Source: a virus
Lineage: Duplodnaviria > Caudoviricetes
Direction: 5' to 3' (one strand)
Length of the DNA stretch: 64,000 nucleotides
IMG/VR virus record: IMGVR_UViG_3300025735_000294
Location: 25,860-89,859 of that record
Part shown: positions 1-64,000 of the stretch, piece by piece
Numbering within the stretch: position 1 is the stretch's first letter
How the letters are laid out: each line of letters begins with the position of its first letter
Made by a program: the position numbers and the translations under genes
Notes under the pieces: generated by a model
The model's database searches: none
The model's input: the letters and a program-made list of their open reading frames with translations, nothing else
Told to the model about the DNA's origin: nothing

Positions 1-569
1 TTGCAGGGGCTAGAACTAAAGCTGACTATATTTTTTATAACCAAAATAAATTAACGTTAATAAGCAATATTTGCCTGCCTAACATTATTAGTGCTATTTC
101 AATGGCGGAGGGATGCAGTTTACTTGAATCATTACCGGATGATTTTTTAACTGATGAAACGGATATCGAAAATCTTGAAGGGAGTTTCAGGCTTTCTGGC
201 ATAACTTCATTGCCTGTTGGTTTTTTGAAAAAAGCCGCAAAAATTAAAAGCATGTATAGAACTTTTGCCTATTGTCCTTTGAAAACTGTGGAAAGTGGAA
301 TGTTAAATTCTTGCTCGTCATCTCTGACGACTGGTGCACATATGTTCTTCTGTTGCTATGAGCTAATTTCGGATGTCAATGAAATATTTTCAGCCAATAG
401 TTATAACAATATTACCAATTCTACCTCCATGTTCAGTAATGCAATAAACGTAACTGGTAGGGGAATGCTATTGATCGAGAAAATGCCAAACTTGAAATCT
501 CATACTAACATGTTCACAAAATGCACAAAGCTTGATGATTGGGTGGAAATACCAACTGGATGGTACTGA
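1..569 (+). CDS. 3' part of a baseplate/tail-associated protein with BspA-like leucine-rich repeats (runs off the window's 5' edge)
   Basis: The frame is open from base 3 into ORF 102..569. It has ~24-aa repeats (F..C.L.SLP..FL) and the typical C-terminus NMFTKCTKLDDWVEIPTGWY. It lies directly upstream of tail-fibre gene R. Confidence 0.6.
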   Translation, partial: AGARTKADYIFYNQNKLTLISNICLPNIISAISMAEGCSLLESLPDDFLTDETDIENLEGSFRLSGITSLPVGFLKKAAKIKSMYRTFAYCPLKTVESGMLNSCSSSLTTGAHMFFCCYELISDVNEIFSANSYNNITNSTSMFSNAINVTGRGMLLIEKMPNLKSHTNMFTKCTKLDDWVEIPTGWY

Positions 570-605
570 TTATGCCAAGCCTGATTTGCTAACAGGTAAC
601 ACTCT

Positions 606-626
606 AAATCACACACTCCATACACT
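606..626 (+). promoter_or_regulatory. Late promoter motif AAATCACA-N7-TACACT upstream of R-S-U
   Basis: One of 8 copies of the same motif with fixed spacing, all upstream of virion or lysis genes. Confidence 0.7.
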
Positions 627-659
627 CCGTTGCATTAACTACTATGTAACGGAGGTTTT

Positions 660-1124
660 ATGGCTGACATCCTCGCCGTCGAAGAAGGTGGCACACTTTA
701 CAAATCTCAGCTGCTCACTTATTACTACACCCGCCGAGCCGAATCTTCAATCGGGCAGGGTGAGCGATTTTTAATAAAGCATGCCTACTGGGGTAAAACT
801 GACCTTGTAACCAAAAGTGATGGAGATGGCTGGGACATTGCCGATATACCATTAGACTTTTCTTTGGAAGATCTACAGTCTCACTTCGCAACTAATGACC
901 TGATCTGCTCCGTTCAGGGAACGACAATCGCCATTAATATTTCACTGCCAAGAGAACAGCTTGAGGCTGGATCTCGATATGACTTCAATACGCTCGTGCT
1001 AGTGGATTCAGAAGGTGAACCTTTTGCTGTCATGTGTACCCAACAGGAAACGATGTATGCGGAGAAAAGCTACAACATTTTCGTGACGATTGAACAAGTT
1101 GGGGGAACCGAAGATGACAGTTAA
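660..1124 (+). CDS. R: Tail fibre assembly/structural protein, P1 gpR-like
   Basis: 154 aa, immediately upstream of the S-like tail fibre as in P1; GGAGG RBS at 651-655. Confidence 0.7.
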   Translation: MADILAVEEGGTLYKSQLLTYYYTRRAESSIGQGERFLIKHAYWGKTDLVTKSDGDGWDIADIPLDFSLEDLQSHFATNDLICSVQGTTIAINISLPREQLEAGSRYDFNTLVLVDSEGEPFAVMCTQQETMYAEKSYNIFVTIEQVGGTEDDS

Positions 1125-2805
1125 AGTTGTTTCGATAATGTCAGCTGAAACGACCTTCCCACTATTGGCCGACGTTCAGTACATGGAGCCATATGGTTCA
1201 GCAGCATTCAACCGAAAGTTAAAGAACATTATTAGACCTGGGTTCTTCGAAGGATTCACACCAGTGCCAGGTAATGGGCTTGAACTCATCATTCGTTCTG
1301 ATAATTCCGGCGGTGCCGCGTCTGTTGACGTTAATGGATTGCAAATCACAGTACAGCAAAATAGTGATGTGAGTCTATTATTGCCGCCGGGTTCAACATC
1401 TATCATTGTGCTGGAAGCCAATTACGTACATGGAGTAAAAACGACACAGGTCGATAGCTCTTCAAGCGTTCCTGCCACTCAGATTATTGCGTTAACTGAT
1501 GATAAATTGGCTTCAAACCAGATTGAGGTTTGCCGCGTAAATATTCCTGCTGGAGCTCAGCAGATCGATGAGTCGATGATTGACCAGTCACACCGTGTTA
1601 ATCGTGGTATTGGCATCCAATTATCGAGCGAAATAGATAGTGACCGGGATGATATCGCAGCATCATCAAATGCGGTTAAAAAGCTTCACGAAATGATTTT
1701 GGGCATTGATTTTCCTGATGGCTCAACAGAGCAACCTGGTTTGGTTCAATTAAGTAGTGCAACCGATAGTGACGCTGAAGATAGAGCGGCAACACCGAAA
1801 GCGGTAAAGGTGGCAAATGATAACGCCAACGGACGCGTACCTTCAGAACGCAAAGTGAATGGCCGGGAGCTGACGGCTGATATCAGTGTAACCGCGCAGG
1901 ACATTTTCAACGGTCAGACGGTGGGGCTTGGTAGTGCGGTTGATCTAAACAGTGTTACGACTCCGGGGCTTTATTATCAGCCAGCGAATGCGCAGGCCGA
2001 ATCCGGGATGAATTACCCGGAGGCAAATGCCGGTTCGCTTGAGGTGTATAAGCATGCCGGTGTGACTCAGATTTACCGTGTCTACAACAATTCTCGCAGC
2101 TATATCCGCACCCTGTTTGACAGCGTGTGGTCCGCCTGGGCAAAGCAGTATGACGCGTCGAACAAGCCTACGCCAGCCGATATTGGCGCTTTGCCCCTAG
2201 GGGGCGGCAGGCTGACAGGAACGCTTGAGATTTATAATGGCGCACCCATCATTCAGCTCAGTGAGTCCGATACGGGCAAAAACTATTTCATTGTTGCAGA
2301 TGGTAGCGGTTTTCGTATTAACGAAGATTCTACGGCTGGAAATGCACTCCTTTCGTATGCTGGAGCGAGTAAAAAATTAGTCACTGTGGGCCAGATAGCT
2401 CCCGGTGATTGGACGAATATCGATGCGCGATACTACACAAAAGCACAATCAGATGCGGCATACATGCCGCGTACGGGGGCTTACACCAAAGCAGAATCCG
2501 ATGCTCGGTATCAGCTTACCAGCTCCGCTGATACACATGGGATTAGTGGGAAAATTTTGTGGTCGAAAAACGGGAAAACAGGCGTGATACGAATGACGGG
2601 GATAACCGATAACGTGACAAACAGTGGTCGTGTTGCATTCCCATTTGCTTTCCCAACTAAGTGCTACTCAGTGGTTGCCAATAGGCATAATTCGGATGGG
2701 CATTCGGCTGCAATGCAACCATATGATATCTCCACCTCAGGGTGGTATTTACGTATTGCCGGTGGTGGAACCGAGTCAATATCATGGACGGCAGAGGGCA
2801 TTTAA
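1114..2805 (+). CDS. S: Tail fibre protein, P1 gpS-like
   Basis: The N-terminus (LADVQYMEPY.SAAFNRK, VCRVNIPAGA, GLVQLSSATDS..E..AATPKAVK) matches the P1 S constant region. The C-terminus carries mosaic fibre modules. ATG at 1114. Confidence 0.9.
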   Translation: MTVKVVSIMSAETTFPLLADVQYMEPYGSAAFNRKLKNIIRPGFFEGFTPVPGNGLELIIRSDNSGGAASVDVNGLQITVQQNSDVSLLLPPGSTSIIVLEANYVHGVKTTQVDSSSSVPATQIIALTDDKLASNQIEVCRVNIPAGAQQIDESMIDQSHRVNRGIGIQLSSEIDSDRDDIAASSNAVKKLHEMILGIDFPDGSTEQPGLVQLSSATDSDAEDRAATPKAVKVANDNANGRVPSERKVNGRELTADISVTAQDIFNGQTVGLGSAVDLNSVTTPGLYYQPANAQAESGMNYPEANAGSLEVYKHAGVTQIYRVYNNSRSYIRTLFDSVWSAWAKQYDASNKPTPADIGALPLGGGRLTGTLEIYNGAPIIQLSESDTGKNYFIVADGSGFRINEDSTAGNALLSYAGASKKLVTVGQIAPGDWTNIDARYYTKAQSDAAYMPRTGAYTKAESDARYQLTSSADTHGISGKILWSKNGKTGVIRMTGITDNVTNSGRVAFPFAFPTKCYSVVANRHNSDGHSAAMQPYDISTSGWYLRIAGGGTESISWTAEGI

Positions 2806-2806
2806 T

Positions 2807-3235
2807 ATGGGCTATGTATACCGACCATTAACTCGTGCTTTTTACAATGATGAGTTCGAAGCTGACTATCGAAAAGCTGGGACATGGCCCGGATTTTATG
2901 TCCGTGTGTCAGATGAAGATTATCAGAAGCTAATGGATGGCCAGTCCCAAGGGAAAGTCATTGTTACAGGGGAGCGCTGTTACCCGGTTTTGGCCGATCC
3001 TGTTATTGATTGGAATGCTGAAGCCGAAGCTAAGCGAGCAATTCTGTTAGCTGAAGCAGCCACAGAAACTGCTGATTGGCGTATTGAGCTGCAACTAGAT
3101 GTCATCAGTGATGAAGACAAAGACTTGTTAATTGACTGGATGGCATACACTAAATTGCTGAAGGCGCTTCAGCTCGAATCCGTAGCAGATGAAGAGGGCT
3201 TTAAAGGAATAACCTGGCCTGCAGTGCCCGCGTAA
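2807..3235 (+). CDS. U: Tail fibre assembly chaperone (Tfa/gpU-like)
   Basis: ATG 1 nt after the S stop; Tfa motifs G.YPVLADP, WRIELQL..ISDEDK..L..WM.Y, ITWP..PA. Confidence 0.85.
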   Translation: MGYVYRPLTRAFYNDEFEADYRKAGTWPGFYVRVSDEDYQKLMDGQSQGKVIVTGERCYPVLADPVIDWNAEAEAKRAILLAEAATETADWRIELQLDVISDEDKDLLIDWMAYTKLLKALQLESVADEEGFKGITWPAVPA

Positions 3236-3239
3236 CTCC

Positions 3240-3266
3240 AGGGCGATAGAAGACTATCGCCTTTTC
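3240..3266 (+). terminator. Rho-independent terminator after U
   Basis: GGCGATAG-AAGA-CTATCGCC followed by TTTT. Confidence 0.75.
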
Positions 3267-3529
3267 TACAATTTCTGACAACCATGGTATCTCGCGGTTA
3301 TAACGCTGCAATATCTTGTATGTCTTCGATAACTAGTGACATCGGCATAATGGTTACATCATGTCCGATTTTTCGATCGCCAATAATGCAGCTAATCTCG
3401 CCAATAATTACATTATCGACGATTAATTTAGTTATATCGAACGACGTAAACCATCAACTACATATCAACCTTAGGCGCTTTCAGTACATAAAATACAAAA
3501 CACCATTCTGCATGATGCCTTAACGCTGG

Positions 3530-3550
3530 AAATCACATTCTCCCTAAACT
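3530..3550 (+). promoter_or_regulatory. Late promoter motif (AAATCACA-N7-TAAACT) upstream of lydA/dar operon
   Basis: Motif copy 34 nt upstream of the holin start. Confidence 0.7.
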
Positions 3551-3583
3551 CCCCCCATTACAGCTCGCATAAGGAGAGGAGGA

Positions 3584-3901
3584 GTGCCTCAGTTAGATGA
3601 AACATTGCTGTATGCAATATGCCTTTCCCTGGTCAGTGGCTTGGGCGTGTTTATGAATGGTGTTAGAGGGCAAAAGCATAAAGCTTCGATCTTTGACTTC
3701 ATTGCCGAATGCGTCAATGCACTTACAGCAGGGTTAGTAACGTTTTTTTTGGTCAAGTGGCTTGGCTGGGATGAGAGCTTTTTGTATGCCGCGATTCTCC
3801 TCTGCGGTAACAACGCCAAGGAGTTCCTTGAAGTCGGAGGGAAAAAAATGACGGGAATGATATTGAATGCAAAGCGGGGAGATAGCGCTGATGGATCTTA
3901 A
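3584..3901 (+). CDS. lydA: Holin, P1 LydA-like
   Basis: 105 aa with ~3 hydrophobic helices and a basic C-terminus; strong RBS; first gene of the lyd-dar operon as in P1. Confidence 0.75.
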   Translation: MPQLDETLLYAICLSLVSGLGVFMNGVRGQKHKASIFDFIAECVNALTAGLVTFFLVKWLGWDESFLYAAILLCGNNAKEFLEVGGKKMTGMILNAKRGDSADGS

Positions 3902-4340
3902 ACATATAGCCTTTATGGTCTTAATAGTAATTCTTTTCATTGACCGGTATGTCTTAAAAAGGGTCAGTGTAAGGTTGCTTGGTATTGGTAGCGCTGTTCT
4001 AAAGGAGAATGCAGTGGCGTTTCCAATGAAGATCTCTACACATCGAGGTGGTATTGGCGATGCGAGAGTTGATTACTTCTTTCGCGATCTCCGCAATCCA
4101 TCCGTAGTAATTTCCGGCAAATCGCGCACGATCGATTGTAGTAATCGCGGCACGCGCGAGGAGTATCTACTAATCAGTACCCGCTACCTCGATCCTGCTG
4201 AATGGGAACTGGTTGTACGAGTGACGAACAGTAATTGCCGGTTGAATCCCCTATATAGGATCTTCCCACTTATAGCCTCTCAGACAAGACGTTATGCGTT
4301 AACCAAAACGAGTGAAGGGGAATTGCATGTTAAGCCCTAA
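3891..4340 (+). CDS. lydB: Antiholin/lysis regulator, P1 LydB-like
   Basis: N-terminal TM helix then a soluble domain of ~150 aa; overlaps lydA and precedes hdf as in P1. Confidence 0.65.
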   Translation: MDLKHIAFMVLIVILFIDRYVLKRVSVRLLGIGSAVLKENAVAFPMKISTHRGGIGDARVDYFFRDLRNPSVVISGKSRTIDCSNRGTREEYLLISTRYLDPAEWELVVRVTNSNCRLNPLYRIFPLIASQTRRYALTKTSEGELHVKP

Positions 4341-4965
4341 GAGCAATACAGACAGTAAATATGTGCAGCTGAATTTTGACGAATTGAATGAGAAAGGCTT
4401 GGAAAAGCTGCGTAAGCAGATCGGGAAATCCGGTTATAACGTTGTCAAAATTATCCCGGCAGGGAAGGCTCGGAAGAAGGATGGCATACCGACAAAGACA
4501 TTTACTTTTATCGGGCAAGACAGCCAAACCATGGATATTCAGGTGAACGACACCGGAGATATCTCGGGTATTCGCGTTAATGGCAAAAATGCGCCTTATC
4601 AGCACGCAAAGAGCTTTAATGACCTGGCAAAAACGCTTTCAGAACTCTTTAAGAAAGGGGCGACAGCCTTCCAAAAGACAATGGCCAGAAACATAGCGCG
4701 TGCAGCCAAAAAAAGCGTTGATAGCAATGCACCTAAGAGGCTAGGAGTGAAATCCAGCGCCCAGCAATACACTGAAGCTAAAGCGCGGCGTGATGCTGTC
4801 AGTGAAGATCTTCAGGCGGCCAGCGCAAAACTGGTAAGCACAACGACCAAAGCCTCGGAGTGGAAGCAAAAGACAGAAAAATTGGTATCAGACTACACCA
4901 GTGAGCAAGCTCTTACACGGCAGCTCAAAGAGGAAATTGCCAAACTGGAAGCGGGAGAGATTTAA
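4327..4965 (+). CDS. hdf: Defence-against-restriction head component Hdf
   Basis: Basic ~210 aa protein with a C-terminal coiled coil, between lydB and darA as in P1. Confidence 0.7.
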   Translation: MLSPKSNTDSKYVQLNFDELNEKGLEKLRKQIGKSGYNVVKIIPAGKARKKDGIPTKTFTFIGQDSQTMDIQVNDTGDISGIRVNGKNAPYQHAKSFNDLAKTLSELFKKGATAFQKTMARNIARAAKKSVDSNAPKRLGVKSSAQQYTEAKARRDAVSEDLQAASAKLVSTTTKASEWKQKTEKLVSDYTSEQALTRQLKEEIAKLEAGEI

Positions 4966-7562
4966 TGCTCGGGAATCGAATCAACATAGATACAAGAACC
5001 AGTATTGCCGATGATATTTTTGGTAAGAAGTTGGCTTTTGATGGTTATGACGCACTGGCCCTGGGCGACACAGAGGGGCTTTTACTTGAAGCGCCCAGCC
5101 TCGAAGATGTTGAAATGACATATTTGGGTACTGAGTTGCTGGCTCGCGAAGTGGGCGCCATGTTTGAAGCCATAACCACCAAACGTATTCGCCTGGCACA
5201 AACGATGCGTGCGTTTATTCGCGTCCTTAATCGGAGTTTAAACGGAACTGATATTCGCGCCGGTGCCGATGAAGCGGGCGTGGACACTCACGATAATAAT
5301 ACAGTGTCCGGGGCGATTATTGGGAAAGTAAGGAAAGTTGCAGGCGTACCGGTGATGACTGCGCTAATCCCACTGTCTGACGGTCAAACAACCAGTATTG
5401 TTTTCCACTCTCCTACCGCCGACAGCCCACGCATCAAAAATGATGATCTGCTGGTGGCATTTCAGTTTCTACTGAATAAGCGCGATGTGACTCATGTAGT
5501 GGCCCCGATTGGTGGTCGTGATGTCATGCTAAATCAAGTGTGTCAGGTACTCTCAAATCTGATTGAGCGTAATAGCGGGAAATTCAAAAAAGCACAGGAT
5601 AAGCAGAGCAAGATGCGCTCCGATATTCAGTCGCTTGAAGCGGAGGCCGATAAGCTCGAAGAAGAGCGATCTGTGCTGATTGGCCGTGTTGATGATGCTC
5701 AAATACAACTGGTAAAAGCCAAGGAGGGTTACTCTGATGCAGATGAGAAAGTCAGGTCGCAAAGAGAAATCAACGCCGACCTTACGGCATACCTGGAACA
5801 GTTGAAAAAAAATGCCGCTAACACAGTACCGAAGCGGTTCACTGAGCAGATTAGAACGGTAAAGAAACGTCTACTGGAGAGCGGTGTAACGTCGGTTGGT
5901 AATGCCCAAATTAAGACGGATGGTAATGACGTTATTATCACCACAGTAGAGGGGCAAACCTTCAAAATTACCGCAGAGGGCGGCGATCTGGATAAAGCCG
6001 CTTCAACTCTCTTAAAAGCCTACCGCAATGATACTGCTGAGCAATATCAGGTAACGGTATCGGATGATCCACAGCTGACTGAGGATGTTAAATATTTATC
6101 CTCCCTTCTGGGCATGGAAGAAGAGTATTTCCACGAAAGAATCGACTTTGGTGACGTTACGCCTGAGGTCCTGAATCAAATTGCTTCCGGCCTCAGAGCA
6201 GACCCATCAGAGAGTAACATCAAAACAGCTAAGTCCATGGCTGCTGGGGAGGTGGGCCAGAAACTATATGACAGCAATCAGGCCAAAGATGCGGCGATAC
6301 TCGATGTAAGCAAACAAGTTAAGCGAACGCCGGTGGTGATTGAAAAATGGATGGATAGATTCAACCTCACAGCTGCTGACTTGTTGGGTTATGCGAGTGT
6401 GAATGCTGCCATGGAAGGTCAAGAGAATATTAACGCCAATGACTCATGGTTATCCGAAGCAATTCGAATCAATGTAGACCCTTCTCAATACACACCTATG
6501 ATGTTGAAGGCTTACGCCAGATACGTTGAGATGTCTCGCGAAGATCGCGCTGAGTTGACACATGAACAGGTGCAGAAAGTCTATAGCGATCGACTGAAGC
6601 AGGGCATGAATCCCAATGCTACCGAAGAAGAATTGCGTCTTGATGCTGACATGTTCCTTTACTCATTTTTCGGGACAGATGAAGAGCGTGAATTCATTGA
6701 TAAGTTACGCTGGGGAAGAGTTAGTGACGAAGCGCGATCAGATATTATGGCTAAAGCTGGTCAGTTACGTGAAGAGCACAATATCGCTTTGATCCCGGAG
6801 TATACGATCAGTAATCATGACCATGAACCTCAGGAACTAGAAGTGTCGCCTGAGCCGGAAGTCGAGAAATCATCTTTCGGAGAAGGAACTTTCCAGTATG
6901 CGTTAGTAAATCGTCCTGCAGGTATTGGTGCGATACCCGAGGGGCAGATTGGTTTATTAGATCGCCCTGAAAAAGGGAGTGCCTACCACGATGTTGCTCG
7001 CCATGGTATCGCCGTATATCCCCGCCAACTGACAGATGAAGAAGTTCGTCAGTATGAGTTGAAGTATTTGCCTCCTGAGTCCGAGCAGATCGATATAGCC
7101 TCTCGATTTGTTAATGAAGCATTCAATAAGTATGCATCTGAATATCTCGAAATGGTTGAAGAGGATCGCGATACATTCGAAAAAACAGTGCGTTCGAAAT
7201 TCCGTAAACATATGGCTGGTGTAGCGTTCCCGCAAGGCGAAGCTGGCAAAGCGATGATGCAGAAAATCGTTAATGCTTTAGCTGCAATGCCAAATCAGGA
7301 ACCAGCCCCGGCAAGTAGTGAACCGCATGTTTCGGAAGCTGATGAAGCTGCTAACCAGGCATTGTCTTTCCTGAAAACCATCCCAGCCCTTGAGACAAAG
7401 GATATGGCTCAGCTGCGCGGGGTAAGAGGCCAGGTACGCGAAGCGATCACATCCCTTCAGGCAGCTGGTCGTTTTGAAGAGAATGAGTCGCTGGTGAACG
7501 ATGCAGCCCGGCACTTATCCGATCTGCTGGTGGCGATACAGCAGCAGGGAGGGGCTAATTGA
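4965..7562 (+). CDS. darA: DarA antirestriction/head morphogenesis precursor
   Basis: DarA-like N-terminus (VAGVPVMTALIPLSDGQT.SIVFHSPT, FQFLLNKRDVTHVVAP) and C-terminal FQYALVNRPAGIGAIP motif; synteny. Confidence 0.85.
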   Translation: MLGNRINIDTRTSIADDIFGKKLAFDGYDALALGDTEGLLLEAPSLEDVEMTYLGTELLAREVGAMFEAITTKRIRLAQTMRAFIRVLNRSLNGTDIRAGADEAGVDTHDNNTVSGAIIGKVRKVAGVPVMTALIPLSDGQTTSIVFHSPTADSPRIKNDDLLVAFQFLLNKRDVTHVVAPIGGRDVMLNQVCQVLSNLIERNSGKFKKAQDKQSKMRSDIQSLEAEADKLEEERSVLIGRVDDAQIQLVKAKEGYSDADEKVRSQREINADLTAYLEQLKKNAANTVPKRFTEQIRTVKKRLLESGVTSVGNAQIKTDGNDVIITTVEGQTFKITAEGGDLDKAASTLLKAYRNDTAEQYQVTVSDDPQLTEDVKYLSSLLGMEEEYFHERIDFGDVTPEVLNQIASGLRADPSESNIKTAKSMAAGEVGQKLYDSNQAKDAAILDVSKQVKRTPVVIEKWMDRFNLTAADLLGYASVNAAMEGQENINANDSWLSEAIRINVDPSQYTPMMLKAYARYVEMSREDRAELTHEQVQKVYSDRLKQGMNPNATEEELRLDADMFLYSFFGTDEEREFIDKLRWGRVSDEARSDIMAKAGQLREEHNIALIPEYTISNHDHEPQELEVSPEPEVEKSSFGEGTFQYALVNRPAGIGAIPEGQIGLLDRPEKGSAYHDVARHGIAVYPRQLTDEEVRQYELKYLPPESEQIDIASRFVNEAFNKYASEYLEMVEEDRDTFEKTVRSKFRKHMAGVAFPQGEAGKAMMQKIVNALAAMPNQEPAPASSEPHVSEADEAANQALSFLKTIPALETKDMAQLRGVRGQVREAITSLQAAGRFEENESLVNDAARHLSDLLVAIQQQGGAN

Positions 7563-7969
7563 TGCTTAGTGCTCTTGAACGTCTGGATCTTACTGACCGA
7601 CTCGATGAGCTAATGGTCAGGGCATCTTCAGCTAATGGCCTCGACCTACTCGATATCAACGATGAAATTGATGTCGTTATGGAACGGTTGGGGTATAGCT
7701 CTGCTGCAGTTGAACCCGTTGGTGAAACCGAACCTGATCCTATATCCGAACCAGAACCTGCAGGCTCCCCGGAGACGGTTAAAGAAGAGGAACTGGTTAC
7801 TCCTCCAATCGTTACTGAGTTCCTTGCGGGTAAATTCATCCAGCAATCGCAGTCGGGTTTCTTAGACACACTCCGATCACTAAGTGAATATGTCGGCCTG
7901 TTCCTATCTCTCGACCAGGTAAAAGAGCAGTCAGAAAAATGGATAACTGAAAGCGGATACTCACTGTAA
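7559..7969 (+). CDS. ddrA: DdrA-like protein
   Basis: Acidic 136 aa ORF overlapping the darA stop; LSALERLDL.D.LDEL N-terminus; synteny. Confidence 0.7.
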   Translation: MMLSALERLDLTDRLDELMVRASSANGLDLLDINDEIDVVMERLGYSSAAVEPVGETEPDPISEPEPAGSPETVKEEELVTPPIVTEFLAGKFIQQSQSGFLDTLRSLSEYVGLFLSLDQVKEQSEKWITESGYSL

Positions 7970-7974
7970 TTACC

Positions 7975-7998
7975 GGCCCCTTTTGTAGGGGCTGTTTT
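7975..7998 (+). terminator. Terminator after ddrA
   Basis: GGCCCCT-TTTGT-AGGGGCT then GTTTT. Confidence 0.6.
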
Positions 7999-8171
7999 CA
8001 TAGATGGATTCCACACATCCTTTAACTTCTCCATTGGTGCCCCAACAGTAACAGAGTGAGAGGTTGTCTCTTATGTGGTTTTACTTTGTTTATACGCAAA
8101 GTATGTTACTATTTTGAGTAAGAAGAAAAAGTAACACATTGAACTACTATTAAATTTACAAGGAAGCATTC

Positions 8172-8807
8172 ATGCCTGTACTGCTAAAGGGGGATTCAAA
8201 TATGCCAATTATGCCTATGACGTTTTCTCCTAGTGCTGTAGCTCGTAGGTTTGCAGTGCTGGAAGAAGTTACCTTGGGTGACACTCTGTACCAGGTCCTT
8301 TTTGACAGCAAAGTGCCATTTGTCGCCGTTATTGAAGCTGAGCCTACGCTCAACGGAAACGAACTCCGCCACAAAGTTGTGGCAACCTTGGAGCTCCAAC
8401 GTCGTCCTCAACTGGAGGGTGTCTTGGTTAAGAAGTTCTGGGAAGATTGCGATGTTGCGCAGGTTGAAGGTGTCGTTGTTGATGGTGCCATTCGAGATGT
8501 GGGTTTAGCAACTTTCATATACGAGACTGTCGCTATTAAAGCAGGCATTACACTTCTTAGCGACAACGAGCAATATGCGGGCGGAAAAGCCCTATGGCAG
8601 CACATCGCTCGCCAGTCCAAAGAATTGGTTGTTTATGTGCTTGATACAGACACTGCACAGTACCTTCCGTTCGATGGCGATCGCATCCAATATGATGGAA
8701 CATGCATCCCTGAATCTGATATTTGGAGTGAACATCCGGATACCAGCAAGCACAGCGTGGTGCTCGTTGCTGAAGCTCGTATGAAACACAGCGTTGCGGC
8801 TGCATAA
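8172..8807 (+). CDS. Moron gene, putative GNAT-fold protein
   Basis: V.GVVV....RDVGLAT.IY (acetyl-CoA motif A-like) and LLSDNEQYAGGKALW; flanked by its own terminators. Confidence 0.5.
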   Translation: MPVLLKGDSNMPIMPMTFSPSAVARRFAVLEEVTLGDTLYQVLFDSKVPFVAVIEAEPTLNGNELRHKVVATLELQRRPQLEGVLVKKFWEDCDVAQVEGVVVDGAIRDVGLATFIYETVAIKAGITLLSDNEQYAGGKALWQHIARQSKELVVYVLDTDTAQYLPFDGDRIQYDGTCIPESDIWSEHPDTSKHSVVLVAEARMKHSVAAA

Positions 8808-8828
8808 TCGCTGATACGATTTGCTAGA

Positions 8829-8854
8829 ATGGCTCCCAGAAGGGGGCCATTTTT
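8829..8854 (+). terminator. Terminator after the GNAT-like moron
   Basis: ATGGCTCCC-AGAA-GGGGGCCAT then TTTT. Confidence 0.65.
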
Positions 8855-8886
8855 GATCTACTGGCCCTCTTTTTTTTCCCGGCATT

Positions 8887-8907
8887 AAATCACATACTCG
8901 GCACAAT
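8887..8907 (+). promoter_or_regulatory. Late promoter motif (AAATCACA-N7-CACAAT) upstream of ddrB
   Basis: Motif copy 30 nt before the GTG start. Confidence 0.6.
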
Positions 8908-8936
8908 ACCCCCCTTGGCTATTCACTAGGGAGGGC

Positions 8937-10289
8937 GTGGCAGTGCCAGGCATCACTTATCAATCATTATTTGCCGCGACGAGCATAGATGCTGTTATAG
9001 GCATTGTAGCAGCGGCACGCTTTAAGCAAACGAGGCTTGGGCGAAGTAGTTTTGTTGTGACCAGCAAAGGCAATGAAGTTAAGACAGCTTTTAAGATTGT
9101 GGATGTCAGGGACCTGGTTATCTCAAACAATCTTGACGGTACGATCAACCCTTCCTTTCCTGCGGAACTTCAGCCCCGCGATAGAACGCGACTTTCCAGT
9201 AAGATCCAGGTCAACAGCATTGCTTCAAACCTTCGACCTGCTCAGCTCACAGATTCCGGAATGAGTAGCCATGGAGCTCCAATTGTTGGCAAGGATAATG
9301 TCGTTGAATCGGGTAACGGTCGGTCTATGGGGATTTTACGAGCATATGCTCAAGGCCAGGCTAATGACTACCGGCAATATCTTATCGAACACTCTGCCGA
9401 TTTTGGTATGAAGTCGGATGAAGTGGCCAGAATGGAAATGCCGGTCCTTGTGCGCGAGCGTTTAACTGAAATTGACCGGGCGCAGTTTGCTAAAGATTCC
9501 AATATCTCTGACCTGCAGGAGATGGCCGCCAGCGAAAAGGCATTCGTCGACGCTCAATTTCTCACTGATTCTGTGATGGCTATTTTCAATCCTTCGGATG
9601 ACGGAAACCTTTTGGCAAAGTCCAATGATGCATTTATCCGGGCTTTTCTTCGTGAAATAGGCGACACCGCAACAGCGGGTCTTCTTACTGATGACGGACG
9701 TCCAACGAAACAGCTGATCGACCGCGTACAGAATGCCATATTCGCAAAAGCCTACAAGGACGAGCGCTTGGTGAAACTTGTGTCGGAAGAACCCGATCCT
9801 GATATGCGCAATATTCTCACCGCGCTAAACACGGCGGCCAGTGAGTTCGCGCAGATGCAGATGCTTTCAGGCGATGCTCATAAGCACGCTGTGAATGGTC
9901 TGGTTGACGGCATTGAAGAAGCGGCCGGGCTTGATACTCAGGCGATCGCAGCACTCCAGGAGGCAATTAACCTGGTAAGGGAGGCCAAGGATAGTGGTCA
10001 GGCACTGGAGGAAGTAATATCGCAACGTGGTCTGTTTGGCGACAGCTCCCCAGAAGCTGAAGCGCTAGCTATATTCATCGTATCCAACAACAGAAGCGCA
10101 AAACGAATGGGGGCTGCGTTTAAGTTGCTGGCATCCAAAATCAACAGTGAGCTCACTCACCAGCAGCAGGCGCTTGGGGATATGTTTGGTGGCGGTGAAG
10201 TGGATCTGCGTAGCGTTCTGACAGCGGTATCTGCAGAAATGGAGCAAGAGTTTGGAGAAGGGAAGGGGCTAGACTTCTCAATGTTCTGA
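8937..10289 (+). CDS. ddrB: DdrB-like protein (ParB-like domain), short form
   Basis: ELQPRDRTR, LTDSG.SSHGAPI.G.DN.VESGNGR and FAKDSNISDLQEMAASEKAFVDA match the N-half of P1 DdrB. Confidence 0.85.
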   Translation: MAVPGITYQSLFAATSIDAVIGIVAAARFKQTRLGRSSFVVTSKGNEVKTAFKIVDVRDLVISNNLDGTINPSFPAELQPRDRTRLSSKIQVNSIASNLRPAQLTDSGMSSHGAPIVGKDNVVESGNGRSMGILRAYAQGQANDYRQYLIEHSADFGMKSDEVARMEMPVLVRERLTEIDRAQFAKDSNISDLQEMAASEKAFVDAQFLTDSVMAIFNPSDDGNLLAKSNDAFIRAFLREIGDTATAGLLTDDGRPTKQLIDRVQNAIFAKAYKDERLVKLVSEEPDPDMRNILTALNTAASEFAQMQMLSGDAHKHAVNGLVDGIEEAAGLDTQAIAALQEAINLVREAKDSGQALEEVISQRGLFGDSSPEAEALAIFIVSNNRSAKRMGAAFKLLASKINSELTHQQQALGDMFGGGEVDLRSVLTAVSAEMEQEFGEGKGLDFSMF

Positions 10290-10337
10290 TCATTACACCG
10301 ACGGCCCGGTCACTCCGGGCATTTTCATTCACGCTGT

Positions 10338-10358
10338 AAATCACACACTCCATAAACT
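10338..10358 (+). promoter_or_regulatory. Late promoter motif (AAATCACA-N7-TAAACT) upstream of portal
   Basis: Motif copy 20 nt before the ATG. Confidence 0.7.
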
Positions 10359-10377
10359 GCCAGCCATATCTATACGG

Positions 10378-12066
10378 ATGGCGAATATGGCAACCAACGA
10401 AAGAAAATCAGGTTTAATGAAGGCTCTCAAAAAAGCCTTTGCTGGTGGGAGTGTGACGCCAGCAGACCCTATTGTTTTCACAAGTGGGCATAGCGTGGTC
10501 GCCAGGTCGGGGCTTTCCTCACTGAATCCAGGAAGTGGAAAAAACATAAATGCGCTTTCAAGCGTAGCAGACGCAGTTAACCTGTCAGCTGAGCTCCCTT
10601 CGGATCGACTATCCCGTTACTCAGTTCTAAACACGATGGCTAAAAGCCCGACGATATCAGCGGCTCTAAATATTCACATCGCTCATGCCCTGGCTCCATC
10701 AAAGAAGACTGGCCTATCATTCTTGATCGCACCAGTAGATAGCGCAGACAAAGAAGCAATAAAACGTTGTGCAGAGCTCACGGCTGATCTGGGTGAAATG
10801 ATAAATACCGGCCTTCCATCATGGACCATGATTATGGCCGTGTTTGGTGTTTCATATTTGCGGCCATACGCCGAAAAAGGAAAGGGCATCACCAGCATGG
10901 AAAGCAGTTATTACACGCTGCCGCATTTCGTGCAGGAGTTCGTCAGAGGCTCGGATCTGGTTGGATTTGGTGGGGATTACCTGCTTGATCCGACGAACAT
11001 GGGACGTATTATTGCGGAGCCATGGAAGCTGGTTCCCATGAAAAATCCTCACTGGATACCTCAGCACAACATCATTCCCATTACGACCGGCACCCGCGGA
11101 TATAGCCTGCTGAGTGAGCAACCAGATAAGCAGCTGATGGAGACGCAGAATTACGGTACGTCATTCCTGGAGCACAGCTATGAGCCTTACTTAAATTTAT
11201 GCGCGGGGCTGGCTTCACTCAAAGCGACCCGTAACAACGCAGCCAAGATTGACCGGCTTATCGCGTTAACAACGAATACCATCGATCCTGTTAATGCTGC
11301 GCTATATACGAACAACGTAGGCCAGTCTCTTATGCGTCACGGGCAATCAATGGCGCAGAAATCCATTAACGGAAACTACATGCCCACAGTCTTCAACCAT
11401 CTGATCCCGGTTATGGGGGATGGCAAGAACGGCGTTACGATCGACACCCAGTACATTCCCGCTGATATCTCAGGGATTGAGGACATCATGTTCCACCTGC
11501 GCCAGCTGGCGGCAAGTTTAGGGATTGATGCAACCATGCTGGGTTGGGCTGACATGATGAGTGGTGGCTTGGGGGAGGGTGGATGGACGCAGACCGCTAT
11601 CCAAGCAGCGCTACGTGGAAACTGGATCAGATTCGCTGCTAAAACATGCATGTATCGCTTAATTGATATTCACCTCGCATTTAAATATGGGAAAGTCTAC
11701 CCGGCTAATGCGCGTCCCTACGTAGTTCAATTCAACTCTATGAATACAGCTATTCAAGAAGAGGAAAATAGAGAGCTTGATGCAAGAGCAAATTTCGTCG
11801 CGATTATTTCTCAGATTATGGAGGCCATTCAGAATAATCCAAAGCTGGCGGGTAGCGACACATTTATGCGTTATCTATTTACCGAGCAGTTACGAATAGA
11901 TGAACAAACATTAGATGGGATGATTAAAGAATTTAAGGCTACTACAGCTGAAGATGACAATGACCAATACATGTATGAATCCGCGCCACTAGCGGCTTCT
12001 GACGCCCCTGAAACTTGGTCTACGCAGCAATTGATTAATTTTGCAAAGTTCGCTCTTGGTAACTGA
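10378..12066 (+). CDS. prt: Portal protein
   Basis: 562 aa; FHLRQLAASLGIDATMLGWAD.MSGGLGEGG motif; followed by pro as in P1. Confidence 0.85.
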   Translation: MANMATNERKSGLMKALKKAFAGGSVTPADPIVFTSGHSVVARSGLSSLNPGSGKNINALSSVADAVNLSAELPSDRLSRYSVLNTMAKSPTISAALNIHIAHALAPSKKTGLSFLIAPVDSADKEAIKRCAELTADLGEMINTGLPSWTMIMAVFGVSYLRPYAEKGKGITSMESSYYTLPHFVQEFVRGSDLVGFGGDYLLDPTNMGRIIAEPWKLVPMKNPHWIPQHNIIPITTGTRGYSLLSEQPDKQLMETQNYGTSFLEHSYEPYLNLCAGLASLKATRNNAAKIDRLIALTTNTIDPVNAALYTNNVGQSLMRHGQSMAQKSINGNYMPTVFNHLIPVMGDGKNGVTIDTQYIPADISGIEDIMFHLRQLAASLGIDATMLGWADMMSGGLGEGGWTQTAIQAALRGNWIRFAAKTCMYRLIDIHLAFKYGKVYPANARPYVVQFNSMNTAIQEEENRELDARANFVAIISQIMEAIQNNPKLAGSDTFMRYLFTEQLRIDEQTLDGMIKEFKATTAEDDNDQYMYESAPLAASDAPETWSTQQLINFAKFALGN

Positions 12067-12078
12067 TTGGAGAGGTTT

Positions 12079-13077
12079 ATGAAAGCGCTAAAAACTGTAA
12101 CTGACCGTTTTTCGTTGGTCGAAACCATTAGAAAACATACGCCGCAAAATGGCAGGAAATACGTACTTGAATCTGTGCGGAATACCTTCAACCGCGCCGA
12201 TGTAAAAGAGCGAATTTCATTAGGTGAGATGTACGGTTATTACGGGCATGGTCGCCGAGCACTATATTACAACAAAAGTAAAAGCCTCAATTTACCGGAG
12301 GTGAGTGTGGTGATGGTGGAAGGCAAGCCGGTAGTGCTGGAAAACGTACCCTCTAACCGTACTTTGGAAGTGTCATTAGACGATGATGGGATCGTGAGCC
12401 ACACCCAAGAAATTTTGGATACTGAGTCCGGAAACATCGTGCAGGGCATGCATAACTCAAATGCTGGTGGCTGGTCCTGGGCGACAAGCGGCAACGACAG
12501 CGCTTTATCGCTTGTCACTGCGTTTGACGGCTTCGATTACGTAACCACCCCAAATTATATCAGCCTGGATCGGGCGCATCTCATGCTTGAATCTGCGAGT
12601 GAGCGCGATGCTGAGTTGCACGCCTCTCTGATTGCCCAGGGATATAGCGAGAACGCCGCGACGGACATTGTTCAGCACTTCGAAAAACTGCGGTCGTACC
12701 AACCAATGCTTGAATCAGTTCATGCTACTGAGTTGGAAGGTGCAATGCTGTCCCGCGATGCTGAAATACTTACCCTGCAGGGACGGTTACGCGAGCAACA
12801 AGCCATGCTTGATAGCCAGAATGATAAAGCCCGGCAGCGTCGAAAGGTGCTTCGAAATGGGGTGAATAATTTACCGATATTTGTCAGCCATCAGCAAAAG
12901 GAGGCTTTGTGCAGACTGGAAACAGCGGAAGATGCAGAAGTGGTTGTCGCTATGCTTGAGTCAATGGGATCGGATGTGACAAAAGGACTTCCAGTTGGCG
13001 ATGCGTTAACCAAAGGGAAAGGCAATCATAATGAACCTGTCTCACCATTCCTCTGGGCTCTAAATAGAAAGTTATAA
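12079..13077 (+). CDS. pro: Prohead processing protease
   Basis: GYYGHGRR, HTQEILDT..G, GGWSWAT and GFDYVTTPNY motifs of T4 gp21/P1 Pro-type proteases. Confidence 0.8.
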   Translation: MKALKTVTDRFSLVETIRKHTPQNGRKYVLESVRNTFNRADVKERISLGEMYGYYGHGRRALYYNKSKSLNLPEVSVVMVEGKPVVLENVPSNRTLEVSLDDDGIVSHTQEILDTESGNIVQGMHNSNAGGWSWATSGNDSALSLVTAFDGFDYVTTPNYISLDRAHLMLESASERDAELHASLIAQGYSENAATDIVQHFEKLRSYQPMLESVHATELEGAMLSRDAEILTLQGRLREQQAMLDSQNDKARQRRKVLRNGVNNLPIFVSHQQKEALCRLETAEDAEVVVAMLESMGSDVTKGLPVGDALTKGKGNHNEPVSPFLWALNRKL

Positions 13078-13194
13078 TTAACAGGTAGTTAAGATCTTAT
13101 GAATAACAAATCTAAACATTTACCACTGCTTCATGTTGATCCGTCTAATGGATCTGAGTAGGATCGCGCTCATCGGATCAGATGATCCAGGCGT

Positions 13195-13225
13195 AAAAAA
13201 ACCGCCTTCGCAGGGCGGTTTCTTT
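13195..13225. terminator. Terminator/attenuator upstream of the repL paralogue
   Basis: AAAAAACCGCC-TTCGCAG-GGCGGTTTCTTT. Confidence 0.6.
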
Positions 13226-13308
13226 ACACTTCATGCAGTGTTGTAGCAAACATTTTCAACGATGACACGCTACAAGCACTGTTCTTATATACATGGATAA
13301 TTATATAG

Positions 13309-14169
13309 ATGTGTAGGATGCCTGGCAATAACAAAGCTGTTGAAATTTCCGGCTTTGAGCTCGCTTTTTTAGTTGCTAACTCATCAATACCGCATGGAGT
13401 CGTGCGGGTTTTATCACAGCTGGCCAATCTTGCAGCCAGCACGCCAAGTTTCTTCATCAGCCGGTCCCACAAGCGAATAGCGGAAGAGGTGCTTTGCAGT
13501 GAATCGACCGTTCGCAGAGCATTCAGGTGGGCTGTTGAAAATGGAATGCTCACTAAGCAGGCTGTGGTTCATGAAAAATCGAACGCCCGGCTGCCTAACC
13601 TGTACCGCTTTTCTTCTTCCTTCTTGTCTTATGCTCGTCACGTTAAAGCTAAGCTGATAGAGAAAAACCTAACCTTTTTCTCCCCGGTCAGAGCAGTAAG
13701 AGATGTGATAGCAAGCCTCAGGGTTTTCTTGAATTTTCATCCACAGCCACCTGTTCAAAATGAACACCCCCCCCTCGGTCAAAATGACCAGGCTAAGAAT
13801 AAGAATTCTTCTTTAAGAAAAACAAAACAACCAGATCCCGATGTGGCTATTCGCAATACTCAAATCACTCGTCGAGAGATGATCCACGAAGTCGCGGCGG
13901 CAAAAGCAGCTGGAAAGAACTTACGTAGTTCTGAGAGACATGCGCGTGAACGACAGCTGAACGAAATAGCTGACAAAAAAGCGAAGAGCTTTGCGTGGGT
14001 GAAATGGTTTAAAGGGAAGCCTAAACGCAAGCTTGGGCTTCCCGAACCGGAATACAACTTTGAAGGCATTCCAACAGTGGCGACGATCAGCGATATGATG
14101 AGTCGCATCTCCGGCGCTGCAGGATCATCATTCTCTGATAATTCAGTGCCTGATGGATTCAGGGGTTAA
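13309..14169 (+). CDS. repL: Second RepL-family lytic replication initiator (paralogue of 51471-52286)
   Basis: SGFELAF.V, LSQLANLAA.T..FFI..SHK.IAEE, STV.RAFR.AV..G.L, NLYRF, PP.QN..P...QND, C-terminal VP.GFRG. Confidence 0.85.
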   Translation: MCRMPGNNKAVEISGFELAFLVANSSIPHGVVRVLSQLANLAASTPSFFISRSHKRIAEEVLCSESTVRRAFRWAVENGMLTKQAVVHEKSNARLPNLYRFSSSFLSYARHVKAKLIEKNLTFFSPVRAVRDVIASLRVFLNFHPQPPVQNEHPPLGQNDQAKNKNSSLRKTKQPDPDVAIRNTQITRREMIHEVAAAKAAGKNLRSSERHARERQLNEIADKKAKSFAWVKWFKGKPKRKLGLPEPEYNFEGIPTVATISDMMSRISGAAGSSFSDNSVPDGFRG

Positions 14170-14660
14170 ACCGCGACAGATCCCCCAGCAGTTTTATAGG
14201 CTGTTACAAGCTTCTCCATTGAGTTTTCATGCTGGCCGTAACCAGCCCCTGGCAAAGATGCCCAGCGAGAGCGACATTTAGTGATCGCCTCTTCAATGCG
14301 ACCAGCGTAAATATCTTCAAGCGCTTTGCACTCTTTGATGAGCTGGATTGCCCATTTATCCTGTGATTCAGGGTTAAAGTCAGGCAAGTTGAGTTGTGCT
14401 TTGTAGTGCGACCAATATTTTACGAGGAATTGATAACGACCTGAAGCTGTGGAGCGTTCGCCCTTGGAGTTAAAAATTTTGCCAGGGCGTCCATCGGCAA
14501 ACGGATGGGTGCTGAAATCGGTAAAAATCTCCGGTTTTCCATCTGTGCCATAAACGATCACGTCATAGCCGTGATTTTTGGTTAGCGGGTGATTTTCGGT
14601 GCCTTCAGATACAGCCAGGGTATATAAAAACGCGTGTAAATTTACTTCTTTCTGATCCAT
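14166..14660 (-). CDS. lyz: Endolysin, lambda R-type lytic transglycosylase
   Basis: AFL..LA.SEGT (catalytic Glu), GYDVIV, STASGRYQFL, WASLPGAGYGQHE; no SAR helix. Confidence 0.92.
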   Translation of the reverse strand: MDQKEVNLHAFLYTLAVSEGTENHPLTKNHGYDVIVYGTDGKPEIFTDFSTHPFADGRPGKIFNSKGERSTASGRYQFLVKYWSHYKAQLNLPDFNPESQDKWAIQLIKECKALEDIYAGRIEEAITKCRSRWASLPGAGYGQHENSMEKLVTAYKTAGGSVAV

Positions 14661-14692
14661 TTTCAAGTTCCGTAATGATGATTGGAACTTGA

Positions 14693-14765
14693 ACCCTATT
14701 GAGTTTGTGATTTTCGCCGTGAGTAGAACATCCGGTACGAGTTGAAATCACATACTCCATACCAT
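14693..14765. promoter_or_regulatory. Divergent pair of late promoters (endolysin on minus, darB on plus)
   Basis: Minus strand AAATCACA-AACTCAA-TAGGGT at 14713-14693; plus strand AAATCACA-TACTCCA-TACCAT at 14745-14765. Confidence 0.7.
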
Positions 14766-14796
14766 CCCCCCACTTTCATGTAGTGGGGGATCACCT

Positions 14797-17700
14797 TTGA
14801 ATCCAGTTAACGCCTTGCTTGCTTCCGCGACAAGCATGGATGAAATTCTTGCGGTAATAGCACGCCTTCATAAACCTCGACCGTTAGCAACATTCGGAGT
14901 CACAAAACGTGAAGGTGTGAGCCTTCAACGTGAGCGCCGTCAGGCTAACGATCTCGCGATAGAACTTTTGCAGTCCCTTCCACAAAACTTTGATGGAAAC
15001 CGGCTAACTGATGATCAGCGGCAGATCCTTGCCCGTTATTCAGGTGAGGGAGGTTTGAAAGGCAAAGAAGGGAGTCAGTACGAATACTACACGCCGCAAT
15101 TTATGGCTGAGGGTATTTGGGATCTCTTTGCTAATTACGGTATTAATGGCGGCCATATGCTTGAGCCTTCAGCCGGTACTGGCATTTTCCAAGAAACAAA
15201 GCTGCCTGGCGCCATAATAACCAGCGCTGAATTATCGCCATTGTCGGGCCGTATAAACCAGCTCCTACACCCTGAGGATGATGTACGCGTAGGGGCATTT
15301 GAAGATCTTGCCTCAAACGTACCGGATAACACATACGATCACGCCGTTGGTAACGTTCCATTTGGGGAAGGGCGCTCAGGAGTTGCCAGTAGGGACCCTG
15401 CCTACGCCAAAGAGATGAACGTAGGCAATTATTTTGTCCTTCGAACAATAGACAAAGTAAAACCAGGTGGCCTGGTCATTCTTGTAGTCCCGAACGGCAT
15501 GACCGACGGGACCAAAAGTAAAAAGTTGCGCGATAAAGTGAGTCGCCGCGCCGAATTCCTTGGCGCCCACCGCATGCCTTCTGGCACCTTCTCTGAGAGT
15601 GGTACAGATACCGTCGTTGATGTCTGGGTACTGCGTAAGCACCCTTCTGAGTTTGAAGATATATTGCGGGATTCCACAGATGCGCAGCTGGCCGGTGCCA
15701 ACGTGCTTTGGTCAACCTTCATAAAGGGTAAGTGGTTCTTGACCACTGAGGGGCGGCGTTTTGTTCATGGTGAGATGGAGCGGACTAATTACCAGAATAT
15801 GCTGGTGGTTAAAAGTGATGGCCGAGTCACAAACGCCGCGATGAAAACAGCTCTTTCACGCCGTTTTGATAGCCGTATTGATTGGGATTCTTTAGGCGTT
15901 GTAACTCCGGCGTGGCAGGGTGCAAAAGAAGGGGATCTTCGTATTGTTGGAGGCATTTGGCATAAATTTGATGGTGTCCGTTGGGTCATTGATGCTGAGT
16001 CATTCAGTCTTCATGTTGATGAAGCGCGTTATGGCGCGAAGACCCAAAGTGAACTCCATGCCAAAATCGGCAGTACCCAAGGCATCCTTTCTCTGACCCT
16101 TGAACAGATAGCGGCGATCGCCAATGACTATCCGAGCCTCATCCCTGACGACATGGCCTCATTGCTCCGGTTTGTGTTGAAGCAACGTAAGAAAGACCGG
16201 GAGAGAATCTGGCGTGGCTCAATCGTGGGGCTGAAGATAAACCGCGCGATGGATCTGCGCTCGCTTGGGCAAGAATTCACTGACGTTATGGCTGACGCAG
16301 CGCAACTGACTGCAAGTGAGATCGACCGATACGGCAAGCCAGGCGATGTTAAGTTGAAAGACCTTAGCGAAGCAGGTAGCCGCCACTGGCTAACCTTTGC
16401 GGGTAATGTAACAACTGATGGTAGCACCTCTGCGCTTCTTAATGGCCAGATCGACGTATCCGACGGCGCTGCAGGTATCGACTTCTCTAAACCAGATCAG
16501 GTTGTGGCCCACTTATTCAGTGATGTGGCCCTGGTCCCTGTTTCCCTTGCTGAATTCCGAGCGACGTTCGCCGGTGAACTCCCTGCTGACGATGATGCAC
16601 TACTCAACTGGTTAGCGACCTTCCCTGAAATCGCAATAGACGGCTTCGGCAACATCCTCCCTATGGGCCGTGCCGCCAGCGGCGATATCAAGTCCAAGGT
16701 TTCGGCGCTGGTGGCGCTTCTTGAAAGCGCCACAGGTGAGCAGAAGGCGAACTTTGAGCGTCAACTGGCCCTTATAAACGAGAAACGAGAGTTCACACCA
16801 CTGGATAAAGTAACAGTGAACATGAATGCTCGCTGGCTTGATCGTCGGCTCATAAAAGAGTTTCTCGCTGAGCAAGGGTATGACGAGTTCAAATACACCG
16901 AACCTGAAATGCAGATCGTGGATGGAGTTCTCGTTTCTGCTGATGACTATGACGGCAAGGATGGGGTGTTTACTGGCTATCAAATGCGAACCGTGTCGGG
17001 CAAGAACGGTAATGAATTCAAGAAGGCTAACAACAAAGATGGCTTCCTGAATCAGCTTGAGAACTACCTGAACGGGGTTAAACCGCGTGGGGTAAACGCT
17101 AACGAATACCTCGATAAGATTGCCGCGCTGGAGACGTCCTTCAACGACTGGTTACGTACTCATCCCAACGCAGAAAGCATTGCTAACGACTATAACGACG
17201 CTTTCAATGGCTACATCCCTTTCAGCCACTCCTCTGCTCCACTGGGATTAACCGGCATTAGCGGTAAACGAATTCCCCTTAGCTACCAAAACGAAGAGGT
17301 TCGCCGCCTATCTGAAGACGGTCGCGGTATTATGGGTTTCGGTACTGGGTTAGGGAAAACGACAACTGCATTGGCACTGGAAGCCTACAACTTTGAAACA
17401 GGGCGCACGAAGCGTACTTGTATTGCGGTTCCGAAGGCCGTGTATCAAAACTGGTATCACGAAGCTCAAGGCTTTTACAGCCAGGAAGCCTTTGCTGGAA
17501 TGCTCTTTGTTGGTCTGGATGAGGTGATGAATGAAGGGGGAGAAATTTCAACAGCGCCGGTGCTCGATGAGAATGGGGAGCCTCGCCTTGATAGTGCTGG
17601 TATCGCCATTTTGCGTAATGTCGTTAAAGAGTCCAGCAGCGCGACGGTGATTCAGCGTATGAACATGATCCCAACATCCAATTACCGAACGGTGATCATG

Positions 17701-20700
17701 ACCAAAGAGCAGTTTGCATCTATCCCCCTACGTGATGAAACGATAGAGGAAAACTCTCAGCAAGCGGTGTTTAACGCAGTTGATATGGGACGACTCGACC
17801 TTGCTTCCGGGCGGCATCGAGACGCGGCAAAGAAAAATAGAATTAAGGACCAGGCCGCTGACACCGGCACAACTAAAAAACGCAATGTTCCGTACTTTGA
17901 AGACATGCGCTTTGATAGCGTGATTGCTGATGAAGGTCACAACTACCGCAACTCATTTGGCGCTGGCCGCGAAGCCGGTCAATTAGCTTATTTGCCGAAT
18001 CCCTCAGTCTCTCAAATGGCACGCGATATGGCTGTGAAGTCAGCCTACATGATGCAGAAAAACAATGGGCGCGGCGTGGTTATGCTTACGGCTACACCAT
18101 TGGTAAATAGCCCGATAGATGCATTCAATATGCTGTCAACGGTGGTCCCACAGTCCGAATGGATCAGAATGGGCATCCTAACCCCAGATGATTTTGTTCG
18201 TGTCTTTGGCAAAACCGAAACAGTGCAGGTGCAAAAACTTTCCGGGGAAGTGGAAGAGAAGCAGGGCCTGGTTGGTTTCCAGAACCTTAACGGTTTGCGT
18301 GGCATTTTCCATCGCTGGACGACACTGAAGAACGCTGCTGACGTCGGGGAAACGGTCAAAATCCCGGACCTTGAAGAGAATACGCTTTCCATCCCAATGA
18401 CCGATGAGCAAGCAGAGATCTATGAAACGCTTCGCAAGCGCGCTCAAGAGCTCAGCAGCCCTGTAAAAACCGTTGTCATTAACGATGAAAATGGCGTCCC
18501 GCAGGAATACCACTCGATAAAGGACCCTAACGAGAAGCCGGATGATTTCATATTCTCCATCATTCGCGACATGGATAAAGTTGCGATAGATCCGGATCTG
18601 TATGCCAGCGCCATAACCTTCCAGTTCCCTTCGGACCAGAGCGTAAGAGCCAAGGGTATATTTGATGGCTTACCATCGATTGCCGGTGGCAGATTGTCAG
18701 ACGATGAAGATGAGGCCGTTGAAGGGCTGGTGGATACGCGGACGAGTAAGGTTGTCAAAACCGAGTTTTTCGACCGCACTACGCATGTTGAGATCAGGGC
18801 CAGCATAGAGCTGGAGCCAGAGATACTTAAGGCCATTAAAGCTGCAGGCATTCATCCTGAGACTGTCTCCCACCCAATACCACCAAAATATGCCGCGCTA
18901 ATAGACAACCTCCGGGAAGGTCTAAAAAGCGGTAAGCAGATCATCTTTATTGATGAGAAAGCACAGCACGAGAAATTGCGGCGAATCATCTCCAGCGCCC
19001 TTCAAATCGACCCAGCAGAGATCGGCATAATCAATGCAACTACTGTTCAAAAAGCTGGTGGTGTGAAGCTCAAGGCGGTGAAGCTGCCAACCGAGCCGAA
19101 ACCGAATAAAGATGGTGAGTTTAAAGACGGCGCCTGGGAAGAGTATTACACCAAAAAAGCCCAGTACGACGATTACGTAGCGGCCAAAACAGATACCAGC
19201 CTTGAAGGTATGGAGGGTATCGCTGCTGATTTCAACGAAGGCCGCACCCGGATTATTATCTGTAACAAAAAGGCAGAAGTAGGGATAAACCTTCATATTG
19301 GCACTACTGATGTCCACCATCTCACCTTGCCGTGGACACCGGCCAGTATTGACCAACGCAATGGTCGTGGCGCCCGTGTTGGTTCGCCTCAGGAAAAAGT
19401 CAGAGTCCATTACTATTGCGGTAAAGGTACTTTTGATGATTTCCGTCTTGAAACGCTAAAGCGCAAAAAGGACTGGATAAAGTCTGTGATGACCAGCGAC
19501 ATCTCCGAGATTTCCAATGGGGACGTTGAGGACGCTGATGAACGCGCCAGCATGCTGGCAGAAAACCCTGAGGCACGCCGCGCGATAATGGAACGTCAGA
19601 CTGAAGAGCGCAGACAACGGATAGCTGAAAAAGCACTACGCGATGCGAACAATGCTCTTGATAGCTTCCTCAAAGCGGCAAACGCAGCTAATCAGGATCT
19701 GGAAATGCTTAGCCTTGAGCTCCAATCAGCGACTGAAAGGCTGGAAAAAGACCAGGCCTATCACGATAAAATGGTGGCGTCCGGGACAACTCGAAATGGC
19801 CTTAAGATCTCTCTTGAGGGGTTAAGCAGAGGGAAAAAGCGAGTCCGAGAGTTGAAAGGCACTTTAGCGCGAGCCAAAACCGCAGGCACAACGATGAAGC
19901 GTGCGCGTGGGGATGTGGAGCGTGCTATCACAAACGGCGTGTTGGACATCGACATCGATGTTGTTCAAAACCCACAGTCATACATTCGCGTGCCGTCGGG
20001 TGTCATGCTCAGGATTGGCAGCTACTTCCGGGTGCTGACTGATGGAGCTGATCTCCCTTATGCCGGTGTCGTGCAGGTTAAGAAAATCTACCCAGAACGT
20101 GGGGAATTCGACTGCAAACTTATGTGGAAAGATGCTGATAGCCGCTATTCCTCGCGCAATGCTGGCAGCTCATTAACGCTCGATTTTGGTTCGGTGTTGG
20201 AGCCGGTTGTTTTTGAGAAGGATGCAGCTGAAGCCAGAATGAAAGCCGCTATAGGTGTTCCCTCATTCGAACTGTCTTTAGAGCTCACACGCGAGCAATT
20301 TGTTGACGCTATTACAATCGGGCAAATGCTCGTTAAAGGTAAGGCGGCATCGAGCTATTACGGCTATCAGGAAAAAGTTAACTACTGGGTATACCGAGAT
20401 GCGCTTGGCAAGCTCCATCTTAGCTTCTGCGGTGATGGAAAAATAGGCAATACGATAGGCAATTCTGGCAACAAAGAGATCCTTCCGGAGCAATGGGTTT
20501 ACCCAGATCGAAATGACGAATCACTTAAACGTGAGCTGGTGGCCCGTATGAATAGTGATGAACCGTTCAGCGAAAATGATGCTGCAGGTTTCCTGCGTGC
20601 CGTTTTTGGTTACGACTATGAGAAAGGCATGGAGGCATATGGCAATCAAGCCTCATATGACGATGTGGTCACTATTGTCGATAATTGGATGGCCAGCCGA

Positions 20701-21672
20701 GACTTAGATGGTCGTTCCCTGGATAAACTCTCTAGCGAGGATGTGATAAGCGTTTACCGGAAGCCAGCTGGTGATGGGCTTAAATCATTCTGGGAAGGTA
20801 TCATGGGCGTTCGCGGCTTCCGTGGTGAGTCGAAAGCGTTTGCCAACAAGAGTGAAATGGAGCGCATGTTTTACCAGGTCCGGGATGCGAGAATAAACGA
20901 CAAAATCAGCAGGGCGCAAACCGGCGCGAAAGAGCTGGGTGCCAAGATGTTTGCACAATACAAGAAGCTGACCGAAGACCAGGGCAAGGCTATGCTTCCG
21001 GCAATGTTGGTTGATTCAGCTGCAAATGCCTACAAGGTGGTCAATGAAACACTAAACCCGCTGGAGACAGATGCCACTATGTGGATTAATGCCGGTAAGG
21101 TGATCCACGCATACGAAGATAAAGACATTGGTGTCGATAATTTCTCGTCTACCGCAAGCCTTCTGATCCTCGTGAACATGGCCTTTAATCAGCTGGCAAA
21201 ACTGAAAGCCGGTGGTTACAAGGATCTGCTTAGCGAGGAATTGACTGGCGCTTCATGGGACGAATATCTGGGCATCTTCATGGGTGATTTGACCTCTGAG
21301 AGTGTAAAAGTCCGTCTGCAGGAGGCAAGGGCATTACGTCAGGACAGCGCCGAAGTGCAAGCAGAGGTCACGAAAGAAGCTGACGCAGATTACACCATTG
21401 AGATAAACACGACGGCGATCATTGGTAGGGTAAACGTGCGGCGGCGCTGGTTCAGTATCAATGAGCCAGAGGGACAGGTCTATCTGATCGCAGATAACCC
21501 TGGTAGTTCTGTTATCTACAGAGCCAAGAACGTCATCAAGAACCAGTTCAACGGACGTTTCTGGAACTTCGAAGCGAATCCGATTGCCGATGTTGAGTTT
21601 GATCGCCCGGCTTGGGTGGTTTCGACGCATTACAAAATTGATGAGATTCGGGCTGCTATTGCCCGCGGATAA
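14797..21672 (+). CDS. darB: DarB antirestriction protein (N6-MTase domain plus SNF2-type helicase)
   Basis: 2291 aa; MTase motifs LEPSAGTG and VGNVPFG; helicase motifs FGTGLGKT, IADEGHNYRN, MLTATP, QRNGRGAR. Confidence 0.95.
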   Translation: MNPVNALLASATSMDEILAVIARLHKPRPLATFGVTKREGVSLQRERRQANDLAIELLQSLPQNFDGNRLTDDQRQILARYSGEGGLKGKEGSQYEYYTPQFMAEGIWDLFANYGINGGHMLEPSAGTGIFQETKLPGAIITSAELSPLSGRINQLLHPEDDVRVGAFEDLASNVPDNTYDHAVGNVPFGEGRSGVASRDPAYAKEMNVGNYFVLRTIDKVKPGGLVILVVPNGMTDGTKSKKLRDKVSRRAEFLGAHRMPSGTFSESGTDTVVDVWVLRKHPSEFEDILRDSTDAQLAGANVLWSTFIKGKWFLTTEGRRFVHGEMERTNYQNMLVVKSDGRVTNAAMKTALSRRFDSRIDWDSLGVVTPAWQGAKEGDLRIVGGIWHKFDGVRWVIDAESFSLHVDEARYGAKTQSELHAKIGSTQGILSLTLEQIAAIANDYPSLIPDDMASLLRFVLKQRKKDRERIWRGSIVGLKINRAMDLRSLGQEFTDVMADAAQLTASEIDRYGKPGDVKLKDLSEAGSRHWLTFAGNVTTDGSTSALLNGQIDVSDGAAGIDFSKPDQVVAHLFSDVALVPVSLAEFRATFAGELPADDDALLNWLATFPEIAIDGFGNILPMGRAASGDIKSKVSALVALLESATGEQKANFERQLALINEKREFTPLDKVTVNMNARWLDRRLIKEFLAEQGYDEFKYTEPEMQIVDGVLVSADDYDGKDGVFTGYQMRTVSGKNGNEFKKANNKDGFLNQLENYLNGVKPRGVNANEYLDKIAALETSFNDWLRTHPNAESIANDYNDAFNGYIPFSHSSAPLGLTGISGKRIPLSYQNEEVRRLSEDGRGIMGFGTGLGKTTTALALEAYNFETGRTKRTCIAVPKAVYQNWYHEAQGFYSQEAFAGMLFVGLDEVMNEGGEISTAPVLDENGEPRLDSAGIAILRNVVKESSSATVIQRMNMIPTSNYRTVIMTKEQFASIPLRDETIEENSQQAVFNAVDMGRLDLASGRHRDAAKKNRIKDQAADTGTTKKRNVPYFEDMRFDSVIADEGHNYRNSFGAGREAGQLAYLPNPSVSQMARDMAVKSAYMMQKNNGRGVVMLTATPLVNSPIDAFNMLSTVVPQSEWIRMGILTPDDFVRVFGKTETVQVQKLSGEVEEKQGLVGFQNLNGLRGIFHRWTTLKNAADVGETVKIPDLEENTLSIPMTDEQAEIYETLRKRAQELSSPVKTVVINDENGVPQEYHSIKDPNEKPDDFIFSIIRDMDKVAIDPDLYASAITFQFPSDQSVRAKGIFDGLPSIAGGRLSDDEDEAVEGLVDTRTSKVVKTEFFDRTTHVEIRASIELEPEILKAIKAAGIHPETVSHPIPPKYAALIDNLREGLKSGKQIIFIDEKAQHEKLRRIISSALQIDPAEIGIINATTVQKAGGVKLKAVKLPTEPKPNKDGEFKDGAWEEYYTKKAQYDDYVAAKTDTSLEGMEGIAADFNEGRTRIIICNKKAEVGINLHIGTTDVHHLTLPWTPASIDQRNGRGARVGSPQEKVRVHYYCGKGTFDDFRLETLKRKKDWIKSVMTSDISEISNGDVEDADERASMLAENPEARRAIMERQTEERRQRIAEKALRDANNALDSFLKAANAANQDLEMLSLELQSATERLEKDQAYHDKMVASGTTRNGLKISLEGLSRGKKRVRELKGTLARAKTAGTTMKRARGDVERAITNGVLDIDIDVVQNPQSYIRVPSGVMLRIGSYFRVLTDGADLPYAGVVQVKKIYPERGEFDCKLMWKDADSRYSSRNAGSSLTLDFGSVLEPVVFEKDAAEARMKAAIGVPSFELSLELTREQFVDAITIGQMLVKGKAASSYYGYQEKVNYWVYRDALGKLHLSFCGDGKIGNTIGNSGNKEILPEQWVYPDRNDESLKRELVARMNSDEPFSENDAAGFLRAVFGYDYEKGMEAYGNQASYDDVVTIVDNWMASRDLDGRSLDKLSSEDVISVYRKPAGDGLKSFWEGIMGVRGFRGESKAFANKSEMERMFYQVRDARINDKISRAQTGAKELGAKMFAQYKKLTEDQGKAMLPAMLVDSAANAYKVVNETLNPLETDATMWINAGKVIHAYEDKDIGVDNFSSTASLLILVNMAFNQLAKLKAGGYKDLLSEELTGASWDEYLGIFMGDLTSESVKVRLQEARALRQDSAEVQAEVTKEADADYTIEINTTAIIGRVNVRRRWFSINEPEGQVYLIADNPGSSVIYRAKNVIKNQFNGRFWNFEANPIADVEFDRPAWVVSTHYKIDEIRAAIARG

Positions 21673-21709
21673 ATGCTTAAGGAGCTGCCCCGCAAGGGGC
21701 AGAAGGCAA

Positions 21710-22150
21710 ATGACAACGCTTATTGAAACTATTATGCCAACAGAAGGCTATGTAACCAGTCTGTTAGAGGAAGCACTGAACGGGAAATCAGAACAGGAGT
21801 TTGTTGCATTTTATTTGCAAGGTGTAATTGATAGGGTGATACGTGAACCACGCACCTATCGTTGTTTTGGTCCCTGGTGGCCAGCCATCAAAACTTTAAT
21901 AATTGCTGGTGGTTGTACGAAACTGGGCCAAATCGTCGAAAGTGACGTAGCTGAAACTTATAAACTGAGTCGTCCTGCTTTAACCGTTATCGCCGCTCAT
22001 CTTTATTCAGATGAGCGGGTGGACAGGGAGGGACTCTTTAACTCAATACATCAATTAGTTGTGCTGCCGACTTCAGATGATACTGAACCGTATATTTATA
22101 CGAGCTATGATGAATCTATTGAGAAATACAAAGGGTTAGGTGGTGTGTAG
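21710..22150 (+). CDS. ulx: Ulx, enhancer of DarB packaging
   Basis: YRCFGPWWPAIK and YKLSRPALTVIAA.LYS.ER match P1 Ulx; directly downstream of darB. Confidence 0.8.
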   Translation: MTTLIETIMPTEGYVTSLLEEALNGKSEQEFVAFYLQGVIDRVIREPRTYRCFGPWWPAIKTLIIAGGCTKLGQIVESDVAETYKLSRPALTVIAAHLYSDERVDREGLFNSIHQLVVLPTSDDTEPYIYTSYDESIEKYKGLGGV

Positions 22151-22386
22151 TGAAGAATAGAGTTTTCACATTTGAAGATCTGAAAATCTATGCAAAATTT
22201 AAGGGTTATGATTTAGGATTTCACAGATACCGAGGAGTTTTTACATTAACAAATCTTTCGAATGAAGAAGAGTGGGGCTGGGTGTATTTTCCTCATGCAG
22301 ATCAGACAGTAGCGAAGATTAATGACTTAAACCTCGAAGGGTGGAAACTAGCTATTGATCATTCAATAGCGCTCGTTAATAAATAG
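22150..22386 (+). CDS. Small protein at the P1 lxc position (possible C1 co-repressor)
   Basis: 78 aa directly after ulx; similarity to Lxc is weak, so the call rests mainly on synteny. Confidence 0.4.
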   Translation: MKNRVFTFEDLKIYAKFKGYDLGFHRYRGVFTLTNLSNEEEWGWVYFPHADQTVAKINDLNLEGWKLAIDHSIALVNK

Positions 22387-22470
22387 GCGTCATAATGACA
22401 TCTATTCTGTTGATCGCGATCATTAACAAAAACCCACTGATTAAAAAACAAACGCCCCTTTTAAAGGGGT

Positions 22471-22492
22471 ATTTGTGATTGCCCTCACATTT
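22471..22492. promoter_or_regulatory. CRP-like site
   Basis: ATT-TGTGA-TTGCCC-TCACA-TTT, a perfect TGTGA-N6-TCACA core. Confidence 0.5.
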
Positions 22493-22557
22493 ATGTATCG
22501 TCAAATTCACTTTCTTTATCTCCAAAAAATGCTATTCGCGATTCGCCAGAGGCATGT

Positions 22558-23076
22558 GTGCTCAAATTCACGGAAGATTGGTACCAGACCCACGTAAATA
22601 AATCAAAAACGCGTAAAGGCACCACTACCCCGAAAATAAAAGCACTTTTAGATAAATATATTTCACCTCATGCTCAGGCGCTTGCAGCATTAGTAAAAAA
22701 CCCTACATTGTCGAAGGGCAATGAAGAGCACTATCTGCAAGTCCGGATCTTTGACTGGCTGGAGCGCGAGCTTCCTGAAATATATGACCTCACACATGCA
22801 ACTCCCAATGGCGGAAAGCGTGGGAAAAAGACAGCTTTTGCAATGAAGGCCGAAGGGCAAAAGAAAGGTTATTTAGACCTTTCCATCGACCGGGCCTGCG
22901 GCGGCTTTCACGGCTTCCGGATGGAAGTGAAGTTTGGCAAAAACAGGCTGACACCCGAACAAATCCAGTGGGTTTCTAAACTGGAGCGGGAAGGGTACAA
23001 GGTTGTCGTTGTCTGGACGCTAGAAGACGCTGTAAAGGAAATTACAGATTACGTTTCTTTGGAGGAATTGTCGTGA
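22558..23076 (+). CDS. pmgM: VRR-NUC domain nuclease, P1 PmgM-like
   Basis: HATPNGGKR.K..A..MKAEGQKKGY.D...GFRMEVK...LT.EQ..W...L..EGY. Confidence 0.8.
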   Translation: MLKFTEDWYQTHVNKSKTRKGTTTPKIKALLDKYISPHAQALAALVKNPTLSKGNEEHYLQVRIFDWLERELPEIYDLTHATPNGGKRGKKTAFAMKAEGQKKGYLDLSIDRACGGFHGFRMEVKFGKNRLTPEQIQWVSKLEREGYKVVVVWTLEDAVKEITDYVSLEELS

Positions 23077-23267
23077 TATCAAAGCTTATGGAAGGGACAT
23101 TTGGATCAGCAGGAGTTTATGCGCGTCGCGCTGCATGGCCGTTGACCCAAGTAGCCGAGTTTACACGTTCAGGTGACGACGTTGTAGCTAGGTCTGCCAG
23201 TACCGGACACCGCATCGAACTTGGTCCAGAAGACTATCTGGCAAAGGATTGGGTGCTATGTTGCTAA
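23073..23267 (+). CDS. Small hypothetical protein (pmg operon)
   Basis: 64 aa, overlapping coupling with both neighbours. Confidence 0.5.
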   Translation: MISKLMEGTFGSAGVYARRAAWPLTQVAEFTRSGDDVVARSASTGHRIELGPEDYLAKDWVLCC

Positions 23268-23563
23268 AAAAAAGATATCACTATTTTTCAATCTGTCTTT
23301 CCGAAGAAACGGGCAAGATCCGCAGCGCGATAATGGTCGGGCAATCGCGGTGTGTTACGGCCCCTCTAATCAAAAGAGCTTATGAGCACTTAAGCTTCCC
23401 TGAAACTGCTGTGGTCGTTAATGCCTGTTGGCTTGGAAAGATGACGCAGGAAGAATATCAGAATGGGATAGTGATACGCTCCCGAGCTGAAGCGGCAAAA
23501 GCATATATACCGTGGGTTTGCTGTTTAACTCTGGCCGCCAGCCTCGCTTACCAGTTTCTGTAA
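23249..23563 (+). CDS. Hypothetical protein with a C-terminal hydrophobic helix (pmg operon)
   Basis: 104 aa ORF ending just before a terminator at ~23572-23596. Confidence 0.55.
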   Translation: MGAMLLKKRYHYFSICLSEETGKIRSAIMVGQSRCVTAPLIKRAYEHLSFPETAVVVNACWLGKMTQEEYQNGIVIRSRAEAAKAYIPWVCCLTLAASLAYQFL

Positions 23564-23645
23564 TCCCCATCAAACCAGCGTTCGCTGGTTTTTTTGCGCC
23601 TTAAAACCTCCCATAGACAAACCAACATTTTCCAATAGAATATGT

Positions 23646-23669
23646 TTAGATTGTGCATCACAACTCTAA
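23646..23669. promoter_or_regulatory. Repressor operator-like dyad TTAGATT-N10-ACTCTAA
   Basis: One mismatch from the dyad repeated at 24945, 31752 and 33092; sits just upstream of the start codon. Confidence 0.6.
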
Positions 23670-23672
23670 GGA

Positions 23673-24944
23673 ATGAAAATGAGCACTGTTTTACCACAGC
23701 AAAAAGCCGTAACTGAGGATGTCTTAGCTGCAGGGATTGAAGCGCTGCGTAGCCAAATATCTCTCGCCATGAAGCGATCTGCCGGTGATGACCTTACCGT
23801 GAGACTTTTTGAGAGTGCATTGCTCTCACTCGATAACCTGGTATCGGCTATCAACATACGATTGGACGATTCGGTTGATGAGTTTAACCGGGTTGTTGAT
23901 CTGCTAGAACAGTATCAAGAAGACATGAACACTCATCATCTGGAGGTGGTCAAGCTATGTGGCTTGGAGATGGGGCCATATAGCGAGTTAGCCGGATTAC
24001 TTGCTACCAGGCTCGAAGACCTTAAAATTCAGGTCCAGCACGCCAATAATCGCACCGACGCCTCAATGCTGATGAACGACGAGCTTAGGCGTTCCTTCAA
24101 CAAGTATAAAAAAGACTACCCTGAAAGCCTCGTAATTGACCTGCGGAGCCGTGAACGTGATAACAACAGCTTGAAGCGTGAGCGCAAGGCGCTCAAAGAG
24201 GAGATAGCTGAGCTTGGAAAAAGCCTGAGAGAACATAAGAAGAAATGCGTTCATCTTGAAAGTGATAACCTGGCTCGTGCGAAGGAAATCCAAACGTTAA
24301 AGGAAAACGATTTAGCGTTGAGAGAAACTCTTGATGAATACAGCGGCATTCGGGACAAAGTGAAATGCTTCGATATCACAAAGAACGGTGGTAACGGAGG
24401 TTTTGCCTATATCTATAGCTACCCCTTTGGCCTGGCCGCCGATGTAGGCCGTCGTCACGAAGTCATTTTAACCGCGCGTTTCCACTTTCAGATCCGGACC
24501 AGTCACCTTCTGGCCATGGATGTGATCCCAACAATATGGGGAGCTCCGTTATACAATCGGCTGAAGGATTTCGAGGAGAATTGGAACACTGAAATCGATG
24601 AAGAGCTCCACCAAAGGATCATGATGAAGCTTGAGAAGAGCTTCCCTAAGCTGCATAGGCGTATCAGTGCTTCCAAAGTGGCGAGTGTTGACGAACTAGA
24701 TATGCGTCCCACTACGCTGGTGGTCCTTAAAGCACTGGGCTTTACGACCGTCTTCAATGTTGCATCTATACCATCTACTTTCATGCCTTCCATTGAAGGG
24801 TTAGACAAACAGATGGATGAGGAGATCGTTGCTTCGGTGCGCATGTGGGCATCCAAATGGGATAAACAGAACGGAATCGTCGAAGAGCTCTATGGCATGA
24901 AAAACACGGTAACAGGGCAAGTATTTTACAAAGCCAACAAGTAA
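23673..24944 (+). CDS. PmgS-like coiled-coil protein with a C-terminal alpha-CTD-like HhH domain
   Basis: 423 aa with a long coiled coil; size and position match P1 pmgS; C-terminal SVDELDMRPTTLVVLKALGFTTV. Confidence 0.55.
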   Translation: MKMSTVLPQQKAVTEDVLAAGIEALRSQISLAMKRSAGDDLTVRLFESALLSLDNLVSAINIRLDDSVDEFNRVVDLLEQYQEDMNTHHLEVVKLCGLEMGPYSELAGLLATRLEDLKIQVQHANNRTDASMLMNDELRRSFNKYKKDYPESLVIDLRSRERDNNSLKRERKALKEEIAELGKSLREHKKKCVHLESDNLARAKEIQTLKENDLALRETLDEYSGIRDKVKCFDITKNGGNGGFAYIYSYPFGLAADVGRRHEVILTARFHFQIRTSHLLAMDVIPTIWGAPLYNRLKDFEENWNTEIDEELHQRIMMKLEKSFPKLHRRISASKVASVDELDMRPTTLVVLKALGFTTVFNVASIPSTFMPSIEGLDKQMDEEIVASVRMWASKWDKQNGIVEELYGMKNTVTGQVFYKANK

Positions 24945-24997
24945 TTAGATTTAGTATCAACAATCTAATTGAATTATCCATTTAGCAGTGTTAAATT
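24945..24997 (+). promoter_or_regulatory. Operator dyad abutting the sigma70 promoter of the RNA cluster
   Basis: TTAGATT-N10-AATCTAA (24945-24968), then TTGAAT-17 nt-TAAATT with an extended -10 TG. Confidence 0.7.
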
Positions 24998-25454
24998 TCC
25001 ACACGTTCGCTGAGGTTGGTGGACAGGGAGGCGGGAAGGAACCCAGGTATATGCAAGCCACGGTCTTTCGCCCTTACCTGATCAAAATCAAATTTAAGCA
25101 TTAGATTTTGAATCCTCCCTATACACCACGCCTCAACGGACTGCTAATACATGGCATCGCCTTCCCCTTAACTGGGAGGATGGAAAAGCAGCCATTACAG
25201 AGATGACTACAGCTCATGCGCTAAGAACCTAGTTAATGAGTCAAATACAACGGGTCGTATTGTAGTCGTCTCTGCAATGGGAGTAGGACTAGCCAGCCGG
25301 AGGTGCTTTAACACCGGCAGTGACAGCGGATTAGTGCGATGAGCCCATACTCATCTTCCTCCTTAAACCAAAGAGGGTAATCGTATTCCCTGGCAACTGA
25401 ATAGGGGGAAGTCAGAACGGAAGCGATTATGATTCTTTGTTCCGTGATATCACC

Positions 25455-25540
25455 GTTTAGCCCGCGCTAAGGGCTGTTAAGTAAAGGAATGGAATTGCTG
25501 TGTGTAGTCTTTGCCCATCTCCCACGATGGGCCTTTTTTT
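25455..25540 (+). ncRNA. rprA: RprA-like small RNA (3' seed region and terminator); 5' boundary uncertain
   Basis: GAATTGCTGTGTGTAGTCTTTGCCCATCTCCCACGATGGGC plus a U-tract (25492-25540) matches the 3' half of enterobacterial RprA as recalled. Confidence 0.75.
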
Positions 25541-25632
25541 ACACCAGCCCATAACAGGTAAGAGCATTGAGAACCGCCGAGACTGACTGAAATAAAGTTA
25601 AGTCCGTGCAAACGTCATGCAGTGCTCTTCCC

Positions 25633-25758
25633 GTTGTGGTAATGCGGCTCAGCGCTCGTGGTAATTAGTGATGCCATTGCTTTTTCCTGTGGTTTGTATA
25701 GCGCCGCTGGTGGTTTTTCACTATCCCATCCAGCAGGGGGAGGCACCCCCGCCACAAC
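25633..25758 (+). ncRNA. tRNA-shaped/C4-like RNA module A
   Basis: GTTGTGG/CCACAAC closing stem; GCG-GCTCAG-CGC hairpin; GGGGG-AGGCA-CCCCC T-like arm. Confidence 0.65.
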
Positions 25759-25972
25759 GTTCTACAGTACAAAGGATCGAAACGGGTCGCCCTCCTAATG
25801 AGAGGAGTGTTTTGAGGAAGGTGAACGACAAGTAGCCCCTCCTGTCACGGCAGTGAAAGCGGTTGATGGCTTATCCCGCTCATAGAATGCCCCGTGAGGC
25901 TAAATAAATGCCCGCCTGCTCCCCGTTAACGGAGCACCACAATCAAAACGGGTGTTAGACGCTCTTTTTGAT

Positions 25973-26098
25973 TGTGGTGAATGCGGCTAAGCGCACGCGG
26001 GGAATTGGTTTTAAATTTGAGCTCCAGTTCATAGGTAAAAACTTCCCGTCCACGGTCTAAAGCCAGCCAAAGGACACCGGGAGGCACCCGGCACCACA
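25973..26098 (+). ncRNA. tRNA-shaped/C4-like RNA module B
   Basis: TGTGGTG/CACCACA closing stem; GCG-GCTAAG-CGC hairpin; CCGGG-AGGCA-CCCGG arm. Confidence 0.7.
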
Positions 26099-26369
26099 AA
26101 CCAACACCACGCCCGGAGACGGCTAAGTAACCTGAATGGCGAAACGTCAATGTACCTGAACCGGCAATGTGTGCCGAGGACGGAAGGCATATGCCGTGAC
26201 AGCCGAGAGAGTTCGGCACACAACAGAGTGAATCATTCTTGCCTCTGGTCCGGGATCGCGACTGGTGGGGGCGGGTAGCCACACAAGCCGTAACGCGAAA
26301 CGGCCCGAGTGGAGTTAAGCGAGGAGAACCTTATCGGGGAAGTGAAACCCTGGGGGGATGGTTCACCCT

Positions 26370-26499
26370 GTTGTGGATGTAGCTCAATTGGAACAGAGCG
26401 CCCCTGAAGGGGGAGTTGAGCGCTACCTAAGGATCATAACCCAGGGTATCTCATACGGTCCGGCCGGACGTTATCCGGGTTCAAGTCCCGGCACACAAC
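26370..26499 (+). ncRNA. tRNA-like RNA (module C) with canonical D and T arms and an expanded middle
   Basis: TAGCTCAATTGGAACAGAGC D arm; CCGGG-TTCAAGT-CCCGG T arm; bulged acceptor GTTGTG(GA)TG/CACACAAC; no 7-nt anticodon loop. Confidence 0.65.
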
Positions 26500-26701
26500 C
26501 TCATAGAATCAAGTAATCATAGAATTCTGTAATCATATGAATATTTTCGAGTTCATGGACAAGAACCCAGGCCTGACATTGGCCATGATTATCGTTGTTG
26601 TCTTTGGGTTTGCTAACATCGCAAGTTCGCTCCGCCGCAAGAAGCCTTAAGCCGCCTCGTTTAGTTTTGGTTAAGTCATTGTACTTTAACCTTACGCTCC
26701 C

Positions 26702-26806
26702 TGAGGTGAATCCCCCTAAGCGGCGGGGCATATCAGCTGCGACAACACCTTGCCAATGCGAGTTCCAATGCTGTGAGGAGCTCACCGGGAGGCACCCGGC
26801 ACCTCA
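26702..26806 (+). ncRNA. tRNA-shaped/C4-like RNA module D
   Basis: TGAGGTG/CACCTCA closing stem (compensatory change relative to module B); CCGGG-AGGCA-CCCGG arm. Confidence 0.65.
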
Positions 26807-26815
26807 AACTTTCAA

Positions 26816-26889
26816 GGCCCTTTAGCTCAGTTGGTTAGAGCAATCGACTCATAATCGACAGGTCGCTGGTTCAAGTCCAGCAAGGGCCA
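26816..26889 (+). tRNA. trnI: tRNA-Ile2 (CAT anticodon; ileX/P1 trnI-like); CCA not encoded
   Basis: Full cloverleaf GGCCCTT...CTCATAA...GCTGG-TTCAAGT-CCAGC-AAGGGCC-A, followed by TCA. Confidence 0.92.
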
Positions 26890-27053
26890 TCACCTCTCTC
26901 TACTGTTTTCAAATCACATCATCCCGCTGGTGGGCGTGCACCTCTCATAGAACACATACTCACTGATACCAAATCTAAACATAAACTTTTATGCAGTTAT
27001 TAAACGTTTCCTAACTACCTACAATACCGGCAGTGTTGGTTTTTGGAGTTGTT

Positions 27054-27734
27054 ATGAGACGGATAACAAGCATGCACATTGCTGACTTAATGCTGGAAGA
27101 AAATCGCTATATGTCGATTCCAGAGATTATGGCCCTCGCTAAGCAACGACACCCTGACCTCGACATCACCCGTTGCCAGGTAACAAACATCACGAAGAGT
27201 TTTGTTAACTCAAAGTATGCATCCTGCGACTTCAAAAACGACAGATATCCAAGGCTCTACAAGCTCTACTACCTCCACAATTACACCTTCAAACCGAGGG
27301 ATGGCATTGCCAGCTCCCACCGCCGGTTCACAAAATCAGAGCTCATATGCAGCCTAGAAGTTTCTGCTTTAATGCTCCGGGAACGTCGATTCTTGACTAT
27401 CACTGAACTGACGAAAATTGCGAAAAAAGAGTACCCGAGGTTCCGTGTAGAGCGCGGGCAGGTCATGAACATAGTGAGAGCCTTCGTTTCATCTAACAAA
27501 GCGCTCTGTGAGGTTGATGCAGATGCATACCCACACAGGTACTTTCTGCGAAGCCTGAACGGGTACAAGTTCAAAGTTCGCAACCGCGATGAGCACTTAG
27601 ACATTCACAATCTTCAAGCGCCTAGCAAAGCCTCCTGTGAGGTTTTAGAGCGGGAGCGACAATTACTCAGCAACTTAGCCAAAAACATCATGGATGATTC
27701 TGCACGCCGTCGTGAGGCAGCTTGTGGCAGATAA
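27054..27734 (+). CDS. lpa: Late promoter activator Lpa-like protein with a tandemly duplicated domain
   Basis: Directly upstream of pacA as in P1; two ~75 aa internal repeats; GGAG RBS. Confidence 0.6.
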   Translation: MRRITSMHIADLMLEENRYMSIPEIMALAKQRHPDLDITRCQVTNITKSFVNSKYASCDFKNDRYPRLYKLYYLHNYTFKPRDGIASSHRRFTKSELICSLEVSALMLRERRFLTITELTKIAKKEYPRFRVERGQVMNIVRAFVSSNKALCEVDADAYPHRYFLRSLNGYKFKVRNRDEHLDIHNLQAPSKASCEVLERERQLLSNLAKNIMDDSARRREAACGR

Positions 27735-29034
27735 GGTTGAATGGGATTGGCACCTTGAGAACTTCATACGCCAGAACAAAGAGCACAAAGTAACCATAGA
27801 GGAATACTGCCGCGCTTATGAACTCACATACAGCACTGGCAGAAAAAAACTCAATAAGAAACGTGCTGCTGCAGGGGATCACTTACCTAAAAGTACCCTT
27901 AAAAAGGGGGATCAAAAGCGAAATGATCCCCCTAAAAAGATCCCCCGTAACTGCAAAGGGGATCATCCAGAAAAAACCAATACGAATAATAGGTTAGATG
28001 ATGGGAAGGGGCGAAAAGGGGTAAGCAAAAGCACTCATTTGCCATCGAGCAGCGTCAAAGTGATCCCTAAAGATGGCGTTGTTCATACCAAAAAGCCACG
28101 AGGCGGTACTAGGTTTGCCAAAGGCAACGAGCTGGGGCTTGTCACAGGCATCGGCGGGACACCGCGAGAGCAGGACGTACAGGCTGCGCTTGAAGCCCTC
28201 AGCCAAGGCGATGATACCTATCTCTTTGAGACGATTTTACGGAATGAATCACACAAGAAGCTTGTCGAAAGGGCGTTTAGTCGCACCGCAGCGCGGTTAG
28301 AAGCTGAAATAGAAGCGATGGCTAAGCCCAAGGCCAAGGAGAAAGACGAAGAGCAACAATTCGGTCCACCTCCAGACATGGTGCTGCTGAAGATGGCACT
28401 CGAAGTCGGTTATTACTTCAATGACCACCAAAGCCGTATCGCTGCTGTCATCCAGGCACGCCAGAAACTCAACTTAGACAAAGACAAGAACCAGGCCAAG
28501 GCCCTGGCAGATCGCCGTAAGCTCAATACCGAAGATTTACGCCTCGAAATGCGCCAGCAAGAGTTGGCCGATAAGCAACATGAGCGCGACCGCACACAGC
28601 AAGCCGTTACTGACGCATTGCGTATGCGTGAGAATGACGAACTGGACGACATTGGAGTAGCGGAATACATCGAGGTCCTGGGGCTTAAGGTTCCGGCGTT
28701 CCTCGCAGCTAGAGCACAAAAAGCACTGGATGGGCTCGAGCCTCCTGTATCGAATGACAGCACTGTTGATGACGATCAGATTGAGCGAGAAGCTGAAGAA
28801 TACCGTCGACGTCGAGATGAATTACCGCAGGTGCTTGAAGAACGCCGAGAAGCAGTTATTGCCATGGTGGAACAGATGGGCCAGGGCGATGTCGATTTGA
28901 CTGGAGAGCGGAAAGCAGGGGAGTTTGAGGATGATGACCCTGATTTAGATTTAGACCCCTCAGCTACCGCCGATATTTACAATGAAGAGCCAGTAGAGAT
29001 CGCCATTGAACCGCCTGATGAAGGCGATGATTAA
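27724..29034 (+). CDS. pacA: Terminase small subunit PacA
   Basis: W..H..NF....TI.EY...Y.L...T.R N-terminal HTH, AE.IE..G.KVP motif and acidic tail as in P1 PacA; GTG with GAGG RBS. Confidence 0.85.
   Translation: MADKVEWDWHLENFIRQNKEHKVTIEEYCRAYELTYSTGRKKLNKKRAAAGDHLPKSTLKKGDQKRNDPPKKIPRNCKGDHPEKTNTNNRLDDGKGRKGVSKSTHLPSSSVKVIPKDGVVHTKKPRGGTRFAKGNELGLVTGIGGTPREQDVQAALEALSQGDDTYLFETILRNESHKKLVERAFSRTAARLEAEIEAMAKPKAKEKDEEQQFGPPPDMVLLKMALEVGYYFNDHQSRIAAVIQARQKLNLDKDKNQAKALADRRKLNTEDLRLEMRQQELADKQHERDRTQQAVTDALRMRENDELDDIGVAEYIEVLGLKVPAFLAARAQKALDGLEPPVSNDSTVDDDQIEREAEEYRRRRDELPQVLEERREAVIAMVEQMGQGDVDLTGERKAGEFEDDDPDLDLDPSATADIYNEEPVEIAIEPPDEGDD
27874..28067. other. Putative pac packaging site (GATCCCC repeats inside pacA)
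   Basis: Five GATC sites in 27877-27964 embedded in GGGGATC/GATCCCC repeats, and a sixth at 28062. Confidence 0.6.
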
Positions 29035-30548
29035 TGGCTTCAGGCAAGCATAAAATAAAATGCATTACTGACGATCCGCGCTGGCGCGAGCTGGCCGTCC
29101 GTTATCGCAAGGATTACATCTCAGCCATCATTTTCTTGTTTGGCATGATGCCTTCCCACCAGCAGGAAGAAATTATTGCCTCTGTGGAGGAGGTGGGTAG
29201 CCGAACAACTGTTACTTCAGGCCACGGTACGGGTAAATCATCTTTAACAGCAATGCTTTTGCTGATTTATATGATTATGTACCCAGACGCCCGCGTCATT
29301 ATCGTTGCCAACAAGATCGGCCAGGTTAAGACCGGTGTATTCAAATATGTGAAGCAGTATTGGGGCAACGCCATTAAGCGCCATGGCTGGCTCCAAAATT
29401 ACTTTGTGCTTACCGACACCATGTTCTATGAGCGCAGCCGTAAAGGGATTTGGGAGGTCCTGTGTAAGGGCTATCGCCTGGGTAATGAAGAAGCATTAGC
29501 CGGTGAGCACGCAAAGCACATCCTTCTGATAGTGGATGAGGCTTCGGGTATCTCAGATAAGGCGCTGAGCATCATGCGCGGCGCATTAACTGAAGAAGAT
29601 AACCGTATGCTCATGCTGTCCCAGCCGACGCGCCCGACCGGTTATTTCTACGATTCTCATCATTCCCTCGCGAAGAATCCTGATAACCCTGAAGGGATTT
29701 GGAACGCTATCGTCCTCAACTCCGAGGAATCTCCTTTTGTCTCCCTTAAGTTCATCCGTGAGAAGCTCCTTGAATATGGCGGCCGTGACTCGCTTGAATA
29801 CATGGTCAAGGTTCTCGGCCAGTTCCCAAGGGAGATCTCCGGGTATCTTCTGGGCCGGGACGAGCTCGACCGTGCGGCACGCCGCCGCGTTCTGCTGGAG
29901 GCAAACTGGGGATGGGTAGCGACCGCTGACGTTGGTAACGGTCGAGATAAATCGGTGCTCAATATTTCGCGAGTATCAGGTGTACGAGGGCTGAAGCGCC
30001 GTGTTGTGTCATTTAAGCTAACAGAAATGCCTGGCACAATGGACCCGCTCGCCTTTGGTGACTACATCTATAACGAATGCTATTCAGGGAAATACCCAAA
30101 CATCACAATTGCGGTCGACAGTGATGGTGTTGGGTATGACACGGCCACTCAGATCATCCGTAGAGGGGGTAGTGTGGTGCGAATTCGCTGGGGTGCTCAC
30201 ATGTTCTCAAAAGAGGATAGGGGCCGTTTCGTTAACCAGCGAGCCTATGCAAACATCATGGCCAGAGATGCTATTAAGTCTGGGCGCATGCGCCCAGATT
30301 CCTCGCAGAAAACCGCAGAGCAGGCGTCAAAGATACCCTACCTCCTCAACGAGGCGGGGCAGATAGCAATGATGAAAAAAGAGATCATGCGACAGAAGCT
30401 TAATATCAAATCACCCGATAGATGGGATACTTTTTGCTTTACGCAGCTGGTGGATTACGTTCCTGCGAATGAAGAGACCGGTTATGATGTTGCCAGCGTT
30501 CGTAATGAAGCGCTGGCTCTTATGGATACGCCAGAATTAGATTTGTAG
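29034..30548 (+). CDS. pacB: Terminase large subunit PacB
   Basis: Walker A SGHGTGKS, Walker B LIVDEASG, nuclease ADVGNGRD and SPDRWD. Confidence 0.95.
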   Translation: MASGKHKIKCITDDPRWRELAVRYRKDYISAIIFLFGMMPSHQQEEIIASVEEVGSRTTVTSGHGTGKSSLTAMLLLIYMIMYPDARVIIVANKIGQVKTGVFKYVKQYWGNAIKRHGWLQNYFVLTDTMFYERSRKGIWEVLCKGYRLGNEEALAGEHAKHILLIVDEASGISDKALSIMRGALTEEDNRMLMLSQPTRPTGYFYDSHHSLAKNPDNPEGIWNAIVLNSEESPFVSLKFIREKLLEYGGRDSLEYMVKVLGQFPREISGYLLGRDELDRAARRRVLLEANWGWVATADVGNGRDKSVLNISRVSGVRGLKRRVVSFKLTEMPGTMDPLAFGDYIYNECYSGKYPNITIAVDSDGVGYDTATQIIRRGGSVVRIRWGAHMFSKEDRGRFVNQRAYANIMARDAIKSGRMRPDSSQKTAEQASKIPYLLNEAGQIAMMKKEIMRQKLNIKSPDRWDTFCFTQLVDYVPANEETGYDVASVRNEALALMDTPELDL

Positions 30549-30553
30549 GTGCC

Positions 30554-31606
30554 TTAGCTATATTTGGCGTTACGAAGAGCTATGGCGAATGTTATGCCAT
30601 ATTTATCTTCGATAGACTTGCCATATTTTGTGCGCATAGCCTCCACCGTTTCCAGAGATGGATCACCGGCAGCAATCTTTACGTCAAACAGAGACATATC
30701 CATACCGTCGAGTAGTTCAAGGCTCTTCTTTCGGGCCTCTATTAGCTGATGAATTTTTTCCTTTGCTTCATCGTTGGCGGCAAGCGCTAAGCGCTCGGCA
30801 TACTTCGCCTCATAGCGTGAACGTCTCATGGTGATTACGCGTTGAATATAAGAGCGAAGCTTGGAATGAGCCTGCTCTCTATCGACATCCTCAACACGAT
30901 ACACCTTCATATCTTCAAGAACTGAACATGGTATTGGCTCTAAATAATCGTATACGGTGCTATATATGCCAGTGTGTTCATTTAATATCTCTATGTCCTT
31001 CGCTTTTAATGACTTAGAGTAAATTAAGATGCCATGCGCTCCGAAACGAGTGCGTTCATTATCGCCATCATGTGAAATAATGTCTAAATATGAATCGGTA
31101 TACCCAGTTCTACGGGCACGAAATTGAGTGCCTTCTGGCATATCAGAAAACCGTTTCTGTTCATTAATAAATACTTCGACTGAATCGGCGACGCCTGGAA
31201 TAGCAGATAGCTTTTTAATCATTCTCTCATAACGTCGAATGATATCTTCACGCATGTAAGTTGTTGTCGAGGTTGCGTCAGTCCTTGTAATTTTTACTAT
31301 CCCTTTGGGATCGTAAAAAATACTCGGCACAGGCGAATACATGCCAACAAGAATGGTCATTCGCTTACTTCGATTCTTTCGTAAATCAGTGCAATAATCT
31401 GCAAATTCCCGCCATTGATTTAAAAGAATTTCGGCTTTAGAAACCACTGCATCATCATTTGTTAATGCTGCTAACCGAAACTCAGTGCCTACGGCGTTAC
31501 GATCCGAATAGATTTTGTACTTTTTTGTTATGTCTGCCCATTCCTTGGCTACGACGAGGAATCGCTTGTAGCGTTCTTCGAAATCCATGTTCGATGCGCC
31601 GATCAT
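30554..31606 (-). CDS. c1: C1-like master repressor
   Basis: Y.PVPSI, FRARRTGY, YDYLEPI.C.....KVYR..DV align with P1 C1; lies between pacB and the lox-type site. Confidence 0.75.
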   Translation of the reverse strand: MIGASNMDFEERYKRFLVVAKEWADITKKYKIYSDRNAVGTEFRLAALTNDDAVVSKAEILLNQWREFADYCTDLRKNRSKRMTILVGMYSPVPSIFYDPKGIVKITRTDATSTTTYMREDIIRRYERMIKKLSAIPGVADSVEVFINEQKRFSDMPEGTQFRARRTGYTDSYLDIISHDGDNERTRFGAHGILIYSKSLKAKDIEILNEHTGIYSTVYDYLEPIPCSVLEDMKVYRVEDVDREQAHSKLRSYIQRVITMRRSRYEAKYAERLALAANDEAKEKIHQLIEARKKSLELLDGMDMSLFDVKIAAGDPSLETVEAMRTKYGKSIEDKYGITFAIALRNAKYS

Positions 31607-31751
31607 TTTTCAACTCCTACATTCACGCAAATCAGTGCGCTAAGAATAGCTTAGATTTATGTTCATAATTATGGTGATTATCTCTTTTAATCTTTTTGCC
31701 TCTAATTGTAAATAGCTGGGGCGGTTACGTAATTGCGCTCAGTAACATTTG

Positions 31752-31775
31752 TTAGATTGTAGATACATAATCTAA
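31752..31775. promoter_or_regulatory. Operator dyad upstream of c1
   Basis: Perfect TTAGATT-N10-AATCTAA. Confidence 0.7.
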
Positions 31776-31873
31776 ACTCATAATGTAATGTTTTGCATGA
31801 GATCGTTTTGCCCTGAGCGCTACAAACCCATAAAAATTTTGTTGGTATGACCAGCATCATTTTACAAATTATT

Positions 31874-31907
31874 ATAACTTTATATAATGTCAGTTATATA
31901 AAGTTAT
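31874..31907 (+). other. rox/lox-like recombination site, 34 bp
   Basis: ATAACTTTATATA-ATGTCAGT-TATATAAAGTTAT: perfect 13-bp inverted repeats with an asymmetric 8-bp spacer, 150 bp upstream of the recombinase. Confidence 0.92.
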
Positions 31908-32057
31908 GTGTGTTACTGTATGCTTGATCAGGTTGACACCGGAGCATTTTCTAAGGGGTGCTCTAACTTTGCAGATTTTAAAAATCTAAGGGTGCGATAG
32001 CGTTTTACGCCCTACTTTTTACGTAGAATCGCCAGTGTATAGGAAGGAAATAATAAC

Positions 32058-33086
32058 ATGGGTGAATTGATTTTGGCGGCAGATTCTCTCTTCCCTGCTG
32101 AACGTAATAGCAGTGAAGCCGAGCAACGCCTCAGGAACTTCCTGCGCGATCGCGAAGCTTACTCCGACAACACCTTTAGAGATTTGGTTAGTGTAATTCG
32201 AATTTACTCAGACTGGTGCCGCCAGCGCGGAGCCGCCTGGTTTCCTGTTGATGATGAGATGGCTCGCATCTACCTCATGGATATGTATGACAGTGGCCTA
32301 GCATCTACAACCGTAGATAAACACTATGCGATGCTTAACATGCTGCTCAAGCAAGCTGGATTGACAACCCTGGCTGAAAGCCAGTCCGTCACTCTCGCAA
32401 TGCGCAAAATCAGGCGAGATGCCGGTACTGGCGGTGAAGAACGTACAGGCCAGGCAATACCGCTCAGACTCGATGACTTACGACTACTGAATGTCCTGCT
32501 TTCGAGGTCCGGCCGGGCGGTTGATCTGCGAAACCTCACATTCCTCTTTGTCGCTTACAACACTTTGCTTCGTATCAGCGAAGTAGGCCGTCTGAGAGTG
32601 CGTGATCTTGAAATTGAAGGTGACAACGTAACGTTAAATGTATCTCATACCAAGACGATCGTCTCGGCTGCAGGTCTTGTAAAAAGTCTCTCTGCTATAA
32701 GCTCCCGTCTTGTCATCGACTGGCTGGATAAATCCGGACTGTCTGATCACCCTGAAGCTATCCTTTTCCCGCCGGTGCGAAAAAACGGAGCCGTGGCCAT
32801 AGTGGAAAAACCAATGAGCACGCCTGCTTTAGAGAAGATCTTTTCCGATGCCTGGCTTGAGTTACGTCGCGAGCCAATGCCAGTAAACAAGGGCAGATAT
32901 GCGACATGGACAGGCCACAGCGCTCGCGTAGGTGCGGCGCAGGATATGTCGGACCATGGCACCACATTGGTAGAGATAATGCGTGAAGGAACCTGGAAAA
33001 CACCGGCAACAGTTATGGGCTACCTCCGCAAAACCAAAGCTAACAAAGGAGCCATGTCGAAGTTGCTCGACGAGAAAGAAACATAG
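32058..33086 (+). CDS. dre: Dre/Cre-type tyrosine recombinase
   Basis: LASTTVDKHYAMLNMLL, ERTGQAIPLR, YNTLLRISE (R), HTKT (K), GHSARVG (HxxR), EGTW (W), MGYLR (Y). Confidence 0.93.
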   Translation: MGELILAADSLFPAERNSSEAEQRLRNFLRDREAYSDNTFRDLVSVIRIYSDWCRQRGAAWFPVDDEMARIYLMDMYDSGLASTTVDKHYAMLNMLLKQAGLTTLAESQSVTLAMRKIRRDAGTGGEERTGQAIPLRLDDLRLLNVLLSRSGRAVDLRNLTFLFVAYNTLLRISEVGRLRVRDLEIEGDNVTLNVSHTKTIVSAAGLVKSLSAISSRLVIDWLDKSGLSDHPEAILFPPVRKNGAVAIVEKPMSTPALEKIFSDAWLELRREPMPVNKGRYATWTGHSARVGAAQDMSDHGTTLVEIMREGTWKTPATVMGYLRKTKANKGAMSKLLDEKET

Positions 33087-33091
33087 TTCAT

Positions 33092-33115
33092 TTAGATTTT
33101 GCATCAGCAATCTAA
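33092..33115. promoter_or_regulatory. Operator dyad upstream of the gene after the recombinase
   Basis: Perfect TTAGATT-N10-AATCTAA. Confidence 0.7.
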
Positions 33116-33151
33116 TGACTGTTAATATTCCTCCGCTCTGGAGGATTTGAA

Positions 33152-33484
33152 TTGAAGAATGGCATTTTAGCTTCAAGGTTTTTTGAGGTCGATGGCCACA
33201 AAGTCACTTTTGCCGCTGGCGTTAAAGCTGGTACGCCTGTAGTAGTTTTCGGCATACATACAAACTTTGAGGCTGTGCCCGTTTTCACTATCGATCGCGA
33301 ATGGTCGTGCCCGAACGCTGCTGAGAAATATGTCTCAAGCGTTACCATTCGTGCTGCCGAGAAAATGCTGGCTTTTTACCGCGCTAATTTCCTTCAAATG
33401 AGCGAACAGGTGAACCGCGCGTTCACCAGAACAGGCTTTATTGCCCCATATACACCGGGGCATCGTTACGGTAAAAAGGGCTAA
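33152..33484 (+). CDS. Hypothetical protein at the P1 c8 position
   Basis: 110 aa; GGAGGA RBS with TTG start; follows the recombinase. Confidence 0.6.
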   Translation: MKNGILASRFFEVDGHKVTFAAGVKAGTPVVVFGIHTNFEAVPVFTIDREWSCPNAAEKYVSSVTIRAAEKMLAFYRANFLQMSEQVNRAFTRTGFIAPYTPGHRYGKKG

Positions 33485-34012
33485 TTGACCGTGGACAAAA
33501 TCTTTGAAGAACTGGGCGCTTACTATGCCCCCTATCCTGAATTATCCGACCTTCTCCTCTCAGAAATCGCAACATTGGGCAGTGCATCCAGTCGTGATCT
33601 TCTTTCTCGCTACAAGCCTGTGTATGCCAGGCATAGAGTTGTCCGGGCAATACAAAACCTGATCTCTTTAAAACTTCTCAACTCTGTAGGCTTGAACCTT
33701 TCGCTGAGGATAGAAACGGAACAAGTACAAAAGCTCAAAGCGTACAATTTCACTCAGATTCAGATGCGCATTCTCACTTTCATCCGGCTAAATGGCACGG
33801 TGTATTACAACCCGTTCTACATGCAAACAAGAGCTAACCGTACCCCATTTAATCAGGCCACAAGGAAACTAATAAACCTTAATTTGCTTGAAATGCACAA
33901 AGAATCCACAAAACGCGGTGGCGTTAACCGACACGTTTACTCCTTCAAGACGGTCGATGCACATAAGTCGAATCCTGGCGCCATAATGCTGCATACTAAA
34001 TCTAATGTTTAA
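33485..34012 (+). CDS. Hypothetical winged-helix-like protein
   Basis: 175 aa, coupled to its neighbours; two wHTH-like segments. Confidence 0.5.
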   Translation: MTVDKIFEELGAYYAPYPELSDLLLSEIATLGSASSRDLLSRYKPVYARHRVVRAIQNLISLKLLNSVGLNLSLRIETEQVQKLKAYNFTQIQMRILTFIRLNGTVYYNPFYMQTRANRTPFNQATRKLINLNLLEMHKESTKRGGVNRHVYSFKTVDAHKSNPGAIMLHTKSNV

Positions 34013-34022
34013 ATTTGGAGAT

Positions 34023-34778
34023 GTAATGTCACAAGCAACTTATCAGTTGATTGGTTCGAAACCTGTAACGATCACCCCAGACAATGGCCTCACTCTTGAC
34101 GACATCGAGCGCGTAATTATGACGTTCTTTGGCTTTACTGAAGGTGAATCGACTTTGGCGGGGACCGGCGTTTGGTTAGAAAACGGCAATGTCGCTTATG
34201 TGTCCGTTCATGATAAAAGTATTGTCTCCAGCGAAATGCTGCGCTCGTATGCCGAGAGTCTTGAGGCCACTCCCCTTGATCTCATCAATGACCCGTCATT
34301 TGCCCAAGAGACAATGCGCCGTCTTCACATCACAGTTACTGCGCTACCTTTCATTGAGGGCTCTTTGGTCGGTTTATGGAAGGCAGAACGACTTTCTGTA
34401 TACCGACCATTCGATACCGCGCGAAACGGGGTGATCGTTAACCAGCAGCAGCCACTCGGCAACACCTCCACCAGCATTACACAGGCAATTTTCACACTGG
34501 CTTGCCGAATTCTGGGTATCGGCAAACGCGCATACATCACCTTCCCTAATGGCGCTGAAGGCGAGGCCGCCGAGTTCTATACCGACCCTTCAATGATCCA
34601 GCAGTTTGCCTCGGCCATCGGTAGTTCATTCTTCCCGGCACCAGCGTTAGATCAGTATGCGCTGGTGGACACTCCACAGCAGGCATTGGACGCAGCGGTT
34701 GAAGTGGCCAGAGCACAATGTCGCGCAGCTCTGACGCCGGATAGCAGCGAGAATATATCGGAGCCAGAAGACAATTAG
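34023..34778 (+). CDS. Hypothetical protein (possibly P1 Mat-like)
   Basis: GGAG RBS and ATG; ends at a bidirectional terminator; the Mat call is from position only. Confidence 0.5.
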   Translation, partial: VMSQATYQLIGSKPVTITPDNGLTLDDIERVIMTFFGFTEGESTLAGTGVWLENGNVAYVSVHDKSIVSSEMLRSYAESLEATPLDLINDPSFAQETMRRLHITVTALPFIEGSLVGLWKAERLSVYRPFDTARNGVIVNQQQPLGNTSTSITQAIFTLACRILGIGKRAYITFPNGAEGEAAEFYTDPSMIQQFASAIGSSFFPAPALDQYALVDTPQQALDAAVEVARAQCRAALTPDSSENISEPEDN

Positions 34779-34782
34779 ATAT

Positions 34783-34813
34783 AAGAAACCCGCCAGTTGG
34801 CGGGTTTTTTTTA
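34783..34813. terminator. Bidirectional terminator
   Basis: AAGAAACCCGCC-AGTT-GGCGGGTTTTTTTT. Confidence 0.8.
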
Positions 34814-34833
34814 TGCGCGGAATATGGCCTCAG

Positions 34834-35826
34834 TCAATTCTCAAACTTAATCACTCCGTGCTCGATGGCAAAATCAAAGAGTTTGTTAGCGATCAGGTAT
34901 AGCTTTTTGCCCTGCTTTTGTTCCCAACCTTTAATGTCGGCGTCGACTTCGCGACTGCATTTATCGCATAGCGGGACCAGGTAGCGATCATGTTCACGCA
35001 AACTTCGATGCCGATAAAGATAAGGTGTCGCTACAGCGCCCCCACACCCCTCACATGGACGAGATGAAACAAAGCGACGATAAGATACACTTCGCCCCGT
35101 TAAAAGCTTAGGACGGCGCATATAGAGCAACCCTGAGTCCTCTTCCACGCCGATTCGAGCGATCTCACCTTCATACTTCTGAAGTAACTGCCCATCACTG
35201 GCGCTCCATACGATATCCGACTCCTTAAGCGTGCCTGCAGGTACTGGCTCCTTTTCCCGGCACAGAGCTATGCGCCCAGCATCCGCTGGTAATAAATGGG
35301 CCAGGCCACGTCCGATTGCCCACCAGCAAACTTCAATGACGCTAATATCCTTTCCATATGGTAGCCGCAGCTCCGTAGCGATCGTGTCCAGTATCCAGTT
35401 AACCCTGTTCATAAGGAGAACGTTCGCCAGGTCTTCGCGAGTCCGAAGCATGTAGTGATTGTCGTGATACCAGCACAGCTTTACCGCACTCTCACCATAG
35501 GCAGTGATAGCAAATTTGTTGTCATGGTCGCCGCCGTCAGGTGCCTGACAGCATCCGACGCTTCTATTCAGCCAGGCCTTTAACCCATCAAGTCCACCAG
35601 CAGCTTCACTAACCTCGGAACATGCAAAAAACGGTCGCATCATCTCGCTACCCGCCAGAGTGAAATCGGAATGAATTACGCCATCCGCTAACCCTGATTG
35701 TTCACGTTGCAAAGGCTCCATTACAAAGCGCTTATGGCTTGCTATCAGGCGGGATGTGTCTACATCCACGTTGAATATAGCCACCCCTGTGTTCCCTTGT
35801 GCGTAAGGGCTAACGATGATTTTCAT
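34834..35826 (-). CDS. DUF968-family protein (P1 PdcB-like)
   Basis: CQ...H...F......V.LCW..DN, EVCWW, GTLKESDI, C..C....D.Y..PLC..C; the HNH-like histidines look degenerate. Confidence 0.75.
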   Translation of the reverse strand: MKIIVSPYAQGNTGVAIFNVDVDTSRLIASHKRFVMEPLQREQSGLADGVIHSDFTLAGSEMMRPFFACSEVSEAAGGLDGLKAWLNRSVGCCQAPDGGDHDNKFAITAYGESAVKLCWYHDNHYMLRTREDLANVLLMNRVNWILDTIATELRLPYGKDISVIEVCWWAIGRGLAHLLPADAGRIALCREKEPVPAGTLKESDIVWSASDGQLLQKYEGEIARIGVEEDSGLLYMRRPKLLTGRSVSYRRFVSSRPCEGCGGAVATPYLYRHRSLREHDRYLVPLCDKCSREVDADIKGWEQKQGKKLYLIANKLFDFAIEHGVIKFEN

Positions 35827-36058
35827 GCTTGTTCCGTAGAATGTTTGTCCTCTGATGAGAGGCTAACAATGGCAAAATCAACTAACAAGCAATTCCAATA
35901 GAAAAGCATTAGATTAATGATCTAAATCAGTTGTAAGTTATTGATATGAAAAAGACACGCAAATCAAGTGGAGAAAAGTCTTAAGTCTCTAATAATATTA
36001 TAGAAAAAAGGTGTGCTTAAGCTAAATAAGCCGATTAAAATGATGTTTCATTAACCAA

Positions 36059-36598
36059 ATGGAGAGTGGTTTTAAGATGGCATTACATGGAAAGTTGATC
36101 CTGAATGGTGCAGATTATGCCCCCTTCAATCTCTATGGAGTTGGTGTGTTCATGGCTCACTCTGGACGGGGTTCATTTCGCAATAATTCATTCTGTGGGT
36201 CTGTTCCTAAGGATGGTCCTTTACCTCTAGGTAAGTATTGGATTGTAGATCGGCTTGAAGGCAACTGGCTTTCGCAAGCAGGTCTTGAATTAAAAGATGC
36301 AACTAGGCGTGGGCTTGGAATCAAGCAGTTCGGTAAATCAGACTGGTTTGCTTTGTGGCGAGATGATTTGGGTATTGACGACCACACATGGATCGATGGT
36401 GTAAAGCGGGGCAATTTTAGATTGCATCCAGGGCGCGTATCTGAGGGTTGCATAACGATTGCCCATGACTCTGATTTTGCGATGATAAAAACTGCTCTGA
36501 TGAATACTCCACCAATTCAGGTCCCATGCATGCGGTCCCTAATGGCCCGTGGATGGGTAGAGGTTGTTGATGGCGGCTTTCAAAACACTTGCCCGTAG
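36059..36598 (+). CDS. DUF2778/Tlde1-family protein (L,D-transpeptidase-fold T6SS effector)
   Basis: GPLPLGKYWIVDR and RGNFRLHPGRVSEGCITI (H-x4-S-x-G-C); upstream of hcp. Confidence 0.8.
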   Translation: MESGFKMALHGKLILNGADYAPFNLYGVGVFMAHSGRGSFRNNSFCGSVPKDGPLPLGKYWIVDRLEGNWLSQAGLELKDATRRGLGIKQFGKSDWFALWRDDLGIDDHTWIDGVKRGNFRLHPGRVSEGCITIAHDSDFAMIKTALMNTPPIQVPCMRSLMARGWVEVVDGGFQNTCP

Positions 36599-36845
36599 AG
36601 CATCAAAGACAGCCTTTTATATTGCACTTTCAATTGCCATAGGGCGAATATTTGGCCCCGTTGAATCATGGCTAAACATTGATTTTGTGCATAGCGCTGG
36701 AGAGGTTATTTATGGACCCGGAGATATGGGTGCAGATAATTTTTGGGACCTACTCTTTTACATCGACTTTCTTACAACTATGTCAATTACGACAATCGTC
36801 TATTTCGTAACAATGAAGTTAACTAATAAAATAAGGAACAAATAA
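36570..36845 (+). CDS. Small membrane protein, candidate immunity protein
   Basis: Two TM helices; overlaps the effector stop; GAGG RBS. Confidence 0.6.
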   Translation: MAAFKTLARRASKTAFYIALSIAIGRIFGPVESWLNIDFVHSAGEVIYGPGDMGADNFWDLLFYIDFLTTMSITTIVYFVTMKLTNKIRNK

Positions 36846-36846
36846 A

Positions 36847-37338
36847 ATGCCTATCCCTCCATATATGTGGCTTAAGGACGACGGTGGCGCAGACATCAAA
36901 GGGTCTGTAGATGTGCAAGATCGTGAAGGCAGCATTGAAATTATCGGCCTAAGTCACGGCATTAACCTTCCCGTAGATCACTCCAATGGAAAGATTACCG
37001 GCACTCGTCAGCACTCATCCATGAGAATCGAAAAAGAGGTTGATAGCTCCACACCATACCTCTACAAGGCGGCAGCAACAGGTCAAACACTCAAGAGCGC
37101 CGAAATAGGTTTCTATCACATTAACGATGCAGGGCAGGAAGTTTGCTATTACACCGTATTGATGGAGAACGTAAAAATCACAGGTGTTAATTGCAGCGTT
37201 CCCAACGTTAAACTGTCAGCCAATGATAAAATTAACCACGTTGAAAGCGTAAGCTTGCAGTACGAGAAGATCACCTGGCGGATTGTCGACGGGAATATCA
37301 TGTTTGCCGATGCATGGAATGAGCGTCCGACTGCGTAA
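36847..37338 (+). CDS. hcp: Orphan T6SS Hcp
   Basis: MPIPPYMWLKDDGG..IKGSV, G.R.H....IEKEVDSSTPYLY, E.VSL.YEKITW. Confidence 0.95.
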   Translation: MPIPPYMWLKDDGGADIKGSVDVQDREGSIEIIGLSHGINLPVDHSNGKITGTRQHSSMRIEKEVDSSTPYLYKAAATGQTLKSAEIGFYHINDAGQEVCYYTVLMENVKITGVNCSVPNVKLSANDKINHVESVSLQYEKITWRIVDGNIMFADAWNERPTA

Positions 37339-37626
37339 ATGAAATTTACCTCGTTGCTATTGGTTGTATCAAAGTACATCATTCGCGCCATTCTCACGTT
37401 TATCGTGTTCTTCTTCGCAAGCGTCATATTATCTGGCGTTATAGAATCGACAATTCCTGAAACGTGGATCAATTTCGTGCAAGATTACGGTAATTTCATG
37501 CAAGGAAGTGAAGGCTATTACGATGCGTGGGACTTGATCGCTTTTGTTATCACACTACCCGCAACCATGCTTATTACCTGGTTAACATTCCGTTTTTCTG
37601 GGTATCTGCCTTTCCTACGCCCTTAA
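37339..37626 (+). CDS. Small membrane protein
   Basis: Two TM helices, directly after the hcp stop; same architecture as 36570-36845. Confidence 0.6.
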   Translation: MKFTSLLLVVSKYIIRAILTFIVFFFASVILSGVIESTIPETWINFVQDYGNFMQGSEGYYDAWDLIAFVITLPATMLITWLTFRFSGYLPFLRP

Positions 37627-37711
37627 ACAAGCTGGTGGAGTATATCTCCACCAGCTTCATTCGATTACCTAACACTCACCTATACTTTCAGTCTAACCAC
37701 TGGAGGCTGCT

Positions 37712-38383
37712 ATGTGTGGACGCTTTGCCCAATCCATGACACGAGACGATTACCTTGCGCTGCTGGCTGATGAAGCAGATCGTGACATTCCATATGATCC
37801 GGCACCGATTGGCCGTTACAACGTGGCGCCGGGTACAAAGGTGCTGCTGCTAAACGAGCGTGACGAACAGCTGCACCTTGATCCGGTTCTATGGTCATAT
37901 GCCCCTGGCTGGTGGGATAAACAGCCGCTGATCAATGCCCGCGTTGAGACGGCGGCCACCAGCCGGATGTTTAAGCCATTATGGGACCACGGCCGGGCTA
38001 TTTGTTTTGCGGATGGCTGGTATGAATGGAAACGCACCGGCGACAAGAAACAGCCGTATTTCATTCACCGGGCCGACGGCCAGCCGATCTTTATGGCGGC
38101 GATCGGCAGCACGCCGTTCGAGCGCGGAGATGAAGCTGAAGGCTTCCTAATTGTGACGGCAGCCGCCGATAAAGGGCTGGTTGATATCCACGACCGGCGG
38201 CCACTGGTTTTCACCCCAGAGGCAGCTCGTGAATGGATGCGTCAGGACGTCGGCGGTAAAGAGGCCAGCGAGATAGCCAATGATGGCACTGTGTCGGCAG
38301 ATAAATTTGTATGGCACCCTGTGTCGCCAGCTGTGGGGAATGTCAGGAATCAGGGGCCTGAATTAATCGAACCGGTTACTTAA
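37712..38383 (+). CDS. yedK: SOS response-associated peptidase SRAP (YedK/HMCES family)
   Basis: N-terminal MCGRF; RYNVAPG, INAR.ET, ADGWYEW, IHDRRP. Confidence 0.95.
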   Translation: MCGRFAQSMTRDDYLALLADEADRDIPYDPAPIGRYNVAPGTKVLLLNERDEQLHLDPVLWSYAPGWWDKQPLINARVETAATSRMFKPLWDHGRAICFADGWYEWKRTGDKKQPYFIHRADGQPIFMAAIGSTPFERGDEAEGFLIVTAAADKGLVDIHDRRPLVFTPEAAREWMRQDVGGKEASEIANDGTVSADKFVWHPVSPAVGNVRNQGPELIEPVT

Positions 38384-39641
38384 CGCGTAATAGGTCCGAA
38401 AATCGTGTGGTGTAGCGCGGCGACAACATCTCACGTTTCATCTGCCATTGCTGCTGGATGCCCTGTCCGGCGAAATAGAGTGTGCCCTTGCCTCCCTTTG
38501 CATTTAGCTGATCCAAAATCTGCATGAGCCGTTCGCTATCCTTGCGCGGTGCGTTCTCGTCAAAGAGGTTTAGCTGCGCCACACCCTGGCTGTAGAAGTC
38601 ACCCAGCATGACCCCTGCTTTCGCGTATCGATGGCCGTCCTTCCAGATTACGTCCAGGCACTTAACCGCTGCGTCGATAATGTCTCGGCTATCCTGAGTC
38701 GGCGTTAACAGCCGGTGGGAAACGCTATTGCCGTAATACGGTTCATTCGTGGCGAATGGCGAGGTCTTCACGAACGCTGATATGTGACGGCAATACTGAT
38801 GCTCTCCGCGTAGCTTTGCGGCTGCGCGGGCCGCGTGGCTGCATATCGCCTGGCGCATCTGTTCGTATTCCGTTACACGTTCACCAAAGGAGCGAGAACA
38901 GACGATCTCCTGTTTTACCGGCGCGAACTCCTCCAGCTCCAGGCAGGGTTCGCCGCGCAGCTCCCGCACGGTACGTTCCAGCACAACGTTGAAGTGCTTC
39001 CGGATCACCGCTATATGCGTGTCAGCGAGGTCCAGAGCGGTTTTAATGCCCATGGCTTCCAGTTTCTTACTGATACGCCTACCAACGCCCCAGACCTCAT
39101 CTACGGGTAACAGGGCCATAAGCTTTCGCTGACGATCGACGTTTGACAGGTCCACTACGCCGCCGGTGGCCTTCCAGGTCTTGGCAGCGTGATTTGCCAG
39201 CTTCGCTAAAGTCTTGGTTTGCGCTATCCCCACTCCTACGGCCAAACCGGTATTACGGTATACGGCATCCTTCAGCTCGCGCCCGAACTCCACCAGCACC
39301 CGGCAATTCCGAACACCAGTCAGATCACAAAAGGCTTCGTCGATTGAGTAAATTTCAACGCGGGGAGACATCTCCTCCAGGGTTGTCATGACGCGCTGGC
39401 TCATATCAGCATACAACTCATAGTTTGAACTGAAGCAGACCACACCCTGCTGGCGAAAGTAGTCCTTACACTTGAAATACGGATCTCCCATCTTAATGCC
39501 AAGTTTTTTGGCCTCGGCAGAACGAGCGATCACACAGCCGTCATTGTTGGAAAGGACGACAACAGGCTTACCCCACAGATCTGGCCTAAATGTCGTCTCA
39601 CAGCTGGCATAAAATGAGTTGACGTCAACGAGAGCAAACAT
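38376..39641 (-). CDS. umuC: Y-family DNA polymerase V catalytic subunit
   Basis: MFALVDVNSFYASCE, VLSNNDGC, YSIDEAF, W.MKREMLSPRYTT. Confidence 0.96.
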   Translation of the reverse strand: MFALVDVNSFYASCETTFRPDLWGKPVVVLSNNDGCVIARSAEAKKLGIKMGDPYFKCKDYFRQQGVVCFSSNYELYADMSQRVMTTLEEMSPRVEIYSIDEAFCDLTGVRNCRVLVEFGRELKDAVYRNTGLAVGVGIAQTKTLAKLANHAAKTWKATGGVVDLSNVDRQRKLMALLPVDEVWGVGRRISKKLEAMGIKTALDLADTHIAVIRKHFNVVLERTVRELRGEPCLELEEFAPVKQEIVCSRSFGERVTEYEQMRQAICSHAARAAAKLRGEHQYCRHISAFVKTSPFATNEPYYGNSVSHRLLTPTQDSRDIIDAAVKCLDVIWKDGHRYAKAGVMLGDFYSQGVAQLNLFDENAPRKDSERLMQILDQLNAKGGKGTLYFAGQGIQQQWQMKREMLSPRYTTRFSDLLRVK

Positions 39642-39691
39642 GACGGCCGCTCTGAAAGATTAACACCATAGATATCTCCATCATTAATACA

Positions 39692-39707
39692 CTGGATGCA
39701 CATACAG
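39692..39707 (-). promoter_or_regulatory. LexA (SOS) box upstream of umuC
   Basis: CTGTATGTGCATCCAG on the minus strand, 50 bp upstream of umuC. Confidence 0.75.
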
Positions 39708-39868
39708 TATAACGAGACAGGAGCGTTGATCTAGTTCGTAAGCAAAATTTCAGGCTGGTGGGGGCGCAAGCGCTCATAATCACAGAATCATAAAATTATA
39801 AAATTATATGATTCTGTGATTATATGAAGAGGGGGAGGTGACACGTTAGAATGGTTTCAAGCGCGTTT

Positions 39869-40165
39869 TTATTCAACGGCGATGTGAATGTCGAATACAT
39901 AAAGATCCCTTCGGACCTCATCGATATTCATCCTTTTCACCACTTTATCATCGCCACAATTGCAAGCGCACTCTGCAAAGTAAAAAGCGGAATCCAGCTT
40001 GTCCTTAAGATATTCTTCAATAACCTCTATAAGAGAAGCCCTAAGCTGAAGACCTTCATTGATACGCAGCTTCAGCTCTTCTTCAGAGGAAGCGTTTGCT
40101 ATATTCAATACTGCTTTTTCAATGGCTTCACGCTGCTGCTGGGTAATCTTATTCGTTATTGTCAT
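39869..40165 (-). CDS. Hypothetical protein
   Basis: 98 aa, overlapping the hot stop. Confidence 0.65.
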
Positions 40166-40413
40166 TGCTTCCCTTCGTCTTGTTTGATGTAAACAGGATC
40201 ATTCCCCTTCGGCAACGTTACTGAACGTTCGCGATAAAAACGAAGTCGCTCCATAAAATATTCTCGGTATTGCTCAGGCTGTTCCCTGGCCACCTGCTCC
40301 GCGATGATTGGTATATTCATACGCTCTTTGTAGGCTACGCCAGATGCGGCCAGATCGACATTAACTTTATCGCGCTCTTCTTGGGACTTTGCAGCAATGT
40401 TCCACTCTGACAT
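40162..40413 (-). CDS. hot: DNA polymerase III theta subunit homologue (P1 Hot)
   Basis: [42 protein letters not shown]. Confidence 0.95.
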
Positions 40414-40460
40414 ATGGCCTCCAGCAACACTCTACGTTTTTCTAAGGTATCTTGGCCCGG

Positions 40461-40634
40461 TTATCGAAGGTGCCTAGTATTCAGTAATGCCATCTCTTGC
40501 TGACAAAGCATGACGACAGCCTGACGACCTTTGACTCGCTGGCTTGTCAGATAGCGCTTCACATGTTTGCGGTCGATACCAGTTTCCAGCATGTCAAAGG
40601 CTCGCTGTTTGAGGGCATTGTTATTATTAGCCAT
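40461..40634 (-). CDS. Small hypothetical protein, 57 aa, missing from the ORF track
   Basis: MANNNNALKQRAFDMLETGIDRKHVKRYL...; GGAG RBS. Confidence 0.5.
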   Translation of the reverse strand: MANNNNALKQRAFDMLETGIDRKHVKRYLTSQRVKGRQAVVMLCQQEMALLNTRHLR

Positions 40635-40714
40635 AATTTTCTCCGTTCTCTCTGCTTATCGTGTAATCAGGCAGTCTAGCCTGTCCTTCACTAATTTAAT
40701 TGCTGCACCGGCTA

Positions 40715-40912
40715 TTACGCTTCATCACACACTTTATCCATGTGCTTCTGTATCCACTCACTTAGAGTCAAGCCTTCGGCGTTCGCCTGAGTGACGTACT
40801 GGTTTTTGCGCTTTGGTGTAACACGCATTCGGATCATCGCCGTTGCCGGTTCGTCGCCCTTCATTGAATTAAGAGCGCGTGGGTCGCGTTCTTGTTCGCT
40901 TTCTTTAGCCAT
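40715..40912 (-). CDS. Small ribbon-helix-helix-like protein
   Basis: IRMRVTPKRKNQYV.QA..EGLTLSEWI pattern. Confidence 0.6.
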   Translation of the reverse strand: MAKESEQERDPRALNSMKGDEPATAMIRMRVTPKRKNQYVTQANAEGLTLSEWIQKHMDKVCDEA

Positions 40913-41123
40913 AATTTATCTGTATGGAAAGTGATATCAGCAGGGATATTACAACAGGATTAGTTAAAGCCCCAACCGGGGCTAGTCCTTGCTGATGTAG
41001 TTCAGTGCGATGACACCAATGTAGATTCCGAATGCAACAATCGGGAATAGGTTGGTGAGGGTGTTTACTTCGTCGCGGCTATAACAGGCTGGTCGTTTCT
41101 TTTTCTCGATTACCGGGCTGGCA

Positions 41124-41534
41124 TCATTTAGACATCTCCCAGCGGCGAACAACGCCAATCCAGTTAGAACCCAAGGCAAACTTCATCGTTTCATTTACCG
41201 CTTCACCAATGCTTATGATGGAATCGCCCTCTTTCATGAATTGGCGCATCCTGCTGCGTTCTTCTCGTTCGTTGATCTGATTGTTGGGTATCACATACCA
41301 GAATGATGCTGCAAGCGGATTGAATGTGGTTTTAGGCTGAATGTCGCAAACATGCATTGCATAGCCACCGTCACGGCGTTTGATAATCAGGTGGGGCATG
41401 AATTGGGGGATGTTACTACCGATAGAGACAAGCTCGTTAATGTCCAGCGCTTCGGCGTGGATAGCGTCCATAGCCATTGACGCGCATTCGCGTGCGGTGT
41501 TAGCCAGTGCCTTGGTGTTTTGTTTAGTGGTCAT
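41124..41534 (-). CDS. Hypothetical phage protein
   Basis: 136 aa ORF with an RBS in the leftward early region. Confidence 0.6.
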   Translation of the reverse strand: MTTKQNTKALANTARECASMAMDAIHAEALDINELVSIGSNIPQFMPHLIIKRRDGGYAMHVCDIQPKTTFNPLAASFWYVIPNNQINEREERSRMRQFMKEGDSIISIGEAVNETMKFALGSNWIGVVRRWEMSK

Positions 41535-41693
41535 CAGAGGAGTCCTTTCGCTTACCTATTGCCCGGGCCCGCCGGGGCGGGTTGCCACTGTTTCGTGACA
41601 ACAAGAGCATTATGCCCTTATTTGATTGTGGCCACAAGCAAATAGTTCGAAGAGTTGAAAATAAAATCCCTGACATCTGCCAGGGATTGAATC

Positions 41694-42119
41694 TTAACGA
41701 AGCCGGATTCGTTGACCTGGCATTATTAAACTAGGATTCCTGAGTTCAGGATTGAGTTCCACCAGCCGCTTAAAGAGGTCAGCATCCCCTAAGTAACGAA
41801 GAGCAATAGCAGTCAACGTATCCCCTTCTGCAACGGTATGGAATGCTGGTGGCTCGTTATTACGCATCCGTAACTGGATCTCACATTTGAAGCCTTGGCC
41901 GCATCCCTGATCGCGCTTTTCAACTGTCAGCACGTAACTGTCCCAGTCCTCCAGTTTGTAATGCGCTTTAATCGCTTCAAGGATTTCAGTTTCGTCGAGC
42001 TTCAGTACACGCTCTCGGGTTGTTGTTTCATGAAGATGCATTTTTCCCTCTGTCACTATCGTCCCGGCACCGTGGGCACCGGTTATCTGCAAAATATGGA
42101 AAGCTGCTATCCAGCTCAT
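41694..42119 (-). CDS. LysM-domain protein (true start may be ~42032)
   Basis: C-terminal HTVAEGDTLTAIALRYLG....LVELNPEL.NP.LI.PGQRIRL. Confidence 0.8.
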   Translation of the reverse strand: MSWIAAFHILQITGAHGAGTIVTEGKMHLHETTTRERVLKLDETEILEAIKAHYKLEDWDSYVLTVEKRDQGCGQGFKCEIQLRMRNNEPPAFHTVAEGDTLTAIALRYLGDADLFKRLVELNPELRNPSLIMPGQRIRLR

Positions 42120-42348
42120 CTACCCACTGCTTATGGTCATAGCAGTAGAAAACCTCCCAGGGCATACCAAACTCTTCCATCCATTCGCGTACCGGCATGC
42201 TGATCTGAATTGGGGGGATCGTGCTCTGAGAGGTGGAGTAACAATTCAGCCTGGCTGTGAGCTCTTCAACCTCCCGTTTTAGCCTGGCTATTTGCTGAAG
42301 ATGCAGGCGGCGTTCGCGGGCCAGCTTGAAATAAAGCTCACCGGTCAT
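42028..42348 (-). CDS. Hypothetical protein (P1 PmgV-like)
   Basis: GELYFKLARERR.HL..I and WMEEFGMPWEVFYCYDHKQWVDELD resemble a P1 early gene, recalled from memory. Confidence 0.55.
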   Translation of the reverse strand: MTGELYFKLARERRLHLQQIARLKREVEELTARLNCYSTSQSTIPPIQISMPVREWMEEFGMPWEVFYCYDHKQWVDELDSSFPYFADNRCPRCRDDSDRGKNASS

Positions 42349-42598
42349 CTTTAACGTCCATGTCCGGGCTTTCTGGCCACTCTGGATCACGATTGGCAGC
42401 GTTGTACCATTCTCGCTGTGCCTGGCGGTCGCTACTGCATGGCGGCTCCGTTTTGGACCAGCGTCCTACCCACCAGTATTCCCCGTTGCTATGCTCGGCT
42501 GTACCGCACACAGAGCAAATGAAAACAGCTCCAGTTGAAGACCAGTAATATTGATGGCCGTGGGCGTTTAGCACCCTTTCCGTGGCGTTACGTGCCAT
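42338..42598 (-). CDS. Small Zn-ribbon-like protein (P1 PmgU-like)
   Basis: HGHQYYWSS....CSVCGTAEH.NGEYWW.GRWSKTEPPC. Confidence 0.55.
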   Translation of the reverse strand: MARNATERVLNAHGHQYYWSSTGAVFICSVCGTAEHSNGEYWWVGRWSKTEPPCSSDRQAQREWYNAANRDPEWPESPDMDVKDDR

Positions 42599-42696
42599 TT
42601 TGCAAAATCCTTAGTTGGCATAAACCGCATTAAGTACGTTCGTTACAAGGAAAAGAGCAAGGCATAAAGCCAAAAGCCATGCTGGTGGTAGCCCCC

Positions 42697-43512
42697 TCAT
42701 GTGTTGACCTCCTGCTGCGGTGCTGCTGGCAGTGGCATCCAGTGGGTTGGAGTCCATGATGCGCTATACACCGTCCATTTTCCTGCCAAGTAATAACCAA
42801 CCTTTTGGCGCCAATCGCCTGGACCATCGAATTCTTTGGCACACAAAACTTCATCCGCTTTCTCAGGCATCCGCTCACTGCAAGCCACCCAACCATCTGA
42901 TATTACTGGGATGCTGGTTTTAGCGGCTACGCAAAAACCATCCGGAATCACCGGAGAGTTGCTGCTGAGCGACTCGGCATTATTTGATAAAGAATCCAGT
43001 GCTGGAGCGGTCTGGATGCTGTTGAGCGACTCGGCGTTTTCGGCATCATGAAGCATGGCGTCGCGCTCGATTCCATCCAGTGCGATGCGCAACGCTTGGA
43101 TTGCCACCATGTCGCCAGGCAGCGTGCCGTAACGCTCGAAGCAATCCAACAGGTTACGCATGATTTGCGGAGTCAGCTCTTTGTACGCATGCGCCAGCGG
43201 GCCGGAAACATCATTCGGCACTCCCGGCGCTGGCGGGGCGGTGACATTAGCGAATGCTGCACGTAATCCGGTCTTAATTTCCTCTACTTCATCAGCACCC
43301 AGCGATGAATCAGACAACGCATGATGGAATGCGTAAGCCATATTGTCATTGATAGCCACAGGCTCATCTTCGAGCGATGCCAGCGCGATTTCAGCCAGGC
43401 GCAAAGATAATGCCATGGCTTCAGATTGGGGCATCAGTTCGAGCCGCTCGCGGAAAAAATCCACATTTTCTTTTGCTTTTTCGCTTAACTGCTCTTTGGT
43501 GAATGTGGTCAT
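42697..43512 (-). CDS. Eaa/DUF551-family protein
   Basis: MTTFTKEQL N-terminus; C-terminal WV.CSERMPE...THWMPLPAAPQQE. Confidence 0.85.
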   Translation of the reverse strand: MTTFTKEQLSEKAKENVDFFRERLELMPQSEAMALSLRLAEIALASLEDEPVAINDNMAYAFHHALSDSSLGADEVEEIKTGLRAAFANVTAPPAPGVPNDVSGPLAHAYKELTPQIMRNLLDCFERYGTLPGDMVAIQALRIALDGIERDAMLHDAENAESLNSIQTAPALDSLSNNAESLSSNSPVIPDGFCVAAKTSIPVISDGWVACSERMPEKADEVLCAKEFDGPGDWRQKVGYYLAGKWTVYSASWTPTHWMPLPAAPQQEVNT

Positions 43513-43874
43513 GCTGTCGCTCCTTCCTGATACTGTTCGAACCAGAACACAACTGGGTCGGGCTTCATCTCAACCAGCCCCATGCGAACCAGCGCCTTTC
43601 CTTTTCCCGACCGGAGAAATTCCCTGCGGCCATCATCGATAATGCGGCGGTAATCATCCAGGCTATTGCAGTGCTTGTGCAGGTTGCATGGGTGGCAGGC
43701 CGGGACCAGATTGTCGATGTCATCGCGCTCCTGGTGGAGCATCTGTCCTTCAAAACGAATAACCGGCTTAACATGGTCCGCGTGCCACTTCTCGCCCAGT
43801 TCGCAGCCACAGTAAGCACAGCGACCGCCAAACTTTTCACGCAGCGCAGCACGCTGTTTTTTGGTCAGCGCCAT
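43509..43874 (-). CDS. HNH endonuclease
   Basis: GRCAYCG...W.ADHV.P....NLVPAC.PCN..K. Confidence 0.9.
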   Translation of the reverse strand: MALTKKQRAALREKFGGRCAYCGCELGEKWHADHVKPVIRFEGQMLHQERDDIDNLVPACHPCNLHKHCNSLDDYRRIIDDGRREFLRSGKGKALVRMGLVEMKPDPVVFWFEQYQEGATA

Positions 43875-43875
43875 A

Positions 43876-44271
43876 TCACTCTCCTTTGGTGGTGATGCCA
43901 GCAGCAGCGGCTTTTTGAATCTCAAGCTCGGCCTCTTCGATAACTTCCAGGCGTATCTGCCCAAAGTCATCGTATTGCCTTAGCGCCATGGCCAGCGAAC
44001 AGAGTAAGTTCTCAGCCAGCTTCTCTGCGGACTCAGCGCGGTCGGTTGCGGAAATCATTGTCGCCTCAACGTCCTTTAACCACTTCTCCTGCTTCGCGAT
44101 GATGTCCGCCTGATTAGCAACCCGCCTCTCTGCGGCTTCCCGCTCATCCAGCAGCGCCAGCACTTCTTCTGGTGTGACTATTTCAGCCCAATAGTCTGAC
44201 GTTGAACCCTCTGAACGAAATCTTGATTCTTCTAACGCCGCTTCACGCAGTGCCTGCTTATTCGTTGTCAT
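43876..44271 (-). CDS. Ead/Ea22-like protein
   Basis: MTTNKQALREAA N-terminus and P..VLALLDERE motif. Confidence 0.75.
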   Translation of the reverse strand: MTTNKQALREAALEESRFRSEGSTSDYWAEIVTPEEVLALLDEREAAERRVANQADIIAKQEKWLKDVEATMISATDRAESAEKLAENLLCSLAMALRQYDDFGQIRLEVIEEAELEIQKAAAAGITTKGE

Positions 44272-44581
44272 GCTCGATCTCCTTCACGTCCTTGTCGCCA
44301 TTAACCCATCCTTCCTGGAAATCGATATCCCCAGGTGTTACGCAACGCGCAGCATGCTGAACATCGCTCCAGTTCATGTTGTTTGAGGCCCAGTCTTCGA
44401 TTTCAAAATCATCAGAGCGGAATAGCGGTAGGGTGTCCTCTGCCAGGCTACGATTAACATCAGCCCCAAACTCTTTGGCGTAATAGTCTGCGCGGTTGGT
44501 GGCAATCAACTGGACCGGTACAGCCCAAACACTCCCGTCTGGCATCGTAATGTGAAGCTCTTTGCTGATTACTGTGCTCAT
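44258..44581 (-). CDS. Conserved hypothetical phage protein
   Basis: MPDGSVWAVPV..IA.NRA.YYA, EIEDWASNNMNWSDV. Confidence 0.75.
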   Translation of the reverse strand: MSTVISKELHITMPDGSVWAVPVQLIATNRADYYAKEFGADVNRSLAEDTLPLFRSDDFEIEDWASNNMNWSDVQHAARCVTPGDIDFQEGWVNGDKDVKEIEHDNE

Positions 44582-45012
44582 GCTGCACCTCCCTGGCGAA
44601 GTTTTGCGGCGAACTCTTCCGCGCCCATGGCGATCATTTTGCAAACTGACGCTTCGTTATCGTTTGTGCGCAGATGATCAGCAAACCTCTCCACACCCTT
44701 GGCCTGAGCTTCAGCCAGGAAAGCTTCGGTCGCTGGGGTTTTGATGTCGACCAGCATTCGGACGCTTTCGACGTTCTCCGGATCGGTTGATTGCTGCCAT
44801 CCGATAGTTGCATCAATCGCAGCTTTCAGGCCCGCATTCTCCACAGCCAGCTGCGCCAGCACTCTCTGAGATTCTTTAAGCCGGGATTTCAACGATGTTA
44901 CTTCGATACAGTAATCGTCATACTCGACCATAGAGCCTTCAACGTTTTCTACGATGTCGCAATGACAAGTATTTACATCACAGGATTCCCATTTGAAGCG
45001 TTTAATGCTCAT
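44578..45012 (-). CDS. Eae-like hypothetical phage protein
   Basis: LAVENAGLK, KTPATEAFLAE..A.GVE.FA. Confidence 0.7.
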   Translation of the reverse strand: MSIKRFKWESCDVNTCHCDIVENVEGSMVEYDDYCIEVTSLKSRLKESQRVLAQLAVENAGLKAAIDATIGWQQSTDPENVESVRMLVDIKTPATEAFLAEAQAKGVERFADHLRTNDNEASVCKMIAMGAEEFAAKLRQGGAA

Positions 45013-45926
45013 GCTGTTACCTCAATTTCATCCATAAATTCATCTTCCAGTTCTTCGACGTTCTGGAACGGTTCGCACGATGAAGTACAACCATCGCCGT
45101 CGTCAGGGTGTGTTTTGGTAAGATAGATAAGACGCTGCCGGTCTTCTAATTTGGCGGCGGCCATCATCTGATCCGTGGTACGCTTCTTGCGCCACCAGGT
45201 GTGTCCATCTACGGCTTTAACAAGCCCGTAGCGGGTTTCCATATCGCGGTTCCAGCTGAACCACTCCGGATGCTCATGAGCGATAAGGAAGAGCTTTGCA
45301 TCGCTCTTCTTAAAGCAGGTGAGGCAGTTGCCATAGTGCGGCGGGATGTTCAGCTTGAATGGCATTGCATCCCAGAATTCGTTAACGTCCTGCTTATCGA
45401 AACTGCCCCAATGACACAACGGGTAGACCAGGTTGAAGCGTTTCGTCGACGCTTTATCCAAACCCGCTCGCTCCGGTTCATCTGCACGCATGCCTAAGGC
45501 GGTTTTCGCACTCCATCCACGTCGGGCCAGGCCGTTATCTCTCATCCAACACCGAATCGTTTGAGTCTTCAGGTAATCGCTGCACTTCTGCCGCGACATG
45601 TTGGGGATTCCCTCAACACTGACGAATTGCTCAAAGGGTTCGGAATTGCGAGAGGCGGTTTCAAAATTTACGATCCGATACCGCATCCCTACTCCATGCT
45701 TAGGGCTGGTTACACCCTCAAGCCAAACCAAATTAAGACCAAAAAGCTTGTCCACCTTGTCGACGAAAATTAACGTTTCTTCGTGCTCTCTCCCGGTATT
45801 GGCAAAGACAAAATGGAGCTCGAACGTTTCTGCATAGTTCTGGAGCAGGAAGTCACACATAAACGCTGACGATTGGCCGCCAGAAAAACTCACTACTAAG
45901 GGTTCTCTACTACTAAGCACTTCCAA
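45009..45926 (-). CDS. PAPS reductase-family (PP-loop) protein with a Cys cluster
   Basis: VVSFSGG.SS, FANTG.EH.ET, C...LK, G.RADE..R, GNC..CF.KS, C..SC. Confidence 0.85.
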   Translation of the reverse strand: MEVLSSREPLVVSFSGGQSSAFMCDFLLQNYAETFELHFVFANTGREHEETLIFVDKVDKLFGLNLVWLEGVTSPKHGVGMRYRIVNFETASRNSEPFEQFVSVEGIPNMSRQKCSDYLKTQTIRCWMRDNGLARRGWSAKTALGMRADEPERAGLDKASTKRFNLVYPLCHWGSFDKQDVNEFWDAMPFKLNIPPHYGNCLTCFKKSDAKLFLIAHEHPEWFSWNRDMETRYGLVKAVDGHTWWRKKRTTDQMMAAAKLEDRQRLIYLTKTHPDDGDGCTSSCEPFQNVEELEDEFMDEIEVTA

Positions 45927-45991
45927 CCTTCTTACATACGCATTGCTGCATAAAATAGGCCACCAACACGCAGCTGGTGGCTATGAAGCAC

Positions 45992-46180
45992 TTAAACTGA
46001 ATGCTCAGTGCTTTTCTTAAACTCTTCATCGGTCTGGCCGTATGCAGAGCAAATGAGACTGCATGCATGAATGACGGCATTCATCCGGCTATCTGCAGGG
46101 ATGCCTGGGTGCTGCTTTGCCAGGGCCTGGCTAACATCTGCAACCAGCTTTAGTTGATCGATTTGATATGACTGGCTCAT
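45992..46180 (-). CDS. Hypothetical protein
   Basis: 62 aa, translationally coupled within the operon. Confidence 0.55.
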   Translation of the reverse strand: MSQSYQIDQLKLVADVSQALAKQHPGIPADSRMNAVIHACSLICSAYGQTDEEFKKSTEHSV

Positions 46181-46482
46181 ATGTCTTCATCAACGAACAG
46201 GGTGGTATCGTCAGGAACAGTGAGTGTGAGAATCGGGCTATAACCATTCTCGCAGGTGGAGAAAGATGAGGCCCAAGCTGGTATTGCGCGATCCTCTTCA
46301 GCTGGCGCCACACCCAATGCCCAGGTGCCGTCGTTCAGGTATGTCCCAACTACCTTTAGCTCACCCTCAGCTGACTTGAGGTGAAAATAGCTCGGTTGGT
46401 TTAAACAACTAATCTCTTCACATATGGCACCTCTACACTCCAGGAGATCGTCACTGGCACCGTAAAAATTCAGTTCTTTCAT
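46177..46482 (-). CDS. Hypothetical phage protein
   Basis: FYGASDDL.E..G.I.EE motif; coupled within the operon. Confidence 0.7.
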   Translation of the reverse strand: MKELNFYGASDDLLECRGAICEEISCLNQPSYFHLKSAEGELKVVGTYLNDGTWALGVAPAEEDRAIPAWASSFSTCENGYSPILTLTVPDDTTLFVDEDI

Positions 46483-47321
46483 GCTTTCTTTTCCTTGAGT
46501 TTTGTTACTGCTGCCTCATTCATCCAGAGGCATTCCATTCGTTTACCCACGCCACGACCGGCACTAATCCGCGCCTCTTTTTCCGACTTCACCCACCCCT
46601 TCAGGATGTCGTTATAGAGCTCACTGTCATAGCCGCTAATCATCACCATCCCTTCCAACGTCCGACTAACAGCAAGTAGTTGCTCATGACCTTCTACAGT
46701 CATTTCATGCTGGTAATAGCGATTGCCTTGTACTCGCGTCTCAGGAAGGTATGGGGGATCTAAATAAAACAACGTGGTACTGGCGTCATGCGCACGCATC
46801 ACCGGCACCGCGTCTTTGTTTTCCAAGATCACACCCTGAAAGCGCTGGCAAACTGTGGCCAGATTTGAGGGGTAATTCAGCCATAGGTGCGCTGGTGTGG
46901 CATATTCACGTTTGCTATCGCAACGAAATCCGGATTTGCCGTTTACACCGGCAGCACTTCCAAATCCCATGCATGCGCGAACCACCATTCTCCGGGCACG
47001 CTCTACCGGCTCATCTGATGGCTCTTTCGATGAACAGAATTCATCTCGGGAATAAGGCGTTAAAGCGCAGGCATCCTGAAGTTTCTGGTTAAGCGAAGGG
47101 TCACGCATCACCCGGAAAAGATTTACAACTTCGCCATCTAGATCGTTGTAAACCTCCGCATAGCTGCGAGGTTTTCGCAGTAATACGCTGGCCGCACCGC
47201 CAAAAGGCTCGACGTAGCAGCGGTGTTCGGGCATATGCTCAATAATCCATGGCGCCAGTCGAAATTTGCCACCGTGATAACGGATTACCGGATGTTTGAT
47301 TACTGGCTGCTCCACGGTCAC
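46479..47321 (-). CDS. Dam-family DNA adenine methyltransferase
   Basis: RYHGGK, YVEPFGG, YNDLD, FYLDPPY; GATC specificity cannot be confirmed from the sequence. Confidence 0.92.
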   Translation of the reverse strand: MTVEQPVIKHPVIRYHGGKFRLAPWIIEHMPEHRCYVEPFGGAASVLLRKPRSYAEVYNDLDGEVVNLFRVMRDPSLNQKLQDACALTPYSRDEFCSSKEPSDEPVERARRMVVRACMGFGSAAGVNGKSGFRCDSKREYATPAHLWLNYPSNLATVCQRFQGVILENKDAVPVMRAHDASTTLFYLDPPYLPETRVQGNRYYQHEMTVEGHEQLLAVSRTLEGMVMISGYDSELYNDILKGWVKSEKEARISAGRGVGKRMECLWMNEAAVTKLKEKKA

Positions 47322-47992
47322 TTGAGATCACCTACACGGCACGCAAGGAACGTATCAGCTGCGCGGTGTGCCAGTTTTTGAGTGTCGTACTTCTGGATAC
47401 CCCAGACGATGGCGTAGCATGCCCAGAGGAAGTGATGGGACCAGGATTTAAAGTCGTCCTCCCACAGGTCGCAGAGAATGCCTTCTTCATCAACAGCGTT
47501 CGCGTAGGCGGCGTTGGCCTCATACTCGTAACCGCTGGCGTTTTTGAGATCGGTAATCGTATCCATGACGCTTTCCAGCTTCACGGAATACGCATCCTCA
47601 TCTTCATAATCTTCAGGCTTGTTGCTTTCCTTCCATGCCTCAAGGCGTTCATCCAGGGTCCGGCAAAAAAGCTGCTCATCCCATGTACGAGCAATCGCAC
47701 CGCGTGGACACCCGGTTCCGGCTTCCAGCTTTTCAGACCAATACGCAGGGTTGATGCTGCCGTGTTCGCCACGGAAGAAACTGAACATGTCGCGAATACG
47801 GCTGAAGGTCCAGGTGCCCATATCGCCAGTCATGCAGAGATAACCAGGCCATGAAACCAGGTCAAAGTAGTAACACGAGTTATTAGGCTTACTGAGACGG
47901 ATATGACGATATTCCCCATCGTCTTTGATGATGGTCAGCTGGTGCTCGCTCACTTCACGTTCGAAGTGCTGGAATACTTGCGATCTGCTCAC
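47318..47992 (-). CDS. Conserved hypothetical phage protein
   Basis: FDLV.WPG.LC.TGDMG.W.FSR..DMF.FFR, IN..YWSEK. Confidence 0.75.
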   Translation of the reverse strand: MSRSQVFQHFEREVSEHQLTIIKDDGEYRHIRLSKPNNSCYYFDLVSWPGYLCMTGDMGTWTFSRIRDMFSFFRGEHGSINPAYWSEKLEAGTGCPRGAIARTWDEQLFCRTLDERLEAWKESNKPEDYEDEDAYSVKLESVMDTITDLKNASGYEYEANAAYANAVDEEGILCDLWEDDFKSWSHHFLWACYAIVWGIQKYDTQKLAHRAADTFLACRVGDLK

Positions 47993-48588
47993 GCTAACTC
48001 CTTCTCTTTCTCACGATACGGAGCGCGGTAAGCTTCCCAAGCGCCCTTGTCTTTGTTGGAGATAGAGATAAATTCACTGCCTGCCACCCAGCGAGCAACC
48101 TCAATGCCACCAGGGAAATTGAAGTACACCGACACCTTATCGTTGATATCGACATGAGCTTTGAAATTGGTGCAGTGTTCGAACTTAGCGCGAGCCTGCC
48201 CTTCTGCTTCATGGCGAATGCCGCGTTCGCGCTCAAGCTTGGCTTTGTGATCGAATTCGATATTCATGCGCCAGGCGTGACATTCCTCTGAGCAAAATAC
48301 GGCTTCGTCTTCCCACACGCGGCTTTCGTCATCCGTCGTGACCGTGTTGTTGCAGTAGGAACACTCGAAATGCCAGTTGTGATCTTCCAGCAGCACCTTG
48401 TTAGGCACCTTGCCCTGGTGTGCGTACTCATCGAATTCTTTTGCGCGGCGGCAAGTGACTTGATCAACTGCTACGCCTAACTCATTGCACCCTTCGCGCT
48501 TTGCTTCGGCATTCGTTTTAGCGAAGATAATTCGCCCGTACTCATTACCCTGGACGTTGAAAGCCTTCAGTCCATTAATGCTGATCAT
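47989..48588 (-). CDS. Hypothetical protein with Cys motifs
   Basis: W.FECSYC and FCSEEC; coupled within the operon. Confidence 0.7.
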   Translation of the reverse strand: MISINGLKAFNVQGNEYGRIIFAKTNAEAKREGCNELGVAVDQVTCRRAKEFDEYAHQGKVPNKVLLEDHNWHFECSYCNNTVTTDDESRVWEDEAVFCSEECHAWRMNIEFDHKAKLERERGIRHEAEGQARAKFEHCTNFKAHVDINDKVSVYFNFPGGIEVARWVAGSEFISISNKDKGAWEAYRAPYREKEKELA

Positions 48589-48844
48589 TACTCTTTCTCC
48601 GGTATAAATGGTCGTACACAAATTCGTGCCCAGCCTTAGTGGGCTGCTCTTTGACAGGGGTAAGAAGTCCCAATTTGATAGCAATGGCGGTAACGGTGTA
48701 ACCGCAGCTGTAGCCTGCGGCGATTTGCACGACCGTTTCAGTTAACAGAGCGCGATAGTCGTCCCTCTCAAAATCGGTTCCGGCGAACGCTTTCTCTATG
48801 ACGCTATCTGTCAAATGTTTTACTGATACGGTCATGCTGCTCAT
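48575..48844 (-). CDS. Hypothetical protein
   Basis: 89 aa; FAGTDF..G.S.G.T...I...LGLL pattern. Confidence 0.65.
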   Translation of the reverse strand: MSSMTVSVKHLTDSVIEKAFAGTDFERDDYRALLTETVVQIAAGYSCGYTVTAIAIKLGLLTPVKEQPTKAGHEFVYDHLYRRKSNDQH

Positions 48845-49095
48845 CCGCGAACTCCCGCATTGGTTCTAATCCATCCACCTCTCGTAAAACGGATAAGACC
48901 CGCCTTACGAAGGGCCTGAAGACGACGATCGCAAAACCGAAACGGCTCAACATTTTTGTGCTTTGATTGAAGGCGCTCGCACTCGGATTTAAGCTCCCCG
49001 CCATAAATGGAGACGAACTTTGTCGGTACGGCGCACGCCGTGATGCGTTTAAGGATCAACTCGTCAAGCGTGCTGTAGTCTTCCCTGCGATTCAC
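48841..49095 (-). CDS. Small winged-helix-like protein
   Basis: R..DRRLQALRKAGLI.F..GW motif. Confidence 0.65.
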   Translation of the reverse strand: MNRREDYSTLDELILKRITACAVPTKFVSIYGGELKSECERLQSKHKNVEPFRFCDRRLQALRKAGLIRFTRGGWIRTNAGVRG

Positions 49096-49430
49096 TCTTT
49101 CCCTCCTGACTGGCTCACCGTCACTGAACCTGGTACAGAAAAATCCGTTGAGTCAAAAACGGTGCTTATGGCACGTAAAAACTTAACGGCTTCCAGTGTT
49201 GGCATAGGTTTATAGTCGGCTGTTGTTTCAAAACTTTTTGTGTGGTGGTTGTAGAGAATTCCGGGCATCTCCTCATGAAGCAGTGTCATATCACGAGATA
49301 CGCTGGCCTGGGTTACACCAAAAGTTTCTTTGGAATACCGGTAGTTGTAGATCCCGTGAATGGATAAAACTGCATCAACAAACTTAAGGCGTATGTCTCG
49401 AATCAAGACGTTAGGTTTGCTGTTTGTCAT
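49092..49430 (-). CDS. Stand-alone CapW/BrxR-like winged-helix DNA-binding domain
   Basis: RLKFVD...G.YN....FGVTQASVSRD...Y...K.F....Y.P pattern; 112 aa, so no WYL domain; GGAG RBS. Confidence 0.6.
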   Translation of the reverse strand: MTNSKPNVLIRDIRLKFVDAVLSIHGIYNYRYSKETFGVTQASVSRDMTLLHEEMPGILYNHHTKSFETTADYKPMPTLEAVKFLRAISTVFDSTDFSVPGSVTVSQSGGKE

Positions 49431-49676
49431 GGTTCTCTTCTCCAAAGGTAGGGATGACGAGCAACGCTCATTTATCTTCATTGTGGTAGCTGGAAAGCAG
49501 CTTCTCTGTAGCACTCACAGAATCTTTCACCCCAGATGAACCCGTTCAAAACACCACCGGCACATCGATGACGAAGTGATGCTATCAAATAAAACATTAA
49601 TGCGTTAGATTTGAGAACACGTTTTCTAACATAATTCATTAGATTGTTGATCTAGGTAAAATTCAGGGACTGATTT

Positions 49677-50288
49677 GTGGGAAATTTGAAGGAAACCGCA
49701 AGGGATCGCGCACTTGAGCGCCAGCGTGCAAAACTCGCTGATCCGGCATGGCGGGCTGAACAATACGAAAAGAAAAGACAGAGCGCTTTACGCTCACAAA
49801 CCCGGCTAAAAGCGAAACAGGCCACGCCTGAGTACAAAGCGACTCAGCGAGAGAAACAGTTAGCCTGTATTGAGCGTAGTCGTAAGAAGAACGCCGAAAA
49901 ACCTCGGAAATCGACCAGAGGTCTGAAAGGAAGAACCCCAACTGCAGACGAAAAGAAAATCATGGATGCACTGGGGAAACTTCCCTGCATTGCGTGCTGG
50001 GTTCACGGCGAGATCCAGCCGGTAATCAGCCTCCATCACATCGATGGCCGCACCGCTCCTGATGCGCATAAACGACAACTACCGCTGTGCTGCTGGCACC
50101 ACCAAATAGCGGCACCAACGGAAATCAGAAAGGCTTATCCGTGGTTAGTGCCAGTGCATGCTGATGGGAAGATCGGGGGGAGAGCAGAGTTTGAAAAAAT
50201 GAATGATACCGAAGAAAATCTTTTAAAACAGGCATATGGTTTAATTTCAGATACGAAATCTAAACATTTTATTGATCTTATGAACTAA
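49677..50288 (+). CDS. ref: Ref, RecA-dependent nuclease
   Basis: RGLKGRTPTA, LPCIAC..HG....SLHHI.GRTAP, QLPLC.WHHQ.AAP, YPWLVPVHADG. Confidence 0.95.
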   Translation: MGNLKETARDRALERQRAKLADPAWRAEQYEKKRQSALRSQTRLKAKQATPEYKATQREKQLACIERSRKKNAEKPRKSTRGLKGRTPTADEKKIMDALGKLPCIACWVHGEIQPVISLHHIDGRTAPDAHKRQLPLCCWHHQIAAPTEIRKAYPWLVPVHADGKIGGRAEFEKMNDTEENLLKQAYGLISDTKSKHFIDLMN

Positions 50289-50375
50289 CTTGTTTTATAT
50301 TCATTTCGTGGCAGCAATGCCACCGGGCGTGGAACCCCGAAAAAGTGAATAGCAGTAAAGCAGTGTCACATCACA

Positions 50376-50458
50376 ATGGTGGCACTAACAGAGAGGCTTA
50401 GCGGCCCATCGGTGATTCACGATTTCCGAAGTTCCAGCTCTGTTAGTGCCGCCGCCAT
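50376..50458 (+). ncRNA. C4/CI-type antisense RNA hairpin of the immI-like region
   Basis: The long stem GGTGGCACTAACAGAG/CTCTGTTAGTGCCGCC encloses TTCC(A/G) motifs complementary to the GGGCGTGGAA(C/A)CCCG sites at ~50326 and ~50720. Confidence 0.55.
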
Positions 50459-50495
50459 CTTTTCCAGGCGGCTCCAGCAAAACACGGAGTGACGA

Positions 50496-50666
50496 ATGGA
50501 CGTAAAGTACCTCAACACCAAGATATCTAATACCACAGGCGGTTGCTACGACTGGTCGGTACAGTTCGGAAATAAGAAGTTTACCGGTGCTCTCGATGAA
50601 GCAAAACGCTGGTTCATGACCCAAACCTGTCTGAAAGTCGAAAGAAGAAAGAAAAAAACTACTTGA
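50496..50666 (+). CDS. Small hypothetical protein, 56 aa, missing from the ORF track
   Basis: MDVKYLNTKI...YDWSVQFGNKKFTGALDEAKRWF...; GGAG RBS. Confidence 0.55.
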   Translation: MDVKYLNTKISNTTGGCYDWSVQFGNKKFTGALDEAKRWFMTQTCLKVERRKKKTT

Positions 50667-50963
50667 ATCTAACTGTCTGTAGCGTTTATGATTTTTTTAC
50701 CGTAGCAAATTCTACGGACGGGCGTGGAAACCCGGATTAAGCAAAAGGCGACACAGACGCCATAGCGTCTTTTTTTGTGTCCTTCACTATGCACACCCAT
50801 ATTCGGTAATACGTATAGAATCTATGGTGACGCTGGTGGGGCCGACTTCGGTCGGGCCGGTACCCTTTTGCGCCGGTATTTCCACCCCCATCAGCGTCAC
50901 CGCCATATTGAGCGTGGAAACTCAGGCGGTGGCCCTTCTAAAGCAAAAGAAAGGATGCCACCA

Positions 50964-51167
50964 ATGGCTACTGTCACTACCCCAACTCACCCAGAATTCA
51001 TCTGGCGCTTTTATTCTTGCCAGAAACGCCGTTATCACCTGGTCATTGCTCAGACCGAATCTGAAGCCCGTTCACAGCTACCGGATGCACCTTGCATCTT
51101 CTCGTCCCGCTTTTCTACTGAACGTCCTCCTGTGAACTACTGGCTCACCCAGGGGGCTACAGCATGA
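50964..51167 (+). CDS. icd: Icd-like host cell division inhibitor
   Basis: ATVTTPTHPEFIWRF and IA.TE.EAR..L....IFS.R; preceded by an Ash-type leader (50824 ORF, GISTP motif). Confidence 0.8.
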   Translation: MATVTTPTHPEFIWRFYSCQKRRYHLVIAQTESEARSQLPDAPCIFSSRFSTERPPVNYWLTQGATA

Positions 51168-51412
51168 TTGATCTCAACAATCCTCAGGTAATTTCACCAG
51201 GGCACACCCTTTTCTCAGCCTTCATCATTGTTGTTGACCGTGACGCGGTGATGCGCCGTGCCGGTTGGCCGGAAAACATCTTCATCTGGTGCGAATTCAA
51301 CGATCGCGACTATGCCGAATTGTTCCTCGTAAAGGATATGGCTATCAGCATCTTTGAACCTGCTCCGGACGATTACAACGAAGACGACTGGATCGTTATT
51401 TCAGCGGAGTAA
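51164..51412 (+). CDS. Acidic hypothetical protein between icd and repL
   Basis: 82 aa, overlapping the icd stop. Confidence 0.6.
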   Translation: MIDLNNPQVISPGHTLFSAFIIVVDRDAVMRRAGWPENIFIWCEFNDRDYAELFLVKDMAISIFEPAPDDYNEDDWIVISAE

Positions 51413-51470
51413 TGGACGTGCCCCTGGCACTTGTCAGGGGCTTTCGCACGTTTGAAGATCGGGTTTATCA

Positions 51471-52286
51471 ATGAGCAAAGTTAACAAACCAGCGGCCTTT
51501 AATGGCTTCGAGCTGGCGTTTGTCGTCGGGCATTCCGGCCTTTCACGAAGTTCTGGCCACATCCTGGCGCAGTGCGCAAATCTGGCCGCCTGTACCAGCG
51601 AATACTTCATTCACAAATCGCATCGGGTGATCGCCGAGGAAACCGGGTATAGCGTTTCGACAGTTGTAAGGGCCTTCAGGGAAGCGGTAAGCCGCGGGCT
51701 ATTGAGTTGCACGGTCATCGTTGATGAGCGTAGCAACGCGCGTAAGGCGAACCTGTACCGGTTTACGCCTGGCTATCTGGCGTTCGTTGGCCGGGTTAAA
51801 TCCAAACTGCTCGATGCCGGACTTAAGATCACCTCTGCGATTCGAAAGGTGAAGCAGCTGGTGGATCAGGTATTGGCCCTTTCGCCCCCCTGTCAAAGTG
51901 ATAAGCCCTCCCCCAGTCAAAATGACAGAGCTAAGAATAAGAGAACCTCTTCAAGAAAAACAAAAGGAGATCATTCCGGTAAACCGGAAGCGCCCAACAC
52001 AGTGATGAGCAATACACAGCTGGCGCAAAACGTCGCAGCAGCAAAAGCGGCAGCGGCAAATGCCAGAGCCGAAAGCGCGAAGCAGGATCGCCACCAGCAG
52101 CATGAAGCCATAGAGCGCCAGGCGCGAAAGTATGCGTATCTGAAAAACAGGAAGGATTCAGATTTGCCAGGCAGCAGCGATTACAGCGACGAACCGCGCA
52201 CTGGGCGACTTAGTGATGCCCTGGCCGCCGTATTCAAGAAATTGCCGCAAAAGCAGTACACGGTGCCGAAGGGGTTTAGAGGTTAA
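51471..52286 (+). CDS. repL: Lytic replication initiator RepL (oriL expected inside the gene)
   Basis: Close to P1 RepL: GLSRS.GHIL.QCANLAA.TSEYFIHK.HR, STVVRAFREAV, RKYAYLKN, P.GFRG. Confidence 0.93.
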   Translation: MSKVNKPAAFNGFELAFVVGHSGLSRSSGHILAQCANLAACTSEYFIHKSHRVIAEETGYSVSTVVRAFREAVSRGLLSCTVIVDERSNARKANLYRFTPGYLAFVGRVKSKLLDAGLKITSAIRKVKQLVDQVLALSPPCQSDKPSPSQNDRAKNKRTSSRKTKGDHSGKPEAPNTVMSNTQLAQNVAAAKAAAANARAESAKQDRHQQHEAIERQARKYAYLKNRKDSDLPGSSDYSDEPRTGRLSDALAAVFKKLPQKQYTVPKGFRG

Positions 52287-52294
52287 TGACCAAC

Positions 52295-52420
52295 CAGGAA
52301 CGCCACCAACAACGTGATGGCATAGAGCGCCAGGCGCGTAAATACGCCTACCTGACACACAGGAGGGATAATGATTTGCCGGGATCAGGGACTTCAGTGA
52401 TGAGCCGCGCACCGGGCTGT
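52295..52420 (+). pseudogene. Degenerate duplicate of the repL 3' segment
   Basis: CAGGAACGCCACCAACAAC...CATAGAGCGCCAGGCGCG...GAGCCGCGCACCGGGC parallels 52083-52210, with a frameshift. Confidence 0.7.
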
Positions 52421-52612
52421 TCATGTATGCGTTGAATGCATTAAATAGATGGGTTGGTTATTAAATGAAAGTTAAACGAAATCAGCTAAGTAGGTTATTC
52501 AAATTGGGTAGCTGATACATGTCAATTTTGGTTAAGTCGCTTAATGATATAAGCCCATCGCCATCAGGAATGCTGGCGTTTCAACTTAATCAAAACAAAG
52601 GAAAAATTGCAC

Positions 52613-52972
52613 ATGGCAGTAAAAGTTATGATGGAAAACCCTCGCACTGGCGAACGTACTAACGGTTTTTACGGGTTCTCATGGACCACGTTGTTCTTTG
52701 GTGCTTTCCCTGCGCTGTTTCGTAAGGATTTCATCACATTCATTGGTGTCTTCATTGTGCTGATCATTCTGGCCATCTTCACCGTGGGGATTGGTTCCAG
52801 TATTGGTATGATCGCCTGGGCGTTCATGTACAACAAATACTACACAACGAACCTTATCAAAAAAGGTTTTGCCTTTGCTGGCACAAACACTGAGAACGAA
52901 CTGGCTGCGGGTCGCCTGGGTCTCAGGCTAAATGCTGATAACTGCGTTACATTCAAAGAATCTCAGGCATAA
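52613..52972 (+). CDS. Membrane protein, HrgC/DUF2628-like
   Basis: G..GFSWTTLFFG.FPALFR.DF and F.YNK.Y...L...GF motifs; two TM helices. Confidence 0.7.
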   Translation: MAVKVMMENPRTGERTNGFYGFSWTTLFFGAFPALFRKDFITFIGVFIVLIILAIFTVGIGSSIGMIAWAFMYNKYYTTNLIKKGFAFAGTNTENELAAGRLGLRLNADNCVTFKESQA

Positions 52973-53160
52973 ACCTGCGAACATAGATTTCAAAGCGCCT
53001 GCAGGGCGCTTTTTCTGCAATGAGCCGCGTACTGTACTGATGAAGGGCGAGATCGATGTCCTTAAGTTAAGGCGGTCGCAAATTTAGCTAATTTGTAACC
53101 ATCTTTGAAAGCTTATGGTATTGTTAATCAAAACGAAAACTACCCCGGCATGGATTACCT

Positions 53161-53859
53161 ATGAAACAAGAGCTTGAAACCATTTTGCCTGAATTTGGTG
53201 AGGCAATTAGCCCGCACGTTTATAGCTATGTAACAGCTAATAAACACGCAACAGCCAAACACGTTTTGTTCATGGCCGGATCGCCAGCGGCAGGTAAAAC
53301 CGAGCTCTTAAATCGCCTTATTGAACAAAACAATATTCAAAATATTGTTCGAATTGATGCTGATGATTTTCGTTGGTGGTTTCCATACTACAATGAGGAA
53401 AACTCAGTTGAATACCAGAAGCCAGCGTCAAGGATGGTTGATTTCATCTATAAAAAAGCGCTCTCTGAAGGCTATCCAATTGTCATGGACTCCACTTTTG
53501 CCAGCATAGGTATCGCCGAGAAAAACTTTGATCTTGCCCTCAAAGCCGGGTATCAGGTTATGCTGAATTATGTGTATTTTGATCCAGCTTATGCATGGAT
53601 TTTTGCACAGGCTCGCTCACGAAAGGTTCCTTTAGATATCCTCAAGGCTAACTTCTTCAAGAGCAGAGCAACTATTGAACACATGCTTGCGAAGTATGAA
53701 GGGCAATTTACACTAAATGTTTATCATCGACGGGAAGATCCTGAAAATGATGGTCAGTTCGTTGTCGACTACACTCCGAACGTGACCCTTGCTACCTGGA
53801 CGACCTCCCATCAATGCCCATATTCAGACGTTAGCGATCTAGCGCATTTAGGTGTATAA
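53161..53859 (+). CDS. Zeta toxin-family P-loop kinase
   Basis: FMAGSPAAGKTE Walker A, RIDADDFR, IVMDSTF. Confidence 0.8.
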   Translation: MKQELETILPEFGEAISPHVYSYVTANKHATAKHVLFMAGSPAAGKTELLNRLIEQNNIQNIVRIDADDFRWWFPYYNEENSVEYQKPASRMVDFIYKKALSEGYPIVMDSTFASIGIAEKNFDLALKAGYQVMLNYVYFDPAYAWIFAQARSRKVPLDILKANFFKSRATIEHMLAKYEGQFTLNVYHRREDPENDGQFVVDYTPNVTLATWTTSHQCPYSDVSDLAHLGV

Positions 53860-53884
53860 TAAGTGTCCGATTTAAGGAGTGCAT

Positions 53885-54517
53885 ATGTCTGTTAAAACTG
53901 AAGCCATTAAACCAGTCGCTGAAATTTCGTTGTTCGATGCATTCGGACCGAACGTTGGTGAGCAGGTTCAAGCTATCAACCAGAGAGCCGCTGAGCTTTC
54001 CATGGGTGATATGGCTCTGGTAATGGGCGTTAAAGAGTCGGTCAAGCAGAAACCTGCGTTACTTGCTGAGCATGACGACGGTGTTGATTTTAATGATACC
54101 CTGTCAGCTTGGTTCGATTCTAAGGCATTTAGAACTGATGCTACTTTCCAGATATCACCACCTTGTAATTTAGGCTTAATGGTGTCACCACCGCAATTTG
54201 GGAAGGATTTTCCACTACCTGGAGCTATAGCGCGATCATATTTTCCAGTTCTGAGAACCTGCCAGCAAGGAATTCAAGACGTGATGGGCGCTGTGTCATC
54301 TAAGCTTCATCACTTGCAAGGGGTAGGTGTTGATGAGAGCAAAATTACAGTTTCTATCCGTTATAAAGATCCGAAGACTGGAGCATTTCGCTCGGAATCA
54401 TTAGACGCTGAATCGGGTATTAACGCTCGCGCTTTAGTTACTCCCAAGCCACGAACCAGAAAAACTCGCAAAGTTGGTCGTGAAGTAGTTATGCATTATC
54501 TCGCTTCTAAAAAATAA
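53885..54517 (+). CDS. Hypothetical protein, probable partner of the zeta-like kinase
   Basis: AAGGAG RBS 25 nt after the kinase stop; no recognisable domain. Confidence 0.65.
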   Translation: MSVKTEAIKPVAEISLFDAFGPNVGEQVQAINQRAAELSMGDMALVMGVKESVKQKPALLAEHDDGVDFNDTLSAWFDSKAFRTDATFQISPPCNLGLMVSPPQFGKDFPLPGAIARSYFPVLRTCQQGIQDVMGAVSSKLHHLQGVGVDESKITVSIRYKDPKTGAFRSESLDAESGINARALVTPKPRTRKTRKVGREVVMHYLASKK

Positions 54518-54669
54518 ATAGCACTGTATTATACTAATATCGCTAAGAAGATAAGTTTCCCACGCTGCTACTAACTGACTTCCAACCAGTCGGTACCAGA
54601 AATGAACCCCGCCATCCAAGCGGGGTTTGTGCTATCTGGGATATAGAACGCGAACGCTAAAACAGATAA

Positions 54670-54698
54670 AGAAAAGGCCCCTAATCAGGGGCCTTTCT
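54670..54698. terminator. Bidirectional terminator
   Basis: GAAAAGGCCCC-TAATCA-GGGGCCTTTC. Confidence 0.7.
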
Positions 54699-54700
54699 CG

Positions 54701-54820
54701 CTACTTGCCAGTGATTGTAATCGACACATTCAGGGAGTTGTCAGTAATCTTCCAACCCTCTCCTTGCGGCGCTAGCAATGCACCAGTAACAACGATAAGA
54801 ACACAAATGTAATTCTTCAT
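54701..54820 (-). CDS. Possible 39 aa hydrophobic peptide
   Basis: MKNYICVLIVVTGALLAPQGEGWKITDNSLNVSITITGK ends exactly at the terminator; weak RBS. Confidence 0.35.
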   Translation of the reverse strand: MKNYICVLIVVTGALLAPQGEGWKITDNSLNVSITITGK

Positions 54821-55116
54821 TGTAAGGTCTAAACAGACCGTTTCACGGCATATTCACCGACGAAAATGACGCGAGAGCAAGTGCTACCAGCACTTGCGAG
54901 TACGGCAATGGATAATCCTTCCCAGAAGTCGGTGCCCGTTTGCGAGACGGCGAAAAGGTCCGCTGGCATTGTACCGCGAATAAAACTGAAAATTATAGGA
55001 TTCCCACAAGACAATCTGAACTTTAACTTGTTGTAGATCTGATAGTTGTGAACGTTACTAAGTTAATTTGAATACAGGATTATGGGCTTTGTGGTGGGTA
55101 CTGTTGTTCCCAGGGG

Positions 55117-55156
55117 CTTCAGGAGGCTTCAGGAAGCTTCCTGAGGTATCCTGAGG
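55117..55156. repeat. 40-bp dyad of four C(C/T)TCAGGA units
   Basis: CTTCAGGA-GG-CTTCAGGA-AGCT-TCCTGAGG-TA-TCCTGAGG. Confidence 0.8.
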
Positions 55157-55241
55157 TAGACATTGATTACCTTTTAGGTAAAATAACGTTGCTACCAGCA
55201 CTTACGAGTTTAGCTGTGAAGACCGCGAATCCGAACAGCAC

Positions 55242-55269
55242 AAAAAAACCGCCTAACGGCGGTTTTTTT
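55242..55269. terminator. Bidirectional terminator
   Basis: AAAAAAACCGCC-TAAC-GGCGGTTTTTTT. Confidence 0.8.
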
Positions 55270-55290
55270 GTGGGTGCCGTTCTTAAATCA

Positions 55291-55695
55291 CTACTCCAGC
55301 TCACCGGCCCTTATTTTTTCCAGCGTAGATTTGGTATTAGGCATTGTTCCCTTGATCGGGTCCAAGATTGTGCAGTCTACAACATCAGCTGCTCGACGCG
55401 GGTCCCCATCAGCAGTTAGCCATTGGCTGCTGAGTTTAGTCTTGCCACTAAAAATAGACATTTGATACTGGGTATATGAGCCGCCCATTTCTGCATACAA
55501 ACGGAAATCGACCACCGCTCCATCGGGAACTGACTTAACCCCTAAATCATCTGCCTTTGCATCTGCCACGAAAAGAGCGGCGCTGCTTTCATAGAGTGAA
55601 AGCATCTTATTGCCGCATTCAAATTTATAGACTGCTTCTGCCTGAACGAATGTAGGAATTAAGACTGCTGAAAGAGCTAGGTTTCTAATATTCAT
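55291..55695 (-). CDS. Exported protein of unknown function
   Basis: Signal peptide MNIRNLALSAVLIPTFVQA; two Cys. Confidence 0.75.
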   Translation of the reverse strand: MNIRNLALSAVLIPTFVQAEAVYKFECGNKMLSLYESSAALFVADAKADDLGVKSVPDGAVVDFRLYAEMGGSYTQYQMSIFSGKTKLSSQWLTADGDPRRAADVVDCTILDPIKGTMPNTKSTLEKIRAGELE

Positions 55696-56013
55696 TTATA
55701 GTTCTTCTATTGGTGTGAAAGTGTAAATTTCCTGCCCCAGGCTATTTAGTTTACGTTCATACCTAACACGCAAGCGCTCACCATCGCCAAATTCAAAAAT
55801 TCCATTGCATACAAGGTGATCCTTTCCAGCCTTTTCTGTAATTTGGTCATAAGAGTCTATTGCGTTACTTGATTCTAGAGCGTCATTATATTCTTCAATT
55901 AGAAACGCTCTCATCTCAACATGATTACAATCTGTTCCTGTGTAGTCGGTTGCCCATGATGGCAATGAGGTAAATAAGCTGATTAATATTGCTATAATTC
56001 CTGCTGATTTCAT
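55696..56013 (-). CDS. Exported protein of unknown function
   Basis: Signal peptide MKSAGIIAILISLFTSLPSWA; two Cys. Confidence 0.75.
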   Translation of the reverse strand: MKSAGIIAILISLFTSLPSWATDYTGTDCNHVEMRAFLIEEYNDALESSNAIDSYDQITEKAGKDHLVCNGIFEFGDGERLRVRYERKLNSLGQEIYTFTPIEEL

Positions 56014-56026
56014 TATCCGGTTCTCC

Positions 56027-56647
56027 TTAGCCGTTTTTCATGCACCAATTTTCTGCCTGAACACTGAAAATGTCATCAGACATGTACTTTCCTTGCTCCC
56101 CGGCTTCCTTTTTGAAATGCGTCAGCATTTTTTGAACGCAAGATTTGTCAACTGCCTTCATTTTATGCACACCATTAGCCTTGAGCTGCGCCGATTGGTT
56201 GTCTTTATCAAAGAGGACTTTAAAGCGTTCTACATCCTGTTTGGTTGCCAATCCATATTGAATCATGTACTCGTTACCGCCAGGAATTCCAAACATACCT
56301 ATAAGCGGGCCTGTAATTTCTTCAAGTCTGGCATTTTCGTACATGGTTATTCCTGAGTAACCCGCATTGCCTATCTTGGCTATCGTGTCTTTTGCTGAAT
56401 ATCCCTCTTTGCTCATAGCATTCTGAATAATCTCAGTTGCATAACCCATCGAGCACAAGTCCCCTTCAAGTGATCGGGATTTGCAGAAAGGGGCTAAATT
56501 GTCGACAAGCGCTGCACCCGTTGGGAAATGCCTTGCTACTGATTGCCCAGCCCTTATATCTAAAGGAAGTGGGATCGCTTGTGTGATGGATGGTATTGCA
56601 AGTGAAAAGGCCAGCAGGCTTCGAACAACAAGTGAATGATTTACCAT
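56027..56647 (-). CDS. Exported protein of unknown function
   Basis: Signal peptide ...VVRSLLAFSLAIPSITQA; four Cys in two pairs. Confidence 0.75.
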   Translation of the reverse strand: MVNHSLVVRSLLAFSLAIPSITQAIPLPLDIRAGQSVARHFPTGAALVDNLAPFCKSRSLEGDLCSMGYATEIIQNAMSKEGYSAKDTIAKIGNAGYSGITMYENARLEEITGPLIGMFGIPGGNEYMIQYGLATKQDVERFKVLFDKDNQSAQLKANGVHKMKAVDKSCVQKMLTHFKKEAGEQGKYMSDDIFSVQAENWCMKNG

Positions 56648-56839
56648 AATTTAAAATTCCGTTTTAAAAAAATGAAAAGGAATCCTAACAAAAATGGTCT
56701 GTGTAAAACTGAGTTAGGTCAATGGGATAAGCCAATATAGATAATTCGCAGCGTTTAATACTGTTTGTTTGGGATTAGTTTAAGATCTCTGGGCATATGA
56801 AAGAGCGGCGTTTTCTTGGTTTGGTGATAAGCTCCATGG

Positions 56840-57190
56840 ACGCAGGATCGTCCCTGCACGATGTGTCATAAAGCATGACGTCACACAAGCCCCGTATATC
56901 AGATAGTTATCAACATATACACTGGCTAGATCCAATAAGATGATCCATTTAAAGATCCTAAATCGATCCTTATAGTTCCAAACAGATCCCCGATCGCTAC
57001 AGGCCGCACCAGGCAAGGCTCTCAGAGCTTTCGGGTGTGTCGTATTATGCAAATGGTGTGTCATAGCATGTGATAAGTGTGTCACAACATGTATTAAGTG
57101 GGTGACATCATGCACAAGGTGTGTCATAACATGCCAGCAGGTGTGTCATAACATGTAAAAAAATAACTTATCCACCATTTGTGGATAACC
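56840..57190 (+). other. Plasmid origin (oriR/incC-like): GATC repeats, iterons, DnaA boxes
   Basis: Six GATC in ~56929-56996; six iterons (G/A)GTG(T/G)GT(C/G)RYADYATG at 57034, 57055, 57076, 57097, 57118 and 57140 (21-22 bp period); DnaA-box-like TTATCAACA, TTATCCACC and TGTGGATAA. Confidence 0.9.
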
Positions 57191-57222
57191 ATAAATGGAA
57201 GTAACTCAGGTGGCGTAACTAT

Positions 57223-58083
57223 ATGTCGGATAACAACTTTTTACCTGTTCAGATTACCAATGAAGGCGAATCACATCAATTAACAGTCACAAGCACATCC
57301 TCGGTCCAACCGGCTATCCTTTTGCGTCTGGGGGTGTTTGTTCCTGGCTCTCGCTCCATACCAAAGGGTCAGGTACAAGGTATCGACGTTTCTTCGACGT
57401 TCTCCCAGCTGGAGTTTGCCCGTAAAGAGGGTTATGACGAGGTGCGAATTTTTGGTGAGCGCCTAAATATCTCCACTGACTTCAGCGTTTGGATGGGAGT
57501 TATCGGTGCATTCAGTAAATATGGCTTGAAATCAAACACTATAGAGCTGCCTTTCACTGAGTTTGCCGCGTTATGCCAATACGATTCTCGCCAGTTTAAC
57601 AAGCGGCTACGTGACACGATCTTTGATGCCCTTACGCGCATTGGTACTAAGACGGTGCAGTTTAAGAGCAAGAAGACCGGCGATAAGTTCTTCACTCAGT
57701 TGCTGAAGAATGGCAAGTATACCCGCGAAACAGACACGATCACTCTTCAAGCGGATGAGCGCCTCCACGAACTCTATCAGATTGACTACAACATCCTTTT
57801 ACGGAAGCGCCCCTATCACATGCTGAAAGGCAAAGAGGTCGCACAAACGCTCTATACATACATCGCCAGCCTTCCAGACAACCCCGCTCCGATTCGATTT
57901 GACCGGATCATTGAACGCCTCAATTTGACGTCTCCAATTAAGGAGCAAAACCGCCTAATTAAGGCCGCGCTTAAGCAACTCCAGGACATTGGATACATTG
58001 AGTATTCGATTGTTAAGGATGGGCGCACACTGACCGTCCTGATCCACAAGCGTAATAAGAAATTGAAAGAAATGGAGTCATAA
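57223..58083 (+). CDS. repA: Plasmid replication initiator RepA (P1/IncY-FIB type)
   Basis: 286 aa; VQP..L.RLGVFVP, FSQLE.A..EGYD, DF..W.G.I.AFSKYGL, EQNR.IK.AL.QL..IGY. Confidence 0.96.
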   Translation: MSDNNFLPVQITNEGESHQLTVTSTSSVQPAILLRLGVFVPGSRSIPKGQVQGIDVSSTFSQLEFARKEGYDEVRIFGERLNISTDFSVWMGVIGAFSKYGLKSNTIELPFTEFAALCQYDSRQFNKRLRDTIFDALTRIGTKTVQFKSKKTGDKFFTQLLKNGKYTRETDTITLQADERLHELYQIDYNILLRKRPYHMLKGKEVAQTLYTYIASLPDNPAPIRFDRIIERLNLTSPIKEQNRLIKAALKQLQDIGYIEYSIVKDGRTLTVLIHKRNKKLKEMES

Positions 58084-58084
58084 A

Positions 58085-58355
58085 AGGTGGGTCACAGTAT
58101 GCAAGCGATCCAGCAATGGTGGGTCATAGCATGTTGTTAGGTGTGTCGTATTATGTTCCGGTCACACTGTCACTTTTATGCATTTGAAATCAGCCTGATT
58201 TTTAAGCAATTCATTTTAGTTCGCATGATACGACACACCTTTTGCATATCCTAACCCACCTTTTGCATGTTCATACCCACCTTTTAAAAGATCCTTTTTG
58301 CTGACTTGTTGGCTACATGTTGTGACACACCTTCTGCATGATGAAACCCACCTTT
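58085..58355. repeat. incA-like copy-control iterons
   Basis: Three direct copies (GGTGGGTCACAGTATG, GGTGGGTCATAGCATG, GGTGTGTCGTATTATG) and about five inverted copies of the origin iteron. Confidence 0.88.
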
Positions 58356-58403
58356 TTTTGATGACTACCGCTACCGAAAAAAAACTTGTTGACCCTACTT
58401 TGT

Positions 58404-58424
58404 AAATCACACACTTCATAGAAT
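58404..58424 (+). promoter_or_regulatory. Late promoter motif (AAATCACA-N7-TAGAAT)
   Basis: Motif copy upstream of the baseplate/tail operon. Confidence 0.7.
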
Positions 58425-58547
58425 GCTCCTGCGTTAACGGCTCCCATGAGGTTTTTTGGCGATTATCTCTCTTACTGCTTTGCGCGGTTCGGGAACGTTA
58501 AAGCCACTGGAGGCCGCTTATGCGGCCTTTTTTCGTTTGGGGGAGCT

Positions 58548-59207
58548 ATGAATCAAAAAATCGCTATATTCTGCATGTCCACCGACAAGCCAATGCTGAT
58601 GCTTGCGGGGCTTGTTAAAAACGTACTGGTTGTCACCAGGATCGAGAAATTAGACAAACCGCTAGACGTTCTGCAGCAAACCATCCCCGCCAACATCCAA
58701 AAACTACGCGACAGCGGGTTTAAAGTGCTGGTGGATGAAGACACGCCTATGTTCTCGCGTGGCACTGGCGCGAGCCAGGTGTCGTTGAAAACGAAACACC
58801 ACGATGGCAGACCTGTACTCATGGTTGGTATAGAGCGTTACCGCGAACTGAAGCGCCGGAACCTCATCACCTTCCCCAAAGGGGTTAGTGTAGGTCTGTA
58901 TGAGCTGTCATCGTCTCTCATGGATGTTGAGTACAAAGATAGCGGCGAGGCGGTCTACAAAGTTAACTGGCAGGATCTTCGACCTGAAAACACCACGATG
59001 ATCCTTTGTTGCTATGCCACAGTGTTTAATAACGTGGCTTCAGCTGACTATATCAAGCAGATGAACGGCCAGGCCGATGAAGACGAAGAGCACGGCATGT
59101 TTGCTTATCTCATTTCACTGGTCACACACCAAAGCGTTGAATCGGCAAATGCGGCCTCTAAATCGCTCTCTGGGCGGCGCATTGACGAGAGCACGGTGAT
59201 TCTATGA
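58548..59207 (+). CDS. P1-family hypothetical morphogenetic protein
   Basis: GGGGAG RBS and ATG; KL..SGF.VLVDE.TP and Y...W..LRP motifs recalled from a P1 protein; first gene of a late operon. Confidence 0.6.
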   Translation: MNQKIAIFCMSTDKPMLMLAGLVKNVLVVTRIEKLDKPLDVLQQTIPANIQKLRDSGFKVLVDEDTPMFSRGTGASQVSLKTKHHDGRPVLMVGIERYRELKRRNLITFPKGVSVGLYELSSSLMDVEYKDSGEAVYKVNWQDLRPENTTMILCCYATVFNNVASADYIKQMNGQADEDEEHGMFAYLISLVTHQSVESANAASKSLSGRRIDESTVIL

Positions 59208-59530
59208 GTTACAGCCGTCTCGATGACAGATACGTTTCTGACGACATTCTCAGGGCAATGCTTCACCAGGAGGTTTTGCTCCGGGTGAAGGTTTATCGTG
59301 AAGACAGTTTTGAATACACCATTAAGCCGGATGAGCTTTACCGTTCGGATCTTGCTGCGTTCCGGGCATACGGAACTGATGACTTGAGATGGGTATTTCG
59401 TTTGCTTTCAGGTCATGAAAGTGAAATGGAGGAAATGCCGGTGGGCACAACGTTCACCCTTCCGGATCAGGCATGGATTCGCAAACGCATTCGTGAGTAT
59501 GCAGGGACCAGTCCGGAGTTTGAAGGCTAA
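59204..59530 (+). CDS. Baseplate protein, P1 gp26-like (LysM/gp53-like)
   Basis: Y.IKPDE.YR.DL.A.R.YG..DLRW; position before the gp25-like gene. Confidence 0.7.
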   Translation: MSYSRLDDRYVSDDILRAMLHQEVLLRVKVYREDSFEYTIKPDELYRSDLAAFRAYGTDDLRWVFRLLSGHESEMEEMPVGTTFTLPDQAWIRKRIREYAGTSPEFEG

Positions 59531-60729
59531 TGGCTGATTACCCAAAGGCCCAAAATGGCAGCTATGAAACCAGCGGCCTGTCTTCCCGCGAGTTCAACCG
59601 CGTCTTTCGCCTCATATCCAAGGAGCAAACAAGAAAGCGCAGGCAGGCGCACCGCACGCTCACACCCGGCAGGCTGAAAAATAAGTCTATCGACGACATA
59701 CTTCAGATGGGTAAGAAGAAAGGCGGCACATTCTTCACCACTGACGATCTTAAGGGATTTGAGAAAAGCAGAACCAAAGCGCGGCAGAAGTATAATAACA
59801 GCGTTCCTGGCATTACCTATGCGCAGCTGGTGGCTTCAAGCCAGGCAATAGACATAAAGCGCGCAAATAACAGCGTAGATGATGGCTCAGGCATCAAACG
59901 CGCTGTGCCGGTATCCCTCAAGCACAATGTGATCAACATTCGAGTTGAAGCGTCAGATGTTTCAAAACATCAGCACCATATGGTGAAAGTGCGATTTGAG
60001 GAATGGGATCAGCTTGTTGACGGCGCAGTCGAGGAAGATAAAGGCACGTCGAACCTGACAAAGCAGCTGTGCAGTGGCCGTGTCTCATATGATTGTGATT
60101 GTGGGCGCCACCAGTATTGGTATCGATATATCGCGACCGCGGGCAATTTTGCTCTGGCCCCGCCAAAAGAATACGCTTACCCGAAGGTAAAAAACCCAAA
60201 TCTCAAAGGCGTTGCGTGTAAACACGTCATTCACTCAATGACTCGTCTTCAGTCAGCCAGCTGGCAGTTGAGCATCGGAAAAGCCTTGGCTAAAGCAGCA
60301 TCCCAGATTTCATTCGGCGACGATCGCCGCCGGACTGCTGAGCACTTCTCTGATGAACAACAGAAGGTATTCAACCGAAACCGCAACAGCCGAACCGACG
60401 CGTCTGCGTTAAAGCGTGAATGGGCCATGTATCAGCGCCGCCAGCAAGCTTTAGGTGATAAACTGGATAAAGGGTCCAGCAAAATTGACGCGTTGCGCAA
60501 GCAGCTCACCAAGGTCCGAAAGCAGTCCGAATCCCAAAAGCGTCGAGCGGCCCAGAAAGAGCAACAGCTCCAGCTGGAAAAGGATAAGAACAAACTGCTG
60601 ATGCAGCGGCTATCCGATCAAATGGAGCTGAAGAAACAGACCTTTGTTGACGCTCTGGTGATGACCGGCACGCCGCGAGAGCAAGCCGAGAAAATGTTTA
60701 TTGAGTATGCGAAAAATGGCGGGAAGTGA
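59530..60729 (+). CDS. Tail stability protein, P1 gp25-like
   Basis: 399 aa; CDC.RHQYWYRYIAT.GN...PPKE..YPK..NP...G.ACKH; synteny. Confidence 0.75.
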   Translation: MADYPKAQNGSYETSGLSSREFNRVFRLISKEQTRKRRQAHRTLTPGRLKNKSIDDILQMGKKKGGTFFTTDDLKGFEKSRTKARQKYNNSVPGITYAQLVASSQAIDIKRANNSVDDGSGIKRAVPVSLKHNVINIRVEASDVSKHQHHMVKVRFEEWDQLVDGAVEEDKGTSNLTKQLCSGRVSYDCDCGRHQYWYRYIATAGNFALAPPKEYAYPKVKNPNLKGVACKHVIHSMTRLQSASWQLSIGKALAKAASQISFGDDRRRTAEHFSDEQQKVFNRNRNSRTDASALKREWAMYQRRQQALGDKLDKGSSKIDALRKQLTKVRKQSESQKRRAAQKEQQLQLEKDKNKLLMQRLSDQMELKKQTFVDALVMTGTPREQAEKMFIEYAKNGGK

Positions 60730-60740
60730 CCCGCCTTTCA

Positions 60741-61475
60741 TTATTGAGGAGCATCTGAAAGTTTTGTGGGCGTGTTTTCAACTTGTTCTATAGTTACAGA
60801 TTTTGTTTCTGTGTTATTTTTAACAAATTCAATCATGTCTTTAAGTAATTGTTCGTTTGGGAAATACTTCATAATTTCCTCTTGGGCTAACAACTGAATA
60901 AAACCGATTAGATCTCGATGAGAGTAGCTTTTATTATAATGATCGTAAATCTCAGTTAATTTAGTTATGTAGCTTTCAATCTCCATTTTTGAATTTCTTA
61001 AATCGCGCAAGTTATTAATGACATCATCTCTCTGGATTCTAAGTCTTTTTAGCTTTTCCTCAGTTGCATTTTTACGCATTTTTGCTAGTTCGTGTTTTTC
61101 TTGGAGATTATTAGTAAACGCCCCCCAGATATCAGAACCTACGGTGTTTCGCGCTTCCCTGGCGGCTGCAACTACGCCGATAAATATAGCATAAAACGAA
61201 GTCATAATGGGCATGAATATTGCCGCAATTACGCCACAGATAACAGGCCACCAGAAGAAATTCCACATAAAATCCTTCTGAACACCTATATAGATTAACG
61301 TCATTTCAATCGAGTCTTTTGACTTGAAGATAAGAATTATATTCTCCAAGTTAAAAATAAAAAGAGAAGTTAGTACGTAGCCATAGAAATTATTTCTTAA
61401 CCTGTCAAATATAACGTCAGTAATCTTGTTTTTGGCCTCTTCATACGCGTCTTTTACATCATTGCCGAATCCCAT
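60741..61475 (-). CDS. Low-GC membrane plus coiled-coil moron protein
   Basis: AT-rich; antisense to the flanking tail genes; two TM segments then a coiled coil. Confidence 0.75.
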   Translation of the reverse strand: MGFGNDVKDAYEEAKNKITDVIFDRLRNNFYGYVLTSLFIFNLENIILIFKSKDSIEMTLIYIGVQKDFMWNFFWWPVICGVIAAIFMPIMTSFYAIFIGVVAAAREARNTVGSDIWGAFTNNLQEKHELAKMRKNATEEKLKRLRIQRDDVINNLRDLRNSKMEIESYITKLTEIYDHYNKSYSHRDLIGFIQLLAQEEIMKYFPNEQLLKDMIEFVKNNTETKSVTIEQVENTPTKLSDAPQ

Positions 61476-61551
61476 CTTTTTCCCTTATGCATTTCCAAAT
61501 GTTAATGACAAAGAAAATACCACATTTTGGCCTGATCTAATCCCTCAATCA

Positions 61552-61572
61552 AAATCACAATCTCCCTACACT
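61552..61572 (+). promoter_or_regulatory. Late promoter motif (AAATCACA-N7-TACACT)
   Basis: Motif copy 37 nt before ATG 61609; supports this start over 61426. Confidence 0.7.
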
Positions 61573-61608
61573 CCCACCTTTCGAGAGCAGCCGACCTATG
61601 AGGACTTT

Positions 61609-62397
61609 ATGGGCCGTTTTGATGAGTGGTTTGTTGATAAACACGATCAGGAACAGGACGAGGAGCATCGCAATGACAGCGCGACGCCAGATGCGGCAAC
61701 GGCGGTTGAAGCGGGAGGTGCTAGCCAAGCAGCACATGCACCAGATGAATCCCAATTCAGCGAAATCAGCCAGCAGGAAAGCAGTATTGATAGCGTTGGG
61801 CATGTTGATGACGGCGACGGGAGCTACGTTCCTCCTCCGGATGATGAGCCTGACGTAGCCCCGCTGCCGCCTGGTATCGCAGATCGTAAACCTACCCCTG
61901 AAATGCGATCACGTTTTAAAGGTCATGCTCCGTTAAACGATCAGATGCGTGACGACTGGATGAGAGTCATTGAAACCCATCAGGATGCGTTCCAGGCGCT
62001 GTTGTTTCGTCCGTCGAATGGAACGTATGGACAGGTGGATACCGAAACGGATCTTGAGTCATTCACCGAGATAAATAACAACCAGCGCAATTTGACCTAC
62101 GAAGAGCCAGAGCTGGTCTGGGTTGTCGATAACCCAGATGGTCGAGAGTCATTTCAGGTTATCGATGGTGATGGAGATCAGGATGGCATCACTGATGATG
62201 TCATGGTTTTGAGAGTGGCCAGTAAGAATGTCACAGTTGGCTCCATTCTGGAATGGAACGAAGAACTGGCGTTTGGGGTAGCGCGGCGCTGGTGGTATGT
62301 CCACCGTATCTTCGGGGTTGGAACGCAGCACGTAGGTTCACTCTATTACTGCATTCCGGCGCGTAACTTCGACACGACCGTTAACGGGGTGAAATGA
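61609..62397 (+). CDS. Tail stability protein, P1 gp7-like
   Basis: GAGGA RBS; DW...I....DAFQALL.RP and RRWWYV.RI...GT..VG motifs; synteny. Confidence 0.7.
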   Translation: MGRFDEWFVDKHDQEQDEEHRNDSATPDAATAVEAGGASQAAHAPDESQFSEISQQESSIDSVGHVDDGDGSYVPPPDDEPDVAPLPPGIADRKPTPEMRSRFKGHAPLNDQMRDDWMRVIETHQDAFQALLFRPSNGTYGQVDTETDLESFTEINNNQRNLTYEEPELVWVVDNPDGRESFQVIDGDGDQDGITDDVMVLRVASKNVTVGSILEWNEELAFGVARRWWYVHRIFGVGTQHVGSLYYCIPARNFDTTVNGVK

Positions 62398-63200
62398 TGG
62401 ATAAGTCATTAGCGAAAATCAGGGAATGGATAAGCGACCGCACCGGCGCTTCAGAGTCAACAGGGCTTGAAGCCGTGGATAAAGGCATTGCTTCGTTTGT
62501 AAGCGGCTTTTTTAGCATGGTCCGCATCACGGAACCCTCTGAGTCACAACAGCGCTTTGCGGCGTTCCTGGCGCGTCCACCAGCTGAGCGTGTTTACGTT
62601 GGGCGCTATGACAGTGCCATTGAATTTTTACATGCCATGAAACGCGCACGCAGCGGCGCAGGCCGACGTCCACGAAAACCTGGGCAGGAGCAAGGTAGGG
62701 ATCTGATAAATCACGATGCCCTTCCCCTCATAAACCTATCCCGCACCTTTGACGTCGGTTACGAAAATCAGGATCGGTCTAAGGATGTGCGCGATATTGG
62801 CAAGTTCTGCGATCCCAAGACCGGAAAACCGCTTGCTGAGCTGGAGCGTACACAGGCGATGCTGACCTACAGCGTGACGTTTATAGCCGCTGAAAAAGAA
62901 ACGCTTAGCTTGATGTGTAATGCCTATGCGGGCCGGATGAAGCAATTGTTGAGCACAAAAGTGAAGGCAGACACCATTTTAGTACGAGTTCCGGTGTCGC
63001 TGGAGTGCGCATTGATGGGGGCAAAAGATGTGTCATTTTCAGATGTGTCCTCGCCAATGAACGAGGAGCGGCTTTTCGCCGCCCAGACAACCATTGACGT
63101 TACAGCCGAAGTGATGACTGCCTGGGAGGTCGAAGCAAGGCCCAAGTTCACGCAGATGTCGGTATCGCTCCGGGCATGGAATGAAGGGGGCCGCAACTGA
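62394..63200 (+). CDS. Baseplate/tail protein, P1 gp24-like
   Basis: 268 aa, coupled between the gp7-like and gp6-like genes. Confidence 0.65.
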   Translation: MMDKSLAKIREWISDRTGASESTGLEAVDKGIASFVSGFFSMVRITEPSESQQRFAAFLARPPAERVYVGRYDSAIEFLHAMKRARSGAGRRPRKPGQEQGRDLINHDALPLINLSRTFDVGYENQDRSKDVRDIGKFCDPKTGKPLAELERTQAMLTYSVTFIAAEKETLSLMCNAYAGRMKQLLSTKVKADTILVRVPVSLECALMGAKDVSFSDVSSPMNEERLFAAQTTIDVTAEVMTAWEVEARPKFTQMSVSLRAWNEGGRN

Positions 63201-64000
63201 TGGCGCAGCAGGAACTACAGCAGCTATTTTTACAGTCCGTCACCCTTAATGATCAGCTGATCCCACGTGAATGGATTATCGCATGTGTTTACATCGAGAA
63301 AGCTTCGCTTGCGGGTCCACTTTTGAAGCTTGAGATTCGTGATATGACCGGTACGGTTATTGATGACTGGAAAGCAAAATATGGCGCCAGGTTAGTGGCC
63401 GAGATGGGCGATCCCGAGGGGGAAAAAGAGTCCTTCAGCACGGTGTTTTTTGTCACCTCTGCAACGCTTGGATCTGATGTTGTGACCTTGATTGCGGTCA
63501 GTGAAGAAGTTCGTCAGATGAAAATCCCCTCTTCAATCACACGTATGCACACCAACAAAACGCCATCCGAAGTGTTTGCCGTGTATGCAAAAGGGCTGAC
63601 GTTAGATCTGGACAACCAGAAGCGTGCGATCACCTACTATCTTACCGCCGGTGATAAGCCGTCAAAAATGCTTTCCCAGATAGCTCAGGACAAAGCCAGC
63701 CTTGTGTTTGTGTGCCGGGGCTCGTTTTACTTCCGCTCGCTTGACGAGCTGATGAAGCAGAAAACAGCGTTCGTGTATGAGGCAAATAACCCAAAAGCTG
63801 ATTATGCGATCTCTAAAATGAGTCCCATCCACCAGGATTATGCTTCGACCTCAGGCACGAAGTACCGTTTCGTCGGGTATTCGATGACAGACGGCTATAT
63901 CGAGGTCGGTGATCCAAGCCTACCAGTACGTCATGTATCAGATGCTGATATGGAAACGCTACGAAATATGCTGCGTGCTCTGATACCGAAACTCGATATC
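63200..64000 (+). CDS. Tail/baseplate hub protein, P1 gp6-like (partial, runs off the 3' edge)
   Basis: ATG overlaps the upstream TGA; open frame MAQQELQQLFLQSV...YIEKASLAGPLLKLEIRD to the window end. Confidence 0.7.
   Translation, partial: MAQQELQQLFLQSVTLNDQLIPREWIIACVYIEKASLAGPLLKLEIRDMTGTVIDDWKAKYGARLVAEMGDPEGEKESFSTVFFVTSATLGSDVVTLIAVSEEVRQMKIPSSITRMHTNKTPSEVFAVYAKGLTLDLDNQKRAITYYLTAGDKPSKMLSQIAQDKASLVFVCRGSFYFRSLDELMKQKTAFVYEANNPKADYAISKMSPIHQDYASTSGTKYRFVGYSMTDGYIEVGDPSLPVRHVSDADMETLRNMLRALIPKLDI

Follow-up and report, generated by a model that had tools for sequence, protein, structure and literature searches.

The C4 RNA of phages P1 and P7 and the CI RNA of phage P4 are established RNase P substrates. 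In phage T4, two stable non-tRNA RNAs, species 1 and 2 (rnaC and rnaD), lie in the tRNA gene cluster and are matured from the same precursors. Another kind of phage-borne RNA is represented by STnc100 and PasD, which constitute one prophage sRNA family and of which PasD is Hfq-dependent and visible on Northern blots (10.64898/2026.05.13.724894; PMC8550237). Copies of STnc100 are expressed in EHEC (PMC5331693), and EcOnc27/sRNA103, which is located beside stx2 and probably belongs to the STnc100/PasD family, binds Hfq (PMC7873438). Hfq binding is known for lambdoid STnc100 members only (PMC8550237, PMC7873438), and PasD copies have been described as dispersed, not tandem (10.64898/2026.05.13.724894). 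In pathogenic E. coli and Salmonella, these RNAs rank with the most abundant sRNAs of prophage origin, and their function is not established in the literature. Lastly, in the GenBank record of phage P1, the operator Op72ab controls ban, which is found 2.6 kb downstream.

Here, we describe an RNA island of ∼1.9 kb in a P1-like phage-plasmid, located within the 64,000-nucleotide stretch of viral DNA that was analyzed (hereafter, the window). The island is densely filled with folded RNA genes, all of its elements are encoded on the + strand, and its inventory consists of a folded leader, an RprA-like sRNA, three RNAs of the STnc100/PasD type (scaffolds A, B, and D), at least two conserved elements, the tRNA-like module C, a tciC-like open reading frame, and a tRNA-Ile2 (Table 1). 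The original prediction had described this region as a repressor-gated array of four tRNA-shaped modules of the C4/CI type with interior antisense guides. The co-oriented folded RNAs, their conserved scaffolds, and their position downstream of a repressor-type operator were borne out, and the C4/CI type and the interior guides were not. Four modules is also too low a count, as the folded leader, the RprA-like sRNA, the clamp hairpin, and both conserved elements must be added. On balance, we consider it probable that the locus belongs to an early operon under repressor control in a P1/D6-like phage-plasmid and forms its noncoding accessory RNA island, in which the scaffolds would serve as 5' structural domains of a cassette-assembled array and the released units would act on the host. 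By analogy, the island appears to correspond to the leader of the C1-controlled ban operon of P1.

Table 1. Features of the RNA island and its borders, in window coordinates.
Feature	Position	Strand	Description and basis
Operator dyad	24943..24970	.	AATTAGATT / AATCTAATT; sequence and motif enrichment
Weak sigma-70-like promoter	24969..24997	+	TTGAAT 24969-24974, 16-17 nt spacer, TTAAAT/TAAATT, TG upstream
Folded leader RNA	25003..25425	+	Fold versus shuffles
RprA-like sRNA	25426..25542	+	Rfam RprA match, terminator scan
Clamp/leader hairpin	25555..25632	+	Fold versus shuffles; immediately 5' of scaffold A
Scaffold A	25633..25758	+	STnc100-like type II; model R1, 84 bits
3' tail of A	25759..25817	+	Weak terminator-like hairpin 25792-25807 and TGTTTTG
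Conserved structured element	25804..25949	+	Homology; terminator-like hairpin 25950-25970 after it
Scaffold B	25972..26099	+	STnc100-like type I; model R1, 101 bits
Tail of B	26100..26224	+	Ends in hairpin TGTGTGCCGA...TCGGCACACA, without U-tract
Conserved RNA element	26225..26369	+	Closed by long-range stem; homology and fold
Module C	26370..26499	+	tRNA-like; D and T arms, short anticodon-like hairpin, ∼55 nt extra arms
tciC-like small ORF	26537..26650	+	37 aa, one hydrophobic helix
Scaffold D	26701..26807	+	Canonical STnc100 type; model R1, 65 bits
tRNA-Ile2, anticodon CAU, ileX type	26816..26889	+	ARAGORN, Rfam 72.7 bits
Operator-like site	26965..26980	-	2 mismatches to operator motif; between tRNA and lpa
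lpa	27033-27734		PF25716 match

The operator dyad begins within the stop codon that ends the preceding 423-aa gene and has two 9-bp arms, AATTAGATT at 24943-24951 and AATCTAATT at 24962-24970. Its existence, which had been part of the original prediction, is supported by the 20 matches of its motif in the window as compared to 7.7 ± 2.8 in shuffles. Most of these matches are intergenic or at promoters, including sites upstream of lpa, upstream of a C4 RNA, and near the cre/c1 region. The dyad is probably a divalent C1-type operator, and the predicted overlap of operator and promoter, together with a motif that recurs at other promoters, is a feature of P1-type C1-repressed operons. For the proposed sigma70 promoter, candidate boxes are readable, but these provide just 4+4 of 12 consensus matches, and a promoter scan of 24700-27200 returned zero promoters on the + strand, with this candidate below threshold. 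We infer the promoter from its likeness to P1 Pban. The leader that follows (∼420 nt) is strongly folded, with an MFE of −151.8 kcal/mol versus −122.3 ± 6.3 kcal/mol for shuffled sequences (z = −4.67, 0/100 shuffles), and holds a second operator-like site (25099-25114) with one mismatch to the motif. A search of the plasmid collection for a homologue of 24990-25425 found none.

The host sRNA RprA is an activator of rpoS and a repressor of csgD. The RprA-like sRNA of the island scores 66.1 bits against the Rfam RprA model (RF00034, gathering score 70); its 3' ∼50 nt, containing the seed and the terminator, are near-identical to the RprA consensus and its 5' half is poorly aligned. The strong intrinsic terminator that ends this sRNA (25513-25540) separates the promoter from the modules. 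With a promoter that matches weakly and this RprA-type terminator 90 nt upstream of the first scaffold unit, a single transcript for the island is something we infer. A literature search for RprA mimics in phages gave no specific result. The clamp hairpin that separates the sRNA from scaffold A is unusually stable (MFE −26.5 versus −13.7 ± 2.6, z = −5.02). By eye and unaligned, GGTAAG.../...CTTACC hairpins ahead of the scaffolds in two other loci (L009 and L005) resemble it.

Scaffolds A, B, and D are assigned by homology to the STnc100/PasD prophage sRNA family, with A and B as subtypes under or outside the Rfam threshold. Against the Rfam STnc100 model (RF02076, gathering score 47), D scores above the threshold (61.8 bits) and B below it (38.5 bits), and scaffold A has zero Rfam matches at E ≤ 10. 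The alignment of D covers model positions 31-147 of 206, and B and D together span just positions 30-152. A covariance model made from 60 modules (R1) recovered all three in the 64-kb window, at 65-101 bits, with no other match below E = 4.8. In agreement with the original prediction, they are folded, mutually homologous RNAs that have a closing stem and a 3' hairpin, and alignments confirmed that the GAAU junction, the small hairpin, and the AGGCA loop are common to them. The closing stem and 3' hairpin read GUUGUGG/CCACAAC and GGGGG-AGGCA-CCCCC in scaffold A and UUGUGGUG/CACCACAA and CCGGG-AGGCA-CCCGG in scaffold B; the small hairpin of scaffold D is CCCCC-UAAGC-GGCGGGG. Overall, the modules measure 105-130 nt and have five helices.

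A structural scan for a closing stem with an adjoining 3' hairpin gave 168 matches on the + strand of the window. Since shape alone is within chance, homology and covariance models were used instead. The predicted covariation of the stems was recovered with both alignments that were used, the closing stem having partly served as a selection criterion when the sequences were gathered: 60 MAFFT-aligned modules were 96.9% paired versus 85.5% in shuffles (score 0.300 versus 0.104, 0/500), and 82 distinct model-aligned sequences were 97.1% paired versus 82.2% (covariation score 0.361, 0/500 shuffles), with two-sided changes at 11 pairs. Homologues of A in Enterobacter plasmids are 77% identical and their closing stem shows stepwise U-A, U-G, and C-G pairs, and phage P1 has an unannotated counterpart of B (70069-70200) with 79% identity. 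As the single-sequence folding energies of A-D are unexceptional (z = −0.6 to −2.0), support for the modules rests on homology and covariation. In a poorly controlled anchored test, the fourth helix, a hairpin just 5' of the 3' hairpin, had a mean of 5.8 bp versus 5.0 in shuffles. Apparent covariation of the fourth helix was seen by eye in alignment A5. The strong conservation of the GAAU junction, the small-hairpin loop, and the AGGCA loop suggests that the scaffolds may have a specific partner.

Scaffolds A, B, and D represent three different subtypes, each of which is closer to copies from other phages than to its neighbors, so the array appears to have been built from cassettes and not by local duplication. 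In Enterobacter plasmids, the same blocks are found in another order, and homology stops at the module borders. Arrays are also present elsewhere: a D6-like E. coli plasmid carries five scaffolds and five tRNAs in 3.3 kb, with one scaffold-tRNA spacer of 5 nt, and metagenomic phage contigs contain 2-6 tandem full-length STnc100 units. In P1, the order is Op72ab/Pban, a dicF-like sRNA, tRNAs, an unannotated STnc100-like RNA, tciABC, trnI, and ban. The scaffold sits 33-36 nt upstream of tciA in P1 (33 nt) and in D6-like plasmids. A tciA/TerB linkage was considered as a general rule and rejected, as the homologue was found in just 5 of 120 scaffold loci (strand handling in this analysis was imperfect, which leaves the number of loci unaffected). 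Regarding prior description, the RNA family itself is already known, as STnc100 in Rfam and as PasD in published papers, whereas its arrangement in P1-type phages is unannotated.

The 3' flanks of the scaffolds bear directly on how these RNAs might recognize a target. The STnc100 tail and terminator (model positions 148-206) were not found within 130 nt after B or D, and A has a weak terminator. The fold of the tail of A is ordinary (z = 0.06), as is that of the tail of B, which is co-linear with a Leclercia homologue (461-695 of locus L007 versus 25972-26210 of the window). Among 99 distinct tails in relatives, a terminator occurs within 130 nt in 54, and the RprA seed GCTGTGTGTAGTC is present in 24, located 6-27 nt past the scaffold. 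The same seed follows the scaffold in the closest relative of A, from Enterobacter plasmids. By eye, each unit in another relative (L031) runs from an AT-rich stretch through the scaffold and a tail to a hairpin with a T-run. The predicted organization of full-length relatives is that of a scaffold as the 5' domain, with target recognition in a single-stranded 3' tail followed by a terminator. Because the seed sits in the 3' tail of relatives, the guide role that had been proposed for the variable interiors is unsupported. Antisense targets within the phage did not emerge either; complementarity of the variable interiors to the 89.9-kb genome extends over 12 nt at most, and shuffled interiors gave means of 11.1-11.6 with maxima of 14-15. 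In addition, since B and D are without the tail and terminator of Hfq-dependent members, the mode of action of PasD is not simply transferable to them.

Module C, which was correctly recognized as a unit with a closing stem, also has canonical D and T arms. It scores 24.8 bits against the tRNA model (RF00005, gathering score 29) with 49 plus 20 inserted bases, and ARAGORN did not call it as a tRNA. We assign C to a separate conserved tRNA-like family that is predicted to be non-decoding. Unit-length homologues with 75-93% identity were found in Citrobacter, Serratia, and Salmonella phage-plasmids, and 6 of the 37 consensus pairs of the family are compensatory. C-family relatives, scaffold B, and type I scaffolds have the acceptor-stem sequence GUUGUGGUG in common, and the C of the window and scaffold A have the shorter GUUGUGG in common. 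A parent tRNA was not evident when C was aligned to the Thr and Asn tRNAs of P1. The two further conserved elements are also found in other plasmids. The one preceding B has counterparts of 77-85% identity in Enterobacter, Leclercia, and Pantoea phage-plasmids, with compensatory changes in 5 of 31 consensus pairs (4 sequences only). For the one preceding C, identity is 95% in Enterobacter plasmids and 85%, over a part of the element, in a Serratia plasmid.

The array is closed by a true tRNA, as predicted. The label tRNA-Met, which follows from the anticodon alone, was rejected, since E. coli genes with the annotation tRNA-Ile are 90-95% identical to this tRNA; it is 83% identical to P1 trnI. 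Contrary to the original statement that the region holds no credible ORF, a TciC-like membrane peptide is encoded upstream of this tRNA, with 31% identity to P1 TciC over 35 aa (pairwise E = 1e-7). Two ORFs on the minus strand, 25926-26282 (118 aa) and 26501-26785 (94 aa), were discarded as spurious, as they have no Pfam match and overlap conserved RNA modules. Downstream of the island, the Lpa protein was used as a query against viral contigs and gave zero relatives.

In the mechanism that we favor, lifting of the repressor would allow transcription to enter the island, and part of this transcription would read through the internal terminators. Host tRNA-processing nucleases would then free the folded units, with RNase P acting at the tRNA and RNase E elsewhere. 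The RprA-like RNA and scaffold A with its tail may function as Hfq-dependent sRNAs acting on host gene expression, and B, D, and C may be stable structured RNAs that bind some partner. Release of the units from a longer precursor is plausible because the scaffolds are interleaved with the tRNA at the spacing of a tRNA operon (8 nt from the end of D to the tRNA). The same packing could be read differently, with the folded units as cis-acting parts of a leader, i.e. processing punctuation and protective structures that tune the stability and dosage of the tciC, tRNA, and lpa-pac message and have no role in trans. Processed precursors typically have clamp hairpins and are densely packed, scaffold D is placed between the tciC-like ORF and the tRNA, neither B nor D has its own terminator, and the spacing to tciA recurs in P1 and D6-like plasmids. 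We nevertheless regard this explanation as unlikely. The rarity of the tciA homologue among scaffold loci indicates no general gene linkage, conservation of the loops and junction goes far beyond the need of a protective hairpin, the relatives are independent sRNA genes, and lpa has its own operator-like site.

Two further explanations draw on the resemblance to tRNA. The original one, in which a single transcript is cut by RNase P into C4/CI-like antisense RNAs whose interior loops are the guides of a multiplexed cassette, strikes us as a poor prospect. An 8-bp closing stem stacked on a 5-bp 3' hairpin without a 3'-strand spacer would yield a 13-bp minihelix, which is near the 12-bp acceptor/T stack recognized by RNase P, and the units adjoin tRNAs and have interiors that are very unlike between copies. 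However, the 3' hairpin loop has 5 nt and is not the 7-nt T-loop implied by the predicted T-arm, and the closing stem is not followed by CCA. No match to the C4 clan (RF01695, CL00128) was found in 24800-27100 at E ≤ 10, although the window contains genuine C4 copies at 50820 (79.5 bits) and 50372 (48.1 bits). The chance-level complementarity of the interiors and the location of the seed in the tails of relatives also argue against this explanation. A literature search on RNase P or tRNA-like prophage sRNAs gave no specific result. The other proposal, in which the scaffolds and C imitate tRNA and act as decoys for, or sponges of, tRNA-attacking or tRNA-handling host enzymes (anticodon nucleases or other tRNA-directed defence systems, for example), we hold to be very improbable. 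C has canonical D and T arms, which probably form a tRNA elbow, without a usable anticodon arm; the scaffolds and C are always located among phage tRNA genes; and the acceptor stem of the C family recurs in scaffold B and type I scaffolds. Yet A, B, and D, predicted to be tRNA-shaped, have zero matches to the tRNA model, the alignments, inspected by eye, reveal no conserved anticodon-like loop of 7 nt in the variable arms, many members of the family are sRNA genes in their own right, complete with seeds and terminators, and a defence or nuclease partner was not found. We give equally little credence to the version in which decoys are made in bulk from a repressor-gated array with the phage tRNAs and occupy or misdirect host tRNA-targeting enzymes, whether defence nucleases or enzymes of tRNA processing and modification, the conserved junction and loop being the recognition surface.

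With the accessory RNA island as the preferred reading, the STnc100/PasD family reaches P1/D6-type phage-plasmids through subtypes that are missed by the Rfam threshold, among them P1 itself, which has an unannotated copy. The scaffold acts like a movable 5' domain to which exchangeable 3' tails, often with the host RprA seed, are joined. From the sequences, this exchange of tails points to possible phage reprogramming of host stress and biofilm control. The packing of scaffolds, tRNA-like RNAs, and tRNAs under repressor control suggests a burst of RNA effectors upon prophage derepression. P1 is tractable in the laboratory, and thus the function of the family is directly testable there. For annotation, such stretches should be taken neither as empty nor as small hypothetical genes.

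Compared to the known systems, the island is closest in layout to the ban leader of P1 (Op72ab/Pban, a dicF-like region, trnA, trnT, tciABC, trnI). Both have a divalent operator right past the upstream gene, in the layout of Op72ab/Pban, followed by an sRNA look-alike with a terminator, tRNAs, an STnc100-like RNA, tciC, and a CAU tRNA-Ile2. The operator sequences differ and have the core ATTAGA in common. In P1, the sRNA copies DicF instead of RprA, and there is one scaffold instead of three; here, tciA and tciB are missing and the island precedes lpa-pacAB, not ban. The phage sRNA has the seed and terminator of RprA (RF00034) and an unrelated 5' half, and scaffold A and this seed unit are separate here but fused in the closest relatives of A. 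With STnc100/PasD1-PasD2 of lambdoid Stx and Fels-1 prophages, the array has in common a phage-borne, multi-helix scaffold with variable arms and the CCGGG-AGGCA-CCCGG hairpin. In contrast to those late-region genes, three subtypes and a tRNA are combined here in a 1.2-kb array of a repressor-controlled early operon, and B and D are without the 3' tail and terminator. In the C4 and CI RNAs, which are likewise phage-borne, the two ends also form an acceptor-like stem, but the modules are larger, have five helices, and are without a complementary target in the phage genome. Finally, the island recalls species 1 and 2 of T4, in a different phage lineage, in that non-tRNA RNAs reside among phage tRNA genes in both.

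Modules A, B, and D of the island at ∼24945-26892 are mutually homologous. The Rfam STnc100 model (RF02076, a prophage small-RNA family) scored D at 61.8 bits (threshold 47) and B at 38.5 bits and missed A, and the Rfam C4 and tRNA models matched none of the three. The original prediction had likened the scaffolds to C4-type RNAs, an assignment that gives way to STnc100; its observation of the island itself is mostly real. A search pattern derived from the 3′ end that the modules share matched at least 120 viral contigs, from which 60 distinct closed modules were aligned with MAFFT. In this alignment, the three specified helices are 96.9% paired as compared to 85.5% in shuffles, and the covariation score is 0.300 as compared to 0.104 in shuffles (0/500). 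Of the two helices that were not used in sequence collection, one is 97.7% paired and has three covarying pairs, and the other is 100% paired and has two. These values bear out the proposed shared design and stem covariation of A, B, and D. A covariance model built from the alignment scored B at 101, A at 84, and D at 65 bits, found nothing else credible in the 64-kb window, and also picked up copies outside its training set, one on a Pantoea plasmid and a further three on a D6-like E. coli plasmid. Across 82 distinct model-aligned sequences, an alignment that leans towards the model, pairing is 97.1% as compared to 82.2% in shuffles, and 11 pairs changed on both sides. Because the single-sequence folding energies of A to D are unremarkable and a generic shape scan, dropped as evidence, was no better than chance, the case for the modules is one of homology and covariation, not of shape. 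Separately, a 21-nt inverted repeat (25935-25979, 86% complementary) carries a 3′ closing-strand copy (GCACCACAATCAAA) that pairs with the 5′ closing strand of B; this pairing would be in competition with the closing stem that B itself forms and overlaps a terminator-like hairpin, so the region may have an alternative fold.

Features of the island and its surroundings (window coordinates)
Feature	Position	Strand	Family or model	Remark
Upstream neighbor gene	23673-24944			423 aa, family not assigned
Operator dyad	24943-24970			AATTAGATT/AATCTAATT
Operator-motif site	25099
RprA look-alike	25426-25542		Rfam RprA, 66.1 bits
Conserved element	25804-25949			77-85% in Enterobacter, Leclercia, and Pantoea plasmids; some compensatory changes
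Conserved element	26225-26369			85-95% conservation in relatives
Peptide ORF	26537-26650			37 aa, P1 TciC homologue
Operator-motif site	26965			Upstream of lpa
lpa	27033-27734		PF25716	Downstream neighbor of island
Two ORFs after lpa	27694-29034, 29034-30548			In pacA/pacB positions of closest relatives
Operator-motif sites	31762, 33090, 33992			Near recombinase/repressor region
Operator-motif site	50250			Upstream of C4
C4 and isrK RNAs	50372-50907	+	Rfam	Immunity-region cluster; two C4 RNAs flank isrK match

The source virus record is 89,859 bp with terminal repeats and, because of its gene content, is regarded as a P1/D6-like phage-plasmid, the nearest relatives of which are two Enterobacter plasmids. 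Its Lpa is only ∼40% identical to the Lpa of D6-like plasmids. At 233 aa, as compared to ∼130 aa in relatives, the window Lpa has two stretches matching the family profile, and its domain is probably duplicated in tandem. A full-length ryfA RNA match (154.6 bits) lies at 54669-54963 on the minus strand. The dyad ahead of the island is real and starts within the preceding gene's stop codon, the same layout as P1 Op72ab/Pban directly after dmt. Its extended motif has 20 matches in the window as compared to 7.7 ± 2.8 in shuffles, scattered in the same manner as the P1 C1 operators. The σ70 promoter proposed beside it stands less firmly, as it matches at 4+4 of 12 positions and the promoter scan tool made no call there.

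The leader, 423 nt long, has a much more stable fold than its shuffled versions (z = -4.67), and a search of the plasmid collection found no homologue of it. The seed of the RprA look-alike and its strong terminator follow the RprA consensus almost exactly. A clamp hairpin precedes A (z = -5.0), and comparable hairpins were seen by eye ahead of scaffolds in relatives. The array closes, as predicted, with a real tRNA, which has the anticodon CAU yet is an ileX-type tRNA-Ile2. Module C is a separate family, and phage-plasmids of Citrobacter, Serratia, and Salmonella carry homologues of it at unit length. Its D and T arms are canonical and are accompanied by a short anticodon-like hairpin and by extra arms of ∼55 nt in total; it scores 24.8 bits with the tRNA model (threshold 29), and ARAGORN makes no tRNA call at this position. 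In these relatives of C, the acceptor stem (GUUGUGGUG) is identical in sequence to the stem that closes B and other type I scaffolds; the window C has only GUUGUGG in common with it, as in A. The 9-mer CTCATAGAA occurs five times in the window (0.49 expected): on the plus strand at 25879 (within the first conserved element), 26500 (just after C), and 26944 (∼55 nt after the tRNA, before lpa), and on the minus strand at 29424 and 59200. A 16-nt tandem repeat containing TCATAGAA spans 26501-26532.

The sequence after every scaffold was extracted, which gave 99 distinct tails. A terminator lies within 130 nt in 54 of these, and the RprA seed GCTGTGTGTAGTC is found 6 to 27 nt past the scaffold in 24, behind both scaffold subtypes. 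Chimeric sRNA genes consisting of scaffold, GCTGTGTGTAGTC, and terminator are present at two comparison loci (L005, 2327-2512; L096, 9301-9490) and ∼55 others. In the Enterobacter plasmids, the A homologue is joined in this manner to the seed and terminator of RprA; in the window, the seed unit is separate from A, 90 nt upstream. For the variable interiors, proposed in the original prediction as antisense guides, complementarity to the phage genome does not rise above chance. Given seeds and terminators in the tails and interiors at chance level, the scaffold is best read as the 5′ domain of an sRNA and not as a frame displaying internal guides.

Evidence stands against each of three other explanations. 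That the scaffold RNAs are antisense RNAs guided by internal loops is quite improbable, as the interiors pair with the phage genome no better than chance. A role of the scaffolds or module C as tRNA decoys is more doubtful still, since A, B, and D match no tRNA model. Purely cis-acting punctuation by the folded units is unlikely, if somewhat less so. Judging from P1 annotation and general knowledge of tRNA operons, transcription of the island would be gated by the repressor, internal terminators would be partially read through, and RNase P cleavage at the tRNA together with RNase E would release the units, with D keeping an 8-nt trailer. B, D, and C are without tails.

STnc100 and PasD constitute a single prophage sRNA family; PasD is Hfq-dependent, was detected by Northern blot, and has many RIL-seq partners, with no function established and copies reported as dispersed (10.64898/2026.05.13.724894; PMC8550237). 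Eleven STnc100 copies are expressed in EHEC EDL933 (PMC5331693), one copy lies 75 nt after stx2 (PMC12370729), and EcOnc27/sRNA103, which we infer is probably that stx2-adjacent copy, binds Hfq (PMC7873438). The literature mentioning STnc100, as far as searched, does not deal with P1-type phages. The RNA island is real and well supported, and its core family is already catalogued. New are the subtypes that Rfam misses, the occurrence in P1-type phage-plasmids of a tRNA-punctuated, putatively repressor-gated array, module C as a tRNA-like RNA, and the design of a scaffold with exchangeable seeds.

The analysis establishes the elements of the island with their homology, covarying structure, co-orientation, and cassette-like distribution. 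A, B, and D represent three subtypes, each of which resembles copies from other phages more than it resembles the adjacent modules; it follows that the array arose by assembly of cassettes. Enterobacter plasmids carry the window's blocks in another order, with module borders coinciding with the ends of homology. Metagenomic phage contigs contain two to six full-length STnc100 units in tandem; those of one contig (L031) look like an AT-rich stretch followed by scaffold, tail, and a hairpin with a T-run. The D6-like E. coli plasmid CP088384 (L009, 160-3330) packs five scaffolds and five tRNAs into 3.3 kb with spacers of 2 to 6 nt, together with several clamp hairpins, a second sRNA whose 3′ end is RprA-like, and mini-modules closed by the same GUUGUG.../...CACAAC stem, almost entirely unannotated. 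In phage P1 (L001, NC_005856), an STnc100-like scaffold at 70069-70200 (locus coordinates 5011-5132) scores 98 bits with our model and 33.4 bits, below threshold, with Rfam, and its annotation is absent from the reference record and most P1-like records. The distance from this scaffold to tciA downstream is 33 nt, and the C1-controlled ban leader of P1 holds a dicF-like sRNA, two tRNAs, the STnc100-like RNA, tciABC, and trnI.

Follow-up and report, generated by a model that had tools for sequence, protein, structure and literature searches.

The 3′ part of the host small RNA RprA in the pmgS-lpa interval of a P1-like phage-plasmid

Why does a P1-like phage-plasmid carry the 3′ end of RprA, a core envelope-stress small RNA (sRNA) of enterobacteria, and what could such a fragment do there? 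To our knowledge, phages have been found in only a few cases to encode sRNAs which mimic or counteract regulators of the host (DicF, StxS, AgvB/AsxR, and KilS). Here, the locus was studied in a stretch of 64,000 nucleotides (nt), termed the window, which represents positions 25860–89859 of the viral record IMGVR_UViG_3300025735_000294; coordinates refer to this window unless stated otherwise. The record comprises 89,859 bp with terminal repeats, and the genes around the site are of the P1-like phage-plasmid type, in agreement with the label given in a previous sequence-only reading of this DNA. They include a PmgS-like gene (23673–24944), the genes for Lpa (27033–27734) and for PacA and PacB (27694–30548), a leftward gene in the position of P1 c1 (30554–31606) and the gene for a Cre-like recombinase (32058–33086). 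Within the interval of 2.1 kb between pmgS and lpa, no credible open reading frame (ORF) was found.

It is in this interval that a string of 41 nt is present on the plus strand (25492–25532), which is identical without any mismatch to nt 58–98 of RprA from E. coli K-12 MG1655 (41/41) and is followed by one C and seven T. The sequence-only reading had described it as the 3′ part of RprA plus a U-tract, which is confirmed by this alignment. With up to three mismatches allowed, the string has a single match in the window, and a chance resemblance to RprA is ruled out, since none was expected from 100 dinucleotide-preserving shuffles. BLAST searches matched the annotated rprA in 5,424 of 5,426 complete E. 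coli genomes, at 98% over 25492–25541. The Rfam model of RprA (RF00034), which had been suggested as a check, scored 66.1 bits with an E-value of 1.9e-8 in a search of 601 nt. This score lies below the gathering threshold of 70 bits, at which the window contains no match. The high-posterior alignment is confined to the 3′ half of the model, and it is the conserved RprA 3′ region (nt 60–83) together with the terminator that is present in the window copy.

The 5′ half of the host RNA is missing. Upstream of 25492, no similarity to the 5′ stem-loop and the central rpoS-pairing region of RprA (nt ~1–57) was detected, and a search for the rprA promoter or the RprA 5′ half returned a best local alignment of just 13 nt. 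What precedes the copy is a small hairpin (25458–25476, plus strand; stem 25458–25463 with 25471–25476), and its description as a 5′ hairpin unrelated to RprA was correct. Furthermore, rprA of MG1655 (annotated at 1444–1551 of the reference locus L124) is flanked by ydiK and ydiL, and the window copy is located between pmgS and lpa and not in this locus with its Rcs-dependent promoter. Because the rprA promoter has been lost, a control independent of Rcs, as claimed before, is plausible.

Which part of RprA has been copied? A processed form, RprA60-105, has been described (Mika et al., 2012, PMC3465796), and RprAproc, the last 47 nt of RprA, is regulatory by itself (Brosse et al., 2022, PMC9262595). 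Judged from the sequence, the copied part corresponds to this RNase E-processed form, so that the short 3′ RprA species invoked in the sequence-only reading fits the window copy. Here, the GAAUU at 25492–25496 (plus strand) is identical to E. coli RprA and has the sequence context of the RNase E site that yields RprA60-105, with A25494 representing RprA nt 60. This A opens the seed AUUGCUGUGUGUAGUCUUU (25494–25512, plus strand; RprA nt 60–78), which is the stretch predicted to pair with csgD and dgcM and is unpaired in the local fold. The seed is followed by an intrinsic terminator (25513–25541, plus strand) with a 7-bp stem GCCCAUC/GAUGGGC, a 6-nt loop and the C plus U7 tail, which the terminator scan identified as the first plus-strand terminator 3′ of pmgS. 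The element displays the features of an Hfq-type sRNA, namely a Rho-independent terminator, a U-tail of at least six residues and a U-rich single strand before it, which suggests that its RNA would depend on Hfq.

The module is shared by many mobile elements. Exact matches to its 22-mer core TTGCTGTGTGTAGTCTTTGCCC are present, together with a terminator, in at least 120 IMG/VR contigs, and among the IMG/VR matches listed 58 different upstream contexts occur, none of which contains the canonical RprA 5′ half. The position directly before the 22-mer, which lay outside the search pattern, is occupied by an A in 76 of 77 distinct phage copies, and the base preceding this A varies. Conservation begins at the A equivalent to RprA nt 60, which is the 5′ end of the processed RprA60-105 (PMC3465796). 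The seed is invariant across the phage copies, and the downstream hairpin persists with a drifting sequence: in 37 aligned copies 91% of the terminator-stem cells are paired, and one A-U pair is changed to G-C in 14 copies, so that the variation of the stem includes compensatory changes. The best-conserved part of the module is the 19-nt single-stranded stretch. The family is characterized by a conserved 5′ A, this 19-nt single-stranded seed and an Hfq-type terminator.

Using BLAST with mismatches allowed, the module was detected in the induced E. coli phages Eeyore, Flotzy, LLS, and vB_EcoM-606R2. In the Rac phage it is located upstream of kilR, which is the site of KilS. The lambdoid copies examined are flanked by the gene of a CI-like repressor and by early recombination genes and are not adjacent to int. 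Also a lytic phage, the N4-like Erwinia phage Ea9-2, carries the complete seed and terminator right after thymidylate synthase (L127, locus 395–445), and in Erwinia and Dickeya jumbo phages the match is limited to a core of 18–25 nt. Approximately 780 plasmids, mostly large conjugative IncFIB plasmids of Klebsiella, match the RprA core. One of these, the Klebsiella pneumoniae IncFIB plasmid NZ_CP028791 (L129, locus 590–650), harbors the core with one base changed, TAGCTGTGTGTAGTCTTTGCCC, together with a terminator of its own, flanked by a small ORF and by a toxin-antitoxin pair of the RES-Xre type. A literature search returned no paper linking RprA with phage or plasmid copies.

The terminator of the window copy equals that of E. 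coli, which raises the question whether it was taken directly from a host. The 3′ flank ACAC..AACAGGTAAGAGCA (25542–25571, plus strand) provides the answer. Approximately 30 nt of this flank are common to the window copy and other phage copies (BLAST alignments extend to 25566–25571), and the flank of E. coli rprA is unrelated. Because of this common flank, the window copy appears to belong to a phage-borne lineage, and an independent recent capture from the host is unlikely. Also the junction GAATGGAA before the seed is found in another phage type (L122, 5342–5423, minus strand; L126, 60–170); the 23-mer of this junction has two matches in IMG/VR, both from this phage type, and none in species genomes. 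In these phages a plausible promoter (TTGAAC, 16 nt, TAACTT) is located just upstream of the seed, from which, by its sequence, a short RprAproc-like primary transcript would plausibly be made.

What can the copied part do without the remainder of RprA? In the host RNA, rpoS pairs with nt ~30–60, csgD site II with nt 28–45, csgD site I with nt 60–97 and ydaM (dgcM) with nt 45–75 (PMC3465796). For the seed core and csgD −97..−83, termed site Ib by Mika et al. (2012, PMC3465796), the duplex calculation yielded 15 contiguous bp with −24.2 kcal/mol (z −6.4; reached by 0 of 300 shuffles), and at the level of computation this bears out the csgD targeting expected by the sequence-only reading. The pairing with dgcM +3..+13 comprises 11 bp (E −15.8, z −3.1; 0 of 100 shuffles). 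Both computed pairings fall on the sites mapped by Mika et al. (2012). Activation of rpoS, which had also been claimed, has to be rejected: the rpoS-pairing region is missing and the duplex computed for the window element and the rpoS leader does not exceed those of shuffles (z −0.4). A CCCCUGA motif, which precedes many lambdoid copies, showed no significant rpoS pairing either (z −0.7). The loss of RprA nt 28–45 further means that csgD site II, which is needed for translational inhibition (Mika et al., 2012, PMC3465796), cannot be bound.

A target inside the phage was considered as well. Within the window, the only complement to the seed elsewhere is partial (15083–15100, plus strand, three mismatches) and lies ~290 nt into an ORF of 2,291 amino acids (aa), which looks like chance. 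Since Erwinia phages have retained the core as well, its conservation may be due to a target other than csgD. The window copy itself most likely represents a phage-encoded version of processed RprA, with csgD and dgcM and not rpoS as its targets.

The surroundings of the element differ among the P1-like relatives. Phage P1 lacks the RprA-like module. It is present in the same pmgS-lpa island of two plasmids, one from Enterobacter hormaechei (L002) and one from E. coli (L123). A search for related loci via PmgS returned no relatives. In the two plasmids the RprA-like end is attached to a scaffold resembling the sRNA STnc100. The window contains the same scaffold downstream of the copy (25619–25758), where BLAST against both plasmids, the terminator scan and the hairpin motif show that it continues into a different seed and terminator (25792–25815), the complete unit spanning 25619–25815 on the plus strand. 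The RprA-like end of the window is located on a different, unique leader. From this comparison of sequences, 3′ modules have evidently been exchanged between scaffolds.

Two further STnc100-like RNAs are present at 25972–26103 (38.5 bits) and 26702–26806 (61.8 bits), of which the former also has a counterpart in P1, since P1 70069–70200, between upl and tciA, matches 25961–26100. All three scaffolds have in common a closing stem, a CCGGGAGGCACCCGG-type hairpin by the 3′ strand and a tRNA-like layout, and one of them directly precedes a tRNA-Met (26816–26889). A search for this hairpin motif in the HK022 immunity region, which is a weak probe of any link to put RNA, gave no match. Additionally, a tRNA look-alike with D- and T-arms and an insert of ~50 nt is found at 26373–26497, where the tRNA model scores 24.8 bits and thus below the cut-off; its counterpart in the E. 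coli plasmid (L123, 3353–3481) has been annotated by PGAP as a tRNA-Met of 129 nt.

How might the copy be transcribed? A motif WTTAGATTTnGnATC occurs at 18 sites in the window in comparison to 6.6 ± 2.8 expected, a number reached by none of 100 shuffles. Its 15-nt sites include those at 23645, 24944, 25100, 26965, 31762, 33091, 33992, and 50250, and the motif precedes pmgS, lpa, and c4, follows cre and is also found close to the start of the gene in the c1 position. Three sites form dyads, namely 24944 with 24956–24970, the one at the start of the c1-position gene and the one after cre. The C1 operators of P1 lie at the same kinds of places. By sequence and placement, these sites are probably the C1 operator set of this phage, which is unlike the P1 consensus.

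One of the dyads, ATTAGATT..AATCTAAT (24944–24970), is a putative site for a C1-type repressor directly after the stop codon of pmgS. It overlaps a candidate sigma-70 promoter (24969–24997, plus strand) with a −35 box TTGAAT, a spacer of 17 nt ending in TGn and a −10 box TAAATT, for which the start is predicted near 25004. This promoter matches the consensus at 8 of 12 positions plus an extended −10 and was missed by the consensus scan, whose threshold was 9 of 12. A second perfect copy of the operator-like motif lies inside the predicted leader (25100–25114, plus strand). The window copy thus probably sits, as read from the sequence, behind a promoter that is gated by the phage repressor.

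The leader itself (25005–25491, plus strand) is predicted to be a strongly structured RNA and contains no plus-strand ORF of at least 40 aa, and the terminator scan revealed no earlier plus-strand terminator between ~25005 and 25541. The leader with the RprA-like end (25005–25545, 541 nt; ~535 nt of leader) folds with −199.6 kcal/mol in comparison to −158.7 ± 6.7 kcal/mol for shuffles (z −6.1). In this full-leader fold the seed is paired with 25143–25156 at a probability above 0.95 and AAU at 25493–25495 is open. The duplex of the seed with 25143–25156 ranks in the 4.9% tail of random segments and is not clearly better than chance. In the model the seed may be masked in the leader, or the pairing may merely be structural. 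The leader matched no Rfam family and had no homologue in the phages, plasmids and IMG/VR data searched; a 19-mer scan of IMG/VR gave one match, in an unrelated coding sequence. An internal similarity between 25230–25500 and 25795–25975 was weak and was dropped.

These observations are best united if the window element belongs to a family of processed RprA copies carried by phages and plasmids, and if it ends a repressor-gated leader and its released RNA acts on csgD and dgcM; the probability of this reading is put at about 0.6. Here, a non-coding leader of ~535 nt would start at the promoter overlapped by the C1-type operator dyad and would be made mainly once repression is lifted. Transcription would stop at the RprA-type terminator, and cleavage at the conserved GA|AUU would free an RNA of ~47 nt identical to the host RprAproc. 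The freed RNA would pair with site I of the csgD mRNA and with the beginning of the dgcM coding region, by which regulators of curli and matrix would be lowered independently of Rcs or Cpx signaling; the RNA would be incapable of activating rpoS. By this route, the sequence suggests, the phage may silence host biofilm regulators without a stress signal of the host.

A more far-reaching version of this reading is tentative and somewhat doubtful. Here, RprA60-105 would be a portable cassette of Enterobacterales phages and conjugative plasmids that supplies the first terminator downstream of repressor-gated or early promoters. When such an element is induced or infects a cell, its earliest transcript would then deliver an anti-csgD/dgcM RNA that shuts down the production of curli and matrix, a barrier to phage spread, and bypasses Rcs and Cpx, and in the present phage this RNA would be released by RNase E from a masked precursor of 535 nt.

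Nevertheless, the same sequence could be mainly a terminator or attenuator, which closes the late transcript of pmgS or the repressor-gated leader. In such a portable terminator cassette the trans-acting RNA would be a by-product, and read-through may extend into the STnc100-like RNAs that follow, the tRNA and lpa. The position of the RprA-type terminator as the first on the plus strand after pmgS would fit, as would the location of the cassette in the early-left leader of lambdoid phages. However, it is the 19-nt single strand upstream of the stem, dispensable for termination, that is conserved best, and the stem is what drifts. Furthermore, conservation starts at the 5′ end of the processed RprA, and a role primarily in termination is accordingly regarded as unlikely. 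Less probable still is a decoy or sponge that titrates Hfq, RNase E or an RNA binding the RprA 3′ region, or a seed that only provides the 3′ strand for the helix closing the leader, a large structured RNA which would then have some other function. A sponge-like or indirect route has indeed been proposed for the effect of RprAproc on narP, for which no direct pairing was found (PMC9262595), and both the pairing of the seed with 25143–25156 at a probability above 0.95 and the z-score of −6.1 for the leader are compatible with a structural role. On the other hand, this duplex is not clearly above chance (4.9% tail), and other phages carry the same seed on quite different 5′ parts.

That the copy is the remnant or core of an attachment site, for which the rprA 3′ end was used like a tRNA gene and copied in attP, and that it was acquired by recombination without any RNA function, is very improbable. 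The identity spans the whole terminator, as it would for an att core. Yet a search of the whole genome of 89.9 kb with PF00589 found no integrase adjacent to the copy and gave one match only, the Cre-like gene, which is located 6.5 kb away beyond pacAB and c1. The distance of this sole tyrosine recombinase and the presence of the module in lytic Erwinia phages make an att origin unlikely. The copy moreover lies in sense orientation in an RNA operon, and the lambdoid copies examined adjoin repressor and recombination genes and not int.

How does a phage-borne processed RprA compare with known systems? With RprA (RF00034) it has in common nt 58–98 and the U-tail, and thereby the processed 5′ end, site Ia/Ib directed against csgD, some of the region pairing with dgcM, and the terminator. 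In contrast to RprA, it lacks the 5′ stem-loop, the region for rpoS pairing and csgD site II, the rprA promoter and the ydiK-ydiL synteny, its model score stays below the cut-off (66.1 against 70), and it is encoded by a phage-plasmid at the end of a leader of 535 nt. KilS is an sRNA from the kilR 5′ UTR of the Rac prophage, which has been seen in Northern blots and by RIL-seq (Bar et al., 2021, PMC8175672). This prophage RNA contains the same core ATTGCTGTGTGTAGTCTT upstream of kilR but has its own terminator and flanks and is lambdoid, not P1-like; RprA is not mentioned in that paper.

The layout of the window leader is paralleled by the ban leader of P1 (NC_005856), where a "dicF-like region" and tRNAs lie downstream of Pban, which is under the control of C1. 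Both are P1-family leaders, repressor-gated (in the window by prediction) and largely non-coding, with an sRNA look-alike, tRNAs and STnc100-like elements. There, DicF has been copied and the leader precedes ban, whereas here it is RprA in the pmgS-lpa interval. For the Stx phages, StxS has been reported as an sRNA that is transcribed from a phage promoter up to the first terminator, is processed by RNase E and acts on an RprA target (PMC7547250). By prediction from its sequence, the window element would share these features. StxS differs in that its sequence is unrelated and it activates rpoS, and the window element is without the rpoS-pairing region. The prophage sRNAs STnc100 (RF02076)/PasD represent another link, since the RprA-like end is found on an STnc100-like scaffold in the two plasmids with the pmgS-lpa island and in many lambdoid phages; in the window it is detached from this scaffold and placed on the unique leader. 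The preprint on Pas/STnc100 does not mention RprA.

With this element, a phage-plasmid has been found to carry an exact copy of the processed, active portion of a core envelope-stress sRNA, and the module also occurs in many temperate phages, in some lytic phages and on large conjugative plasmids. Provided that it is expressed, the csgD/dgcM branch of RprA regulation, and hence curli and biofilm matrix, would be triggered routinely by mobile elements in the absence of envelope stress, with the rpoS branch left out. The module thereby connects phage induction with biofilm physiology in a way that is directly testable. Furthermore, it is a natural experiment on RprAproc acting alone, a question left by the narP study (PMC9262595).

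Further RNAs of the window were recognized by Rfam above the cut-offs, which are isrK (50699–50775) and two C4 antisense RNAs (50372–50459 and 50820–50907), all on the plus strand, as well as ryfA on the minus strand (54669–54963, 154.6 bits). The ryfA-like RNA on this phage-plasmid may be another host-type sRNA or a toxin locus.
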